A stretch of 64,000 nucleotides of DNA from an uncultured delta proteobacterium (GTDB lineage: Bacteria > Desulfobacterota > Binatia > Binatales > Binataceae): assembly GCA_963711565.1 (NCBI GenBank), contig CAVQEQ010000003.1, positions 1,024,001-1,088,000 of the forward strand, in the 5' to 3' direction. Positions 1-64,000 of this stretch are shown here, one piece after another. How positions within the stretch are numbered: the first letter of the stretch is position 1; each line of letters begins with the position of its first letter. The notes beneath the pieces are model-generated. The model had not been told where the DNA came from, did not search any database, and was given only the letters and a program-made list of their open reading frames with translations. A program made the translations under genes and the position numbers.

Positions 1-682
1 GATTGATAATCTTTCGTATTTCGCTTTTATCAATGCTCGCAACCGTCCGAGTCTGGCGTGCCTTAACACTGGCATGGTCGGAGACTTCGCCGACAACACC
101 CGCGTTTTCTATCCTATTGATGTTGTATACGACCGACGGACTGTGCGCTGCCGCTTTTTCCTTCTCGGAGAATGAGAGCCCTTTCCCTGTAATCCCGGCT
201 TTTTCGAGCTTGAGACTCCACTCCAAAATGATGTTGCGGGCCGATTCAAGTATTCCCGCGAACCTCGCTCGATCGATATCGACTCGGACGTTCGTTTCCT
301 CTTCCATAAGACCGCCATACGAAATCAACATCGATCCGAGCGAAATACACAGTTCCCCGTCCGTTCTCTGGACGAGGTCTGCCAATTCTCCAATCGATTC
401 TCTGACCCGATGTACAGAAACTGCCTCACGCTGTTCGGGGTCCTTCCAAACCACTGATACCCAACCTCGGGCCGGATTGAACGCACAGACCTCTCCTCTC
501 AAAATTCTGTAATCTGGTACGTCTTGTCCGGGCTTGTATCCGTTCAGCTCGGCGTCCGTCCACGTAAGAAATTCGAGCAGATCCAGCTTGGATGCGACAA
601 CTTTTGCCTTGCGCAGCAGGTCCGACACCATTACGGAGCGATCCAACGCTTCAGCCTGCATCTGTTCCACTAAAGACTGCAC
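1..682 (-). CDS. AbiTii-domain protein (possible abortive-infection/defence protein), 3' end truncated by window edge
   Basis: Hand-translated from GTG at 682; absent from the ORF track, and the stretch near the edge has no stop. MQSLVEQMQAEALDRSVMVSDLLRKAKVVASKLDLLEFLTWTDAELNGY...VPDYRILRGEVCAFNPARGW resembles the AbiTii N-terminal signature as recalled (LLRKA..vAskL...W...ELNGY...P.YR...G...fNP..GW). Confidence 0.75.
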   Translation of the reverse strand, partial: MQSLVEQMQAEALDRSVMVSDLLRKAKVVASKLDLLEFLTWTDAELNGYKPGQDVPDYRILRGEVCAFNPARGWVSVVWKDPEQREAVSVHRVRESIGELADLVQRTDGELCISLGSMLISYGGLMEEETNVRVDIDRARFAGILESARNIILEWSLKLEKAGITGKGLSFSEKEKAAAHSPSVVYNINRIENAGVVGEVSDHASVKARQTRTVASIDKSEIRKIIN

Positions 683-906
683 GAGTTACCCGTAGAGCGT
701 CGCGCGATTCCGTCAGATCGTACCGCATTCAGCTCCGCACAACTATAACTGGTTCTGCCGCCCCGCGATGAGGACCGCGACCATGCTAATCAGACGCAAG
801 AATGTCTTTGCGACGATATACCTTACTTCCTGAAATCGACTGGCTACGCGCGGGCGGAGCGGACGGTGTTCTAGGCGTGGACTGACCTTCATCCTCTCCC
901 TTGCAG

Positions 907-1058
907 GAGACCTTTGCATAACTTCGGCGGACACGCCCAGGCAGAAACCAGAATCTTGAATCGCGCGCAAAAGAGTGCGCTGAATAAGGACCCTCACCTT
1001 CGATCCTCTCCCATCCTGGGAGAGGGGAAGATGCGCGGCCCAGTTATGCAAAGGTCTC
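907..1058. mobile_element. 152-bp MITE with perfect 17-bp terminal inverted repeats
   Basis: GAGACCTTTGCATAACT (907-923) and AGTTATGCAAAGGTCTC (1042-1058) are exact reverse complements. Flanks are CTTGCAG (900-906) and CTTACAG (1059-1065). No ORF inside. Confidence 0.85.
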
Positions 1059-1080
1059 CTTACAGGGAGAGGAAACAGAA

Positions 1081-1710
1081 TTAGTCCTGGATTAGTTCTG
1101 TGTTCCAGTAGGCGCTGTCAACCTGCGACAGGTACGGCATCCATTCGCGGTAGCGGCGCAGGCTGAACATCTCGGATGAGAACGGGGTCCATTCGGGGCG
1201 GCGCGGGCGGCGGAACAGATGCATCCCGGCTTCGTCGGGCGTGCGGCCGCCCTTGCGGCGATTGCAGTGATGGCACGAGCAGACGATGTTCTCCCACGTC
1301 AACATGCCGCCGCGCGAGCGCGGGATTACGTGGTCGAGGTTGAGCTCGGTGCGCGGCAATTTCTTGTGGCAGTACTGGCAGGTATTGCCGTCGCGGGCGA
1401 AGATGTTGAAACGCGAGAAGCGCACGTGGCGCTTGGGCACGCGCTCGTAGGCCGTCAGCAAGAGGACGCGCGGGACGCGGATGAAGCCGTTTACGACCCC
1501 CAGCCGCTCGTGCTGCACCTCGATCGATAGATCGCGCCAACTGTCGAAGTCGAAGGTGTGATACTGCTCGTCCACCGCTTTGGCAACGCCCTGATAAAGC
1601 AGCGCAAACGCGCGTTTGACCGACGTAACGTGAACGGGCAGGTACGAGCGATTGAGAACGAGAACCTTGCTGTTCAGCAGGCCCGCTCCCGGAAGACTGG
1701 GCGCAACCAT
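1081..1710 (-). CDS. HNH endonuclease (McrA/HNH_5 type)
   Basis: VLVLNRSY N-terminus; FSRFNIFARDGNTCQYC...LDHVIPRSRGG..TWENIVCSCHHCNRRKG. ATG 1710 preferred over 1764. Confidence 0.9.
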   Translation of the reverse strand: MVAPSLPGAGLLNSKVLVLNRSYLPVHVTSVKRAFALLYQGVAKAVDEQYHTFDFDSWRDLSIEVQHERLGVVNGFIRVPRVLLLTAYERVPKRHVRFSRFNIFARDGNTCQYCHKKLPRTELNLDHVIPRSRGGMLTWENIVCSCHHCNRRKGGRTPDEAGMHLFRRPRRPEWTPFSSEMFSLRRYREWMPYLSQVDSAYWNTELIQD

Positions 1711-1812
1711 GTCGGCCGCAGCAGACACCCCATGACGAGTATCGGCCCCATGATGGCAAGTCAAGATAGCTGAGGATTAAAAGCCCGTTATCGACAGGCT
1801 AACCGAGCTTGC

Positions 1813-1841
1813 TTGCGGAGGTCGGGCGTGCCTCGTATGAT
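1813..1841 (+). promoter_or_regulatory. Putative sigma70 promoter of rng
   Basis: TTGCGG-N17-TATGAT about 150 bp upstream of the GTG start. Confidence 0.5.
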
Positions 1842-1990
1842 CCTGCACAAGTTGTTAACGCCAAGGGTAAAACGATGTCCCATCGCACGCGCGCGGTTTT
1901 TCCAATCGCTCGCGACGCACGCCGGCGACTCCCGGCGCATCGTCTTTGTAGTCGCAATCATGTCGGATTTGCCGCAATGAGAGTCGATCT

Positions 1991-3646
1991 GTGAAACGAG
2001 AAATTGCAATTAACGCGTCCACCCTCGAGGTGCGAGTCGCGCTGCTGGAAGATAACGAGCTGGCGGAATTCTACCTCGAGCGCAATCGCCAGGTGGGGCT
2101 GGCCGGTAACATCTATAAGGGCAAGGTCACGCGCGTGCTGCCCGGGATGCAGGCGGCGTTCGTCGATATCGGGCTGGAGAAGGCGGGCTTCCTGCACGTC
2201 TCGGATTTTCATGACGGCGTCTCGGCGCTCAACACGGTCGCGGAAGTGCTCGGCGAGGAAGATGTCGAGACCGAGCCGATCGGCGACAACGAGTTCGGAG
2301 ATCCGGAGGCAAGCATCGGCGAGGAAGCTGCTGCCGAGGGCAACGGCGATGGCGGCGAGGCGCGTCCGTCGCGCGGGCGGCGTCGGGGAGGACGAGGCCG
2401 GGGTCGCAGCCAGGCGCCGAATCGCTCGCGGCTGCCTATAGAGCAGCAACTGCGGCGCGGCCAGGACATTATCGTTCAGATCGCCAAGGAGCCGATGGGC
2501 ACCAAGGGCGCGCGGCTGACGTCGTCGATCTCGCTGCCGGGGCGCCATCTGGTCTTCACGCCGACCAGCAATCACATCGGGGTGTCGCGGCGAATCGCGA
2601 GCGCCGAAGAACGCGCGCGGCTGCGGCGAGACGTTGGAGAACTGCGGCCGGCGCAGGGCGGGTTTATCGTGCGGACCGCGTGTGAGGGCGTCATCCGCCG
2701 CGAGATCCAGCGCAACGTCGCGTTCCTGACCAAGCTGTGGAGCTCGATCCTGCGCAAGAACGAGAGCATGCCGCCCGCGTCGATCCTGTACAGCGACCTC
2801 GACGTGGCGCTGCGAATCGTGCGCGATCTTTTTTCCAGCGAAGTGGACCGGCTATGGTGCGACGATCCGACGACCTACAGCCGGGTGGTGCAGTTCGTGC
2901 AGAATTACATGCCGCGGCTGCGCGCGCGCGTGTCGCTGCATGACGGGCCGCAGCCGCTGTTCGATCGTTTCAACATCGAGCCGCAAATCGAGCGCGCGCT
3001 CGATCGCAAGGTATGGCTCAAGTCGGGCGGCTACCTGATTTTCGATCAGGCTGAAGCTCTCACCGCGATCGACGTAAACACAGGGCGCTTCGTCGGCAAG
3101 CGCAGCCAGGACGACACTATCTTCAAGACCAACCTCGAAGCGGTCGAGGAAGTCGTGAAGCATCTGCGGCTGCGCAATATCGGCGGCATCATCATCGTCG
3201 ATTTTATCGACATGGCGCGCGAGGGCGATCGCAAGAAAGTCAGCGATGCGCTGGCGACGGCACTCAAGCGCGACAAGGCGCGGACTTCGGCGCTCAAGAT
3301 TTCCGAGCTGGGCCTGGTGCAGATGACGCGCAAGCGTACGCGCGAGAGCCTGGAGAAGCTGCTGACCGACACGTGTCCGCGATGCGAAGGTCGGCGCGTG
3401 GTGAAATCAGTGCCGACACTGGCCGCCGAGGTGTTGCGCGGGATTCAGCGCGAGGCGGTATCCAAGGCAGCGGGCGACATGTTGATCGTCAAGCTGAATC
3501 CCGAAGTCGCGCGCTACCTCTACGATCACGGTGCGAAAGATCTCGAGACGCTCGAGCATCGGCTGTCGACGAAGATAGTGCTGCGATCGAACGACGGCCT
3601 CGAGCTCGGCGCATTCGAACTCGCGCGCGCCCCGGCCGCCGCGTAG
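1991..3646 (+). CDS. rng: Ribonuclease E/G family endoribonuclease
   Basis: GNIYKGKVTRVLPGMQAAFVDIG (S1), KEPMGTKGARL, IDVNTG, LRNIGGIIIVDFIDM, C-terminal CPRC zinc link. Confidence 0.93.
   Translation: MKREIAINASTLEVRVALLEDNELAEFYLERNRQVGLAGNIYKGKVTRVLPGMQAAFVDIGLEKAGFLHVSDFHDGVSALNTVAEVLGEEDVETEPIGDNEFGDPEASIGEEAAAEGNGDGGEARPSRGRRRGGRGRGRSQAPNRSRLPIEQQLRRGQDIIVQIAKEPMGTKGARLTSSISLPGRHLVFTPTSNHIGVSRRIASAEERARLRRDVGELRPAQGGFIVRTACEGVIRREIQRNVAFLTKLWSSILRKNESMPPASILYSDLDVALRIVRDLFSSEVDRLWCDDPTTYSRVVQFVQNYMPRLRARVSLHDGPQPLFDRFNIEPQIERALDRKVWLKSGGYLIFDQAEALTAIDVNTGRFVGKRSQDDTIFKTNLEAVEEVVKHLRLRNIGGIIIVDFIDMAREGDRKKVSDALATALKRDKARTSALKISELGLVQMTRKRTRESLEKLLTDTCPRCEGRRVVKSVPTLAAEVLRGIQREAVSKAAGDMLIVKLNPEVARYLYDHGAKDLETLEHRLSTKIVLRSNDGLELGAFELARAPAAA
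3552..3646 (+). repeat. Left copy of 95-bp direct repeat (current 3' end of rng)
   Basis: 83/95 identical to 8705-8799 by manual alignment. Confidence 0.9.
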
Positions 3647-3685
3647 CGGCTCACATCACCGTTGAGCCTCGAGCGTCTTAGTTTG

Positions 3686-5281
3686 ATGAGCGCAATAGTG
3701 AATATCAGACCGAACTACAATCTGGCGTTGCCTTTTCACGAAAACTCTGCTGCAAACCCACAAGCGTTGGCCTTGTTTGTGGGGGAGAAGCGGTTTTCTT
3801 ACGGAGAGCTGGGAAATCTAGCCCGTCGTATCTCGGGTTGGCTTGGCCTGAAAACCGGCGAGGTTTCGGGCAAGGTTGGAATCCTCGCATCTCGCACTAT
3901 AGAAGCGTATGCGGGAGTGCTGGGAACGCTGTGGTCCGGCGCAGCGTACGTCCCCATCAACCCTAACACCCCCGAGGACCGCCTGATTCGCATTCTTCAG
4001 CAGACGAAGCTGGATGCACTGATCGCCGATCAAGCCGGCCTGGACCTGCTTTCGGATCGTGTGCTCGAAATAGCGCCAAGCAGGATTCTCTTCGGAGCCA
4101 GTGCCAAGCCGTCGCAAAGTGCCTTGAGATTCCAGGGGATCGGCTTTGACAGCTTCTCAGATTTAGCTGACGAGGGACCCGATCAGCCAGTCACCGTGGC
4201 AGGAGATGCGCTGGTCTACATTATCTTCACCTCAGGCACCACGGGCACGCCAAAAGGCGTAATGATCGAAGCGGAGAGCGTCGCCCAATTTATCGAGATC
4301 ATGCACCGTCGCTTTAGATTTGGCGCTGACAACCGGGTGGCGGAAGCATCCGAACTCACCTTCGATGCTTCCGTCTTCGATATGTTCATGGCGTGGAGTG
4401 CGGGTGCTGCGTTGTATGTAGTGCCGGCCGCTCAGCTTATGGCGCCGGCGAAGTTCATCCGCGACCACGAGCTGACTATCTGGTTTTCCGTACCCTCGAC
4501 TGCATCTTTTATGGGACGAATGAAAATGCTGAAGCCCGGCGCATTTCCTTCGTTGCGCTGTTCGATCTTTGCAGGCGAGGCGCTGTCAGTGGCTACCGCT
4601 CAGGCGTGGCAGATCGCCGCCCCCAATAGCATCGTGGAAAATTTTTACGGACCGACCGAGGTGACAGTTGACTGCATTGCGCAGCGCCTTGAAGATCCGC
4701 CTTATGTCACGAGGAACCGCGGTACATTGGCGATTGGAACCCCCTTCCCGGGCATTCGGGCCGGCATTGTCGATGCAAATCTCAATTTTTTACCGCCGGA
4801 CAAGGAAGGAGAACTGGTCGTCTCGGGCCGACAAGTGGCGCGCGGATACTTCCAGGATCCCGAACTCACTGCGGCCCGTTTTCCCACACTGGAGGGAACC
4901 CGATGGTATCGCACGGGAGACCTGGCTTTCGAGGATTCCTCCGGGACGTTTCACCACCTCGGCCGAATCGACAATCAGGTCAAGATACTCGGCAACCGGG
5001 TTGAGCTTGAGGAAGTCGAAGCGCATTTGCGCGAAATTCTAGGAATAGACATGGTAACCGCCGTGGCATGGCCTCTCACCGACGGCCGCGCTGCCGGGAT
5101 CGTTGCTTTTCACTGCGCGCAGGGAGTTACTCGTGACGAGATCCGCGAGGAAATGAAAAAACGCGTGCCCGACTATATGGTTCCACAACGGGTACACGAA
5201 CTGGACTCACTACCGTTGGGATCAAGCGGGAAAATTGATCGAAAAGCACTGGTCCGAATGCTGGATGAAGCTAAGCTCTGA
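3686..5281 (+). CDS. Stand-alone amino acid adenylation enzyme (DltA-like)
   Basis: YIIFTSGTTGTPKG (A3), FDASV (A4), NFYGPTE (A5), YRTGD (A7), GRIDNQVKILGNRVEL (A8), SGKIDRK (A10). No carrier or condensation domain. Start could be TTG 3662. Confidence 0.9.
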   Translation: MSAIVNIRPNYNLALPFHENSAANPQALALFVGEKRFSYGELGNLARRISGWLGLKTGEVSGKVGILASRTIEAYAGVLGTLWSGAAYVPINPNTPEDRLIRILQQTKLDALIADQAGLDLLSDRVLEIAPSRILFGASAKPSQSALRFQGIGFDSFSDLADEGPDQPVTVAGDALVYIIFTSGTTGTPKGVMIEAESVAQFIEIMHRRFRFGADNRVAEASELTFDASVFDMFMAWSAGAALYVVPAAQLMAPAKFIRDHELTIWFSVPSTASFMGRMKMLKPGAFPSLRCSIFAGEALSVATAQAWQIAAPNSIVENFYGPTEVTVDCIAQRLEDPPYVTRNRGTLAIGTPFPGIRAGIVDANLNFLPPDKEGELVVSGRQVARGYFQDPELTAARFPTLEGTRWYRTGDLAFEDSSGTFHHLGRIDNQVKILGNRVELEEVEAHLREILGIDMVTAVAWPLTDGRAAGIVAFHCAQGVTRDEIREEMKKRVPDYMVPQRVHELDSLPLGSSGKIDRKALVRMLDEAKL

Positions 5282-5322
5282 GCCAGACTGCAGGACCGTC
5301 ACCTGTCACCAGGTCCTGGATG

Positions 5323-6904
5323 TTATGCCCGTCTGAATCTCAGCAATTCCTGGCTGGCAACTGCCCCATCCGCTGCTCTTGGAAGCATATCTACCAGCAC
5401 AATTTCGGCTGGCGCCAATTCTTCCGGCAGGTTTTGGCTGCAATGCGCAACGAGTTGATTGATCAACTCGTTGCGAAGCTTACCTTGTCCAGGCGCATTT
5501 GCTAACCGCGCCAACTTGGAAGCGTTTGTCTCTGGCCAGCCGATCGCCGGTAAAGTTATCCCTTGCAATGATCGTTTAGGTACAAAAAACGCATCATAAC
5601 TTCCGTCAGGCCAGGCCTGCCGCCCAACTGAGGAAGACTGCAAATCCCAAGCCCTCCGTCTCCAAGTCGAGAAGAGCCTGAGGATGAATTCCTTCCGCCA
5701 GATTTTGTTCGAGCCCGTGCCGCAACTCCCCGGCCGTATACCCGGCATCCGCGACTCTTAGAATCGCCAGGGCTGCGAGATCCTTCTCGATGCGTGCATT
5801 TCGGATACACTTGATGCCGATACGCTCGTTTGGATGCTGCCGCAACATCGAACGAACGTCGTCCAATGTCCACTTGCGCTCAGTCCAGTCTAGAAATTCA
5901 TCATCGAACGAAGCTCCGGTTTCGTGACCCACGTGAAGAATCGCTTCATATCGGTATCGGGTCATTTCGTTGTCCGCACGGCCACGCAGAGGTCGGATAT
6001 CCACCCTCGATATCCTGGGAAATTGATGCTGCAAGGAGAGAAAATATGCTGGAGAGATGACCAGTTCCGGTTCTCTCTCAATACGCCGCCGAATCCGCTC
6101 ACGCAGTTCTCCAGCATTCATCCCATCTACGGCTTGAAACAATTCCACTGACGACGCAAAAGCCTCCAACAGCTGCAGGCTTCGGACATCGCCAACATAA
6201 ACATACCCGCCGGGCCTTACGATGTTGACCGCTTTTTCGAGAACCTTCGTCAAATAGGCAATATTGGGGAAAAACTGCACGACGGAGCTGAGCACCAACG
6301 TATCGAACAGATCTTCATCGAGGCCATCTAAGTGGTCCGCCCTCCTCTCTATCACTTCGACTCGCGCTGCCACCGCTGGAACTGTCTGCAATTGTTCTCT
6401 GAGCCTATCCAGCACTGCCGGCGAAAAATCCACTGCAACATACCGGTCGCAGCGTGGCGCTATCTGCATGACTAACATGCCGGTTCCACAACCTATTTCG
6501 CATACAGTCTTTGGCCTAAGCTGAAGAATATCGCTTACTGTATTTTCAACCCACTCCCGCATCTCACTCGCGGGAATTGTTCCTCGTGTGTAGCTACTAT
6601 TCCAGCCTGTTGTATTGAATCCGACAGATGCAGAGGCCGCATCCTTAGTAAGTTGGCTCAAATCGAATACCTTTCGCCATTTGCCGAGAACGGTGGACCC
6701 GGTATTCGCACGGCCCAAGACATCATCGACGAACGCATCGTCCGGCACGACAAACGCTACAAGGTCGTCATGGTCATAAACTACAGCGGCCTCTCGCACA
6801 CCCAGGTGCGTGTGCAGTACGTTTTCGATCATAGCTTGCTGGTTGGCACGTTGTGCCTCTTTGTTTGTCCCGCCATCCCCGGCCTTGTCAGTCAGCGTGA
6901 CCAT
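5323..6904 (-). pseudogene. NRPS-type SAM methyltransferase embedded in an isolated adenylation small subdomain; one +1 frameshift near 5612 (possibly a sequencing error)
   Basis: Frame 5606-7042 has IENVLHTHLGVREAAVV, FNTTGWNSSYT, VCEIGCGTGML, VDFS, GDVRSL and YRYEAIL. Frame 5323-5748 continues with PDGSYDAFF...LPEELAPAEIVLVDMLPR. ATG 6904 has AAGGA upstream. Confidence 0.75.
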
Positions 6905-6923
6905 CCGATCATCCTTGTCAGCC

Positions 6924-7175
6924 TCAATCGCCGCTGCGGGCAGTCCGTGTAAGAGCGTAAATCGCATCGATGCTGTCGATTTGGTCTCTATCAAAACCGA
7001 TCTGCGTAAAATCGATTCCGAAATTCTCTTCCAGGAACACAACGATTTCCACCGCGTCTATCGACTGCAAACGTCCGCTATTCAATAGGGAATCGTCATC
7101 CGCCAGCGGCCCATCATCACCGCTGCCAGTCAACAGACCCAGCACAAACTCGCGTATTTCTGCCTTTCCTTTCAT
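6924..7175 (-). CDS. Acyl/aminoacyl carrier protein (DltC-like)
   Basis: 83 aa, acidic; DDSLLNSGRLQSIDAVEIVVFLEENFGI with the phosphopantetheine Ser in a QS variant of the DS motif. Confidence 0.85.
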   Translation of the reverse strand: MKGKAEIREFVLGLLTGSGDDGPLADDDSLLNSGRLQSIDAVEIVVFLEENFGIDFTQIGFDRDQIDSIDAIYALTRTARSGD

Positions 7176-7182
7176 AGGACCC

Positions 7183-8572
7183 CTAAAAATGAATGAAGAA
7201 CAAACCCGCCAGGTACTTCAAGTGTTCCACAAGTGGATACATTCGCTCATCGGCTTCAAATACATTCAACATACAGTAAAAAAAGCCAACGCCAAACACG
7301 GGCAGGATACGCCTGCGAAAAAAGCCGGTGGGCTTGGGTCCGCGGTTTCGCAGTTGAGAAATGCATAGTCCAGTCGCAAGAATGGCGTTGTAAAAGAACA
7401 ATACCTGGTAATTCGCGATTGCTCTCCACAGTCCATAATCGCGAACAATCTGCCAATCCCGCATGAGGTGGTACAGCGAGTTGCCGAAGAATGCGGCGGC
7501 GAAGGTCGCAAAGATCATGCGTAGTCGTTTATGCCCTTTCCAGTAGCGGAAAAACGTCGGATAAAAGAAGAAATCGACCAGCAATTCTTTGAAATAGTAG
7601 TAAAACCGGTTGAAGAATTCAGTGATGGTTGTGGAAGACAGCGGCCGATAAGTATTCCGCAGAGCGTTGAATCCAGCCATGCGGCAAGCGGCGATGAATC
7701 TGTGCCCAAAAATGGTGAAGGTGAGAATGATCTCGAAAAACGCGAGTATCTGACTTTCCCAGCACAGATGCCAGGCAAATGGCGTTCCTTGCACACTCAT
7801 GGTCAATGCTTGATCAGAACGTCGGAATCTGCAAGTACCCGTGAAAGAAACCCATCCAGGAGACCTGAAACGCCGCCAGCATGATCGCCCACGCAAGCAG
7901 CTTCAGACCTTTCAATTGCACAACTGCTAGTTGTTCTGAATTCTGTGCTTCTATGCGTCGAAGATATGCGGCGCCCTTGGGAAACGGTGTGTTCGTGGAT
8001 CCCCAGATAGGGCGATAGGTTGCCAACTCCAGCGTCAGATCGCGAGCGGGCTTCGAACTTCGGTCGATCACTGAATACCCGATGAACCAGAAATAACTTG
8101 CAATCAGGCCGACCAGGTCCCATAGAATCGAGTATGGCAATGAACGCGGCGTGGCGGCGCATGCAAAGAGCATCAGCACGGTGAACCCGATAAGAAGAAC
8201 TGCGACCGGCCTTTGCCCAAACCACGACTTGGGCCGCCGCGTGGCGCACCAGTACAGGAAAATCCCCAATGCTATGACCATTAGATTCAAGCCCAAGAGG
8301 AGTGGCTCCCGGTAGGTTGGCAGCACGGCTAAAATGGGGACAATCGCCAAAATGAATCGGCGGCGCTCGGGCATAAAAGTCATGAGCGCGAGTAGTAATG
8401 TAAAAGACATCGCAGAGAGCAGATTGGGAGAAAAATACCGAAAGCCCAAACCGAACGCAGCCAGGATCGTAATTCTGCCTAACGTGGTCTGCGCAAAGGA
8501 AACTACCCTGGGGAAGGTCTCTATACGTGGAATAAGGCGGAAATCAGAAATGACGGTTCGTTCCACTCCCAA
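7183..8572 (-). pseudogene. MBOAT-family membrane acyltransferase (DltB/AlgI-like); one +1 frameshift at ~7818 (likely a sequencing error)
   Basis: Two overlapping hydrophobic ORFs join as ...LQIPT|SDQALTMS.... Motifs GFNALRNTYRPLSSTTITEFFNRFYYYFKELLVDFFFYP and GNSLYH (candidate catalytic His). Confidence 0.75.
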
Positions 8573-8704
8573 AAAATCGAGCGTTTAGTTGTCTCGTTCC
8601 CCGACCAAGGATCAACCTGCGCGTACTAGTGTAATTCTGCCTTCAATGCAGTAGCAAAATTCGCTCATGCAAACCACATCCGCCCGTAGTCGCGTCCCTG
8701 CAAT

Positions 8705-8799
8705 TCGAGCATCGGCTGTCAACCAAGATCGTGGTTCGATCGAACGACGGCATCGAGCTCGGCGCGTTCGAAATCGCCCGCGCGCCGGCCGCTGCCTAG
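8705..8799 (+). repeat. Right copy of 95-bp direct repeat (displaced rng 3' end)
   Basis: Translates EHRLSTKIVVRSNDGIELGAFEIARAPAAA*, versus EHRLSTKIVLRSNDGLELGAFELARAPAAA* in rng. Confidence 0.9.
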
Positions 8800-8847
8800 C
8801 CGATAGAGCACGCTGCGCAATCGCTGCTCACGCGCGAGAGGCCAGAA

Positions 8848-9642
8848 TCATGACGGCTTGGGTGACCAGGGCACCGGCTTCTTGTCGAAGAAGGACTCGA
8901 GGCCTGAGCGGGTTTCGTCGGTGATGTGCGGCGCGGCGGTGTACTCGGTCATGCTCATCGCTATTGCCTGACCGGAGAATTTGCACATAAGCGACTTGGT
9001 GGTGGCTTCCGCTTTCGGCGCGTTCATCGCGATCGCGTCCGCCCATGCAAGCGCGGTGTCCATCAGCTGGCTGGGAGGCACGACCGTGTTGACCAGTCCA
9101 AGAGCCATCGCGCGATCCGCGGTCACGAGTTCGCCGGTCAGCAGCAGATACCGCGCGACGCGCTCGCCCACCAATCGCATCAGGTGCAGGATTACCATGC
9201 CCGCCTGAATGCCCTGCTTCATTTCGGTGTAGCCGATCCGCGCGCTGTCGGCGGCGACGGCCAGGTCGCACGCGCTCAGAAAGCCGGCGCCGTTGCCGAC
9301 CGCGACTCCGTTGACGGCGGCGATCGAAGGTTTGCCGAGGCGATAGACCCGTTCGATCAACGCCTCGCCGCGGAGCGCGCCATCCCAGACCGATCCTGCT
9401 TCGTCGATGCGCAACTGGTCGAGCATCGAGCGCAGTTCGCCGAGGTCCATGCCGGCGGAGAATGCGGACCCTGCGCCCGTGAAGACAAGGGCACGAACGC
9501 CGCGATCGGCCTCGGCGCGCGCAATCGCGGCCATCAGGGCGTCGATCATCGCGGCGCTGAGCGCGTTGCGATGGTCGGGGTTATTGAGCGTGATTATCGC
9601 GGCCGGGTAGCGAGCTTCGTAGAGAACGATTTGATCAGCCAT
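8848..9642 (-). CDS. Enoyl-CoA hydratase/isomerase family protein
   Basis: ITLNNPDHRNAL, AFSAGMDL, IAAVNGVAVGNG, LLTGELVTADRAMALGLVN. RBS GGAG. Confidence 0.92.
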   Translation of the reverse strand: MADQIVLYEARYPAAIITLNNPDHRNALSAAMIDALMAAIARAEADRGVRALVFTGAGSAFSAGMDLGELRSMLDQLRIDEAGSVWDGALRGEALIERVYRLGKPSIAAVNGVAVGNGAGFLSACDLAVAADSARIGYTEMKQGIQAGMVILHLMRLVGERVARYLLLTGELVTADRAMALGLVNTVVPPSQLMDTALAWADAIAMNAPKAEATTKSLMCKFSGQAIAMSMTEYTAAPHITDETRSGLESFFDKKPVPWSPKPS

Positions 9643-9709
9643 GCTTCTCCCTTACGACTTCTGCTAGTACTATCCGATTGCTAACCAACTGCTAACGCGG
9701 AGCTTCGGA

Positions 9710-10216
9710 TTGTCGCCTTCGTTGAAAAAAACACTGCTGAGAACCGGCCTCGTCTGCGCGACAGCCCTGCTCTCCATAGTAATCTTCGTTTCGGTCGTCG
9801 CGTACAATGGGCGCAGACTCGACAAGGAAAGCAAACGCTACGCGGACGCGGCAATTATCGCCATCACATCTCACTGGAATGAAAAGGAGCTGATCGTTCG
9901 TGCAAGTCCTCAATTGCTGGCTACGATGAAAGATCCGGTTGCGGTGCAATCCACGATGGGAGTGCTTAGCTTGCTCGGGCCACTGAAGAAATACGAAGGA
10001 TCGAAGGGCGAAGCTCGCATCGATTTTCATAGGCCCCTGGGATATACCCTCACCGCCCTATATGTGGCGCAGGCAGAATTTAGCGGGGGCCCAGCGCAGA
10101 TCACGATCTTACTCATAAAAGTCAACGGGGAGTGGAAAATTCTCAGCTTCAACGTCACTCAACATTTCTTCCCCGGTTTGTGGCAAACGAACCCCCAAAA
10201 ACAACCCAACATCTGA
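9710..10216 (+). CDS. Hypothetical protein with N-terminal membrane anchor
   Basis: 168-aa ORF filling the gap; TM segment GLVCATALLSIVIFVSVVAY; ends with KVNGEWKILSFNV. Confidence 0.6.
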   Translation: MSPSLKKTLLRTGLVCATALLSIVIFVSVVAYNGRRLDKESKRYADAAIIAITSHWNEKELIVRASPQLLATMKDPVAVQSTMGVLSLLGPLKKYEGSKGEARIDFHRPLGYTLTALYVAQAEFSGGPAQITILLIKVNGEWKILSFNVTQHFFPGLWQTNPQKQPNI

Positions 10217-10220
10217 CGGG

Positions 10221-11141
10221 CTAGCCGGGGTCGGCGACTGAGGTGGCGGCGGCGATCTGGGCGGCGTCGCGAATCTGGCCGAAATGGATTTTGCCCAGGT
10301 CGAATTCCTCGAGCGCCTTGATCATGCTGGTCAGCGCCGCCTTGCAAGTCGGAAGATTTTTTCGCGCTCGCGTGAGCGGATTGCATCGCGCGACGATGAA
10401 ATTTTTCAGATAGGGATGCATCAGGCCGCGCTTCTTGCCTGCTGCGACCAGCTCGACCGCGAGGTCGTCGGCGCGCTCGACCTGCGCCGCGCGCTCCTCG
10501 CGATCTTCGATCGCGTCCTTGAGCGGCTTGGCGAGGAATGTGTCAACGCGGCTCAGCAGTGGCGCGTACACGCCGCCGGAAAACCTCGATTTCTTTTCAT
10601 AGAGCAGGCCGAGCGTGATGTAATGCGCGCGCTCGAACTCGAAGGCGAAATCCTTCTCGGCGGATTTGGGACGATCGGCGAGGCGCGCGCGATACATCCG
10701 GATGACCTCGAGCGCCTTGTCGCGCAGGTTGTGCGCCTTCTCGGTGTTGAGCGCGAGAATCTGAAAGGCGACCTCGGGATCGGGTATCACGATCGCGGGA
10801 ATCATTTTGGCGCCGGACTTCAGCGCCGCGGCGCGACGATGGTTGCCGTTGGGAGTCCAGTAAATGCCGGCGGTGTAAACGGCGACGATCGGCTCAGTGA
10901 AACGATCGAGCTTCTTCATCACTTCGATCATGCGCTTGAGGTGGGCCGGCGAGAGGTCGCGCTGATACGGCGTCGCCTCGACCTTCGCAATCGGAAGCAT
11001 CGCGAACAGATGCCAGTGGTCGCCGACCGGCTCCTGATAGGCGGCAAGTGCAGCGCCGCCGTCGGCCTCGATAGCCGCCGCGAGGTCAGTTACCGCGGCC
11101 GGAAGTTTTGCGTCGCGCGGAGAAGTCGCTAATTCCACCAT
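10221..11141 (-). CDS. ParB N-terminal-domain protein (orphan)
   Basis: TPYQRDLS, FTEPIVAV, YWTPNGNHRRAA, ILALNTEKAHNLRDKALEVIRMYR. ATG 11141 chosen to avoid overlap with the divergent gene. Confidence 0.8.
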   Translation of the reverse strand: MVELATSPRDAKLPAAVTDLAAAIEADGGAALAAYQEPVGDHWHLFAMLPIAKVEATPYQRDLSPAHLKRMIEVMKKLDRFTEPIVAVYTAGIYWTPNGNHRRAAALKSGAKMIPAIVIPDPEVAFQILALNTEKAHNLRDKALEVIRMYRARLADRPKSAEKDFAFEFERAHYITLGLLYEKKSRFSGGVYAPLLSRVDTFLAKPLKDAIEDREERAAQVERADDLAVELVAAGKKRGLMHPYLKNFIVARCNPLTRARKNLPTCKAALTSMIKALEEFDLGKIHFGQIRDAAQIAAATSVADPG

Positions 11142-11207
11142 GCTCAAGTTTGTAGTTGATGGACCGCCTTGTGGACAACCGGAGATTCCGGGTAATACGG
11201 TTCCGCA

Positions 11208-12335
11208 GTGCTCAAGCGACTGACTCTTTTCATTCTGGTTGCGTTCTCCTTGACGGGCTGCCATTGCGGTGGGGGCGCACGATCCTTCAGCTACAGTTTG
11301 CGCCAGCCGCAGAATGATCGTGAGTTCTCGACCCTGCATACGATGCCCGATGGCGCCTTGCTCGTGCTAACCAAGCGGCTCGAACAGCCCAAGCAAATCT
11401 GGACTATCCGGCGCATCGCGGCCTGGGACACCTCGCAACCGCGTGAGGACGATCTGGATGTCAACGTGGGGCCGAATGATGAACCACTCGACTGGGCAGA
11501 CCAGTATGATCGGTGGGATAGGAACGTTCAGCTCTTAATGGACCCCGGAGGGAATTATCTGGTGGTCCGTTTGAGCCAGAACGCAGATACATGGAACTTT
11601 ATGTACAACCAGATCACCCCCGGCGTATATATAATGCCGATCTCTGTCCTGAACATTATCGATCTCCACGGGTTCAAGCTTCTAAGACGCGTCGTCGTCA
11701 CCGATCCTATGTTGGCATCAGGCGATATGGGTTTCAGTCCTACGGGAGCCTTAATCGTGAGCGGCGTTCAGGGCTATAAGAGCGCAACGATCGACGGCAA
11801 GGTGACCAATACCGGCTACTATGCGGTGGAAACCTTAGCCCTCCCCGACCTGAAGCCTGAAACGGTGTGCAGCTATACCCTTATCAACAAACTCTTTCTC
11901 GCCCAGACCGATACGACGCCGGAAGAAAAGGCATGCCGCCCCAAACTCGCTCCACTTGGTTTCGCCTCGTTAGACGATGTACGTAAAAGCCTCAACTTCC
12001 TTGGAATGCGGGAATACAGCGCGGACTACTCGATGAAGGTTCCACCTCAGTCGCCGTGGGGTTGCCAATTCGAGGATCTGTCCGGGGACCTGAAATATAC
12101 GCTGCTTGATTGCGACGAGAGCCGCATCGCGGTCACACTTCTCCCCTGGTATTATCGTGGGTTCAGGGTTTTCAAACTCGCGGATGGAACGCAAATCATG
12201 GATTTGAAGGTGCCGCACGGCCACTTGTGGTACGACCGCCCGCAGTTTTCCGGCGTGGTGGCCACGAGCCGCGGAGTCACCTACCTGGTTCTATTGCGCG
12301 ACGGCGCAGAACTCGAAGGCTACCGCGCACCTTAG
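11208..12335 (+). CDS. Hypothetical lipoprotein, beta-rich
   Basis: Signal peptide KRLTLFILVAFSLTGC with lipobox LTGC; 375 aa. Confidence 0.7.
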   Translation: MLKRLTLFILVAFSLTGCHCGGGARSFSYSLRQPQNDREFSTLHTMPDGALLVLTKRLEQPKQIWTIRRIAAWDTSQPREDDLDVNVGPNDEPLDWADQYDRWDRNVQLLMDPGGNYLVVRLSQNADTWNFMYNQITPGVYIMPISVLNIIDLHGFKLLRRVVVTDPMLASGDMGFSPTGALIVSGVQGYKSATIDGKVTNTGYYAVETLALPDLKPETVCSYTLINKLFLAQTDTTPEEKACRPKLAPLGFASLDDVRKSLNFLGMREYSADYSMKVPPQSPWGCQFEDLSGDLKYTLLDCDESRIAVTLLPWYYRGFRVFKLADGTQIMDLKVPHGHLWYDRPQFSGVVATSRGVTYLVLLRDGAELEGYRAP

Positions 12336-12388
12336 AAGCAGCGATTCAGGCGCGCGCTATCTAACGCCCACCGGTTTTCACCATCGAT

Positions 12389-13042
12389 TTAGTGCGGCGG
12401 CGCGGCTGCGCTGACTGCGACGATATGAAAATGGACCGTGGCCTCGTCGCCGGCCAGTAGCGTGTGGAACAGAACGGCGGGAACCTCGACGCCGAAATCC
12501 TCGTAGTCGAACTTCATCTCGCCGTCGCCGGTGAAGGTGCCGGCGGCGTCGAGTTTCGCATGCACCGACAGCGTCATGGCGTGGGCTTCGCCGTGCAGCG
12601 TGAGGAATCCGTTGACGATCGCGGTGCCTTCGTTAGGACCGCCCATCACGACGCCGACAATGCTATTGCTCTCGAATCCGATGGTTGGATATTTGTCCGC
12701 TTCGAGCGATTTCTCGGTGACCTTGCGATCTCGCGAGGTACTGTCGCTGCGGTAGCTGCTCGCGTCGATCAGGATTCGTACCTTGCCGGTCGCCGGGACG
12801 TTGGCGGGATCGACGCTGACCGCGCCGTCGATTATGCGGAACGTCCCGACTGCGCTGCCGCGGATCCATGCGGCCGGTTCCGCGACCGCCACGCTGACCG
12901 TACTGCGATCAACGTCGACTTTGAAGTGCATCACCGCCGCGCTCGCCGCGCCCGGCTCGAAAGCGATCAGCGCGAACGCGCTCGCAATCGCGATCAGCAC
13001 CCACGTGAGGACGTCGCGAAATTCAGTTGCGGATTTTTTCAA
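12389..13042 (-). CDS. YceI-family periplasmic lipid/polyisoprenoid-binding protein
   Basis: Signal-like N-terminus; IDASSYRSDSTSRD, LEADKYPTIGFES, GFLTLHG, FDYEDFGV. TTG 13042 has GAGGAA upstream. Confidence 0.85.
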   Translation of the reverse strand: MKKSATEFRDVLTWVLIAIASAFALIAFEPGAASAAVMHFKVDVDRSTVSVAVAEPAAWIRGSAVGTFRIIDGAVSVDPANVPATGKVRILIDASSYRSDSTSRDRKVTEKSLEADKYPTIGFESNSIVGVVMGGPNEGTAIVNGFLTLHGEAHAMTLSVHAKLDAAGTFTGDGEMKFDYEDFGVEVPAVLFHTLLAGDEATVHFHIVAVSAAAPPH

Positions 13043-13067
13043 TTGCCAAATTCCTCTCGTCGTGCGA

Positions 13068-14792
13068 TCAGCCGAAGCGGCGGCGCGCGATTGCGACACC
13101 GATAACAGTGTAGATGATTCCGAAGCCGAAATTGACCGCGGCCGGAATCAGCGCGCTCGACGCGGCGAGATCGCGAATCATCAAATCGTTGAAGGCGCGC
13201 ATCGCCCAGGTGGTAGGCAGCGCGAGCGCGACCTGCTGCATCCAGGCCGGTTCGAAATCGATCGGCCACCAACACCCGCCGATCGCCGCCATCGTCATGA
13301 TCACGATTGCGCCTACGGGCAGAACGGCGTCGCGGGTCTTGCCCACTCCGGCGACGATCAAACCGAAGGCCGCGCCCGCAAACGCGATCGCCGCCGCCGG
13401 CATAATCAACGCGGCTGGCGTGCGCCCGAGCGAAATTCCGAACAGGACGTATCCGGCGGCGAACAGCACCGCCATCTGGATGAAGCCGACGACGAAGCGC
13501 GCGAGCAACTTGCCGGTGAGCGTGGTCCACAGCGGCGCCGACGCCGAGCGCAGACGTTCGAGCGTGCCCCAATCGTGCTCGTCGATCAGCGCCAGCGACA
13601 CGCCCATCAGCATCCCGATCAAAAGAAAGGTCACGGCAAAACCCGGCACCTGGAGGTCAAAGGCATTGAATCCGGCGAACTCGCCGATTTTCCTGCCGGC
13701 CAAATCGAGCTCGGTGAGTCCGAGCGTGCCGGGAACCGCAAGGTTCGGATCGATCGCGGGCACTTCAGGAATGTTGAGGAGCGGAATTTTTGGCGCCGGC
13801 GGCAACTCGGGCAGCTTGAGATCGATCGGCGGAATCGTCAGCGCGTTTTCGAGACGGGACCGTGCGTCGCGAAAGTCCGTGACCGGCGCGAGGTTGATCC
13901 CGCCGAGATTCAGATCGGCCGGCAGAGTCGGGATCTCCGGCGGCGGCGGAATCTCGCTGGCGTGGCTGCCGGCGAGCTCCTTCAGTTGGCCAAACCAGCT
14001 CTCGAAGCGGCCGTGCGCGATCTCGAGGCGGCTCAGGTAATCCTTGAGCTCGTCGAGTTTCGCCTGCCGCGCGGCGGTGTCGGCGTCGAGCTTGCGCTGA
14101 ATGCGATCCATCTCGGTGTCGAGCGCCAGCCGGGTTTGATCGCGCGCGGCGGTCAAAGCGGTCTCGATGTGCGCGCGAATCTTCGGCTCCATCGCGGCGC
14201 GCGAGGCGTCGGCTTGCGTGGCCAGGCGAGCGGCTTCGGCGCGGCCTTGCTCGGCGGACGCGCGCGCCTGATCGAGCTGGCGGGTAAAATTGCGCGTCTG
14301 TTCGGCGGTTTGAGTGCGCGCCTGCGCGGCCGCGCCGGCAGTGATTCTTCTGCACAATTCCGAAAGCGCCAGCTCGACCTTTATGGTCTGCAGATACTTG
14401 ACCGGATCGGTGTAGAGAATGAGCTGCGCGCCGACGCCGTGCTCGATCGCATTGGTCGTTCCAGCGGGAATGACGATTCCAACCACCGCCAATTTGCGCT
14501 CTCGGACAGTCTGTTCGGCGTCGCGGCGGCTCGAAGCCTGAAGCACCGCCAGGTCCGGCTGATGCGCGAGCGCGTCTAGGATCGCGCGTGCGATGGCGCC
14601 GTGATCTTCGTCGAAAACGGCCACCGAATATTCGCCGTGCGGCGCGTTTTGACCGCCATAAACTTTCGCCAGCGAGAACCCGGCAGCGGCGATGACGGCG
14701 ATTGGCGCGACCAGCAGCATGAACAAGCCGACGCGGTCGCGCCGGATGAGCCGGAATTCCTTTCCGATCGTCAGCCACACTGCGCGCAGCAT
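13068..14792 (-). CDS. ABC-2 type exporter permease with an extended periplasmic domain
   Basis: KEFRLIRRDR N-terminus; C-terminal TM bundle VPGFAVTFLL...GTLERL...GGCWWP...LPTTWAMRAF. Confidence 0.88.
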   Translation of the reverse strand: MLRAVWLTIGKEFRLIRRDRVGLFMLLVAPIAVIAAAGFSLAKVYGGQNAPHGEYSVAVFDEDHGAIARAILDALAHQPDLAVLQASSRRDAEQTVRERKLAVVGIVIPAGTTNAIEHGVGAQLILYTDPVKYLQTIKVELALSELCRRITAGAAAQARTQTAEQTRNFTRQLDQARASAEQGRAEAARLATQADASRAAMEPKIRAHIETALTAARDQTRLALDTEMDRIQRKLDADTAARQAKLDELKDYLSRLEIAHGRFESWFGQLKELAGSHASEIPPPPEIPTLPADLNLGGINLAPVTDFRDARSRLENALTIPPIDLKLPELPPAPKIPLLNIPEVPAIDPNLAVPGTLGLTELDLAGRKIGEFAGFNAFDLQVPGFAVTFLLIGMLMGVSLALIDEHDWGTLERLRSASAPLWTTLTGKLLARFVVGFIQMAVLFAAGYVLFGISLGRTPAALIMPAAAIAFAGAAFGLIVAGVGKTRDAVLPVGAIVIMTMAAIGGCWWPIDFEPAWMQQVALALPTTWAMRAFNDLMIRDLAASSALIPAAVNFGFGIIYTVIGVAIARRRFG

Positions 14793-14811
14793 TATCGCCT
14801 CGAGTGAAACA

Positions 14812-15768
14812 TCAGGTTGGCGGCGCGTCGCGCAGCGCGTGTCCGGTTAGTTTCAGGAACGCGTCCTGAAGATTCGGGCGATGAACATGGAATTCGATCA
14901 CCTCGTCGCCAACCTCAGCGGCGCGGCGAATTACGTCGGGCACCTGCTCGAGGGAGTGCAAGGTGAGCGCCGCCGCGAAGCCGTCGGCTACCTCCCACGG
15001 CATTTCGCCGACGCCCGCTATGCCGTTGGACCATCCGGGTGGCAGCGCTTTTTTGGTCATGATTTCGATCCGCGGCTCGGTACCCGCCAGTGCGATCAGT
15101 TCGCGGTCGGTGCCTTGCGCAACTATTTTCCCGTGATCGATCAGCACGATCCGGTTGCATAGCCGTTCCGCTTCTTCCATGTAATGGGTGCTGTAAAGGA
15201 TCGCGCCGCCGGCTTGCGCGGCCGCCTCAACCACGGCGAAAATTCGTCCGCGCGATTGCGGATCGACGCCAACGGTCGGCTCGTCGAGCATGATCGCGGC
15301 CGGAAAATGCATCATGCCGCACGCGATGTTCAGCCGGCGCATCATGCCGCCGGAAAATTCGCCAACCGTGTCGTCAGCGCGATCGTCGAGGCCGACCTCC
15401 GCGAGCAACGCGCGCGCGTGGCCAATTGCATCGCTCGAGGACATGCCCTGGATTCGTCCCCAGAACATCAGGTTCTCGAGCGCGGTGAGCGTGGGATACA
15501 ACGCCAGCGACTGCGGCACCAGACCGAGGCTTCTGCGCGCCACGCGCGGTTCGGTAGCGAGGTCGTGGGTGGCAATCGACGCGCGCCCGGAGTCGGGCGC
15601 AATCACACCTGAAAGAATCGAGAGCGTGGTCGTTTTGCCGGCGCCGTTGGGACCGAGCAGTCCGACGATCTCGCCGGCGTTGACGGCAAACGACACGCCG
15701 TCGAGCGCAACGCGATCGCCGTAGCGCTTGCGGAGATCTTCCGCGCGGATCATTGGCCCCGAGTTCAT
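14812..15768 (-). CDS. ABC transporter ATP-binding protein
   Basis: GPNGAGKTT, FSGGM, MLDEPTVGVDPQSR, STHYMEE. Confidence 0.95.
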   Translation of the reverse strand: MNSGPMIRAEDLRKRYGDRVALDGVSFAVNAGEIVGLLGPNGAGKTTTLSILSGVIAPDSGRASIATHDLATEPRVARRSLGLVPQSLALYPTLTALENLMFWGRIQGMSSSDAIGHARALLAEVGLDDRADDTVGEFSGGMMRRLNIACGMMHFPAAIMLDEPTVGVDPQSRGRIFAVVEAAAQAGGAILYSTHYMEEAERLCNRIVLIDHGKIVAQGTDRELIALAGTEPRIEIMTKKALPPGWSNGIAGVGEMPWEVADGFAAALTLHSLEQVPDVIRRAAEVGDEVIEFHVHRPNLQDAFLKLTGHALRDAPPT

Positions 15769-15808
15769 CGCGATTGAACCATCGGCGCGCGTGATTTCAG
15801 GTCGGCAT

Positions 15809-16201
15809 TCAGCGGTAACTCACCATCTCGAGCAGGTTGCCATCGGGATCGAGAAAGTAGATGCAATCGTGATCGCCCCAGTCGATTGGCGCGGCGCTCT
15901 CGACGCCGGCCGCCGCGAGGCGCTCGCGCGCGCCGGCAAAATCACTCGCCTTCACCTTGAACGCATGATGACCGCGGCCGAGCGGATGTGCGATGAGCGA
16001 TTGCCGCGAGGCGTCGTCGAGCGGCGGCCTGGGCACCTCGAACAGCGCAAGGTTCTGGCCGCCACATTCGAGCAGTACCTGATCGCCGAAACGGTTGACG
16101 ACCTGGAGGCCGAGCACCTCGGTATAGAAACGTTCCGCGCGTGCGAGGTTCGCCACCTCGATACCGAAATGATCCAGCCGCTCGAGTTTCATCGGGGGCA
16201 C
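15809..16201 (-). CDS. VOC/glyoxalase family protein
   Basis: LDHFGIEV...FYTEVLGL...HHAF...YFLDPDGNLLE. Confidence 0.9.
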   Translation of the reverse strand: MPPMKLERLDHFGIEVANLARAERFYTEVLGLQVVNRFGDQVLLECGGQNLALFEVPRPPLDDASRQSLIAHPLGRGHHAFKVKASDFAGARERLAAAGVESAAPIDWGDHDCIYFLDPDGNLLEMVSYR

Positions 16202-16230
16202 CGGATCAGATTATCCACGAGAACAAATGA

Positions 16231-18621
16231 TTAGAAAGATGCCGCCGCCGTGCCGCTCTCGAGGTCGGGCCGCTTCGATGCGATTACGCGTTCCTTCTCG
16301 CGGTGGATGAAGGCGGGGTCGAAAGTAACGATCAGGACGGGCAGAATGGTCATCGCGCCAAGCATCGAAACGAACATCCAGACCGCCAGCAGCATGCCCA
16401 TCTCGGCGTCGAAGCGGATGCTCGACCAGTACCAGAACAGGACCGACGCGACCAGCGTCAGCGCGGTGAAGGCGACGGCCTTGCCCGAAGTGATCAGGGC
16501 GGCATAGGTACTTTCCTTGATATCGTGGCCCGCCGCGAGCTCTTCAATGATGCGACTTACTATGTAAATAGAATAGTCAATCCCGAATCCGACGCCGACA
16601 GTGACTACTGGCAGAGTATTGATGTTGATACCTATATCATGGGCGCCCATATAGGCATTGATCGCGGCGTTGGCCAGCGCCAGTGGGAATAGCAAATAGA
16701 ATCCCGCCATGAATGAGCGATAGGTAATTAGTATTATTATATAGATAGTCGCGAACGCGAGCACGTTGAGCAGAAGATCGTTGTCGATGATCTCCTGGTT
16801 GGCGGCCGCCAGCTCACCGATGATCCCGGCGGCAAGCGAAAACGTGACGCCCGGCACATGGTGATCGGGTTCGGCGAAGAATCGCTGCGTGCGCAACACC
16901 ACCCGCTGGACGTTTTCACCCTCGCGATCCTTCGTGTACACCGTAATCTGGGTGGCGTCGCGGCGCGGCGTAATGATGTAGGCGGTGGACAGCGGAGACG
17001 CTCCCGCCAGCAAGCCGCCGAGCAGTTGTCCCGTCCCGCGCGCGGTCGTCGGCAGCACGTTCCACTTGGGCTGGAACTCCCTGAGCGCGGAGCCGCCGTT
17101 CGACAGCAGATCGGCGACCGAGAACGTGCGCCCCACCGCCGGATCGCGCTCCATGTAGCGCTCGTACTCGTCCATCACGTGGTAGAGCTTCGGATTGTTG
17201 AGCGAGTCGCGCTTGGAGAGCTCGGCGACGACGACAAACTGCTCGATCGCGCCGAACTCCTCCTGGATCGCCGCCATCGATTTGTTGTAGGCCGATTTGG
17301 GCCACAGGATCGGCGACGAAGACGACGGGTCTCCGACCTTGAGACCGGTCCAGAAAAACGCGCACATCGCGATCACCGCGGCCGTGGCGGCAAAGGTCGC
17401 GATGCGTCCCGATCTTTCCAGCATCGGCCTGGCGATCGACACCAGCATTCGTTTGAAGAAGCCGCGCTCGCGGCGCTCGATCACGTCGATGTGCGGCGGA
17501 TCGAGGTAGTAGTACACGATCGGATTGAGTATCAACTCGCTCACGATGATCGCGGCAATCCAGAAGCTCGCGGTGATCGCGAGTTTCTGCAGGAACACCA
17601 CCGGCACCAGCAGGATGACGAGCACGCCGAACGCGTCGGTCAGGATTCCCGACAGCGACGGCACGAACAACTCCGAGAATGACGACAGGATGGCTTTCTC
17701 CTTATCGCGCAGGCGGTAGAACTCCTCGTAGTACCGATCGTGCATCTGCACCGAGTGGCTGACCGCGCGCGCGGTTATCAGGAACGGGATGACGAGCACC
17801 AGCGGGTCGAGTCCGAAGCCGAGCAGCCGGATGAAGCCGAGGCCCCAGATGGCGCAAATGACGCCGGAAATCGTCGGCCGCAGCGCGCCGCGCCAATCGC
17901 GGAAATAAACGTAGAGCAGGATCCAGACCGCGAGCACCGTCGCGACGAAGATCCACAGAAATTCAGGCGTGTAGTGATACACCCAGCCGTACAGGATCGG
18001 CTGTCCGCCATAGTAGATGTGCACTGTCGCGTCGCGCTCCGGCATCACGACGATTTTCCGAATCTCGTCGAAGATGCGCGTGTAGTCGAGCCGCGATTCG
18101 AGAAAGCTGCCCTCGATCACGGCCGCGCGGTCGTCGAGCGAAACGAAGCGGCCGAAGATCACGCCGGGATTTTTGTGGACGTTGCTCTCGAGTTCATCGA
18201 GGTCGGCCTGGGTCCTGGGAATTTCGCCGTTCGGCATTACCGGCGTATTGACGATCACGCCGCCGGCCAGCGGACGGAAGTAGCTCGAGGTCACGATCGA
18301 GCGCACGGAGCCGTGCTGGATCCCGTAAACGAGATCCATGTTGTTCGTCATGTTGACGATCTTCTTGATGATCGCGGGCGTGTAGATCGTCCCTTCTTTC
18401 GCCTCGATCATGATCGTGACGTTGTTGACGCTGCCGAAGTACTGGTCGTACTTGTGCGCGATCTGGATGAACGGATGGTTCTGCGGCAGCAAATCGCCGA
18501 AGCTCGTGACCAACTGGGTCTGTGCCGCGAAGTAGCCGAAGAACGCCGTGAGCGCGCCGACGATCGCCAGCACCAGGAAGCGCCAGCGCAGAATCCATTC
18601 ACCAAAACGGTACCAGGTCAT
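16231..18621 (-). CDS. MMPL/RND family transporter
   Basis: 796 aa with two TM+periplasmic repeats; ARAVSHSVQMHDRYYEE, GVGFGIDYSIY, SGKAVAFTALT. Confidence 0.92.
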   Translation of the reverse strand: MTWYRFGEWILRWRFLVLAIVGALTAFFGYFAAQTQLVTSFGDLLPQNHPFIQIAHKYDQYFGSVNNVTIMIEAKEGTIYTPAIIKKIVNMTNNMDLVYGIQHGSVRSIVTSSYFRPLAGGVIVNTPVMPNGEIPRTQADLDELESNVHKNPGVIFGRFVSLDDRAAVIEGSFLESRLDYTRIFDEIRKIVVMPERDATVHIYYGGQPILYGWVYHYTPEFLWIFVATVLAVWILLYVYFRDWRGALRPTISGVICAIWGLGFIRLLGFGLDPLVLVIPFLITARAVSHSVQMHDRYYEEFYRLRDKEKAILSSFSELFVPSLSGILTDAFGVLVILLVPVVFLQKLAITASFWIAAIIVSELILNPIVYYYLDPPHIDVIERRERGFFKRMLVSIARPMLERSGRIATFAATAAVIAMCAFFWTGLKVGDPSSSSPILWPKSAYNKSMAAIQEEFGAIEQFVVVAELSKRDSLNNPKLYHVMDEYERYMERDPAVGRTFSVADLLSNGGSALREFQPKWNVLPTTARGTGQLLGGLLAGASPLSTAYIITPRRDATQITVYTKDREGENVQRVVLRTQRFFAEPDHHVPGVTFSLAAGIIGELAAANQEIIDNDLLLNVLAFATIYIIILITYRSFMAGFYLLFPLALANAAINAYMGAHDIGININTLPVVTVGVGFGIDYSIYIVSRIIEELAAGHDIKESTYAALITSGKAVAFTALTLVASVLFWYWSSIRFDAEMGMLLAVWMFVSMLGAMTILPVLIVTFDPAFIHREKERVIASKRPDLESGTAAASF

Positions 18622-18658
18622 TGCGTTCTCCGAACTCTCCCTGCGCGCGCCTTCACGC

Positions 18659-19795
18659 TTAACCCTGACAGTAGCGCCAGGTCTTGCCGCCGTCCCCGGT
18701 ATACAGGATTGTGCCGTAGCCGACGATCCAGCCGTGGGTTGCGTCGAAGAAGCGCACCTGGCTGAGCGGGAACGGCACCGCCGGCACGGACGGATCGTGC
18801 GCCCACGCGCCGTTGGGCTGCAGCCGCAGCACGGTACCGGTCAAGCCGGTGGACATCCCCTGGTCGCCGCCAAACAGATCGATCGAGAACAGCGGATCGC
18901 GCGCCGGAATTTGCACCGCTCCCGGCACCAGCGTGTCCAGCGGCGCGCCCGGCTTGTCCGCCTGATGGGCAAAGTTCCAGGTCTTGCCGCCGTCGTCGGT
19001 TTGAATCACCCAGCCCTCGAGTCCGCACGCCGCGCCATGTTTTTGATCGCGGAACGAGACGCTGAAAAAAGTCGGCAGCAGAAAATCGGCGAAGCGCGTA
19101 TCGTCATTCGGCCCGAGCGGACGCTTCCATTGCGGCAGCAACGATTGCTGCTGCTCCTGCCAGCTCTTGCCGCCATTTTCGGTCGCCCAGATTCGCCCCA
19201 GCTCGCCGACCACCCAGCCATGATCAACGTCAACGAAACTCGCGCTGTAAAGTACCGGCTCCTCGTACGGCAGCGCGTAGTCGGAAATCTCCGGCGGAAA
19301 GAGCCGCTGCAACTGGCGCTTGATAAAACTCTCGCCGCCGTCGGTCGTGCTCATCACCAACGCGCGGTCGCCGACCAGGTAGCCGTGATTCGTATCGGGA
19401 AACGACAGCCCGAAAATAAACAGATGAGTGCGCGAATCGAGCCGCTTCCAGGTCTTGCCGCCGTCGCGCGTGCGCATCACGAGGCCGTCCTGCCCGCACA
19501 GGTAGCCGTTCTGATCGTCGGTCATCTGGATACCGAACACGCCGAGCTGGGTGCCGATGTCGATGCGCTTGAAGGTCCGGCCGCCGTCCTCGGTCAGCAG
19601 CACCTTGCCGCGATCGCCGACGATAAAGGCGCGCGTCGGGCTCGTCGGCCAGACGTCGAAGAACTTGTCGCTGAGCGTGATATTGCGCAGCGGCAGCGGC
19701 GGCATCGCAACCTCGCGATGACATCCGGCGGTAGCGAGCGCGATCAATACAAAGAGCGTCTTGATTATGCTGTATGCGCGGAGTTTTCGCTCCAT
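18659..19795 (-). CDS. YCF48/BNR-repeat beta-propeller lipoprotein
   Basis: Lipobox TAGC; repeated T.DGG.TW Asp-box motifs with G..VG..G. Confidence 0.9.
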   Translation of the reverse strand: MERKLRAYSIIKTLFVLIALATAGCHREVAMPPLPLRNITLSDKFFDVWPTSPTRAFIVGDRGKVLLTEDGGRTFKRIDIGTQLGVFGIQMTDDQNGYLCGQDGLVMRTRDGGKTWKRLDSRTHLFIFGLSFPDTNHGYLVGDRALVMSTTDGGESFIKRQLQRLFPPEISDYALPYEEPVLYSASFVDVDHGWVVGELGRIWATENGGKSWQEQQQSLLPQWKRPLGPNDDTRFADFLLPTFFSVSFRDQKHGAACGLEGWVIQTDDGGKTWNFAHQADKPGAPLDTLVPGAVQIPARDPLFSIDLFGGDQGMSTGLTGTVLRLQPNGAWAHDPSVPAVPFPLSQVRFFDATHGWIVGYGTILYTGDGGKTWRYCQG

Positions 19796-19894
19796 TCGGC
19801 CGATCCCATCGAAAAATTTGCTCTATACTCAAGCAAACCCGCGAGCTTAGCAAGCCGTATATTGCGGGCGAAAAATCGACGACAAAACCGCGAG

Positions 19895-21091
19895 CTACAA
19901 ATCCGCCAGCAACAATCCCGTCAGGTACTCGCCCTCGGCGTGGCCGAGCAGCACGGGATGGTCGGGGCCGGGGCCGAGATGCGCGAGCAGGCGAAGCGTG
20001 CGGCCGGCGTTGGACGCGGCAAAGCGCACGGCGCGGACAACATCGTCGCCGCGGAAATGCGTCGAACATGAAAACGTCATCAGACGCCCGCCCGGCGCCA
20101 ACGCCCGCATCGCGACGGAGTTGAGCTCGACGTAAAGACGCCCCGCGCGCTCGGCGTCGCCACGGCTGCGCGCCAGCGGCGGCGGATCGAGGACGATCAG
20201 ATCGAAGCGGTTCGGCGTCTCGGCCATGAAATTGCCGGCCTCGCCATGAACGAACTCGACGGCGCTGGCGGGATACTCATTGAGATCGAGATTCCGGCGC
20301 GCGATTTCGAGCGCTCGCGCCGACGTATCGACGGCGACGACCTTGCTCGCTCCCCCCGTAAGCGCGGCGAGCGAGAAGCCACCCTGGTAGCAGAAGGCGT
20401 CGAGCACGCGCGCACCGCGCGCGATCGCGCCGGCAATCGTGCGATTTTCGCGTTGGTCGAGGAAATAGCCAGTCTTCTGTCCATGCTCGAAATCAATTTT
20501 GATTTTGATTCCATTCTCGGCCGCAATCGTCCCGGTCACAGCTTCGCCCGCGAGAACCGCAACGTGATCCTCGAGGCCTTCCTGCTTTCTCACGGCGCCA
20601 TGGCTGCGTTCGAGGATCGAGCGCGGATGCAGCAACTCATTGAGCGCCGCGACAATCGTCGCGCGCATCCGATCCGCGCCCGCAGTCAGGATTTGCACGA
20701 CGAGCACGTCGCCGAATCGATCGACGACCACACCCGACAGCCCGTCGCCGTCGCCATTGACGAGGCGGTACGAATTCGTGTCGTCGCGGATGAACCGCCG
20801 GCGCAATTCAAGCGCGCTTTTGATCCGTCGCGAAACCAGATCTTCGATTGCGGGAGCCTCGCCCCACGCAAGCATCCGGATTGCGATCGTCGTCGCGGGA
20901 TTGCAATAGCCCATCCCGATGAGCGCGCCCGAAGCGTCGTGCACAGTGACGAGCGAACCCGCTTCCGGCGACGACGGCTCAACCCGATCGATCGCTTGCG
21001 AAAAAATCCACGGATTGCCGCCGCGGACCGGCCCTTCCCTGCCGCGCTTGAGGATTGCGCGCGCGAGTGGCGCGGTCACCGCGTCGGCCAA
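19895..21091 (-). CDS. rlmI: RlmI/RlmK-like class I SAM rRNA methyltransferase
   Basis: PUA-like [52 protein letters not shown]. Confidence 0.85.
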
Positions 21092-21606
21092 AGCGGCTCG
21101 CCGACACGCATGTATCGACCGCTGCGGCCGCCGTACTTTGAGACCAGGCGAATCGCGCCGATTTCCATCGCGCGATCGATCGCCTTCGCCATGTCGTAAA
21201 TCGTCAGCGCCGCCGCACTCACCGCGACCAGCGCTTCCATCTCGACGCCGGTGCGCGCATCGGTCACAGCGCGCGCCTGGATTTGCAGCGTGGAGTTGGC
21301 GGCATCGTGATTGAAATCGACCTCGACGACTTCGAGCGCAATCTGATGGCAGAGCGGGATCATCTCATGGGTGCGCTTCGCCGCCATGATTCCCGCGATA
21401 CGCGCCGCCGCCAACGCCTCGCCCTTCTTGAGCTCGCCGCCGAGTATCGCCTGCAACGTCGCCGGCGCCATCCGGACCTCGCCGCGCGCGATCGCCTCGC
21501 GCCGCGTGACCGGCTTATCGCCGACATCGACCATCTGGATTTGCCCACGCTCATCAAGATGCGTCAGGCGCGCGCGCGGCGTTCGCGATTTAGTTTTGCC
21601 CGCCAT
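21076..21606 (-). CDS. moaC: Cyclic pyranopterin monophosphate synthase MoaC
   Basis: [45 protein letters not shown]. Confidence 0.97.
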
Positions 21607-21695
21607 CAAAGGAAATTCGCTCGCAAGCTCCCGTCAGTCGAACTAACGTAGCGCGACGAAGGAGCGCGGCACTAGAGCACGACCCAGAAATCACT

Positions 21696-21716
21696 GGGTG
21701 CAGGGGGTCACCCCTG
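21696..21716. repeat. Short hairpin repeat (GCAGGGG-GTCA-CCCCTGC family)
   Basis: Related to 29819-29841 and, in the opposite orientation with an internal insert, to 25138-25183 and 61417-61464. Confidence 0.6.
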
Positions 21717-21800
21717 CTATGTTGACCGCTCGCGCATATACAATAAACTCTTGATTCCCGGTTCCGCGAAACATCTCAAACCAATTCGCAGACGGTTCAT

Positions 21801-22739
21801 ATGGCTGATGATATCAACAAGGTCGTAATTCTCGGCTCCGGTCCCGCCGGCCTGACCGCGGCGCTTTACACGGCGCGTGCCAATCTCAGTCCGCTGCTGA
21901 TCGAGGGGCACGAACCCGGCGGCCAGCTCACCATCACCACCGAGGTCGAGAACTATCCCGGCTTCGAGCACGGCATCCAGGGCCCCGAGATGATGGACGT
22001 GTTCCGGCGCCAGGTGACGCGCTTCGGCACGCGCTTCGTCAGCGGCGCGGTGACCGAGGTGCGCTTCGCGATGCGACCGTTCGAGCTCGTCGTCGAAGAC
22101 AAGGTGATCAAGGCCGAGTCGGTGATCATCGCGACCGGCGCGACCGCCAAGCTGCTCGGGATAGAGTCTGAAAAGCGCCTGATGGGCTACGGCGTGAGCG
22201 CATGCGCCACCTGCGACGGCGCATTCTTCAAGAACAAGGAAGCGATCGTAGTCGGCGGCGGCGACACCGCGATGGAGGAAGCGAACTTCCTCACGCGTTT
22301 CTGCACCAAGGTCACGATCGTGCATCGCCGCGACACGCTGCGCGCGTCGAAGATCATGCAGGATCGCGCGCGCAAGAATCCGAAGATTGCGTTCATCTGG
22401 GATTCCGCCGTCGAAGAAATCATCGGCGAGCAGAAGAACGGCGTGAGCGCCGTCAAACTGAAAAATCTGAAGACGGGCAAGGTCACCGAGATGAAGACCG
22501 ACGCGGTGTTCGTCGCGATCGGTCACAATCCCAACAGCGCGCTGTTCAAGGGTCAGCTCGAGATGGACGAGATCGGCTACCTGAAAGTGAACCCGGGCTC
22601 GACCTACACCAACATCGACGGCGTCTTCGCCTGCGGCAACGTCGTCGACAGCGTCTATCGGCAAGCGGTCACCGCCGCCGGCACCGGCTGCATGGCAGCA
22701 ATCGACGCCGAACGCTGGCTGGAAGCAAAGGGCGAGTAG
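21801..22739 (+). CDS. trxB: Thioredoxin reductase
   Basis: GSGPAG, GGQLTITTEVENYPG, CATCDG, GGGDTAMEEA, YRQAVTAAGTGC. Confidence 0.97.
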   Translation: MADDINKVVILGSGPAGLTAALYTARANLSPLLIEGHEPGGQLTITTEVENYPGFEHGIQGPEMMDVFRRQVTRFGTRFVSGAVTEVRFAMRPFELVVEDKVIKAESVIIATGATAKLLGIESEKRLMGYGVSACATCDGAFFKNKEAIVVGGGDTAMEEANFLTRFCTKVTIVHRRDTLRASKIMQDRARKNPKIAFIWDSAVEEIIGEQKNGVSAVKLKNLKTGKVTEMKTDAVFVAIGHNPNSALFKGQLEMDEIGYLKVNPGSTYTNIDGVFACGNVVDSVYRQAVTAAGTGCMAAIDAERWLEAKGE

Positions 22740-22759
22740 CGAGGATCTTCTTCTCTATT

Positions 22760-23560
22760 CTTAGTTCCCTCCTCCCACGTTGGAGGAGGGTTAGGGTGGA
22801 GGACAACCGCGCCGCGCAAATCTCCGTCCCCGCCCACCGTCCCGCCGCCGAGCCCGCGCCCTCTTCCCTTCCCAGAATGGGAGAGAATCGAAGAGCCCAC
22901 CCCGAGCCTACCGAAGGATGAAGGCCCGCTCAGAGTGAGGCCATCGCGCGCGACGCAAGATTCTGGTCCGCGTTTGTTGTTGTTGTGTCATTCAGAGCGA
23001 AGCGAGGAATCCCGCTTCCGATCTTTCCGTCGCCCTGTCAGTCAGGGAGAGTTGCTCACGCGTTGGACCCTAGTCTCACACCCTGAGCTCAAGGACCGTT
23101 CAAAGCTCCGCTCGGACAGATATTCCTTCCGCCTGACCCTGCGCAAAGACCGTCCGCAGATTTTATCAGGCGCGCGAACAAATTCCGCCAGATCTCGCCG
23201 TGAACGCGCGCGCGTTCTCATCGGGGCACGCGAAGAAAATCAAGTCACGGGGCGGCCGGACGCTTGCGAGAACTTTTGATACGAACAAGCAAGCAAATGA
23301 CTAAGACCAAAAATCTTAAGTCGCGCGAAAGAGCGCGCTGTATAAGGACCCTCACCTTCGATCCTCTCCCATTCTGGGAGAGGGGAAGATGCCTGGCGCA
23401 GTTATGCAAAAGTCCCCGGCCGGGCGAGGGGAGAAAAAGATTCGGGATTCTTCCACTTCGGCTGCACTCGGAGGTTCGGCTGGTGGAAGTGGGGTTATCC
23501 CAACATGCTCTGGAATGACAGGGGGCGAGGGCGGGCTCGGTGGGACATCTCCACGGAAAA
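22760..23560. repeat. Mosaic intergenic cluster of REP-like elements plus a degenerate MITE copy
   Basis: CCCTCCTCCC..GGAGGAGGG hairpin (~22767-22803); TGTCATTCAGAGCGAAGCGAGGAATCCC (22986-23013); 23311-23416 closely matches 951-1058; GCTCTGGAATGACA (23507-23520). Confidence 0.75.
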
Positions 23561-23658
23561 TCACAGGCTGAAGCTTATGCCCACCATGGAAAATCGGAGG
23601 GTGAAGCTTGGGCCACCGGGGTCGCCAAGTTGTTAGTGCTGTGATAACAAAGCGGGCT

Positions 23659-25017
23659 ATGGCGCCAATTTCTTTTCCGAAAGGCTTTTTGTGGGGGACC
23701 GCCAGTGCCTCCTACCAAATCGAGGGCGGATGGGACCAGGACGGCAAGGGCGAGTCGATTTGGGATCGCTTCTCGCACACGGCCGGCAAGATTAAGCATG
23801 GCGATACCGGCGACATCGCGTGCGATTTCTACCATCGTCATACCGATGACATCGCGCTGATGGCTGACCTTGGGCTCAATGCCGCGCGAATTTCGCTTTC
23901 ATGGCCGCGGATCATGCCCGTCGGCAAGGGTCCGGTGAATCAGAAGGGCCTCGACTTCTATCGGCGTATCGTGGACGAGATGCTCGCGCGCAATATCCAG
24001 CCGTGGGTGACGCTCTATCATTGGGATCTACCGCAGGCGCTCGAGGACGGCGGCGGATGGCCGAATCGCGACCTCGCCGAATATTTTCGCGACTACGCCG
24101 CTGTCGTCGCCGACGCGCTCGGCGATCGCGTGAAACATTGGATGGTGTTCAACGAGCCGTGGATTTTTACGATCCTCGGGTACCATCTTGGGGTACATGC
24201 TCCCGGACGCCACGACCTTGGCGACGCAATCAAGGCGACGCATACCGTCAATCTCGCGCAGGGCATGGCGGTGAGGGCGCTCCGCGAATCGAAGAACCAT
24301 CCCGAGGCAGTCGGCACGGCATTCAGCATGTCGCCGGTGCATCCGGAGGCGGGGTCGCTGGAGGATCGCACGGCGGCCGAGCGATGGCATCGATTTTTCA
24401 ACCTGTGGTTTCTCGAGCCCGTGATGCGCGGCAAATATCCGCAGGCCTACCTGGACGGCACGGTCGAGGATCGCGTCGAGATTCGCGCCGGCGACATGGA
24501 CATCGTCAAAGCGCAGCTCGACTTCATCGGGATCAATCTGTACACGCGCGCAGTGGTCGCGCACGATTCGCACGATCACAATATGGGTGTGAAGCAGATT
24601 GGGGCGAGCGGCGGGGAAATCACCGACTTCGGCTGGGAAGTGTATCCGCAGGCGCTGTCGGAAATGATCCTGCGCGTCCACAAGGACTACCCCGGTATCC
24701 CGATCTACGTGACCGAGAACGGATGCTCATACGGCGACGGGCCGGGCGCTGATGGCAAGGTCAACGACCAGCGCCGCGTCAGCTTCCTGCGCCGCTATAT
24801 CGCGGAGGTCGGGCACGCGATGAAACAGGGTGCGGACGTGCGCGGTTATTTTCTGTGGACGTTCACGGACAACTTCGAATGGAGCCAAGGATTTCAGCAG
24901 CGCTTCGGAATCGTGCACTGCGACTTCAAGACGCAGGAAAGAATCGTCAAGGAGAGCGGGCACTGGTACTCGCGGCTGGCGCGGAGCGGCGCGCTCGATT
25001 TCGATCCGGTAATTTGA
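23659..25017 (+). CDS. GH1 beta-glucosidase
   Basis: FPKGFLWGTASASYQIEG, TLYHWDLP, catalytic VFNEP and VTENG motifs, DNFEW. Confidence 0.96.
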   Translation: MAPISFPKGFLWGTASASYQIEGGWDQDGKGESIWDRFSHTAGKIKHGDTGDIACDFYHRHTDDIALMADLGLNAARISLSWPRIMPVGKGPVNQKGLDFYRRIVDEMLARNIQPWVTLYHWDLPQALEDGGGWPNRDLAEYFRDYAAVVADALGDRVKHWMVFNEPWIFTILGYHLGVHAPGRHDLGDAIKATHTVNLAQGMAVRALRESKNHPEAVGTAFSMSPVHPEAGSLEDRTAAERWHRFFNLWFLEPVMRGKYPQAYLDGTVEDRVEIRAGDMDIVKAQLDFIGINLYTRAVVAHDSHDHNMGVKQIGASGGEITDFGWEVYPQALSEMILRVHKDYPGIPIYVTENGCSYGDGPGADGKVNDQRRVSFLRRYIAEVGHAMKQGADVRGYFLWTFTDNFEWSQGFQQRFGIVHCDFKTQERIVKESGHWYSRLARSGALDFDPVI

Positions 25018-25282
25018 GCGCGCGCAGCGCGCGAACGAGGAAACCGGAACCGGCTTCGCGTGCGCGAAGCTGTCCGGAGGCCAGAAGCCATTTCCTCCCG
25101 TCGCTGACGCTCCCGTCGTCAGGATGACAAAAAATGCGGCACGGGTGACCTCCTTCGGCAGGCTCAGGACAGGCTCCGCACCCGGTATTTTTGGTTTGTG
25201 GTCTGCCCGCTCCGTTGTCGCTCTTGTTTGTGATGACTATCGAGATGGAACTTGGTTTCTTCAGCATGGCGGGCCGAGTAGC

Positions 25283-25404
25283 AGTGGGGCGGGCCGCCGT
25301 GCCCGCCAGGATGACAGACAAATGCGAATCTGTTTGGGAGAGAGGCCACTCAGCGGCGGGCACGGCGGCCCGCCCCACTGCTCACGGCGGCCCGGCCCAC
25401 TGCT
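25283..25404. repeat. GTGG-type REP inverted pair (REPIN-like) plus a partial third copy
   Basis: AGTGGGGCGGGCCGCCGTGCCCGCC (25283-25307) and its exact reverse complement (25355-25379); same unit at 33489-33513 and 33536-33560. Confidence 0.85.
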
Positions 25405-25426
25405 AGAGAGAAGCTGAGGGGGCGCG

Positions 25427-26008
25427 ATGAGTGGCGGGGAATTTCTGATGTGGCTGCATCTATGCGCGATGGCGTCGTACGTCGGCGCGCAGTTCGCGGT
25501 CATCTATATGCTGATACCGGCGGCCGAGACCGCGCCCAACGAGGCCGCACGGCGCGCGAGCCTGATCGCGGGCTTCAAGTTCTATAACCCGTTCACGATC
25601 GGCGTGCTGGGAATTATTGTGATTAGCGGCGCGATGCGCCTGACGGATTTGAAAGCGTCGATGAAGTTCGACTACTTCGCGCGAATCGGTTCCGCGCTCG
25701 AACTGAAACTGGCACTGGCGTTCGTTCTCATCTTTATCCAGACCTACATCACGTTCGGACTGGCGTTCAGAATCGGGCGCCAGGAAGAGGTGGCCGCACA
25801 CGGCGACGGCGAGGCGTTCACCGTCAAGCAGCTCAACTCGATGCTGCGGAGAATTCGCGCGATGGCATGGTTGACGATCGTGCTGGCTGCCGCCGTCATC
25901 TGGGTATCGCTCACGATGGTCGCGCGCGCGGTGGACGAGCCGGTCACCGCGTCACAAATCTCCGCGCGGGCCGAGCCCGCGATGTTGGCGACGCGCGTCA
26001 TGACTTAG
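25427..26008 (+). CDS. Hypothetical 4-TM membrane protein (CopD/DUF2269-like)
   Basis: WLHLCAMASYVG, four hydrophobic segments, LELKLAL. Confidence 0.7.
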   Translation: MSGGEFLMWLHLCAMASYVGAQFAVIYMLIPAAETAPNEAARRASLIAGFKFYNPFTIGVLGIIVISGAMRLTDLKASMKFDYFARIGSALELKLALAFVLIFIQTYITFGLAFRIGRQEEVAAHGDGEAFTVKQLNSMLRRIRAMAWLTIVLAAAVIWVSLTMVARAVDEPVTASQISARAEPAMLATRVMT

Positions 26009-26184
26009 TGCGCGAGCGCCAACAGCGAGCCGACAATGTACGCGACGGTGATGATGCCGAAGATTGCGCCCGGGATTTCGTTCAGGATGTTGTACTGGGC
26101 GAGCCGGGTCGCGGCGCTGACTTCAGTCGTCTCGTCGATCGACGCGATTCCTGCGAACCTTGCTTCTGTGGTTGATGCGTTCAT
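26005..26184 (-). CDS. 59-aa membrane microprotein, paralog 2 (not in ORF track)
   Basis: MNASTTEARFAGIASIDETTEVSAATRLAQYNILNEIPGAIFGIITVAYIVGSLLALAH. RBS GGAGG. Aligns without gaps to 26216-26392. Confidence 0.85.
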   Translation of the reverse strand: MNASTTEARFAGIASIDETTEVSAATRLAQYNILNEIPGAIFGIITVAYIVGSLLALAH

Positions 26185-26215
26185 TTCAAATTCCTCCCGT
26201 AACTTTTTCGGACGA

Positions 26216-26392
26216 CTAGGCCAATGCCACCAGCGAGCTGATGACGTAACCGAGGGTGATCAGGCCGAACACGATGCCGGGGAGTTCGCTGAGCAGACTG
26301 TTCTGCGCGAGCCGGGTTCCGGCGGTGGCTTCGACCGCTTCGTTGGTGTTTACGATTCCGTTAAGGGTTGCTTCGTTGGTAGTTGCGTTCAT
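26216..26392 (-). CDS. 58-aa membrane microprotein, paralog 1
   Basis: MNATTNEATLNGIVNTNEAVEATAGTRLAQNSLLSELPGIVFGLITLGYVISSLVALA. RBS GGAGG before ATG 26392. Confidence 0.85.
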   Translation of the reverse strand: MNATTNEATLNGIVNTNEAVEATAGTRLAQNSLLSELPGIVFGLITLGYVISSLVALA

Positions 26393-26430
26393 TTTCGTGT
26401 CCTCCGTATTCAGTGACTTGGCAGTGGTGG

Positions 26431-26446
26431 AGCAACCTCTGTGCCA
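26431..26446 (-). promoter_or_regulatory. Sigma54 -24/-12 promoter
   Basis: TGGCAC-AGAGG-TTGCT on the minus strand, matching TGGCAC-N5-TTGC. Confidence 0.85.
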
Positions 26447-26528
26447 TCGGAAAAACTCTCTAATTGGCAAGGGCTTTCCAGACCAATACTTCGATGCTCA
26501 TGGCTTGATCTTAATAAAAAGTAAGGGA

Positions 26529-26541
26529 AATCAACGACTTA
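26529..26541 (+). promoter_or_regulatory. IHF-binding site
   Basis: AATCAACGACTTA matches WATCAANNNNTTR, with an A-tract 5' of it; lies upstream of the sigma54 promoter. Confidence 0.65.
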
Positions 26542-26707
26542 TGGCGCATCGCAGAATGCGAGACAGAATCGGGTCAATTTACATTTTCGCGGTAAGTTTC
26601 CTCTTTCGCGAATCGGCGCAAGCAGCCGCATGCAGCAATTCTGCTGCGGGTCGGTGTCCGTCCCGCCCTGCTTTGATCCTTCTCACCGCATCTGCGAAAG
26701 TGGCGTG

Positions 26708-27481
26708 ATGGCGAGCGAAGTGAATCAGGACGCGCCCCGATCCGACAGCAAGGCGACCGGCGGATTGAAGCCGACGACCGCGATGCTGCTGGCCGAGGCG
26801 ATCGCCAAGCCCGGCGAGCAACCGCATTTCATCCACAGCCTGGCGCTGCGGTTCGCGGAGACTGCGATCTTCCTGGTCGCGGTTATCGGCGCGATCGCCT
26901 TGGGACTCGGCATCACGGCGTACTTCGGCGAGCATCGCTACGTACTCGCGTACCTGGCGGCGTATGCGGGATTTCGCTTTTCCGATTTGATTGTGCGCGA
27001 CGATGTCGAAGACAGCCCGCCGCGCGAAGAGCTGTCCCGGCGGATCGTCGCGCAGCTTCCGCTGCTGGTGGTGTTTGCCGCGGCGCCATTCGAGCGCACC
27101 TACGTTTACGGCGGAGCGGCGCCCGCGTTCGTCCGCGCGCTCGGGCTGTTACTCGAGCTGCTGGGAATGTGGCTCGCGCTCGGCGCGCGCATCCAACTCG
27201 GATTCTTCACCTCGGGAAGGACGCCGGAGCACCCGGTGCTCGTCACGCGCGGCTTTTATCACTACGTGAGGCATCCGATATACGCGGGCACGTTCCTGGT
27301 GACGTTCGGCTGGACGCTCATCTACGGCGCGCCGGTGACCGCGGTCCTGACGGTGATTATCGGAGCGATTTTCGCGCAGCGGCGGATGAAGTCGGAAGAA
27401 GCGGCGATGCGTGCGCGCTTCGGCGAAGAGTACGACACCTACCGGCGCGAGACGGACGCGTTGATCCCGGCTATCTGGTAA
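26708..27481 (+). CDS. Isoprenylcysteine carboxyl methyltransferase/PEMT family membrane protein
   Basis: LVTRGFYHYVRHPIYAG, EEAAMRARFGEEYDTYRRET..LIP. Confidence 0.88.
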   Translation: MASEVNQDAPRSDSKATGGLKPTTAMLLAEAIAKPGEQPHFIHSLALRFAETAIFLVAVIGAIALGLGITAYFGEHRYVLAYLAAYAGFRFSDLIVRDDVEDSPPREELSRRIVAQLPLLVVFAAAPFERTYVYGGAAPAFVRALGLLLELLGMWLALGARIQLGFFTSGRTPEHPVLVTRGFYHYVRHPIYAGTFLVTFGWTLIYGAPVTAVLTVIIGAIFAQRRMKSEEAAMRARFGEEYDTYRRETDALIPAIW

Positions 27482-28088
27482 TCCCCAAGCTCCGAGCTTC
27501 GTGCTGGCAGCGGATCCGCGAGCAATAGAGTTCGTCGCCGAGGCTTACGAACTTTTTGCCGCATTTCAGGCATTCGCGAATCGATTCTCCCACGTCAAGC
27601 TGTGTGGCGAGCTGTTCTTCGATGGCTGAGTCGCCGCTCCTCGAGCCACGCGTGTTTCGCTTCTCGGACCACACGGCGTCGGCAACTGGCTTTCCCTGCG
27701 CGCCCATCAGGGCGAGTTCGTCGGCGCGATTGTTGATCGGATCGTCGCCGTGTCCGCGCACCCAATCGAAGCGCACGTGGCGCAACTTTGTTTCGGTATC
27801 AAGCAGCGCCCACAAATCCTGATTCTTGTTGCGCTTCCAATGCAGCGTCATCGTATTCACGACGTACTTGCTGTCACTGCGCAGGATGACGTCGGCATCG
27901 GGTGCGGTCGCGCGTAGTCCCTCGATCACGCCCGTCAATTCCATGCGGTTGTTGGTGGTCGCGTCTTCGTGGCCGTTGAGTTCGGTCACGACGCCGTCTG
28001 GAGCGCGCACGACGACACCCCATCCGCCAGGCCCGGGATTGCCGAGGCAAGAGCCGTCTGCGTAGACGAGATATTCGCGAGATGCCAC
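27471..28088 (-). CDS. rnhA: Ribonuclease HI with C-terminal Cys4 extension
   Basis: YADGSCLGNPGPGGWG, TTNNRMEL, SDSKY, NQDLW, WVRGH...NNRADELA. Confidence 0.93.
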   Translation of the reverse strand: MASREYLVYADGSCLGNPGPGGWGVVVRAPDGVVTELNGHEDATTNNRMELTGVIEGLRATAPDADVILRSDSKYVVNTMTLHWKRNKNQDLWALLDTETKLRHVRFDWVRGHGDDPINNRADELALMGAQGKPVADAVWSEKRNTRGSRSGDSAIEEQLATQLDVGESIRECLKCGKKFVSLGDELYCSRIRCQHEARSLGITR

Positions 28089-28097
28089 GGCCGGATT

Positions 28098-29556
28098 CTA
28101 GCTGAGGCCGCGGGATTTTCGGAGCCGCGTGAACCAATCGACGTACTGCTGCGCCGCATTCGGCCACGAAAAATCCGACGCGAAGCAGTTTGCCATCAGC
28201 CGCCGCCATGTCGCGCGGTCGCGGAACGTTGCCACCATCCTCGCGAGCGCGGCGACCATTTCGTCCGCGGTGAAGTTGTCGAACGCGAAGCCGTTGCCAG
28301 TGCCCGTCGCGACATCGAACTCGCTGACCGTGTCGCGCAATCCGCCGGTGGCGCGCACGACGGGCGCGGCGCCATAGCGCAGCGCGTACATCTGCGTTAG
28401 TCCGCACGGTTCGAAGCGCGACGGCATCAGGAACGCGTCGCAGCCGGCCTGGATTCGATGCGCAGTGGTATTGTTGAACTCGATTATCGCGCGAAGTTTA
28501 TCGGGGTAGCGCGCCTCGGCGTCTTTGAAAAATTTCTTCGAGCGCTTCGTCGCCGCTCGCCAGCATGACGAGCTGCAAATCCAGGCGCATCACGGCGTCG
28601 AGCGCATCCTTGAGCAGGTCCACGCCTTTTTGCTCCGTCATGCGCGTGACCATTCCGACCAGCGGCCAATCTTCATGATTGGGAAGCTTGAGCGAATCGC
28701 GCAGCGCGCGCGTGCAGGCGCGTTTGCCGTCGGGTTTCGTGGGCATGTAGGTCGCCGCGATTTCGCGGTCGATAGCGGGGTTCCACTCGTGGTAGTCGGC
28801 GCCGTTGAGGATGCCGACGAAATCCGCGCCCTTGTCGCGGAGCACTCCCTCGAGTCCAAAGCCGAGTTCCGGGTCGGTGGTAATTTCGCGCGCGTAAGTG
28901 GGACTGACAGTTGATGCGCCGTCGGATAGGACGATCGCGCCCTTCATCAGATTCAAGTGATTGTAAAATTCCAGGTAGTTGACCGAAAAATATGGCGCGT
29001 CGATATTCAGAAGCCCGAAGTCCTCGCGCTTGCCGATGCCCTGGAAGGCGAGATTGTGAATCGTGAAGACCGACAGCGCCCGCTTGAACATCGGGCGCAG
29101 GGCGCCGTCGGCGCGCATCGCAATCGGCGCGGCGGCGGAATGCCAATCGTGTGCGTGGACAAGGTCGGGCGCGATTATCTCAGCGGAGGCGACCGCGGCG
29201 GCGCGGCCGAAGAAGATGAAGCGCCGCATGTTGTCGGGATAGTCCATCCCATGCTCGCCGTAGATTTCGGGACGCGCGAAAAATCCGGGATGATCGATCA
29301 GATACATCGGCACGCCGTGGGGATCGGTCGCGCGCAAGACCGAGAAACGTTCAACGCCGGCGCCGAAGCGCATCGGGATATTGCGCAGAACGGGAGCGGT
29401 CTCGACGTTGTCGATAATCGAAGGGTAGCCGGGGACGATCAGTGAGGGTTGTTCGCCAGCGTCTTTCAATGCGCCGGGCAACGAGCCGATGACGTCGGCG
29501 AGGCCGCCGGCTTTTGCATAGGGCGCGGCTTCGGCCGCAACGATCGTAATTTTCAC
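28098..29556 (-). pseudogene. glgA: Glycogen synthase with one frameshift at ~28533 (probably a homopolymer error)
   Basis: EAAPYAKAGGLADV, HAHDWH, TIHNLAFQG, VSPTYA, GILNG. Removing one base restores LEEFFKDAEARYP...AHRIQAGCDAFLMPSRFEPCGLTQ. Confidence 0.88.
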
Positions 29557-29579
29557 GGGATGGGGTGTCCGAAGAACGA

Positions 29580-29787
29580 TCCCTCGCCCGTAATTTTACG
29601 GGAGAGGTTAGGTGAGGGTTCTGGGCTCATCTAGTAATGCGAGGAAGGATCGATTCTTCGCTGCGCTCTGAATGACACAAAGAAGGAAGAGGACACAAGA
29701 AAGCGACGTTGCATAGTTGTCGCTTGAATCGCAGCACCCTCACCTACCGGCGGCTACGCCGGCCGCCTCTCCCGTAAAGGGCGAGGT
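29580..29787. repeat. Inverted pair of CCCTCACC...CCTCTCCC/GGGAGAGG REP-like elements with a nested unit of another family
   Basis: Arms at 29580-29619 and 29737-29787; GATTCTTCGCTGCGCTCTGAATGACA at 29652-29677. Confidence 0.75.
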
Positions 29788-29905
29788 AAGAGTCGGACGC
29801 CAGCCCATCTGATATCCTGTGCAGGAGGTCACCCCCTGCCCTTCCCGGCGCGGGACTTTCGATCTTTCGGCGATTGCGCTAAACGAACGGTATGGAGGTA
29901 ATGCA

Positions 29906-31018
29906 ATGAAATTCGGCCTCTTCTATGAAATCTCGGTACCGCGACCATGGGGGCGCGAAACCGAAAAAACTGTCTACGACAACTGCCTCGAGCAGGTTGC
30001 CCTCGCCGATTCGCTCGGCTTTGATTCCGTGTGGGCCGTCGAGCATCACTTCCTCGAAGAATATTCGCATTGCCCCGCGCCCGAGCTGTTCCTGACCGCA
30101 TGCGCGATGAAGACCAAGAAAATGCGCGTCGGTCACGGCATCGTGGTGTGCGTGCCCGAGTTCAATCATCCGATAAAAATTGCCGAGCGCACGGCAGTGC
30201 TCGACATTCTTTCCGGCGGCCGTCTCAACGTCGGCACCGGCCGATCCGCGACCTGGACCGAGCTGGCGGGCTTTCGCGCCAGCCCCGACGAGACCAAGAA
30301 AACCTGGGACGAGTTCGTCCATTGCTTGCCGAAGATGTGGACGCAGGAGCGCTTCTCCTACCAGGGACGATCATGGTCGATGCCGCAGCGGACGATTGTG
30401 CCGAAGCCGTATCAGAAACCGCATCCGCCGCTGTGGGTCGCGGTCACCAGTCCCGGCACCGAGATCGACGCGGCCGAGCGCGGGATGGGCAGTCTCGGGC
30501 TGACCTTTGGCGGATTCGCCGAGCAGGACGAGAAGGTCAAGCGCTATCGCAAGATTATCAAGAACTGCACGCCGGTCGGCGAGGTTGTGAACGAAGCCGT
30601 GTCGACGGTGAACTTTTTGTATTGTCATGAAGACGACGCCGAGGGCGTGAAGGTCGGCAAGCGTCTCACCGGCACCTTCAACTATCTCGCGGCGCAGTTG
30701 CTCGCCGCGCGCGAGGCGTATCCGAGCAAATCGTATCCGTCACTCGGGTTGCTGCCGTCGCTGCGTCAGGATGCGGCGGGGCCCGGCGATGCGTCGGGCG
30801 CACCGGAGGGTATCGCGATCGGAAATCCCGCGCGCATTACGCGCGAGATGAAGAAGTGGGAGGCGGTCGGCGTCGATCGCGTCAACTTCCTGCTGAACGC
30901 GCTCGAGACCGTGCCGCAGCAAAAGGTACTCGACAGTATCCGGCTGTTCGCGAAAGAAGTGATGCCGCATTTCCAGGGCGCGAGCGATTCCGCTTCGGCC
31001 GCCGCAGGAGGTCGTTGA
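29906..31018 (+). CDS. LLM-class flavin-dependent oxidoreductase
   Basis: MKFGLFYE, LGFDSVWAVEHHF, HPIKIAE..AVLDILSGGRL..GTGR, PKPYQKPHPPLW. RBS GGAGG. Confidence 0.93.
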   Translation: MKFGLFYEISVPRPWGRETEKTVYDNCLEQVALADSLGFDSVWAVEHHFLEEYSHCPAPELFLTACAMKTKKMRVGHGIVVCVPEFNHPIKIAERTAVLDILSGGRLNVGTGRSATWTELAGFRASPDETKKTWDEFVHCLPKMWTQERFSYQGRSWSMPQRTIVPKPYQKPHPPLWVAVTSPGTEIDAAERGMGSLGLTFGGFAEQDEKVKRYRKIIKNCTPVGEVVNEAVSTVNFLYCHEDDAEGVKVGKRLTGTFNYLAAQLLAAREAYPSKSYPSLGLLPSLRQDAAGPGDASGAPEGIAIGNPARITREMKKWEAVGVDRVNFLLNALETVPQQKVLDSIRLFAKEVMPHFQGASDSASAAAGGR

Positions 31019-31773
31019 TGCCGCCGCGTTTTGGAAAGCTCGATCTGGCCGCATGGGCCAAGTCGGTACCCACGATCAACAGCTACAAAACGGAGCCGTG
31101 GATTTTGAAGGGCGCGAAGATTCTCACGATCAACATGGAGATCGACGACGACCCCGCCGACAACCTGATCCCGGCGACGATGCATCCGTCGATTCCGGAG
31201 TACGCGATTTTCTGCGTGACGACGTATCCGGAGAGCCCGGTCGGCGCGTTCTCGATTGCCGAGGTGCGAGTCTCGGGCCGCACCGGCGTCCGTCCGCGAG
31301 GCTTCGTGCTGCGCAGTTACTGCGACAACGACGACGCGCGGCGCGAGATGGCCGCACGATGGGGTTATCCGACGGTGGCGGGCGAGGTGAAGCTCGACAT
31401 CCGCCACGACCGCGTCGTCGGCCGTGCGAGCGCCGCGGGCAAGCCGGTGCTCGAATGCGAGCTGCTGGATCGCGACATGATCTCCGGCGGCGACATCCAG
31501 TACATCGCGAGCATGCATCTCGCGCGCAACAAGGACGACGGCAAGCTGGTGCTGGTGCAGGTCGATCCGGAGTTCACGTTCTCGAAGGCGGAGCGCGGCA
31601 AGCCGCGAATCGTCCTGCTCGACAACGACGCATTCGGCGCCGGCAGGTATCTGCGGCTCGACAACCCGATTTCTGCGACGTTCACGACCGCCGACGTGAC
31701 GCTGCCGAAGCTTCGCTACATCTGCAATCCCGAGTTGCCGGCGATGCAGGGTACGACGAAGGTTGCGGCCTGA
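31018..31773 (+). CDS. Acetoacetate decarboxylase (ADC) family protein
   Basis: TGATG coupling to the LLM gene; LIPATMHP, SPVGAFSIAEV, REMAARWGYP. Confidence 0.65.
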   Translation: MPPRFGKLDLAAWAKSVPTINSYKTEPWILKGAKILTINMEIDDDPADNLIPATMHPSIPEYAIFCVTTYPESPVGAFSIAEVRVSGRTGVRPRGFVLRSYCDNDDARREMAARWGYPTVAGEVKLDIRHDRVVGRASAAGKPVLECELLDRDMISGGDIQYIASMHLARNKDDGKLVLVQVDPEFTFSKAERGKPRIVLLDNDAFGAGRYLRLDNPISATFTTADVTLPKLRYICNPELPAMQGTTKVAA

Positions 31774-31803
31774 ACGGAGGTTGCCTGCGCGCTTTCTTTT
31801 TCG

Positions 31804-31965
31804 GTCATCCTGACGGAGCGAGCATCGCTAGCGGCAGGAAGGATCCCGGACAACTTCGCGCATGCGAAGCCGGTTCGGATTCCGCGATGCGCGTGAGCGC
31901 CGCCTTTATTACGCCGGACGCAGGAACGTCCGTCGAGATTCTTCGCCGCAGCGGATCAGAATGAC
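31804..31965. repeat. GTCATCCTGA...TCAGAATGAC REP-like inverted pair
   Basis: Arms at 31804-31847 and 31935-31965; related units at 22986, 25093-25129 and 29652. Confidence 0.7.
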
Positions 31966-31974
31966 GGAGGGGGA

Positions 31975-32868
31975 ATGCCTGAACCCTGGCGCTTCGAAAA
32001 AATCACACTCAAGAGCGGACTGACTTTGCGCGTCGCGCGCGCCGGCGTCGGTCCGCCGATCATCATGCTGCACGGGTTCCCGGAATGCTGGTACTCGTGG
32101 CGGCATCAGATGCGCGCGCTGTCCGACCGTTACGATTGCGTCGCGCCGGAGATGCGCGGTTACGGCGAATCCGACGCGCCGGTCGGCGTCGCGAACTATA
32201 CGCTCGACAAGCTGGTCGGCGACGTCGCCGAGCTGATCGAGGCGCTCGGCCACAAGCGCGCGACCGTGGTCGGTCACGACTGGGGCGGCGGCGTCGCGTG
32301 GGCGACGGCGCTGATGCGTCCCGACGTCGTCGAGCGGCTGATCGTGATGAACTGTCCTCATCTAGAGCGGATGAGCCATGCGCTGCGACGCAATCCGCGC
32401 CAGATGCTGCGCAGTTGGTACATGCTGTTCTTCCAGATTCCGCGCCTCCCTGAGTGGCTGTTCCGCCGCCGTAACTATCAGGCGCTGGTTGACGCGCTGC
32501 GCAACGGCACGATTCAAAAGAATGTTTTCAGCGACGGCGACCTCGAATACTTCCGCGCCGCGTTTCGCAATCCCTACTCGCTGACCGCCGCGATTAACTA
32601 CTATCGCGCGAACTTCCGCACCGGTTTCATGGCGCGGCCCGGCACCAACTCGTGGATCGATCGGAAGATTTCGGCGCCGACGCTTCTGATCTGGGGCGAA
32701 CAAGATTTCGCACTTGGCAAGGAACTGACGTACGGCATGGAGCCGCTGTTCACCGGTCCATTCGAGATAAAATACATTCCCGATTCGGGCCATTGGGTGC
32801 AGCAGGAGAAGCCGGAACTGGTGAATCAGTACGTCCGCGATTTTCTCAATCGCACTCCGCCCGCTTAG
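31975..32868 (+). CDS. Alpha/beta hydrolase (epoxide hydrolase-like)
   Basis: HGFPECWYSWRHQ, GHDWGG, INYYRA, IWGEQD, GHWVQQE. Confidence 0.93.
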   Translation: MPEPWRFEKITLKSGLTLRVARAGVGPPIIMLHGFPECWYSWRHQMRALSDRYDCVAPEMRGYGESDAPVGVANYTLDKLVGDVAELIEALGHKRATVVGHDWGGGVAWATALMRPDVVERLIVMNCPHLERMSHALRRNPRQMLRSWYMLFFQIPRLPEWLFRRRNYQALVDALRNGTIQKNVFSDGDLEYFRAAFRNPYSLTAAINYYRANFRTGFMARPGTNSWIDRKISAPTLLIWGEQDFALGKELTYGMEPLFTGPFEIKYIPDSGHWVQQEKPELVNQYVRDFLNRTPPA

Positions 32869-32892
32869 TCCGCGACGCTTTTAGGCTCCGAC

Positions 32893-32921
32893 TTTACACC
32901 GCTTTGCCTCGCGCCTATCTT
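32893..32921 (+). promoter_or_regulatory. Putative sigma70 promoter of the RRM gene
   Basis: TTTACA-N17-TATCTT. Confidence 0.55.
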
Positions 32922-33029
32922 TATTTGAGGATCTAAACGCCTCGGACGCCGCCTTTCTCACGTATCCCGGTCATCCCGGATAGTCGTCTGTTTAGGAGCT
33001 TCCCGGCAAATTCAGAAGGAGGGGCTTTT

Positions 33030-33386
33030 ATGCCCACTAAGTTGTATGTAGGCAACCTCGCCTACGCGGTTACGCAGGAGGACCTGGCAGAACTGTTTGC
33101 GCAGGCCGGGAAAGTCGAGAGCGCGGTGGTGGTCTCCGACAAGTTCTCGGGACAGTCGCGCGGCTTCGGTTTCGTCGAGATGGCGGAGGCGGCCGATGCG
33201 GCCACCGCAATCCAGACCCTCAATGACACCGACCTGAAGGGACGGCGAATCAAGATTGACGAGGCGCGCGCGAGCACCGGCGGTCCGCGCGGCGGCGGCG
33301 GAGGTGGCGGTGGAGATCGTCGTCGCGGCGGTGGTGGCGGTGGCAGAGAGGGCGGTGGCGGCGGCGGAAATCGCAACCGCTGGTAG
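33030..33386 (+). CDS. RRM RNA-binding protein with Gly/Arg-rich tail
   Basis: RNP2 LYVGNL, RNP1 RGFGFVEM, GGGGR tail. Confidence 0.95.
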   Translation: MPTKLYVGNLAYAVTQEDLAELFAQAGKVESAVVVSDKFSGQSRGFGFVEMAEAADAATAIQTLNDTDLKGRRIKIDEARASTGGPRGGGGGGGGDRRRGGGGGGREGGGGGGNRNRW

Positions 33387-33488
33387 CTTATCGCGATTTG
33401 ATCAAAGCAGTTGATTGGCGGCGCGGTCGGAGCTGAATGCTCGGGCCGCGCCGCCGCTTTTCGATTGAGCGCAACAGCGGCGGGAAGA

Positions 33489-33560
33489 GGCGGGCACGGC
33501 GGCCCGCTCCACTTCGCCTGTTCCGCGCGGGAGGAGGCGGGCACGGCGGCCCGCCCCACT
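33489..33560. repeat. Two direct copies of the GTGG-type REP
   Basis: GGCGGGCACGGCGGCCCGC(T/C)CCACT at 33489-33513 and 33536-33560. Confidence 0.85.
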
Positions 33561-33656
33561 TCGGTGCAAGCCTCTTCCACACGTGCGGTCTTCTGCTATC
33601 GTTATGCGCCGAAACGGAACCAGCCAACCCCAACAACTTTGGATGAGTCTGATCGA

Positions 33657-34511
33657 ATGAGAAAAGCCATACTCTCGAGCGCGGCGGCCGCCGTCGCGCT
33701 CGCGTCCATCCTCGCCATCACGCCCAAAGCGTCACATGCCGACGAAGAGGCCGGCGTCCCTTCCGGCACACAGCGCAACGTCGCGGGAATAGTGATTCAT
33801 TCCGGCAGCCGCTCGGTACAGGTCGGCACCGCATTCTTCGTCGCCGTTCCCAGCTCGGTGTTCCCGGGCAGATCGTTCGTTTACCTCGTGACCGCGCATC
33901 ACAATCTGCTCGACGGCAACGGCAGCCCGCGCGCCGGCCTGCTGCTCACGCTCGAGGACTCCGCGACCGGCAAGATGCGCGAGGAACCGCTGCCGGCTGA
34001 AAACCGCTGGGTGCTCGATCCGAATCAGGTAAAAGCCAACGTCGCCGCGATTCCGCTGACGCCGAAGGGCGCGAGCATCGCGCCAATCCCGCTCGGCTCG
34101 CTGCTCGGTGGCGACGATCCGCTCGCGCGCCCCGAAACCGGCGCGCAGGTGTACTACCTGACGGCGGCGACCGTCGGCGTCAACCAGCGTCGATTCGAGG
34201 CGCTCGCGCGCTTCGGCCATGTGTCGGTAGCCGATCCTGCCGACACCGAAGTCATCGGCGCGGGCTTGCAGACGCTCAGCTATCTCGACGGCGGCAGCGC
34301 GCCCGGATTTTCCAGCGGCGCTCCGGTCTTCGTCAGCCTGGGACTGCGCTTTGCGCTATGGGGAATTCTCGAGGCCAACACCTCGCTCAACACCGATCCG
34401 GTTTTCTCCGGACTGGCAGGCGTTCTGCCTGCCAGGTACGTTGCCGAAACGTGCAAGAAGATGGGCGAGGTGCAGGATAAAACGCTGCAAGGCGCCAAGC
34501 TCCCCGAGTGA
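33657..34511 (+). CDS. Secreted trypsin-like peptidase-fold protein
   Basis: Signal peptide; GTAFFV, YLVTAHH, ANVAAI (Asp position), PGFSSGAPVF. Confidence 0.7.
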   Translation: MRKAILSSAAAAVALASILAITPKASHADEEAGVPSGTQRNVAGIVIHSGSRSVQVGTAFFVAVPSSVFPGRSFVYLVTAHHNLLDGNGSPRAGLLLTLEDSATGKMREEPLPAENRWVLDPNQVKANVAAIPLTPKGASIAPIPLGSLLGGDDPLARPETGAQVYYLTAATVGVNQRRFEALARFGHVSVADPADTEVIGAGLQTLSYLDGGSAPGFSSGAPVFVSLGLRFALWGILEANTSLNTDPVFSGLAGVLPARYVAETCKKMGEVQDKTLQGAKLPE

Positions 34512-34660
34512 CGCGAGGACTCGGGTCGCGGGACGCAAATTCGATTTGATTCGCACGGCGGGTCTCCAGCTATAATGTCGGGCACGCCGTTGAATACTTG
34601 ATTTCGCGTCGATGCGCGTATATCGAGAGTAGTTCCGGCTCGCGCCACAAACCGAAACAC

Positions 34661-34736
34661 TCCCCGGTAGCTCAGTCGGTAGAGCGGACGGCTGTTAACC
34701 GTCATGTCGCTGGTTCGAATCCGGCCCGGGGAGCCA
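34661..34736 (+). tRNA. tRNA-Asn(GTT)
   Basis: Acceptor TCCCCGG/CCGGGGA, D-arm AGCTCAGTCGGTAGAGC, anticodon arm GACGG-CTGTTAA-CCGTC, T-loop GGTTCGAATCC, encoded CCA. Confidence 0.98.
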
Positions 34737-34809
34737 TCTCTTGAAAGAAGGTTCTAAGGATCACAGGTGATGTGGCGATCCGTCAGAGGCGCCGACTCCG
34801 TTATCTACT

Positions 34810-35064
34810 TTATCGAGAGATACTCCCGACTCCACCGATCGAGCCGATATTCATTGACCCGAGCGGGGATTGGCCGCTGGGGAATACGCGTACGTTCGGA
34901 GGCGGAGGATAGTTTGGCGGCGTCGCGTTCTGAGCGATCTGCTGGCAAGCATTCTGATCGCCGCCATCACAGCTTTGCTGAAGGGCCTGTCGTTGAGCCT
35001 GCGCAGCGCATCCGCTCACGAGCAGTAGCGCCGATGCAATCACCAATGTCGCCAGTTTGGGCAT
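34810..35064 (-). CDS. Small lipoprotein
   Basis: MPKLATLVIASALLLVSGC lipobox; CDGGDQNAC pair; Pro-rich tail. RBS GAGGAGG. Confidence 0.7.
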   Translation of the reverse strand: MPKLATLVIASALLLVSGCAAQAQRQALQQSCDGGDQNACQQIAQNATPPNYPPPPNVRVFPSGQSPLGSMNIGSIGGVGSISR

Positions 35065-35201
35065 GGGGTTTCCCTCCTCGCGAGTCATCGAACACTATGT
35101 CGATAACCATTGTGAGCCCGCCTTTGTTCCGATTCAAATGACCGGTAAGGCGGTGCGCGTCGTATCGACACGATTCCGTAACTGCTAGGTTTGCGTTGGG
35201 G

Positions 35202-35492
35202 ATGATGATGGGCAGCAGGCTAAGGATCGCTTTTGTTGTGACGGTGCTTGCTGCCGCGACCGGCCTTTATGGCTGCGCGTCAACCTACATTCAGCAGACT
35301 GACGACGATACTGCCTCCGCCTGCGAGATAACTGCCGCCACTGCCAGTGCCGCCGAGTGCAATTCGGCTGACCTAGCCCGTCAGGCCCGCGACTCGGCCG
35401 ATTACAAGGATGAGCCAGCCTTGGGCTACCTGAATTCTCCGCCGGGATTACTGCCGATTCCGGTGTCTGCGCGGAATAGCTCGTCGAATTAG
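35202..35492 (+). CDS. Small lipoprotein
   Basis: RLRIAFVVTVLAAATGLYGC lipobox; two further Cys. Confidence 0.6.
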   Translation: MMMGSRLRIAFVVTVLAAATGLYGCASTYIQQTDDDTASACEITAATASAAECNSADLARQARDSADYKDEPALGYLNSPPGLLPIPVSARNSSSN

Positions 35493-35759
35493 TGGGAGGG
35501 CGCAGTTTGTCGCTCCCGCCCACGTCATCCAGACGCCGTGGCCCAGTTGCACGTCATTTTTCGAGATGTCAGAGTTCACTTCACGGTGAGAACTCATCGC
35601 CCGGTCTAAACCGGACCCGTTTCATCTTCGCAACGCTGAATTACCGGAAAAATCCATAGAAATTGGGGTATTTTACCCTATATTGACAGGCCTACTGGCG
35701 AGGGCAAGAATGCTACACTAAGCCGCGTTTGCCCCTTTAGAGAAACGTGGCCTTTGGGA

Positions 35760-37244
35760 ATGAGCGTGCAAAAGCGCAACGGACAGAACCAGGCGCGGGT
35801 CCTGATTGTCGATGACGAATTTCACGTTGCACGCGGCGCCGCGATGGTCCTTTCACAGGCTGGTTACGAATGCGAAACGTGTCCCACTGTCGAAGCAGCT
35901 CTCAAGCTGCTCGACCATAAGGGCGCAGACGTAATCATCGCAGACATGAGGATGACGGGGATGGATGGGATGGACTTACTGAAGAAGGTGCAGAGCAAGG
36001 ATCCTGACATGGCAGTGCTGGTGAGCGTGCCGCTGCCGGCGGCAGAGTCGGCCAAGGCGGCGCTCCGGGGCGGAGCGTTCGATTGCGTGACGAAGCCGTT
36101 CGACAGCGACGAGCTGAACGCGGTCGTCACCCGGGCGGTCGAGATGAGCGCGCTGCAACGCGAGAACCGCAAGCTGCGCGAGCAGCTCGACGTCGCGAGC
36201 ATCGCGGCCGGCTTCGTGGCCGAAGCGCCCAAGAGCCGCCAACTGGTCGCGATGATCCGGCGGGTCGCCCCTTCACGCACGACAGCCCTTATCGAAGGGG
36301 AAACCGGCACCGGCAAAGAACTGGTCGCCCGGATGCTGCACTACTGGAGCAACCGGGCCGATGGTCCGTTCCTCGCGATCAATTGCAAGGCGCTGGCGGA
36401 TGGCGTGGTCGAGAGCGAGCTCTTCGGCCATGAAAAGGGATCGTTCACCGGCGCGATCCGCGACCGCGCGGGATGCTTCGAGCGAGCCTCGGGCGGCACG
36501 CTGTTTCTCGACGAGATCGGAGAAGCGGGGCCGGACTTCCAGGCCAAGCTGCTGCGCGTGCTCGAGGACGGCGAGGTGCTGCGCGTCGGCGGCTCGAAAC
36601 CGCGCAAGGTGGATGTTCGAATAATAACGGCGACCAATCGCAAGCTGCGGAACGAGGTGGCAGCGGGCCGCTTCCGCGCGGATTTGTATTTTCGGCTCAG
36701 CGTGATTCCGCTCAGGATCGCGCCGCTGCGCGAGCGCCGCGAGGACATCCTGCCGCTGGCGCATCATTTTCTCGCTTTTCATTCCACCGAAGCAGGCCGC
36801 CCGCTGATGCTTTCCCCGGAAGCCGAAGCGGCGCTGCTCGCCCATCGGTGGCCGGGCAACGTGCGCGAACTGGAAAACGTCATCGAGCGCGCGGTCGTGA
36901 TGAGCGGGCAGGAGACCCTGATGCCCGAGGCGTTCGCCTTCGACGACGACGCGTCCGACGAAGACCTGGTCCAGGTTGCCGGCATAGCCCGCGCGGCCGG
37001 CGTCGATTCCTCTCTCGGCACAGCTACAGCTCCGGCATCGGCAGATTCGAACCACGCGCAGAGTAACGCGCAGCCTGCCGACAGTCAGGATGATGGCACG
37101 CTGCAGGCGAGCCTCGATCGCGCCGCGACGGTGCGAATCAAGGCGGCGCTCGCGACCGCAGCTGGCAACCGGGTTGACGCGGCAGCGGCACTCGGCGTCG
37201 ATCGGACGACGCTATATCGGTTGATGAAACGTCTTAGTCTTTAG
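35760..37244 (+). CDS. Sigma54-dependent response regulator (REC-AAA+-Fis HTH; NtrC/PilR-like)
   Basis: VLIVDDE...D..M..MDG...KPF; GETGTGKE, ESELFGHEKGSFTGA, LFLDEIG, FRADLYFRL, WPGNVREL; ALGVDRTTLYR. Confidence 0.95.
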   Translation: MSVQKRNGQNQARVLIVDDEFHVARGAAMVLSQAGYECETCPTVEAALKLLDHKGADVIIADMRMTGMDGMDLLKKVQSKDPDMAVLVSVPLPAAESAKAALRGGAFDCVTKPFDSDELNAVVTRAVEMSALQRENRKLREQLDVASIAAGFVAEAPKSRQLVAMIRRVAPSRTTALIEGETGTGKELVARMLHYWSNRADGPFLAINCKALADGVVESELFGHEKGSFTGAIRDRAGCFERASGGTLFLDEIGEAGPDFQAKLLRVLEDGEVLRVGGSKPRKVDVRIITATNRKLRNEVAAGRFRADLYFRLSVIPLRIAPLRERREDILPLAHHFLAFHSTEAGRPLMLSPEAEAALLAHRWPGNVRELENVIERAVVMSGQETLMPEAFAFDDDASDEDLVQVAGIARAAGVDSSLGTATAPASADSNHAQSNAQPADSQDDGTLQASLDRAATVRIKAALATAAGNRVDAAAALGVDRTTLYRLMKRLSL

Positions 37245-37433
37245 CATCGGATTGTCGCGGCGAAGACGCCGGACCCGATGCGGGATTTGCACGCAAGCGG
37301 CCGCGGAGCAATCTGCGGCCGTTTTCTTTCGCGCACCAAAACAAACAAGCCCCGGACCGACGCGGCGCCGCGCCTGTCCGAGGCCTCCTGGGAGAGGCTA
37401 TTTTTTGGATTGCCCTCCGGCGACCCGCTGAAA

Positions 37434-38375
37434 TCAGCCGCCAGGATTCGTGAGCGTGTGGAGGACCGAGATCATAGCCGGTCCGATGATTACCGCGATC
37501 ATCGAGGGCAGCACAAAAATGACCAGCGGGAACAGAATCTTAATCGATGCCTTCTGCGCGTCTTCCTCGGCATGCAACCGGCGACGGTTGCGCAGCGCGT
37601 CCGAGCTGGAGCGCAACGCTGGTCCAATCTGCGCGCCAAGTTGTTCGCTCTGGATCAACGTTGCGGCGAGCGGCTTGATATCTTCTACCGCAGTCCGGTC
37701 GGCCAGCCCGCGCAACGCCTGTCCAAGGCTCGCACCGGCGGAGATATCGGTTGCGACGAGGTTCAGCTCGGTGCCGATTTCCTGTCCATGACGCTCGCAT
37801 TCGACGCCAACGATTCGAATTGCCTCAAAGAGCCCCATGCCTGCTTCGACGCATACCACCAGCAGGTCGAGCACGTCCGAGAGCTGCCTTGCGATGTTGC
37901 CCTGCCGCAAACGCGCGCGCCGTCCCAAATAGTAGCTGGGCACGAAGATTCCAATGCCGATGCCGCCAAGTGCCAGGAGCACCGGCGTAGCCGACGCCGG
38001 ATGAAAGATCGCGCCGACCATGAGACCCAACAAACCACCGCCGATGGCCATCAGCACGCGCGCGACATGATAGGTCTGCGCCGCGGACGACTTCAGATAC
38101 CCTGCTTGCATCAGGGTCTGTTGGAGCTTCTCCCCGGTGGGCGAATCCAGGTTCGGCGGCGGTACACGCTTGGCGGCCCACCTGAAAAGCATCCGGAGTA
38201 CGTTGTCGTCCTGGACATCACCTTCGAATGCGCCCTGAGAGGCCCGCATCTTGACCGCAAGATCCGCGAAGCGCTCGTCGACGGCCCGGCTTTGCGGCGA
38301 GAACGCGAGAAACAGGGCCAAGCACGCCCCTGCCGCGAGAAAGAAGACCACTATGCCAATCACGAATGGGCTCAT
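37434..38375 (-). CDS. tadC: Tad pilus inner-membrane platform protein TadC
   Basis: DVLDLLVVCVEAGMGL, LIQSEQLG, AEEDAQKASIKILFPL. Confidence 0.92.
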   Translation of the reverse strand: MSPFVIGIVVFFLAAGACLALFLAFSPQSRAVDERFADLAVKMRASQGAFEGDVQDDNVLRMLFRWAAKRVPPPNLDSPTGEKLQQTLMQAGYLKSSAAQTYHVARVLMAIGGGLLGLMVGAIFHPASATPVLLALGGIGIGIFVPSYYLGRRARLRQGNIARQLSDVLDLLVVCVEAGMGLFEAIRIVGVECERHGQEIGTELNLVATDISAGASLGQALRGLADRTAVEDIKPLAATLIQSEQLGAQIGPALRSSSDALRNRRRLHAEEDAQKASIKILFPLVIFVLPSMIAVIIGPAMISVLHTLTNPGG

Positions 38376-38376
38376 A

Positions 38377-39324
38377 TTAGTAATTCACCCTTAATAGTCG
38401 CCTGATGGTGATGAGGGCGAGAATGTCCGAGCCGACCGCAAATTTCAAAATCTTCTGACCGGTCGGGTCATGGAACAGTTGATCGGTGTAGCTCGGTTGA
38501 ATCAAGCTGAACAGGAAAAGAACTACGACCGGCAGGCAGCCGACGACCATCCCGCCCAGCCGCGATTGCGCGGTCAGTGCGCGGATTTGCATCCGCAAGC
38601 GTTGCCTGGTTCGCACGATTTCGGATAGCCGCCCGACAATTTGCGCCAGACTCGAGCCGACTTCCGTTTGCACGCGCACCGCGACGACCAGCAGGCGTAG
38701 GTCGTCCTCCGGAACACGCTTGAGCATATCTTCGAGCGCTCGCGGCAGCGGCAGTCCGATCCGGTTCTGCTCGAGCACCGTGCGGAATTCGCTGCCGAGC
38801 GGATCGGCGAACTCGCTGACCAGAACTTGCAGCGCACGCTGCAGCGAGTGTCCGGCTTCGAGCGACGATTTGATCAAATCAAGCGCGAACGGCAACTGGG
38901 TTCCAAAGGCCTTCAAACGCCGCTTTTTGCGGAACTGGATGAAGAGCAGCGGCAGGATGGCGGCCAGCAGGCCGGTTGCCAGTGCGAACCACATGTCGTG
39001 GAAGAACAGATTACCGCCGAACAATCCCGCGCCGAACATCAACATGATGATCAGCAACATATCGCCGACCCGCATGTACATGCCCGCCTGCCACATCGCC
39101 TCTTCGAGGCTGCGCAGCAGGTTCATTTTGTACAGTGCGCCAAACAGTGCTCCCTCCTGGGGCCGCTGTTTGCGCATGACGTTGATCTCGATCTCGTCAG
39201 CGGGGCGGGTCAGGCGCCGGGCCACCTCGCGCGATTGCTCGACTTCGCTGCCGCGACTGCTGAAGAAGATCAGCATGCCGACGAAGACGAGCGCGAATAT
39301 GCCGCTTGCCATGAAAAAGTCCAT
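38377..39324 (-). CDS. tadB: Tad pilus inner-membrane platform protein TadB
   Basis: QLPFALDLIKSSLEAGHS, QTEVGSSLA, IRALTAQSRL. Confidence 0.92.
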   Translation of the reverse strand: MDFFMASGIFALVFVGMLIFFSSRGSEVEQSREVARRLTRPADEIEINVMRKQRPQEGALFGALYKMNLLRSLEEAMWQAGMYMRVGDMLLIIMLMFGAGLFGGNLFFHDMWFALATGLLAAILPLLFIQFRKKRRLKAFGTQLPFALDLIKSSLEAGHSLQRALQVLVSEFADPLGSEFRTVLEQNRIGLPLPRALEDMLKRVPEDDLRLLVVAVRVQTEVGSSLAQIVGRLSEIVRTRQRLRMQIRALTAQSRLGGMVVGCLPVVVLFLFSLIQPSYTDQLFHDPTGQKILKFAVGSDILALITIRRLLRVNY

Positions 39325-39330
39325 AGGTAT

Positions 39331-40707
39331 TTACCCAGCGGTGTTACGGAAGATTTTGCCGTCGAGTTTGTAGCCCGCAGCCTCGAGCCGCTGCGAGTAA
39401 GCTGAACGGATTCCGGTTGCGACAAACTGGCCAAGAACTTCGCCGCCGACCCCGATGCCGGTGCGCTTGAATTCGAACAAATCCTGCATCATCACCATCT
39501 CACCTTCCATTCCGCTGATCTCGGAGATGCGCAGTATTTTGCGGGAGCCGTCTGACAGGCGCGCAACGTGAACGATGATGTTGAGTGCCGATGCGATCTG
39601 CTGACGCATCGCGCGCTGCGGAATCTGTACGCCCGACAGCAGCATCATCATCTCGAAACGTCCCAAGCTGTCGCGCGGAGTATTGGCGTGGATGGTTGCG
39701 ATTGAACCGTCATGACCGGTCGACATCGCCTGCAACATGTCGAACACTTCGCCGCCGCGGACTTCGCCGACGATTATGCGGTCAGGCCGCATACGCAGCG
39801 TGTTCTTCACCAGGTCGCGCTGGCTGACTTCGCCCTTGCCTTCGACGTTGGCCGGCCGCGTTTCGAGCCTGACCACGTGCGGTTGCTGAAGCATCAATTC
39901 CGCGGAGTCTTCGATCGTTACAATTCGCTCGTCGGCGGGGACGAACAGCGACATGCAGTTGAGCATGGTCGTTTTGCCTGAGCCGGTACCGCCGCAAATC
40001 AGGATGTTGAGCCGCGCCCGCACTATGGTGCGCAGGAACTCGACGATCTCGGGCACCACCGTTTTCTTCTCGACCAGGTCGTCAACGTTGTAGCGCTTGC
40101 GGCCGAATCGACGAATCGAGAGCGCCGGACCGTCGAGCGCCAGCGGCGGAATGATCGCATTGATACGCGAACCGTCGGGCAACCGCGCGTCAACCATCGG
40201 CGACGCTTCGTCAACCCGGCGTCCGACCTGCGAGACGATTCGATCGATGATCAGCATCAAGTGCTGATCGTCCTGGAACTTGACCTCGGTGGCGTGGAGC
40301 TTGCCGCGCTTTTCGACGTAAACCTGGTTGTGTCCGTTGACCAGGATATCGGTGATCTCATCGTCCCACAAAAGCGGCTCGAGCGGCCCGAGTCCGAGCA
40401 GCTCGTTTTTGATTTCTTCTATAAGATGAGTCTTGTCGGTGTCGGTGAGCAGCCGTCCCTCGTCGTCGAGAATGGCGGAGATCGCCTCGGTGACTTTCTG
40501 CGCGGCGAGCACCGGCTCGAGGCTTTCAAGCCGCGTAACGTCGAGCATCTCGAACAGACGATTGTGGACAGCGAGCTTGAGCTGCTGAAATCCCTCGGCC
40601 TGCGAGTCTTTGACCGTACGCTTTGGAGTGCCATTGCTCATCAGCGAACGCTGAAACGGGACTGGCGCCGTGGTGTTCTGCTGCGAGATCCTTTCAAGGA
40701 GCTTCAT
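39331..40707 (-). CDS. cpaF: Tad pilus assembly ATPase CpaF/TadA
   Basis: [58 protein letters not shown]. Confidence 0.96.
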
Positions 40708-40716
40708 TGTTGTACC

Positions 40717-41940
40717 TCAACTGCGCGCACCGATAACGTTCAACAGGCGCGAGACTAAAGAATTCGAGGAATCAGCGTCAGCGGTTTCGTTGCCCACCTC
40801 GAGTCGTCGCGCCAGATCCTCAACGCTCTTGGCCAGCGGTGAGTTTGGCGCCACCTGCCACAAATCCTGCGCGCTCAGCTGCACTCGCTCGAGAACTTTC
40901 TCGTCGCGCGGAATCCGCGTGTGAATCGCCTTTGCCAGAGTATGGCTCAACTGGTCTTCAGTTATCGGATGACCCGGCACGAAGCGGCTTAGAATGAAGT
41001 TCGGTTCCACCCCTTGCAACCCCAACCGTCCTACCAGATCGACGAATCGCCATGCGCATCGCGCGGCGCCGATCGACTGGTCGAGCACATAAAAAAGATG
41101 ACTCGAGCGCTCCCAGGCCGCGACCGTGTTCGAGTCGATATGCGTGCCGCAGTCCACGATCACGAAATCGAACAGCTGGCGCATCAGATCGAGCGTCGCA
41201 CCGATCGTCGCGTCGCTGACCAACTCGCTGTCCTCGATCCGCTTGGGCGCCGCGAGCAGGTAAATTCCCGACGCATGCTTGCTGAGCGCCGATTCGAGTT
41301 GAATCGAATCCAGCTTCCGCGTTCCCTCCGTCAGCGTCATGATCGTGCGCTCGGGCTCGAGATTCAAAAACACCGAGAGCCCACCCGTCTGCAAGTCGAG
41401 ATCGACTACCGCAACCCGCTTGTCGAAGGCGTAGCGCAGGGCCAAGCCGAGGTTTGCCGTGAGGCTCGTCACGCCAGTGCCGCCTATGAGGCTCACCAGC
41501 GAGATGATCGTTCCGCCACCGACGTGAACTTCTTCGCGGCGGCGGGTTTCGCTTATCTTGAGGAGCGCGCGGGTGGCGTCGCCGGGATCGAGTGGCAGGA
41601 ACAGGAGCTCGTCGGCTCCCGCCCTCAGCACCCGCTTCATTAGATCGGGGGAACGATCGTGCAGCAGCGCAAAAAGAGCCGGACGAGGCGCTTGCACCGC
41701 CCGGGTGTTGAGATAACTCAGTGAGAGTTCGTCGTTGCCGTTGAACACCACCATCGTTACGTCGAAGTTAACGTCGGTAGGTGCGTCGGGGTCTGGTTCG
41801 ATCTCGTTGATGTTCAGCACGGGGTCGCCCAAGGCGGCCAAAGCGTCCCGGACCTCTGTCCGATGATCGTCGCTTTGGCCAACCAATTGGACTTTCAGTC
41901 CACCGTGGCGTCCATCATTTTTTTTACCGAGCGATGACAC
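40717..41940 (-). CDS. cpaE: Pilus localisation ATPase-like protein CpaE/TadZ
   Basis: Receiver-like N-terminus (LRAGADELL); degenerate MinD-type P-loop GGTGVTS; VDLDLQTG. Confidence 0.88.
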   Translation of the reverse strand: MSSLGKKNDGRHGGLKVQLVGQSDDHRTEVRDALAALGDPVLNINEIEPDPDAPTDVNFDVTMVVFNGNDELSLSYLNTRAVQAPRPALFALLHDRSPDLMKRVLRAGADELLFLPLDPGDATRALLKISETRRREEVHVGGGTIISLVSLIGGTGVTSLTANLGLALRYAFDKRVAVVDLDLQTGGLSVFLNLEPERTIMTLTEGTRKLDSIQLESALSKHASGIYLLAAPKRIEDSELVSDATIGATLDLMRQLFDFVIVDCGTHIDSNTVAAWERSSHLFYVLDQSIGAARCAWRFVDLVGRLGLQGVEPNFILSRFVPGHPITEDQLSHTLAKAIHTRIPRDEKVLERVQLSAQDLWQVAPNSPLAKSVEDLARRLEVGNETADADSSNSLVSRLLNVIGARS

Positions 41941-42017
41941 TTCACACTCTCCCTGCTTCAGCTATGCAGTGCCATATCATGCACTAAATACCCGGCTATG
42001 TCTTGTCCTCCGTCGAA

Positions 42018-43925
42018 CTAAAATCTCGGTCGCGATGCGTCAGGCTGCGCCAGACGACGGGTTTCGATCTGTTGAGTCGTCAGATCGGGCACCTGAGTCG
42101 GGTTGTAAACCGACGCGCCATCGGGCAGCGGCTGCACGATTTGCGGGGTGACGCTCATCACCAGGTCGGTTTCGGTGTTTGAATAGCTCGTGTTGCGGAA
42201 CAGTCCGCCCAGATACGGCACGTCACCGAGGTATGGGACTTTCTGAACCTGGGTCTTCTTTTCATGCAGGATCAGGCCCGCGATGATCAGGGTCTGATTG
42301 TCTTTGAGCTGCACCAGCGTCTCCGCGCGCCGAGTCACGAATGCCGGCACGGTGAAGCCGAACAACTCGACGCCCTCTGCGAAGTCGGGCTCCGATACTT
42401 CAGGCTTAACCAGCAACTCGATGTCATTGCGGCCGACGACGGTCGGTACGAATTCAACCGAAGTGCCGAACTGCTTGAAGACGATCGAGGTGTTCAATGC
42501 CTGCGCGACCACGATCGGAATTTCGCCACCCGACAGGAACTTCGCCTCTTCTCCGGAATTGGCCAGCAGATGGGGCTGCGCGAGAATCTTCGCGAGCTGA
42601 TGGTCCTCGAGGTACTGGAAAAATCCCTGGACCGCGTAGTTACTGTTCCCGGCAGCCAAACCATAGGTCATCCCCTGCGAAAGGATCAAATCGGTCAGCG
42701 CTCCACCCGGTTCCAGCGATTGGCTGACTGAAGAAACCACTCCGGAAGGTGATGTGATGCTGGCCGTCGGGGAAAAAGGCGTCGCGACCGCGCCCGGCAG
42801 ACCGACCAGCGACACTCCCGCATGGCTCAGCGCCGCCGCCAGGTTGGTGCCCTGATTCTCGATTGCGGACCGGTCCAGTTCGGCCACCATCGTGCTGAGC
42901 AATACCTGCTGTTTGCCGTTGGGATCGATTCGCACCGGGCGCTCTTCGTATTGGCCCTGCGCATCCCAAATCGCCAGCGTGGTGAAGCCCGGTTTATGGC
43001 CGATAAGATTGATCTGGAACGGATTGATTACCTGGATGTCCGCAATCGTCGTATCGGCGATCGAGACGCGGCGCAGCTTTACCGGAAAGTCGATAATTCT
43101 CGACGCACTCGTCTGCAGCTGCACGCCATCATCGGGCAGGTAATGCCGTCCGCCTGTAATCGCACCCGAGTGCAGCTCGCCCCCGTTCAAAGTGACGGAA
43201 GGATCGACCCGATAGCGCTCGTTCGATAACGCTGCCGAGGCCGTCTGACCCGACGCAGGAGGCGTAGAAGCATAGGTGGCAGCCGGAACCGATGGATAAA
43301 AGTCGAAGTTCGAGTGATTCACCGGAGGCGGAGGGACTGCGCTGGATGATCCCGTCGCCGTCACCGGCTCAGGAGCTCCTGGCGCGGCCGCTGCGACCGT
43401 TTCCGTCGTGGTCGTGTAAGTCGCGGCCGATGAGGATGGAGCAGACGACGAAGAAGATGCCGACGATGAAGCCACCGGGCCCGTGCCCGAATCCATCTTG
43501 GCGAGTACCGGTGGGGCCGTGGAACCGGTGGTCGCGCCGCTGCCCGTGATTGGTCCCGGGCTCATCCCGGGATGATTGATGTCGTTGATATTGCCGATTG
43601 CTCTCACCGTCACGTCATACTTGATGGTGCTGCCATCGGTGGTCTTGACCGCAATGGTCCATTCTCCCGCGTCTGCGCCCACCAGCACGACTTTGCCCGG
43701 TGCGTTGTTTACCACCAGCGCGTGCGGATTATTAACCACGGTCACGGCCGGCGTTTCGCCGGGGCCGACGTTATTGATGATGTAGCTCTCACCCTTGTCC
43801 AGGGAGAGAGACATTATCGTGGCTTCGTCGGCAAACAGCAGGCCGGGCCGAAGCATGAGTATGCTGACAGCCGCGACCAGCCATGGAAGCAATCCATGTC
43901 GTCGTTTCAATTCCATCTTCTTCAC
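42018..43925 (-). CDS. cpaC: Tad secretin CpaC/RcpA
   Basis: Signal peptide; RRVSIADTTIAD, LAQPHLLANSGEEAKFLSGGEIP, KVPYLGDVPYLGGLFR. Confidence 0.92.
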   Translation of the reverse strand: MKKMELKRRHGLLPWLVAAVSILMLRPGLLFADEATIMSLSLDKGESYIINNVGPGETPAVTVVNNPHALVVNNAPGKVVLVGADAGEWTIAVKTTDGSTIKYDVTVRAIGNINDINHPGMSPGPITGSGATTGSTAPPVLAKMDSGTGPVASSSASSSSSAPSSSAATYTTTTETVAAAAPGAPEPVTATGSSSAVPPPPVNHSNFDFYPSVPAATYASTPPASGQTASAALSNERYRVDPSVTLNGGELHSGAITGGRHYLPDDGVQLQTSASRIIDFPVKLRRVSIADTTIADIQVINPFQINLIGHKPGFTTLAIWDAQGQYEERPVRIDPNGKQQVLLSTMVAELDRSAIENQGTNLAAALSHAGVSLVGLPGAVATPFSPTASITSPSGVVSSVSQSLEPGGALTDLILSQGMTYGLAAGNSNYAVQGFFQYLEDHQLAKILAQPHLLANSGEEAKFLSGGEIPIVVAQALNTSIVFKQFGTSVEFVPTVVGRNDIELLVKPEVSEPDFAEGVELFGFTVPAFVTRRAETLVQLKDNQTLIIAGLILHEKKTQVQKVPYLGDVPYLGGLFRNTSYSNTETDLVMSVTPQIVQPLPDGASVYNPTQVPDLTTQQIETRRLAQPDASRPRF

Positions 43926-43946
43926 CTCGTCCTCCTCGCGGCTCGC

Positions 43947-45047
43947 TTAAGGTATGTCGATCGTCTTTGGCGTCGGCAGGTGATCCGGCGTCGTGTTCGG
44001 CGCGCCGACGGGAGCAACGAGCGGCGATGCCAGATCGTGATGCTCGGGCTCGGGAGCGCTCGCCACCGTCGTTGAACCTGTCGCATCGGTGTCGGCGCCG
44101 GCATCCGTCGCGTCGTCATCGCTATCGTCGTTGGCCTTCATCGCGGCCTTGCGGATGTGGTTCGCTGACTTGCTCGAACCCTCGAAATCCGCCGCCGCTT
44201 CATTCACAAACGACACTGACTCGGACGACTTGCCGTTGCGAAGAATTTCGATCTCGACCGGCTTCGGCCGATGCGCCACGACAATGTGATGAGGTTCGGG
44301 CTGAACCGCCATCACGGGAACGTCGGGTGCCAGGCTGTACGCCCGCAGCATCTGCGAAACGTCGCTGCCACTGGTCAGAACGATCTTGTTATCATTGTAA
44401 TTGCGCATCGCCAGCCGCAGCGTTCCCGAGTGACTCGCCAGCGCCAGCCGCTCGGACTCCTGCGGAGTCACCAGCAGCGTGACGACTTTCACGATTTCCG
44501 GCTCGTCCTTCTTCTGTTCGACTTCCTGCGCTACCGCGAGCACTTCGACGTTCTGCAGAATTACCTTTGAGAACGCCTTGTTGTCTGCCCCTTCCGAAGT
44601 GGTCGCGACCAGCACGTCTACCCGGGTATGCGGCAGCACGAAGCCCGCGACGTCGCTGACTTCATCGACTGGAACCGACACTGCGCGCATCCCGAACGGA
44701 ATCAACAACGGCATTACGCCCGCCGTCTTGTCCCCGGTGAACAGCTTGGCCTGCACGATCGGCTCGTTGGCAACGAGCGAGTTCTTCACGTAACTGCCAA
44801 GAACCTGCTTGGGATCGGTGTACGCGCCATCGGGCAGACTGTCCGCCGACCAGCGCGCCAATTTGACTTCGCCCACATCGATCTTGGTACCGAGCGGAAG
44901 ATCGTATGCCGCAACCACCACCTCGACATTGTGCGACATGGCGTTGGCAACTTCGGCTTCCCTCCGCTTCAAGGCGGAGTACACCATTACCGAAGCCAGC
45001 ATCGCCGCCAGCCCCGCGAGCAAGACGAATACCATCGGTCGTCTCAT
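43947..45047 (-). CDS. cpaB: Flp pilus assembly protein CpaB/RcpC
   Basis: SAF domain VVVAAYDLPLG, GMRAVSVPVDEVSDVAGFVLP..RVDV, LQNVEVLA, VTLLVTP. Confidence 0.93.
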   Translation of the reverse strand: MRRPMVFVLLAGLAAMLASVMVYSALKRREAEVANAMSHNVEVVVAAYDLPLGTKIDVGEVKLARWSADSLPDGAYTDPKQVLGSYVKNSLVANEPIVQAKLFTGDKTAGVMPLLIPFGMRAVSVPVDEVSDVAGFVLPHTRVDVLVATTSEGADNKAFSKVILQNVEVLAVAQEVEQKKDEPEIVKVVTLLVTPQESERLALASHSGTLRLAMRNYNDNKIVLTSGSDVSQMLRAYSLAPDVPVMAVQPEPHHIVVAHRPKPVEIEILRNGKSSESVSFVNEAAADFEGSSKSANHIRKAAMKANDDSDDDATDAGADTDATGSTTVASAPEPEHHDLASPLVAPVGAPNTTPDHLPTPKTIDIP

Positions 45048-45289
45048 ATCACCCCTCCCCTCCGGCCGCGCGTGGCAGGCCGGCTATCTTCAAATAATAG
45101 TTGAGCACTGTAGCATCTTGTAAGGCTTAATAGGAGCCTCAGTAATATTCAGGCTGGCGATCGAACTGATTAGCAAATTCGAGCCAGAAATAAGCGTATT
45201 TATAATAAATTTAGTCTGAAGATTGCTCTTGTGGAGATGAATGGAATCTGCCGTCGTCATAAACTTTCCCAGAATACCGCGGTGCCTGA

Positions 45290-45457
45290 CTAAAACAGCG
45301 TACACACGTTGTTGACTAATGAATCGAGGATAGTGCTCGCATTCTGGTAAAGGGCCGCCGCTACGAGCGCAATCGTTGCAAGTATCAGCGCGTACTCGGC
45401 CATGGTCTGACCGCGCGGAGTTACTGTTGGCTTACAAACTCCCTTCAGGCGGCTCAT
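45290..45457 (-). CDS. flp: Flp pilin 4 (divergent)
   Basis: RG|QTMAEYALIL motif; ATG 45457 with GGAGG. Confidence 0.82.
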   Translation of the reverse strand: MSRLKGVCKPTVTPRGQTMAEYALILATIALVAAALYQNASTILDSLVNNVCTLF

Positions 45458-45497
45458 TGACGTCCCCTCCCCAGGGTGGTCGCGATTCCTTAGTGAA

Positions 45498-45531
45498 CTC
45501 CAGGCGGGGGCCATGCAGCCCCCGCCTGGAG
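45498..45531. terminator. Strong hairpin after flp3 (attenuator or mRNA stabiliser)
   Basis: CTCCAGGCGGGGGC / GCCCCCGCCTGGAG inverted repeat; only a weak U tail. Confidence 0.55.
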
Positions 45532-45563
45532 ACATTCCCGACGACCGTCAGGCCAGTGACCGA

Positions 45564-45734
45564 TTACAGGCTTCCGTCCACCGACGAAAGCAGGGTGGTA
45601 ATGGTCGTGCCCATCGTCTCGTAGCCGACGAACACCACTACCGCCACCGCTGCCAGGATCAGTGCGTATTCGGCCATGGTCTGTCCGCGATTGAACTCAC
45701 GCGCCCGTACTACCAACTTCGTGATCGCATTCAT
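45564..45734 (-). CDS. flp: Flp pilin 3 (not in ORF track)
   Basis: MNAITKLVVRAREFNRG|QTMAEYALILAAVAVVVFVGYETMGTTITTLLSSVDGSL. Confidence 0.92.
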   Translation of the reverse strand: MNAITKLVVRAREFNRGQTMAEYALILAAVAVVVFVGYETMGTTITTLLSSVDGSL

Positions 45735-45821
45735 ACTTCCTTTCCCTCCTCGACTCGTTCGTGTTTTTTCAGCTGGGTGGCGTACAGATTAGTCCGCCAC
45801 CCAGCATTTTACCCTGTCGAA

Positions 45822-45992
45822 TTAGAGCTTCCCGTCCACGCTGCTCAGCAGTGTGGTGATGGTCGTGCCCATGGTCTCGTAGCCGATGAAAACCACCACC
45901 GCCACTGCGGCCAGGATCAGCGCGTACTCGGCCATCGTCTGACCGCGCTGATACTCGCGCGCCCGTACAACTAACTTCGTGATTGCGTCCAT
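45822..45992 (-). CDS. flp: Flp pilin 2 (not in ORF track)
   Basis: MDAITKLVVRAREYQRG|QTMAEYALILAAVAVVVFIGYETMGTTITTLLSSVDGKL. Confidence 0.92.
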   Translation of the reverse strand: MDAITKLVVRAREYQRGQTMAEYALILAAVAVVVFIGYETMGTTITTLLSSVDGKL

Positions 45993-46090
45993 TCGTTTTT
46001 TCTCCTCCGCGTCGTAATTTTTGTGTCCGCACTTGTTTGGGGGGGGGGCGGATGGGTTAGTCCGCCACCCCGGATTTCACCCTTCTAGAA

Positions 46091-46261
46091 TTAGAGCTTC
46101 CCGTCCACGCTGCTTAGCAGTGTGGTGATGGTCGTGCCCATGGTCTCGTAGCCGATGAAAACCACCACCGCCACTGCGGCGAGGATCAGCGCATACTCGG
46201 CCATCGTCTGGCCGCGCTGATACTCGCGCGCTTTCACAAACATCCTCGTGATCTTGTCCAT
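46091..46261 (-). CDS. flp: Flp pilin 1
   Basis: MDKITRMFVKAREYQRG|QTMAEYALILAAVAVVVFIGYETMGTTITTLLSSVDGKL. RBS AGGAGG. Confidence 0.93.
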   Translation of the reverse strand: MDKITRMFVKAREYQRGQTMAEYALILAAVAVVVFIGYETMGTTITTLLSSVDGKL

Positions 46262-46449
46262 TTGTCCCGCGTCCTCCTTCATTCTGTTGTTGGCCGAAAT
46301 TGGCCATTGTCCCCGCTAGTTATTTCGACCTTCCTCCAACTTGCGCTGCGGTCCGGTGGCGCGAGCTGGATCCCCAGTGCATTCTCCCCGACGACGAAGA
46401 CGAGCTTCGTTTGCGGCAACTTTACTGTGCCAAAGCGAGACTTATCGTG

Positions 46450-46465
46450 AGCATCTCTCGTGCCA
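46450..46465 (-). promoter_or_regulatory. Sigma54 promoter of the flp/tad operon
   Basis: TGGCAC-GAGAG-ATGCT with correct GG/GC spacing; AT-rich region upstream at 46540-46700. Confidence 0.7.
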
Positions 46466-46730
46466 TCATGATCTATTGAGCAATTTCTTCGACTTTTTCG
46501 GTTCAAGGCAAATTACGCTAGCCGCAGTGATGCAACTGTTGGTTGCGAACCCGCAACAGAATAAGGCACAAAGAGCGTATCTTTGGAACGTTAAGAAAGT
46601 CAAAGAGGCGTAAACTTAATATAGATAAATTAAGCTACAAACAACTATATGTAGTAGTAGCCCTGCATCCAACCACTAAATCGCTAAACGACACATGTTT
46701 TCTGCGAGCTTTTTCGAGAGAGTGACCACT

Positions 46731-47111
46731 CTAGTCGACAGCGTCGAACACGATCAGATCCCCGGCCTGCGTCGAACTCTCGTCCGACGCGCCGGCCGGG
46801 AGCTCCAGCGCTCTTCGCGCACCGAATACGACCGACGATACCCGCCACGGCTCGAGCCGCCGATTGATCTTGATGACCGCGTTATTTCGCCCGAGAAAAA
46901 CGATGTCGATCGCGAAGCGCATGAAGAACATATGCATCCACATGAATGGGGTGAAGCGCCCGTTCTCGAAGAGCATCCCCGTCCCCGGCTCGAGGCCCTC
47001 GCGACCCAGCAGGCCGCGGTTCTGGCCTGCGCGACCGCCGGCATTCTCGAGTCGCGCGCATAACACGGTCCCGCGGGTCTGGTTCGTCGCTCGGACCAGA
47101 GCTTGATTCAT
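46731..47111 (-). CDS. DUF192 family protein
   Basis: RGLLGR..L..G.GMLF, MHMFFMRFAIDIVFL, ALELPAG. Confidence 0.9.
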   Translation of the reverse strand: MNQALVRATNQTRGTVLCARLENAGGRAGQNRGLLGREGLEPGTGMLFENGRFTPFMWMHMFFMRFAIDIVFLGRNNAVIKINRRLEPWRVSSVVFGARRALELPAGASDESSTQAGDLIVFDAVD

Positions 47112-47177
47112 CGACGGCGCATCGGGCGATTGGGACTGTCTCATTACGTCATCATGTAATAAAATCGCGGAAGTTTC

Positions 47178-47858
47178 ATGGGATACATTCCGATATTTCT
47201 CGACGTGACGGGCCGCGAATGTGTGGTGGTCGGTGGCGGCGAGGTCGCCGTGCGCAAAGTTGAGTCGCTGCTCGAGGCCGGCGCGCGCGTGACTGTCGTG
47301 AGCCCGCGCTTGTCGCCGCCACTGGAAGCATTAGTTGCCCGCGGCCGCGTGGCGCACATCGCTCGTAATTATGAGCGCGGCGACATCCGCGGATGCGCGC
47401 TCGTACAAGCCGCGACCGACGATCCAAAGCTGCAGCGTGAACTGGCCGCCGAGGCGCGCGCGCTCGGAATTCCGGTAAACGTCGCCGACGTGCCGGAGTT
47501 GTGCACGTTCATCGCGCCCGCGGTTGTGAAACGCGGCGCGCTTCAAATCGCAATCTCGACGGGTGGTGCGTCACCGGCGTTTGCAGCGCGTATGAGACGC
47601 ACGCTGGAGGATCAGTTTGGGAACGAGTACGCGCTCACGCTCGAAGTGCTGCATGCGGCGCGCCGGCGGCTGCGCGCCGAGGAAATCGATCCAGCAGAGC
47701 GGATGCGCCGGCTGAAGGACCTCGCCAACTCGGCGCTGGTCGATGCGATCGCCTCAGGTGACGTGGCGGCTGTCGAAAGAATCCTCGCTACTCATCTTGG
47801 CGATGGTGTAGATCTGGCTGCGCTGGGACTCTCGCACGCAATGGGGCTTCGCGACTGA
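47178..47858 (+). CDS. sirC: Precorrin-2 dehydrogenase/sirohydrochlorin ferrochelatase (CysG N-terminal/SirC)
   Basis: YIPIFLD, VVGGGEVAVRK, AATDD, VNVADVPELCTF, AISTGGASP. Confidence 0.92.
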   Translation: MGYIPIFLDVTGRECVVVGGGEVAVRKVESLLEAGARVTVVSPRLSPPLEALVARGRVAHIARNYERGDIRGCALVQAATDDPKLQRELAAEARALGIPVNVADVPELCTFIAPAVVKRGALQIAISTGGASPAFAARMRRTLEDQFGNEYALTLEVLHAARRRLRAEEIDPAERMRRLKDLANSALVDAIASGDVAAVERILATHLGDGVDLAALGLSHAMGLRD

Positions 47859-47872
47859 CCAGTCTTTTGCCG

Positions 47873-48700
47873 ATGGACACATTGTGGCTAATGCCCGCGC
47901 TCGCGTGTTACGCGCTGTCGGCGGCGTTGTTTGTGTTCGATCGTTTGTCGGGACGTACGCGCGCGACCGGCTACGCGGTTGCAATCCTCGGCGCCGGCGC
48001 GATCTTTCATGCGTTCGATTTGACCGCGCGCGGACTGCAGGCCGGCAATATCCCGGTCGCCAATTTTGCGCAGGCGTTGTCGTTCCTTGCGTGGCTGACC
48101 GCGCTGGCAGGACTGCTGATGATCGTGCGCCTGCGCCTCGCTGTGATCGGCGCCTTCGTCGCGCCCGCAGTCACTGTTGCGCTGGGCGCCGCGTCGCTCA
48201 CGACGAGCAGCGGGCGCGTGGTCTTGCCGGCGACGCTACGCAGCGTATGGCTGCCGATTCACGTCACGCTTGCGATCCTTGGCTACACGATGTTCGTGCT
48301 CGCGGCGAGCGTGAGTATCGTCTATCTCGCCTGCGAGTCGCGGCTCAAATCCAAGCGCGCGCTGGGTCCCGCGAACGACGGCGGGCCGAGTCTCGAAAAG
48401 CTCGACCGCATCAACTATCGCCTGCTCGGATGGGGCTTCATGATGCTGAGCCTCGCGATCGTGAGCGGTGCGATTTGGGCCGACGCGACGTGGGGGCATT
48501 TCTGGTCGTGGGAGCCCAAGGAATCGTGGTCGCTGGTGATTTGGATATTGTACGCGGGACTGCTCGAATCGCGCCTCACCGTGGGATGGCGCGGGCGGCG
48601 CGCCGCGGCGCTCACGATCGTGCTCGCGAGTGTGTTGGTTGGATCGTTCGTTGGCGTTAACCTGATCTTTCCCGGCAAACACGGCGGCAGTTTCGGCTGA
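47873..48700 (+). CDS. ccsA: Cytochrome c biogenesis CcsA/HemX family membrane protein
   Basis: WLPIHV, SLEKLD, SGAIWADATWGHFWSWEPKE (WWD domain), GWRGRRAA. Confidence 0.88.
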   Translation: MDTLWLMPALACYALSAALFVFDRLSGRTRATGYAVAILGAGAIFHAFDLTARGLQAGNIPVANFAQALSFLAWLTALAGLLMIVRLRLAVIGAFVAPAVTVALGAASLTTSSGRVVLPATLRSVWLPIHVTLAILGYTMFVLAASVSIVYLACESRLKSKRALGPANDGGPSLEKLDRINYRLLGWGFMMLSLAIVSGAIWADATWGHFWSWEPKESWSLVIWILYAGLLESRLTVGWRGRRAAALTIVLASVLVGSFVGVNLIFPGKHGGSFG

Positions 48701-48702
48701 TA

Positions 48703-50046
48703 ATGGATCAGACTTTATTCATCGTGGGGATTAACCATCGCAGTGCCGCCGTCGCCTTGCGCGAGCGGCTCGCATTTGCCGACGACGAAATCGTGCCCGC
48801 GCTGGACCGTCTGCGCGAGGCGTCACCGGCGGTCGCCGAGGCGGCTCTTATTTCGACCTGCAATCGCGTCGAGGTGGTGGGCGTTGCGACCGACGCGGCG
48901 CGGGCCGCCGATGAGACGCTGAAGTTTCTTGCCGCTGATCGAAACGTCGCGCAAGCCGAATTCGCCGGTGCGGTTTACAATTTCGCCGGACGCGACGCCG
49001 CGCGTCATCTGTTCCGCGTCGGCGCGAGTCTCGATTCAATGGTCGTCGGCGAGCCGCAGATACTGGGCCAACTCAAGCTCGCCTACGCGCAGGCGTCCCG
49101 GGCGCGCAGCGTCGGCCTGATTTTACATCGCGCGTTCCACAAGGCGTTCACCGTCGCGAAGCGCGTGCGCAAGGGCACGCTGATCGGCCACGGGTCAGCC
49201 TCCGTCAGCACCGCGGCGGTCGCGCTCGCCGGCCAGATTTTCGACACGCTCAAAGACAAGACCGTGATGCTGATGGGGGCGGGCAAGATGGCGGAGCTGA
49301 CGGCCCGCCAGTTGGGCGCGCTCGGCGTTGAGTCGATGCTGATAACCTCGCGCACTTTCGATCGCGCGGTCGCGCTCGCGCGCGAACTGGGCGGCACCGC
49401 GGTACCGTACGAGAACTACAAACCGTACCTCAAGATGGTCGATGTGCTGATCGGTTCGGTCTCATCGACCAAGCCCATTCTCGGCCCCGAGGAATTCGAG
49501 CTGGTGGTGCGCGAGCGCCGCTACCGCCCGATGTTCCTGATCGATATGGGCGTGCCGCGCAACTTCGATCAGCGCCTCAACGCGCTGCAAAACGTGTACT
49601 TGTACGACATCGACGATCTCGGCGCGCTCGTTCAACGAACACTTGGAGACCGCGAGCGCGAAGCGGAAAAGGCCGAGCAGATCGTCGAGCTCGAACTCGA
49701 ATCGTTCCTCAAATGGCTCGCGGGTCTCGATCTCACGCCGACGATCAAGGACATCCGCTACAGCGTCGAGCGGCTGCGCGACGACGAGCTGGGCCGCGCG
49801 CAGGGATGGCTGTCGCAGCTCGAACCGGCCGAGCGCGAACGCGTCGAATTGCTGACGCGCGGGCTAACGAACAAATTGCTCCATCGCATTCTGTCGGGAC
49901 TCAAGCAGCGCGACGACAAAACCCTCGACGCCGCATTCGCCGCCGAAATGGCCCGCCGTCTGCTGGGCGCCGAATTCGACGCGCAAGACGACGAGCTCGA
50001 CGACGCCGACAACGAAACCGATGACGACGACTCAGGCCTCGAGTGA
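48703..50046 (+). CDS. hemA: Glutamyl-tRNA reductase
   Basis: GINHRSA, STCNRVE, SLDSMVVGEPQILGQ, GAGKMA, IDMGVPRN. Confidence 0.97.
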   Translation: MDQTLFIVGINHRSAAVALRERLAFADDEIVPALDRLREASPAVAEAALISTCNRVEVVGVATDAARAADETLKFLAADRNVAQAEFAGAVYNFAGRDAARHLFRVGASLDSMVVGEPQILGQLKLAYAQASRARSVGLILHRAFHKAFTVAKRVRKGTLIGHGSASVSTAAVALAGQIFDTLKDKTVMLMGAGKMAELTARQLGALGVESMLITSRTFDRAVALARELGGTAVPYENYKPYLKMVDVLIGSVSSTKPILGPEEFELVVRERRYRPMFLIDMGVPRNFDQRLNALQNVYLYDIDDLGALVQRTLGDREREAEKAEQIVELELESFLKWLAGLDLTPTIKDIRYSVERLRDDELGRAQGWLSQLEPAERERVELLTRGLTNKLLHRILSGLKQRDDKTLDAAFAAEMARRLLGAEFDAQDDELDDADNETDDDDSGLE

Positions 50047-50061
50047 CCGCTCCCGCGATTG

Positions 50062-50098
50062 TTCCCCCTCCGTCGAGGGAAGGGGTTAGAGGTTAGGT
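50062..50098. repeat. CCCCTTCCC/GGGAAGGGG-TTAGGGGTTAGG REP-like unit at the hemA-hemC junction
   Basis: Variant of the 46-bp unit at 53860-53905 and 61501-61546. Confidence 0.7.
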
Positions 50099-51036
50099 TG
50101 GCGCTCAAGATCAGAATCGGTTCGCGGCCCAGCAAACTCGCGATTGCGCAGGCGTCGATCGTTCGGGACCGTCTCGCCGCACATATTCCAGCGGAGATTG
50201 AAATCATTGAGATCCGCACCAGCGGCGACAAGATGACGTCGGCGTCGCTCGCGGACGTGGGCGGCAAGGGGCTGTTTATAAAGGAGCTCGAGCAGGCGCT
50301 CGCCGATCATACGATCGACCTGGCAGTGCATTCCGTGAAAGACCTTCCCGCGATTCTGCCTGAGCAGTTTCGCGTGGCGTCGGTGCCGGTGCGCGAGGAC
50401 ACTGCGGATATCCTCGTGACGCGCGACGGCTCGTCGTTGTCCGCGCTTGCGGCGGGCGCGCGGCTTGGAACGTCGTCGTCGCGCCGGCGATTTCAGGCGC
50501 TGAAGGTGAATCCGACGCTGGTGATTTCGCCGCTGCGCGGCAATGTCGATACGCGGCTGGCGCGAGTGGCCGACGGCACCTTCGACGCGATCATAATCGC
50601 GATTGCGGGGCTGAAGCGGCTGGGGCGAGTGAAAGATGTGAAGTTCGTCGAGCTTGATAGCCGCGATTTTATTCCGGCCGGCGGACAGGGAGCGCTCGCG
50701 ATCGAAACGCTGGCCGATCGTAGAGGAGATGAACTCGATCGCGCACTCGCGGCGATCAACGACGCACGCGCTTTTTATGAGACCGCGGCCGAGCGGGCAT
50801 TCCTCGCAACGATCGAGGCGTCGTGCACAACGCCGGTGGGAGTGAGGGCGAGAATCAACGGCGATACGCTGGCGGTTGCGGCGATGCTGTTCAGTCCGGA
50901 TGGTTCGCGAGAGTTGATGGATTCGATCAAAGAGCCGCTCGCAACCGACTTTGCGCCGACCTATGCGGAAGACTCCGGCAAGCGGCTCGCGGAAAAAATG
51001 CTCGCGCGTGGCGCCGCCGCAATTCTTGGAAAATAG
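50098..51036 (+). CDS. hemC: Hydroxymethylbilane synthase
   Basis: IRIGSRPSKLA, GGKGLFIKEL, DLAVHSVKD, GTSSSRR, LRGNVDTRL, PAGGQGAL, AERAFL....SCTTP. Start TTG 50098 or 50059. Confidence 0.95.
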   Translation: MALKIRIGSRPSKLAIAQASIVRDRLAAHIPAEIEIIEIRTSGDKMTSASLADVGGKGLFIKELEQALADHTIDLAVHSVKDLPAILPEQFRVASVPVREDTADILVTRDGSSLSALAAGARLGTSSSRRRFQALKVNPTLVISPLRGNVDTRLARVADGTFDAIIIAIAGLKRLGRVKDVKFVELDSRDFIPAGGQGALAIETLADRRGDELDRALAAINDARAFYETAAERAFLATIEASCTTPVGVRARINGDTLAVAAMLFSPDGSRELMDSIKEPLATDFAPTYAEDSGKRLAEKMLARGAAAILGK

Positions 51037-51150
51037 ATCTTTGCGTAAACTCAGCGACGCGTTCAAACAGGCAGAATCTTGAGTCGCGCGCGAAAAATGC
51101 GCGCTGTGCAGGGACCCTCACCTTCATCCTCTCCCTTGCAGGGAGAGGGG
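51034..51150. mobile_element. Degenerate copy of the 907-1058 MITE overlapping the cobA start
   Basis: TAGATCTTTGCGTAAACT (left-TIR-like), GAATCTTGAGTCGCGCG...GCGCGCTG, GGACCCTCACCTTCATCCTCTCCC..GGGAGAGGGG. Confidence 0.7.
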
Positions 51151-52716
51151 AAAGAAGCTCGGTCAAGGCATAAACGCGGCAGAGTCTTTCTCGTGGGCGC
51201 GGGGCCCGGCGCTTCGGACCTGATCACGATTCGCGGCGCTGATGTCTTGAGCCGCGCCGACGTCGTTATCTACGACAATCTCGTCAGTCCCGAAATGATC
51301 CGGCTGGCGCCGCCGAAAGCGGAGCTGATCTACGCCGGCAAAAGGGGCGGCGCCGAAAAAAGTATCGAGCAACCCGAGTTGAACGCGATGCTGATCGCGC
51401 ACGCGCGCAAGGGGCGCGTCGTTGTGCGGCTCAAGGGCGGCGACCCGTTTATTTTCGGACGCGGCGGCGAGGAAGCGGAGGCGTTGGCGCGCGAGCGCGT
51501 CGAGTTCGAGGTGGTGCCAGGGGTCACGTCGGCGATTGCGGGCCCGGCGTTCGCGGGCGTTCCGCTGACGCATCGCGAGCACGGTTCGTTCGTCGCGTTC
51601 GTCACCGGCCATGAAGACGAGAGCAAGGGATCGAGCTCGGTGCCCTGGAACGAATTGGTCGCGGCGGCTCGTCACACTGGCACGATCGTGATCCTGATGG
51701 CGACGGCGCGGATGCGTGCGACGCTCGATCGAATCGGCGCGGCGGGACTTCCGGCGGAAACTCCGGCGGTCGCGGTGCAATGGGCGACGACTGCGGCGCA
51801 GGTGACTGTCAGCGCGACGCTGGCGACGCTTGCGGACGCGTTGACGCGCGAGGGAATCGGCGCGCCGGCGGTTATCGTCGTCGGAGAATGCGCGGGCCTG
51901 CGGGAACATCTGAAGTGGGTCGAGCGCACGCCGTTGTTCGGGCGCACTATCGTGGTCACTCGCGCGCGCGCGGCTGCGTCCGGGTTTGCGACGGCGCTGA
52001 GGCGGCTCGGCGCGGAGGTAGTGGAATTTCCGACGATCGAAACCGCGCCGCCCACAAGCTTCGTGGCGCTTGATCGCGCAATCAAACGCATCGGCACTTT
52101 CGACTGGATAATTTTCACGAGTGCGATGGGAGTCGAGAGTTTTGTAGAACGGCTGAAGTCGCGCGGATCCGACATTCGCGCGCTCGGGCATGCGTCGATT
52201 GCGGCGATCGGACCGGCGACTGCCGCGCGCCTGGCAGATTATGCGATTCGGGTCGCGGCGGTCCCGGACGAATATCGCGCGGAGGAAATTGTTTCCGCGA
52301 TCGGAATCAAGCGGATTCGCGACAAACGATTCCTGATTCCGCGCGCGGAAGTCGCACGCGAGGCGCTGCCCGAAATATTGCGCGACCAAGGCGCCAAAGA
52401 AGTCGTCGTCGCGCCTGCGTATCGAGCCGTCAAGCCGAAGGGCGGGCAGATAGCGCGGGTGCGCGAATTGATCGCATCGGGAAAGATCGACCTGGTGACG
52501 TTTACCAGTTCGAGCACGGTCACGAATTTCTGCGAACTGATCGGCACATCGGGGAAAGGAGTTAGAGCTGCGGCGATTGGGCCGATTACGGCGGCGACGG
52601 CTGAGGAGAGAGGATTCGAGGTGGTGGTTAGGCCGCGCACGTACACGATTGAGGCTCTCGCAGAGGCGATTCGCGAGTATTTCCTGTCCCCTCGCCCGTT
52701 GTCGGGAGAGGGTTAG
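51097..52716 (+). CDS. cobA: Uroporphyrinogen-III C-methyltransferase / uroporphyrinogen-III synthase fusion (CobA/HemD)
   Basis: VFLVGAGPG, VVRLKGGDPFIFGRGGEE, VPGVTSA; PLFGRTIVVTR, WIIFTSA, FTSSSTV, IGPIT. Confidence 0.94.
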   Translation: MRAVQGPSPSSSPLQGEGKEARSRHKRGRVFLVGAGPGASDLITIRGADVLSRADVVIYDNLVSPEMIRLAPPKAELIYAGKRGGAEKSIEQPELNAMLIAHARKGRVVVRLKGGDPFIFGRGGEEAEALARERVEFEVVPGVTSAIAGPAFAGVPLTHREHGSFVAFVTGHEDESKGSSSVPWNELVAAARHTGTIVILMATARMRATLDRIGAAGLPAETPAVAVQWATTAAQVTVSATLATLADALTREGIGAPAVIVVGECAGLREHLKWVERTPLFGRTIVVTRARAAASGFATALRRLGAEVVEFPTIETAPPTSFVALDRAIKRIGTFDWIIFTSAMGVESFVERLKSRGSDIRALGHASIAAIGPATAARLADYAIRVAAVPDEYRAEEIVSAIGIKRIRDKRFLIPRAEVAREALPEILRDQGAKEVVVAPAYRAVKPKGGQIARVRELIASGKIDLVTFTSSSTVTNFCELIGTSGKGVRAAAIGPITAATAEERGFEVVVRPRTYTIEALAEAIREYFLSPRPLSGEG

Positions 52717-52837
52717 GGTGAGGGACATTTTGCGGCGCGGTTATCTGTGGCGACGCACATCCAGAGTCTCCAGAAAATTTGGTCCCTCACCCGCCACTCG
52801 AAGACGAGTGTCGGCCTCTCCCCTCGTGGGGCGAGGC
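52688..52837. repeat. Inverted pair of CCCTCACC...CCTCTCCC REP-like elements between convergent cobA and hemB
   Basis: Arms at 52688-52724 and 52783-52837; same architecture as 29580-29787. Confidence 0.75.
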
Positions 52838-52854
52838 AATTCGGAGCCGCGCTC

Positions 52855-53829
52855 TTATCCGCGCAATTTGCGCGCAACGTCTTTCGCGAAATAGGTCAGG
52901 ATCAAATCGGCGCCCGCGCGCTTGATCAACGTCAGGACTTCCATGGTGGCGCCCTCTTCGTCGATCCATCCGTTGATGCCGGCTGCGCGGATCATCGAGT
53001 ACTCGCCCGAGACGTTGTAGGCCGCTACCGGCGCGTTGAATTCCTGCTTCACGCGCAAGATTAGATCGAGATACGGGAGCGCCGGCTTGACCATCACGAT
53101 GTCCGCGCCTTCTTCGAGGTCGAGTGCCACTTCGCGCATCGCCTCGTCGCCATTGGGCGGATCCATTTGATATGAGCGGCGATCGCCGAATTTTGGCGCG
53201 GACTCGGCGGCTTCGCGGAATGGGCCATAAAATGCGGACGCGAACTTGGCCGAGTATGCCATGATCGCGACGTGGCTGAAGCCGTTGCCGTCGAGCGCCG
53301 AGCGAATCGCGCCGACCCGCCCGTCCATCATGTCCGACGGCGCGACGATATCGGCGCCGGCGCGCGCGTGCGACAGCGCCGAGCGCGTCAGCAGTTCGAG
53401 CGTCGCGTCGTTATCAACGTCGTTGCCCGCGAGCGCGCCGCAATGCCCGTGGTCGGTGTACTCGCACATGCAGACGTCGGTGATCACGGCGAGTCCGGGC
53501 ACGCGTTCCTTGATCTCGCGAATTGCGCGCTGCACTTCGCCGTCGTCGTTCCATGCCTCACTGCCCGTCGCGTCCTTGCGTTCGGGGATTCCAAACAGGA
53601 TGACGGCGGGGACGCCGGCCGCCCAGGTCTCGCGCGCTTCCGCGACTACATTGTCCACCGACATTTGCGCCACACCGGGCATCGACGCGACCGCTTTCTT
53701 CACGCCGCGTCCCGCGCAGACGAACATCGGGAGGATCAGGTCGTCGGGCGACAGGCGGGTCTCGCGGACCATGCGGCGGATTGTTTCGGTGCGTCGCAGG
53801 CGGCGCGGGCGATTGATTGGGAAGGGCAT
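52855..53829 (-). CDS. hemB: Porphobilinogen synthase
   Basis: [55 protein letters not shown]. Confidence 0.97.
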
Positions 53830-53859
53830 AAAATTGACGGCAGCCATTATATAGGAGGT

Positions 53860-53905
53860 AGGAACCTAACCCCTAACCCCTTCCCTCGAGGGAAGGGGAA
53901 CCGGA
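53860..53905. repeat. 46-bp REP-like unit
   Basis: Reverse complement of 61501-61546, differing only in the 4-nt loop (TCGA vs GCGC). Confidence 0.88.
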
Positions 53906-53921
53906 TGTCGGAGAAACGCGG

Positions 53922-54689
53922 CTAGGTTTGGCGGTTGGGTTTGATGTGCGTCTCGTAGTATGGGCGCATCGAGCGTAGCGCGCGCATCTGATGGTAGGCG
54001 AGTTCGTCGTCGGGATAGCGATGCTGGGGGCCGAGGACGCATCCCGCGCGCGCGTGGCATCGCGGAGTGCAGTCGAGCTCGACTTCAACGCGATGGGTCA
54101 GGCACTTCGGAATGTCCCATCCCGATTCGACGCTTACCGCGCCTGCCGGGCACGCGGGGATGCAGGTGCGCGCCGTGCATCGGGGACATGGGTCGAAGCC
54201 GAGTGCGTCGCCCGGGGAATCGAGCTGTTCGTCGAGCAGGAGCGCGGCGCGAAATGCGATCCACGGTCCATATACAGGATGCACCGTCACGCCGAGGATG
54301 CTTGGGCCGGCGATGCCCGCGATTTTGCCGAGCTCGATGAAGCTGAGCGTGGCGCTGCTGCTCATGAACGGGTAAACGGTGGTGCATCGAGCGCCCGAGG
54401 CGCGAATCGGTGCGGCGATGTCGCGCTCGACAACCTCGCGAGTGAAGTCGTCGAGCGGATTGTCGCGATTCCACCATCCGGGATGGCCGGCCGCGTGAGC
54501 CTTGAGCGCCGCCCACAGCGCGCCGCCGCCGTTGCCGATTACGACGATCGAGCGCGCATCGGGATCGATCGGCGCCGCGCGCGAAATCTCCTTGACCGTA
54601 GCGTCGTAGCGGACGACGGTAGTCGCCGCCACCAGGTTCAATCCATGCGGCAAAGCGGCGCGGCAGATCTTATCGAGCGTCGATGACAC
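53922..54689 (-). CDS. Cys-rich QueG/MMACHC-like protein with Fe-S-type C-terminus
   Basis: NPLDDFT, GPSILGVTVHPVYGPWIAFRAAL, CPRC....CIPACP, C......CHARAGC. Confidence 0.65.
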   Translation of the reverse strand: MSSTLDKICRAALPHGLNLVAATTVVRYDATVKEISRAAPIDPDARSIVVIGNGGGALWAALKAHAAGHPGWWNRDNPLDDFTREVVERDIAAPIRASGARCTTVYPFMSSSATLSFIELGKIAGIAGPSILGVTVHPVYGPWIAFRAALLLDEQLDSPGDALGFDPCPRCTARTCIPACPAGAVSVESGWDIPKCLTHRVEVELDCTPRCHARAGCVLGPQHRYPDDELAYHQMRALRSMRPYYETHIKPNRQT

Positions 54690-54698
54690 TTGAAGTTC

Positions 54699-56048
54699 TC
54701 AGGGCGGCGGCACGAGCGAGAAGATTGCGCCGTCGCCGCATTGCCCGCCTGTTTCGGTCATCCCGTAGAGCGTGTTGTCGAGCAGGATGACGTTGTCGAT
54801 CGGGTTGGCGGCGTCGTCGCCGCCTTGAAAGTCGTAGATTCGGTCGTAGTTGTCGCCGGTCGTGTCGATTTGAAAGACGGTGCCAAAGCCCTGGCTGCCG
54901 CCCAACTGGGTCATGCCATAAAGAGTGGTGCCGTTGAGCATCAACGAGCCGTAGGGATTAATCCCGTCGTTGGTGCCAGGCTTGCCGAAGCTCTGCAGAA
55001 TCTTGAAGTGCGACCCGTCGGTATGGATCGAAAAAAGCGCGCCGTTCCCGAAGGCGCCGCCGTAGGTCGTCAAGCCGAATAGCGTCGAGTTGTTTTGCAC
55101 CAGCGTGCCGTGGTCGGGAGTGGCGCCATCGCTGGAGTCGATGCACATCGGCGTGCTGTGGCCGGGACACGCGAAATTGTGGAGGACCTTGTATTTGTAT
55201 TTGCAACTCACAGCGCTGCATTTCGCGGAGAACGAGAAGATGACGCCAACGTCATGCGCGCCGCCGGCGCGCGTCATGCCATAGAACGTGGTGCCGTTGG
55301 GATCGAGAATGAGCTGGCCGTGCGGGTCGGCGCCCTGCTTGCCCGTGAAGGAGTATAGCCGGCTGTAGGTGTTGCTGGAGGTGTCGAACGAGAAGATTGC
55401 GCCGTCGCCGGTCGTGCCGCCTTTCTTGCCGCCTTCAGACGTCATGCCGTAGAGCACGCTGCCGACGGCGACGAAGCTACTGGTCGGCTGATCGCCGGCG
55501 TTGTTCTTGGCGGTCTTGGCGAAGTCGTAGAGCGGCGGCGACGAGTAGCCGGTGCCGTCGTCGTTGATGCTGAAAATGGTGCCGTTGCTATTTTGGCCGC
55601 CGGTGAGCGTGGTGCCGTAAAGGACGGTGCCAACGAGCGTCATCGCGTTGGTCCGCGGATCGTTGCCGTCGGTCTTCGCGCCGGTGAAATAGTGATCGAC
55701 CACGTAGTCGGATCCGTCGGGCATGATCTGGAACACCGTGCCGTCGCCGTTGCCCTCCGAGGTGGTCGTTAACGTGGTGCCGAAGAGCAGCCCCGTCGCG
55801 GCGACGTAGGTCAGCGAGCCGAAGGGCGCGGCGCCGTCTCCGATTTTGCATTTGCCGGCGGTGGGTCCGGCGCCAAAGGAATAGAGCACAGTCTCGGTCC
55901 CGGTCGGCATCGCCTCGGGGACAGCATTGCCGGCGCGCGCCGCCGGAGCCAGCGTGAGAGACAGCGCGGCGGCGAGAATCGCGACCGCGGCGAAGATCGA
56001 TTTACGATTGAATCGAATGCGGGAAAACATATGCCACATCCTCACCAC
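54699..56048 (-). CDS. Secreted beta-propeller with Gloeo/Verruco (GloVer) tandem repeats
   Basis: Signal peptide; about 7 repeats of LY.F...DG..P.G.L....LYG.T..GG..G.G.IF. Confidence 0.85.
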   Translation of the reverse strand: MVRMWHMFSRIRFNRKSIFAAVAILAAALSLTLAPAARAGNAVPEAMPTGTETVLYSFGAGPTAGKCKIGDGAAPFGSLTYVAATGLLFGTTLTTTSEGNGDGTVFQIMPDGSDYVVDHYFTGAKTDGNDPRTNAMTLVGTVLYGTTLTGGQNSNGTIFSINDDGTGYSSPPLYDFAKTAKNNAGDQPTSSFVAVGSVLYGMTSEGGKKGGTTGDGAIFSFDTSSNTYSRLYSFTGKQGADPHGQLILDPNGTTFYGMTRAGGAHDVGVIFSFSAKCSAVSCKYKYKVLHNFACPGHSTPMCIDSSDGATPDHGTLVQNNSTLFGLTTYGGAFGNGALFSIHTDGSHFKILQSFGKPGTNDGINPYGSLMLNGTTLYGMTQLGGSQGFGTVFQIDTTGDNYDRIYDFQGGDDAANPIDNVILLDNTLYGMTETGGQCGDGAIFSLVPPP

Positions 56049-56109
56049 CTTTCTCGTGAATACGGCCCGCGTTCCATTGTAAGCGAGCCGATCGAAGTAA
56101 GCGATCCTC

Positions 56110-56520
56110 TCAGGCGATTTTGTAGGTTACCAGCGCGTCGGCGATGAGCGCGTCGGACGCGTTGACGATCTCGACGGCGAGGCTGGCGATGCGCTTGCCG
56201 GTGCGCTTCACTCGGGCGCGGGCAATGACGTCGGAATTCACCGCGAAGCCCGTGTAGTTCACGGTGATCGAGATGGTTGCGGTGCGCGTCGTCGCGGCGA
56301 GGCTCCATACCGCGGCGCATGCTGCCACGTCGGCGAGCGCGGCGATCGCGCCGCCGTGAATGGGCGCGGCGGGTCCGCCCTCATTGAGAATGCGCAGGTC
56401 AAAGGGCATCCGCACCGTCGCGGCGCCGTCGGCGGCGGATTCGATCTTGAGCCCGAGCAGCGCGGAGAACGGCGCCCGTTCCAGCAGTTGGATAAAGTGG
56501 CTTCGATCCTGAGCGGCCAT
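56110..56520 (-). CDS. PaaI-family thioesterase
   Basis: PFSALLG, IHGGAIAALAD, TISITVNY. Confidence 0.9.
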   Translation of the reverse strand: MAAQDRSHFIQLLERAPFSALLGLKIESAADGAATVRMPFDLRILNEGGPAAPIHGGAIAALADVAACAAVWSLAATTRTATISITVNYTGFAVNSDVIARARVKRTGKRIASLAVEIVNASDALIADALVTYKIA

Positions 56521-56999
56521 TTAATTTCTCCGTCGCGAATTCGAGGCGCCGAGCTTGAGCGCAAGCGCGACCGCTGCGGCGGGAGTCTCGGCGCGATGCA
56601 GGCCGTCGATTTCGGGCCACGAATCGAGCGCGACGATTGGCTTGCCGAATTTTTGGCGAAGCCGATCTCGGCCAGCGTGCCGCCCTCGCCGGCCAGCGCG
56701 ATTACCGCGTCGGCGCTGGCGACAATAACCGCATTGCGCGCTTCGCCGATACCGGTCGCAATCGCGAATTCAATATGCGGGTTTGCCGCGCGCCGGTCGT
56801 AGCCCGGCAGAATTCCAATCGTATGCCCACCCGTTTTGCGCGCGCCGGCCGCCGCAGATTCCATCACGCCCGTGCGCCCGCCGTTGATCAACACGGCGCC
56901 GCGGCGAGCGATCTCGCGACCGACCGCCTCCGCAAGCTTGCACACGGCGCGCGGCGCGTCACCAGCACCGATGACCGCTACCACTTGCTGCCGTTTCAT
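56521..56999 (-). pseudogene. TIGR00725 (LOG-like) protein with a 1-nt deletion in the A-run at 56650-56654 (likely error)
   Basis: GGRTGVMES, TGIGEARN, GGTLAEIG. Adding one A restores FAKKFGKPIVAL...AVALAL and a TAA at 56521-56523. Confidence 0.82.
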
Positions 57000-57026
57000 T
57001 TTTCTGTGAAACCGCCTTGGGCAGAG

Positions 57027-57854
57027 TTAGTCTTGCAAGCCGAGGGCGGCGGGGAGTTCGGCGAGATCGGAAATGATGATGTCGGGCGCCGGGATGCCCG
57101 GGGGGAGTTCTGGAAGGGGCGCTGATCGGCGGCGCGATCGGGTACTTCCTGGCGCCGTTCCTTCGGGCATTTCGCGGCCGAGCCGGCGTATCCATGCCGA
57201 ATGCATCCCGACGCCCTTGCTGCCGAGGACGTCGTCGAGCGGAGTGTCGCCGACGAACAGGATGTCGGCAGGCTCCAGCTTCATCATTTCGAGAATTTTC
57301 TTGAAGATGAGCGGATTGGGTTTTCGATAGCCGGTGTCGGCCGAAATGATCACGGCGTCGAAGAGCTCGCGGATACCGGTGTCGTACATGATTTGGTGGC
57401 CGGTCTCGGAATCGTCGAAGTTCGAGATCAGGCCAACGCGCAAGTGCTTGGCGATTTTTTTCATCGCCTCGATTCGCGCGGGCGGCGCCTTGGTCACCTC
57501 GCGCACGCGCGCCATGTGGATGCGCCGGAGATTCTCGGCGAGCGGCGCGGCCTGGGTTTCATCGACGTCGAGGATCTTGAGCGTGCGCGCGAAGCGCTCG
57601 AGGCAGATGATCTCGATCGCGTCGGGCTTCGATCGCTCCGCGAATATTTCGGCGTAAACCGCCGCGTGCGCTTCGGAGAATTTTTCGCGGTCGAAGCGCC
57701 CTCCCAGTGCGGATTCCAGCGCACCGTATAGCAGCGGTGTCGTGCTGCGAATTTCGCGCCCGCGGAATTGCATCAGCGGCAGTGCGTCGGGATTCCAGGT
57801 GACGAGCGTGTCGAACAGATCGATCACGACGGCCTTGTAACGATGCTCAGCCAC
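57027..57854 (-). CDS. HAD-superfamily hydrolase
   Basis: DLFDTLV, ISNFD, KPNPLIF, FVGDTPLDDVLG. Confidence 0.9.
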   Translation of the reverse strand: MAEHRYKAVVIDLFDTLVTWNPDALPLMQFRGREIRSTTPLLYGALESALGGRFDREKFSEAHAAVYAEIFAERSKPDAIEIICLERFARTLKILDVDETQAAPLAENLRRIHMARVREVTKAPPARIEAMKKIAKHLRVGLISNFDDSETGHQIMYDTGIRELFDAVIISADTGYRKPNPLIFKKILEMMKLEPADILFVGDTPLDDVLGSKGVGMHSAWIRRLGREMPEGTAPGSTRSRRRSAPLPELPPGIPAPDIIISDLAELPAALGLQD

Positions 57855-58317
57855 GCGGCGTCAGCGCTCCAGCGGTGCCGGCGATGGCGGCAAGGTTCAA
57901 CAGCAGCACCGCGCTGTTGAGAATCACCGAATTGCGATGCAGGTTGTCGAACTCAGCTTTCCTGACGGGGTCCGGATTCGCGTCTTCGGTGACGGCGCGC
58001 AGCGCGTCGGCGCGCGGCAGAATGACAGTGCCGGCGTAGAAGGTGATTCCCAGCGCGATCGCGATCGCGACCGTCGTACCGAGCCACCATATCCGCGGCC
58101 CGCGCACCGCCGTGAAGTAGATCGCGAGCACCAAGCTGAGCGTCCCCACGATGTACCCGAGCATGTAGTAGCGCGGGAAGATCGTGCTGATCAGTTGCCC
58201 GGCCTCGTGGCGCTGCAGGACCGTGAACACTGCCGGTGCGGTAAAGAATGAGAAGAATACAATACCGCCGAGCCAGCATCCCAGTGCGGCGAGGTAGATC
58301 GTCAAAGCTATGATCAT
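57847..58317 (-). CDS. DUF4149/TMEM205-like membrane protein
   Basis: WLGGIVFFSFFTAPAVF, AG....IFPRYY, FDNLHRNS..LN. Confidence 0.85.
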   Translation of the reverse strand: MIIALTIYLAALGCWLGGIVFFSFFTAPAVFTVLQRHEAGQLISTIFPRYYMLGYIVGTLSLVLAIYFTAVRGPRIWWLGTTVAIAIALGITFYAGTVILPRADALRAVTEDANPDPVRKAEFDNLHRNSVILNSAVLLLNLAAIAGTAGALTPRG

Positions 58318-58349
58318 TTTTTTTCAGTGACCCCGGACTGGCGTCGCCA

Positions 58350-58775
58350 TCAGTTAAGCCATCGGTTGGGCGCGCCGGGCAGCGGCTGGCGCTCGGAGAA
58401 TCCGCTGTCGACGCTATGCCATGCAACGACGCGCGACTCGCCGAACTGCCAGCATAGAAAAACGATTTCGTCCCCCGCATCGTACGGAAAATCGATCAGG
58501 CCGAGGTCGATGTCCTTGAGGATGCATCCGAAGGATTCGATTTGCGCGGCGGCGTCGGCCATGTTGGTGGCGAACGATCGCAACTCGGGATAGCGCCCGA
58601 CGATCTCGCTCATCGCCGAGTGCAGAATCGAGGGATCGGCGACCGACAACTCGTCGATTCGCGAGCGCAACAACGTCGCCTGCATCTGCAGCTGGCGCAT
58701 CAAAATATCCAGCCGCGGAATCAGCTCGTTGGCTTCTTCCTCGCTGAACAACTTATCAAATCCAATATTAGGCAA
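58350..58775 (-). CDS. DUF2203 family protein
   Basis: FSEEEANELIP, LKDIDLGLIDFP, FLCWQFGE, WH....GF..RQPL. Confidence 0.9.
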   Translation of the reverse strand: MPNIGFDKLFSEEEANELIPRLDILMRQLQMQATLLRSRIDELSVADPSILHSAMSEIVGRYPELRSFATNMADAAAQIESFGCILKDIDLGLIDFPYDAGDEIVFLCWQFGESRVVAWHSVDSGFSERQPLPGAPNRWLN

Positions 58776-58922
58776 TGTTTTTCCGTCAGTAGCGCGCGCC
58801 GGTCGCCATGATTACGTTCTTGGTAAGCGGTAACCTTGTCCGCGCCACCACCTTATATTACGGTGAAATTTGGGTTGCGTGGAAGGCGTGGCGGGGTTTC
58901 CCCCAAGAGGTTCGATTGACCT

Positions 58923-61367
<2,445 letters not shown>

Positions 61368-61500
61368 GGAAGAACTACATCTAACTTGAAACCCACCGTG
61401 GGTTTCACGCTTCCCTGGGCAGGGGTGACCTCCTTCGGCGTCGCTCAGGACAGGCTCTGCACCCAGTATCTCGAAAGTACGACGGGACGCGTTCCCACAA

Positions 61501-61546
61501 TCCGGTTCCCCTTCCCGCGCGGGAAGGGGTTAGGGGTTAGGTTCCT
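61501..61546. repeat. 46-bp REP-like unit
   Basis: TCCGGTTCCCCTTCCC-GCGC-GGGAAGGGGTTAGGGGTTAGGTTCCT. Confidence 0.88.
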
Positions 61547-61624
61547 ATGCAGCATCAATGGCCCTGTATATCGCTTGACATATGTTGATTGATGCGGTTT
61601 AGATTGAAATCGAGGAACATGCGC

Positions 61625-62968
61625 ATGAAACACGAGCTGATCGACGTGGCCGAGCCGAACCTTATCCGCAAGCAATTCCCCTACGACGCGGTGCCGCGAA
61701 TCAGCTTCGACGGCGAATTCGAGCAACCTGACCCGGCACCCGACTTTTTCATCACCGACACCACCTTCCGCGACGGGCAGCAGGCGCGTCCGCCGTACAC
61801 GGCCGGGCAAATCGTCGCGATGTTCGACATGCTGCATCGCCTCGGCGGTCCCAACGGCATCATCCGGCAGACCGAGTTTTTCCTGTACTCGAAGGTCGAT
61901 CGCGATGCGGTTAATCGATGCCTCGCGCGCGGCTACGAGTTTCCCGAAGTCACGGGATGGATTCGCGCGGTGAAAGCGGACTTCAAGATCGTCAAGGAGA
62001 TGGGCCTGCGCGAGACCGGGATTCTGACGTTGGCGTCCGACTACCACATTTTCAACAAGCTCAAGAAAACGCGGCGCGCGGCGATGGACGATTATCTCGA
62101 GATCGTGAACGCGGCGCTCGATGCCGGCCTCAAAATCCGCTGCCATCTCGAGGACGCGACGCGCGCCGATTTTTACGGCTTCGTCGTGCCGTTCGTGTCG
62201 AAGCTGATGGAAGTCGGCGATGCGGCGGGGATTCCCGTCAAGATTCGGGTCTGCGACACGCTCGGTTTCGGCGTGCCCTACCCCGGCGTCGCGCTTCCGC
62301 GCAGCGTGCCGAAGCTGATTCTGGGTTTGCGGCGGGAATGCGGCGTGAAGCCGGAACAACTCGAGTGGCACGGGCACAATGACTTTCACAAGGTGCTCGC
62401 GAACGCGACCGCCGCCTGGCTCTACGGATGCATGTACGCGAACGGCACGATCCTCGGCTACGGCGAGCGCACGGGAAATCCTCCGCTGGAAGGCCTCGTC
62501 ATGGATTACGTGTCGCTCAAGGGCGACGCAAACGGGATGGACTTGTCGGTGATCACGGAAATCGCGGAGTACTTCGAACGCGAAGCCGGCTACCGGATTC
62601 CCGCCAACTATCCGTTCGTCGGCCGCGACTTCAACGTGACGCGCGCCGGAATCCATGCTGACGGGCTGCTGAAGGACGAGGAAATCTACAACGTCTTCGA
62701 CACCGCGAAGATTCTTGGCCGGCCACCGCGCGTGGCAGTCGATAAGACCTCAGGCGTCGCGGGAATCGCCTGGTGGATCAATTCCTACTTCGGTCTCGCG
62801 CGCGGCGCACAGGTCGAAAAGCGCTCGCCCGAGGTTCTCGAAATCGCGAAGTGGGTCAACGCGCAGTATGACGACGGCCGCACCACGTCGATCTCCGATC
62901 TGGAGATGGAGACGCAGGTCCGCCGGCATCTGCCGCGCCTGTTCGAGAGCGCCCGGCTGGCCGGATAG
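61625..62968 (+). CDS. DRE-TIM acyltransferase, Re-citrate synthase-like (IPMS/HCS family)
   Basis: ITDTTFRDGQQARPPY, IIRQTEFFLYS, PEVTGWIRA, SDYHIF, RCHLED, LEWHGHNDF, GERTGN, TRAGIHADG. Confidence 0.85.
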   Translation: MKHELIDVAEPNLIRKQFPYDAVPRISFDGEFEQPDPAPDFFITDTTFRDGQQARPPYTAGQIVAMFDMLHRLGGPNGIIRQTEFFLYSKVDRDAVNRCLARGYEFPEVTGWIRAVKADFKIVKEMGLRETGILTLASDYHIFNKLKKTRRAAMDDYLEIVNAALDAGLKIRCHLEDATRADFYGFVVPFVSKLMEVGDAAGIPVKIRVCDTLGFGVPYPGVALPRSVPKLILGLRRECGVKPEQLEWHGHNDFHKVLANATAAWLYGCMYANGTILGYGERTGNPPLEGLVMDYVSLKGDANGMDLSVITEIAEYFEREAGYRIPANYPFVGRDFNVTRAGIHADGLLKDEEIYNVFDTAKILGRPPRVAVDKTSGVAGIAWWINSYFGLARGAQVEKRSPEVLEIAKWVNAQYDDGRTTSISDLEMETQVRRHLPRLFESARLAG

Positions 62969-62984
62969 CACGGAGCCGAATTGA

Positions 62985-63914
62985 TCAGATCTTGATCCAG
63001 GCGGGCGGGATGAGATCGGTGGTGTCGTAGTATCCGTCGAACCGGCTGCGTCGGTATTGCGAGATGCGCTGGTACGGGACGGCTGGGTCAGCGCGCCTTC
63101 CGGAAAACCATCGCGACGGCGCGATCACTTTTTTGTCCGGGTTGGGATCGAGCCATGCGCCCCACCATGAAAATGATGAATTCGCGATGATGTGCCCTTT
63201 GCATCGGGCCATCAGGAAAAGGTCCTCGACAGTGCTTAACGCTTCGACAAAGACTACCCGGCGGCCGCGGAACCGCTCCTTACACCACGCGATGTCGTCG
63301 GAGAAGATTACGAAGGTGGTGTCTGAATCAAACTGAGACATCGCGCGCTCGTAGTAGTCACCGGCGGCCAACTCGGTCCAGACGGGTTCGCCGATGTAAT
63401 CGGTTCTGCGCACGTGGACCGAGCAGGTCGCGGTCGCCAGCAAGTTGGCGAATCCTCGGTCAAGCAGTTGAGAGAGTGCGTGATGGGGCGTGAAGTAGTG
63501 GCGCACCTCGTCTGCGCAGTGCGCGAAGAATCGCTCGGACTGGTAGAAGCCAAAAAGTTCGGTGGCGCGATCGATCGTGACTTCTTCATAGGCGAAAGTG
63601 CGGGGCGTCCGCCGCTGGAAATGTCGATAAGGACGGGCCTGCGGAATCGGAAATTCAAAATGCCGTGCGTACGGCCAAATGGGGAAAACAAACGAACAGC
63701 CGTTGCGGCGCGCGATACCGATAGTCGCGGCGATCTGGAAGAGCTGGTTGCCCAACCGCCCCAGCTCGCCGAGCGGGAACGTGACGACCTTCGTGTCGCT
63801 GAAGCGTGAGCGCAGCCTTCGCGAAATTGGCGAGACGAGCGGTAGATTCGCGAGCGCTGCGATTGCCCGCCTCAAGGCCGAAGGAGCGCTTGTTTCGATT
63901 TTCGGCGCGCTCAT
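62985..63914 (-). CDS. Alpha-1,2-fucosyltransferase (GT11)
   Basis: GRLGNQLFQ, GFYQSERFF, SVHVRRTDY, FSDDIAWC, IIANSSFSWWGAWL. Confidence 0.92.
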   Translation of the reverse strand: MSAPKIETSAPSALRRAIAALANLPLVSPISRRLRSRFSDTKVVTFPLGELGRLGNQLFQIAATIGIARRNGCSFVFPIWPYARHFEFPIPQARPYRHFQRRTPRTFAYEEVTIDRATELFGFYQSERFFAHCADEVRHYFTPHHALSQLLDRGFANLLATATCSVHVRRTDYIGEPVWTELAAGDYYERAMSQFDSDTTFVIFSDDIAWCKERFRGRRVVFVEALSTVEDLFLMARCKGHIIANSSFSWWGAWLDPNPDKKVIAPSRWFSGRRADPAVPYQRISQYRRSRFDGYYDTTDLIPPAWIKI

Positions 63915-63921
63915 CGGCGAA

Positions 63922-64000
63922 TCATGCCTCTGACGAGTGGAGGTCGCGGCCCTTGCGCTCGCGGCCGAGCAGGATGACGACGGCCGCGGAGACCATCACG
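63922..64000 (-). CDS. C-terminal fragment of a membrane protein, possibly an MFS transporter
   Basis: ...VMVSAAVVILLGRERKGRDLHSSEA*; a TM end followed by an ERKG motif. Confidence 0.45.
   Translation of the reverse strand, partial: VMVSAAVVILLGRERKGRDLHSSEA

Follow-up and report, generated by a model that had tools for sequence, protein, structure and literature searches.

We have found that a 64,000-nt stretch of DNA from an uncultured soil bacterium (hereafter, the window) carries a mobile, intact cassette of four genes, which is also present in dozens of other soil genomes. It encodes a free adenylation enzyme, a carrier protein, a stand-alone methyltransferase (MT), and a membrane acyltransferase with a predicted MBOAT fold. 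Our main reading, to which we give a probability of about 60%, is that the cassette makes an N-methylated aminoacyl group on the carrier and that the MBOAT hands this group, in one step, to a membrane lipid or a lipid-linked glycan. The original prediction, in which an amino acid is loaded, methylated in trans, and transferred by the MBOAT, is partly supported in that it seems to fit the comparative data.

The four genes form an intact cassette between duplicated RNase G gene ends

An open reading frame and Pfam check of the window placed all four genes where they had been predicted, filling the islet completely. The islet is bracketed by a 96-nt direct repeat. The left copy (3552..3647, + strand) is the 3' end of rng, the RNase E/G gene (1991-3646; PF10150 and PF20833), and the right copy (8705..8800, + strand; 88% identity) is a non-coding version of the same rng 3' end that closes the 53.5%-GC islet. 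Beyond the right repeat lies a convergent enoyl-CoA hydratase gene (8848-9642), and the unit between the repeats consists of the four genes only. The duplicated RNase G 3' ends bracket a cargo hotspot. As had been claimed, no condensation, thioesterase, or SGNH/DltD protein is encoded in the islet.

In the window, there is an extra base at position 5613 in the MT gene and another at 7818 in the membrane protein gene. Short-read contigs from runs X1, X2, and X3 lack both extra bases, and an X6 contig that covers 7818, not 5613, is likewise free of the extra base there. Run X1 is possibly the source sample, and X2 comes from another study. Because the extra bases are missing from short-read contigs, both frameshifts are assembly errors, and an intact 547-aa MT (P0001) with 100% identity over the query exists in a protein collection.

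The original prediction had named fragments of a larger decayed NRPS as a refuting outcome, and the two frameshifts, together with the resemblance of the MT to part of an adenylation domain, could be taken as signs of such decay or of a pseudogenized island. We consider this extremely improbable. First, the frameshifts are missing from short-read contigs. Second, the best 120 MT homologs (in a search limited to 236-753 aa) are mostly 480-550 aa long. Third, dN/dS is 0.06-0.28 across 18/18 comparisons, indicating purifying selection. Fourth, no condensation domain was found in two of the five cassette genomes tested. In the cassette genome G000, the two condensation domains belong to a single NRPS, encoded on contig C4; a link between the cassette and this NRPS was rejected, as they are unlinked.

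The methyltransferase is a free-standing TioS-type enzyme

The MT (about 526 aa; 5323..6904, - strand) is a stand-alone protein in which a type I N-methyltransferase is wrapped in the N- and C-terminal halves of an adenylation small subdomain (Asub). It matches TioS (5WMM; E = 1e-60) over the full length of the M domain and carries the SAM motif EIGCGTG (at about 6499-6479), whose residues are invariant in 50/50 homologs, and the a8-a9 boundary L(V/A)(A/G)(Y/F)xxP, present as LVAFVVP. These are the features of a type I, TioS-like N-methyltransferase. The claim of an NRPS-type methyltransferase therefore stands, with the two Asub halves as a correction to it.

Type I N-methyltransferases inside an Asub also occur in TioS (family 1, type I M), ColG (5a), and FrsG (5c), and in FrsG a second Asub-MT-Asub unit lies behind a type II O-methyltransferase, the kind to which an optional FkbM enzyme of the cassette belongs. 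In contrast to these interrupted adenylation domains, the cassette unit is a separate protein without the A core and A8 motif, and the A10 lysine is absent in 50/50 homologs; the complete A domain that surrounds the M domain in family 1 is therefore not there. The cassette unit would also serve a membrane acyltransferase and not a peptide assembly line. Stand-alone methyltransferases are few in these pathways, according to PMC8341866.

What might the Asub do in such a protein? In TioS, the methyltransferase contacts Asub only (PMC10510592), and the Asub of the cassette MT, which is retained across homologs of 50-100% identity, probably acts as a scaffold and carrier dock. A prediction of the MT-carrier complex scored 0.55 against 0.14 for the best control, with between-run contact agreement of at least 90% and partner pLDDT of at least 82. 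A score of this size counts as weak: 116/157 solved complexes and 2/215 mismatches reached the mark, but only 18 of the solved complexes, along with both mismatches, did so at 0.60 or below. The prediction weakly backs docking of the MT on the carrier.

Conversely, the MT could act off the carrier: on the free amino acid, on the adenylate, or on the product after transfer. The weak complex prediction leaves room for this, and methylation timing differs among embedded methyltransferases (PMC10510592). However, type I enzymes possess residues for the aminoacyl-phosphopantetheine arm (PMC8341866), the Asub is retained over the whole identity range, the MT gene comes right after that of the carrier in most loci, and an outer-leaflet product would hardly be reachable by a cytoplasmic enzyme. 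We regard off-carrier methylation as distinctly improbable.

The adenylation enzyme and carrier score below the DltA and DltC cut-offs

The stand-alone amino-acid adenylation enzyme (531 aa; 3686..5281, + strand; Pfam AMP-binding and AMP-binding_C) has A10 Lys516 and a pocket that reads, by motifs, D-A-F-F-I-A-F-V-D-K. Among single-domain structures, VinM, IdnL7, and AlmE come nearest to it, with the best pocket-region matches to VinM (E = 5e-41) and IdnL7 (E = 2e-39) and a further one to AlmE (4OXI; E = 2e-33). It scores below the DltA cut-offs (275 bits versus 476, and 263 versus 560), and alanine occupies both positions of the DltA D-Ala pocket (Leu198 and Cys269). The same Ala/Ala pair differs from Leu248/Cys316 of AlmE, and C217/A285/T318 of IdnL7, an enzyme that uses Gly, L-Ala, and L-Ser, correspond to A/A/D. 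VinM forms an amide onto an aminoacyl carrier. Unlike VinM and IdnL7, the cassette enzyme is without a polyketide context.

Our best guess, from this pocket and from an accessory Ser/Thr O-methyltransferase of relatives, is that the enzyme loads a small L-amino acid, with L-Ser the likeliest and Ala or Gly as the alternatives. The accessory enzyme is of the FkbM type, occurs at 23/68 loci, has a type II Ser/Thr motif and 39% identity to the O-methyltransferase of an FrsG-like NRPS, and has no PDB sequence match. Two observations weaken the case for Ser: an FkbM gene also lies beside adenylation enzymes without Asp331 (L034, L043, L106, and L107), and the window itself has no FkbM gene.

The carrier protein (83 aa; 6924..7175, - strand) matches PF00550 below the cut-off. 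Its predicted phosphopantetheine serine, Ser38 (7062-7064) in GRLQSID, is invariant (25/25), and PPTases are encoded in the cassette genome. The protein is a free carrier, as in Dlt systems, and scores below the DltC cut-offs. Its best NCBIfam match is to the OlsH/OlsI ornithine-lipid ACPs; membership in that family was rejected, given 37 bits versus a cut-off of 130. The accessible part of PMC12971839 mentions neither MBOATs nor Acidobacteria.

The membrane protein has a predicted MBOAT fold and no tyrosine shuttle motif

The remaining protein (about 462 aa; 7183..8572, - strand) is a putative membrane acyltransferase, with a candidate catalytic His in GNxxYH (codon 7468-7470). Sequence models are silent on it: no Pfam or NCBIfam MBOAT model matches it, even intact, PF03062 and TIGR04091 do not match an intact close homolog (L011), PF03062 matches 0/45 family members, a profile comparison with a canonical MBOAT gives a probability of 6%, and PDB-sequence searches left it without a name. 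The MBOAT assignment is therefore made from the fold. The top 15 Foldseek matches of an AlphaFold model of L011 (pLDDT 82) are all MBOATs, the best at E = 3e-3 and none reaching 0.001, and DltB (6BUG), which is among them, compares with the model at TM 0.53/0.57. Atlas neighbors of the protein agree with an MBOAT fold, an N..P..S....FWxR segment of the family aligns to a canonical MBOAT, and a distant member matches TIGR04091 DltB (E = 8e-6). By these models, the protein has an MBOAT fold and belongs to a separate, unannotated family (389 clusters at 50% identity, E up to 1e-30); the predicted MBOAT holds as a fold and fails as a Pfam or NCBIfam family. The candidate His, present in 139/147 diverse family members, is probably the counterpart of the DltB catalytic His, as judged from spacing and not from superposition.

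The fold and His are shared with the lipid-acylating MBOATs LPCAT3, MBOAT7, and DGAT1, which transfer in one step without a partner protein, and with PatAB. These use acyl-CoA, whereas the cassette MBOAT is predicted to be carrier-fed. No strict C-terminal FxYxxF was found in 69 MBOATs of the family (one loose match) or in 127 representatives, nor was a small ORF ending in FxYxxF or a DltX-like microprotein found near the 69 loci. A search for DltD (PF04914), whose absence had been predicted, came up empty in G000 (95% complete) and in 3/3 other cassette genomes, with the search control positive in B. subtilis and L. lactis.

Without an FxYxxF shuttle, DltX, or DltD, the cassette is, on comparative grounds, not Dlt. 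Of the proposed likeness to Dlt, the logic survives: both pair a free adenylation enzyme with a free carrier, whose thioester feeds, or in the cassette is predicted to feed, a protein of MBOAT fold. The parts do not, since the adenylation enzyme is nearer to VinM, IdnL7, and AlmE, the MBOAT lies outside PF03062 with no DltB-family match, and an N-methyltransferase is added.

The group could instead reach a periplasmic polymer or protein in two steps, as in Dlt/Pat systems, with the shuttle or second transferase unlinked or too diverged to recognize. This route has some points in its favor. The bacterial MBOAT polymer-acylation systems covered in PMC12148441 rely on a tyrosine shuttle together with an SGNH protein, PatA having a C-terminal Tyr shuttle and working with PatB. 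In addition, Tyr317 of the cassette family is invariant (147/147), and MT-less relatives are located in polysaccharide clusters (see below). The missing FxYxxF in proteins and nearby ORFs, the lack of DltD in 4/4 genomes, and the restriction of the unit between the repeats to four genes nevertheless make this route rather unlikely.

The stand-alone methyltransferase co-occurs with the MBOAT

In the co-occurrence search that had been proposed, the stand-alone MT is accompanied by the MBOAT in 34/34 loci that have 5 kb of flank on each side, by the carrier in 33, and by the adenylation enzyme in 32, the misses being frameshifted loci. An MBOAT is present at 0/85 NRPS-embedded MT loci, a comparison in which the loci include kin and so are not independent. 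Since the set recurs in all well-flanked loci and is under purifying selection, the cassette is not a chance assembly. Loci L022, L036, L040, L115, L118, and L121 each carry the four genes as a single co-oriented run.

The original prediction had held that homologous loci with the adenylation-carrier-MBOAT core and no MT would count against it, and this outcome has in part come true. Such loci are common: 5/9 Terriglobales matches lack the MT, as do the strong matches in the window's class except G000 and G012. Because the core also exists alone, the MT is a clade-specific add-on that marks one branch of a wider family, and the best explanation of the comparative data is that this family swaps tailoring enzymes. 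Our trees are unrooted FastTree trees, from which a direction of transfer is a suggestion.

Recurring neighbors include PAP2_3 lipid phosphotransferase-like genes, GT-C, AT3, LtaS-like sulfatases, and polysaccharide export genes. PAP2_3 genes occur at 13/63 MBOAT loci of at least 10 kb versus 0/74 NRPS loci, against a background of about 0.5 per Mb (five genomes); 7 of the 13 seeded the profile, and the count spans about six separate lineages, judged by eye. GT-C and AT3 genes adjoin L047, L071, L102, and L121, and four MT-less close relatives lie inside Wza/WecA/GT4 polysaccharide clusters. Most loci, including the window, have no adjacent lipid or glycan gene. The neighbor genes indicate lipids as well as polysaccharides. 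MurJ, RNase R, and an EAL gene near Terracidiphilus loci resemble flanking genes of the host and were left out of the evidence.

Could the product be a small soluble or secreted metabolite, with the MBOAT replacing a condensation or release domain and acylating a small alcohol or amine? The nearest adenylation structures, VinM and IdnL7, are natural-product enzymes, both MTs are of NRPS-domain origin, six loci carry two adenylation enzymes, as in dipeptidyl-carrier pathways, and L002/L201 have a TylF-type O-methyltransferase. On the other hand, no transporter, thioesterase, or regulator recurs across the loci, and the recurring neighbors are instead the lipid and envelope genes listed above. 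We consider a metabolite unlikely.

A proposed route to N-methylated aminoacyl groups on envelope lipids or glycans

We suggest that a host PPTase primes Ser38 of the carrier and that the adenylation enzyme loads it with a small L-amino acid, probably L-Ser. The TioS-type enzyme would then N-methylate the tethered amino acid in trans, and the MBOAT would accept the thioester on the cytoplasmic side and use it to acylate an acceptor. Given no Tyr shuttle or SGNH partner, this acceptor would enter from the membrane. The product may change envelope charge or chemistry.

A related system is AlmEFG of Vibrio cholerae El Tor, which glycylates LPS and whose AlmE is close to the cassette adenylation enzyme. 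AlmF and AlmG aminoacylate an envelope lipid from a carrier, with no SGNH step involved, as we propose for the cassette. AlmG, however, is of the lipid A acyltransferase type and is not an MBOAT, whereas the final enzyme of the cassette has a predicted MBOAT fold, and AlmEFG involves no methylation. Literature searches, which had most subscription journals outside their reach, found no published account of the four-gene cassette.

More tentatively, the 389-cluster MBOAT family might comprise modules that acylate the envelope from a carrier in one step and can exchange their tailoring enzymes. Its acidobacterial branch might have split the N,O-dimethylation machinery of FrsG/ColG into free enzymes and so make seryl membrane lipids of a new class, in N-methyl, N,O-dimethyl, or even quaternary (betaine-type) form, with the Asub-MT-Asub protein as a natural in-trans N-methyltransferase for carrier-bound amino acids.

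If true, peptide engineering would gain a useful part in an N-methyltransferase of the TioS type that stands alone, and a carrier-fed MBOAT without a tyrosine shuttle or SGNH partner would represent a different mechanism, in a family missed by Pfam and NCBIfam. Under our main reading, soil Acidobacteria should have an envelope modification that is so far undescribed, and the four genes and a mass shift are its predicted signs.

An intact cassette at the 3' end of rng

The cassette is real and intact, and both frameshifts in the window are artefacts. In a check of four of the 22 listed sequencing runs, contigs of X1, X2 and X3 each proved one base shorter at both 5613 and 7818, and X6 contigs one base shorter at 7818. 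An intact 547-aa methyltransferase (MT) was found (P0001; identical over the query). dN/dS was 0.06-0.28 in 18 of 18 comparisons with loci L011, L012 and L013, on both sides of each break; within the species the signal was less clean, as 7 amino acid changes resulted from the 17 X2 differences listed for the MT.

The islet holds only the four cassette genes: the adenylation (A) enzyme gene (3686-5281, + strand) and, converging on it from the - strand, those for the membrane protein (8572-7183), the carrier (7175-6924) and the MT (6904-5323). Its GC content is 53.5%, versus 64-65% in the genes on either side (GC3 0.47-0.62 versus 0.81), and its borders are a 96-nt direct repeat (88%) of the 3' end of the RNase G gene, rng (3552-3647 and 8705-8800). 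The islet is an insertion, since rng nearly adjoins the enoyl-CoA hydratase gene in G007 (45 nt apart) and G723 (73 nt), both among the 30 genus loci that were fetched. The rng end was matched in 43 of the 47 genus genomes searched, eight of which (the window's own, G188, G020, G725, G722, G732, G011 and G243) have a second, degenerate copy of 28-139 nt, 0.5-5.2 kb downstream; one X2 contig carries a different insert, of 2582 nt, at this site. The rng 3' end is thus a cargo hotspot in the genus. Repeat start points vary, which points to capture anchored by homology, not to a fixed att site; no integrase lies within the window's islet. Upstream of rng, 2-682 (-) and 1081-1764 (-) hold an HNH endonuclease gene and an open-ended low-GC ORF, presumably resembling an AbiTii-type defence protein.

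A methyltransferase framed by Asub halves

Pfam AMP-binding_C matches both ends of the MT (the C-terminal match is weak, E 0.036), and its sole strong PDB match is the interrupted adenylation domain of TioS (5WMM, E 1e-60). Judged from these matches, the protein is a type I N-MT preceded by the first half of Asub and followed by the second. An A core is lacking, and none of 50 aligned homologs has the A10 lysine; their SAM-motif residues are invariant. In TioS the MT contacts Asub only (excerpt of PMC10510592), a contact that would account for Asub being retained in a freed MT. In L078 the same unit is the second insert of an FrsG-like NRPS, which we infer to be FrsG itself from the record's title and architecture (excerpts of PMC8341866, which gives the FrsG architecture, and PMC7794379). 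G004 encodes an NRPS ending A-T-TE with the unit appended behind the thioesterase (L003:1177-4212 / L219), an arrangement that may bridge the embedded and the free MTs. Genes for a PPTase, a pectate-lyase-like protein and a canonical MBOAT-SGNH pair lie nearby. The predicted MT-carrier complex scored 0.55 versus 0.14 for the best control, in a range where passes often prove wrong, and lends weak support to such an interaction.

Linkage and distribution of the methyltransferase

We collected 163 loci with a cassette-type MT: 68 stand-alone, 85 NRPS-embedded and 10 cut by contig ends (they were found via the MT and include kin and near-duplicates). Throughout the analysis, the unpublished genomes G018 and G023 count in denominators only. 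Where 5 kb was available on each side, stand-alone MTs were accompanied by the membrane protein (34/34), the carrier (33/34) and the A enzyme (32/34). The membrane protein was beside none of the 85 embedded MTs.

An MBOAT-first search was positive in 9 of 401 genomes of the order of G317 (E up to 1e-20), with the MT in four and none in five. The window's class gave matches in 27 of 301 genomes (E up to 0.001), and among the regions of 18 strong matches other than G000, the window's genome, only that of G012 has an MT. This distribution speaks against a fixed four-part set; the MT is a clade-specific tailoring add-on, its label needing three changes on a FastTree tree of 69 MBOATs. On an unrooted tree the window's MT groups with L011 (a delta proteobacterium by title) inside Acidobacteriaceae sequences, which suggests import from Acidobacteria.

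Four of the five MT-less loci (L223-L226) lie within Wza/WecA/GT4 polysaccharide clusters, which also hold C5-epimerase-like and amidinotransferase-like genes; pocket position 301 is Cys in all four. Other class regions carry PAP2_3 fusions with fatty-acid hydroxylase, or LtaS-like sulfatases with a PEP-mutase-family gene. At L203, L205 and L212, A/MBOAT/ACP adjoins a ~1,200-aa ORF encoding a PAP2_3 domain, joined in L203 by a spermidine-synthase-like one; L212 has a fatty-acid hydroxylase gene. L206-L218 form a distant MBOAT-family branch with acyl-CoA-ligase-like loaders, LtaS-like sulfatases and a PEP-mutase-family gene, and G224 has four tandem MBOAT copies. The window's genus also has a divergent second MT cassette, L201 in G012, where a TylF-type O-methyltransferase gene separates carrier and MT and rng lies on a different contig.

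The membrane protein and its probable acceptor

Intact membrane-protein homologs matched nothing in Pfam, NCBIfam or PDB sequences. Among 45 further family members none matched PF03062 and one matched MBOAT_2 (E 0.011); another, distant member matched the DltB model (E 8e-6). With an AlphaFold model of the L011 protein (pLDDT 82), the top 15 Foldseek matches were all MBOATs, DltB among them (TM 0.53/0.57), none reaching E 0.001. The GNxxYH His is conserved in 139 of 147 diverse members, and an N..P..S....F(W/F)NR segment can be aligned, at low probability, with a canonical MBOAT. It is a large family, with 946 clusters at an E cut-off of 0.001 and 389 at 1e-30.

Dlt and PatAB require a C-terminal FxYxxF tyrosine shuttle and an SGNH enzyme (excerpt of PMC12148441). 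A strict FxYxxF end occurs in none of 69 locus MBOATs (one loose match) or 127 representatives, no small ORF with FxYxxF lies near the 69 loci, and DltD was not found in four of four genomes. The simplest reading of the MBOAT's role would be one-step transfer to a membrane-reached acceptor.

Among MBOAT loci of at least 10 kb, 13 of 63 carry PAP2_3-like genes, versus 0 of 74 NRPS loci; the count is inflated by kin, and seven of the 13 seeded the profile. The background is 13 matches in ~27 Mb of five genomes. Four MT loci are bordered by GT-C, GT87 and AT3 genes; the window's islet lacks neighbours of these kinds and of the PAP2_3 kind. We favour a lipid or lipid-linked glycan as the probable acceptor, rather than a soluble metabolite.

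Substrate and overall reading

In its pocket region the A enzyme is closest to 8K4R (which we take to be VinM), IdnL7 (6AKD) and AlmE (4OXI), with DltA far below. Its pocket code, read by motifs, is DAFFIAFVDK (DNLFIAFVDK in many relatives). In GrsA numbering, Asp331 is typical of Ser pockets. IdnL7 accepts Gly, L-Ala and L-Ser via C217, A285 and T318, and L198 and C269 serve DltA for D-Ala (excerpt of PMC11253843). The window's enzyme has Ala, Ala and Asp at the IdnL7 positions and Ala in place of both DltA residues. An FkbM-type gene is present in 23 of the 68 stand-alone loci, and its product, 39% identical to L078's first MT, carries the type II Ser/Thr O-methyltransferase motif DxGxNxG (excerpt of PMC8341866). 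Because of the pocket Asp and this gene, L-Ser is our best guess for the substrate, although the FkbM-type gene also accompanies A pockets without the Asp. Six loci (L034, L037, L038, L043, L106 and L107) pair two different A enzymes with one carrier and possibly make a dipeptidyl donor. G000 encodes two PPTases.

The A/ACP/MBOAT/MT combination was not found in the literature searched, in which coverage of subscription journals is thin. 'Dlt-like' holds for how the cassette would work; it does not extend to membership, given the missing shuttle and DltD, and the cassette likewise resembles Alm in working logic but is not a member. We read it as a new variant of carrier-fed envelope aminoacylation; its probable mechanism (roughly 60%) would be methylation on the carrier followed by one-step transfer.
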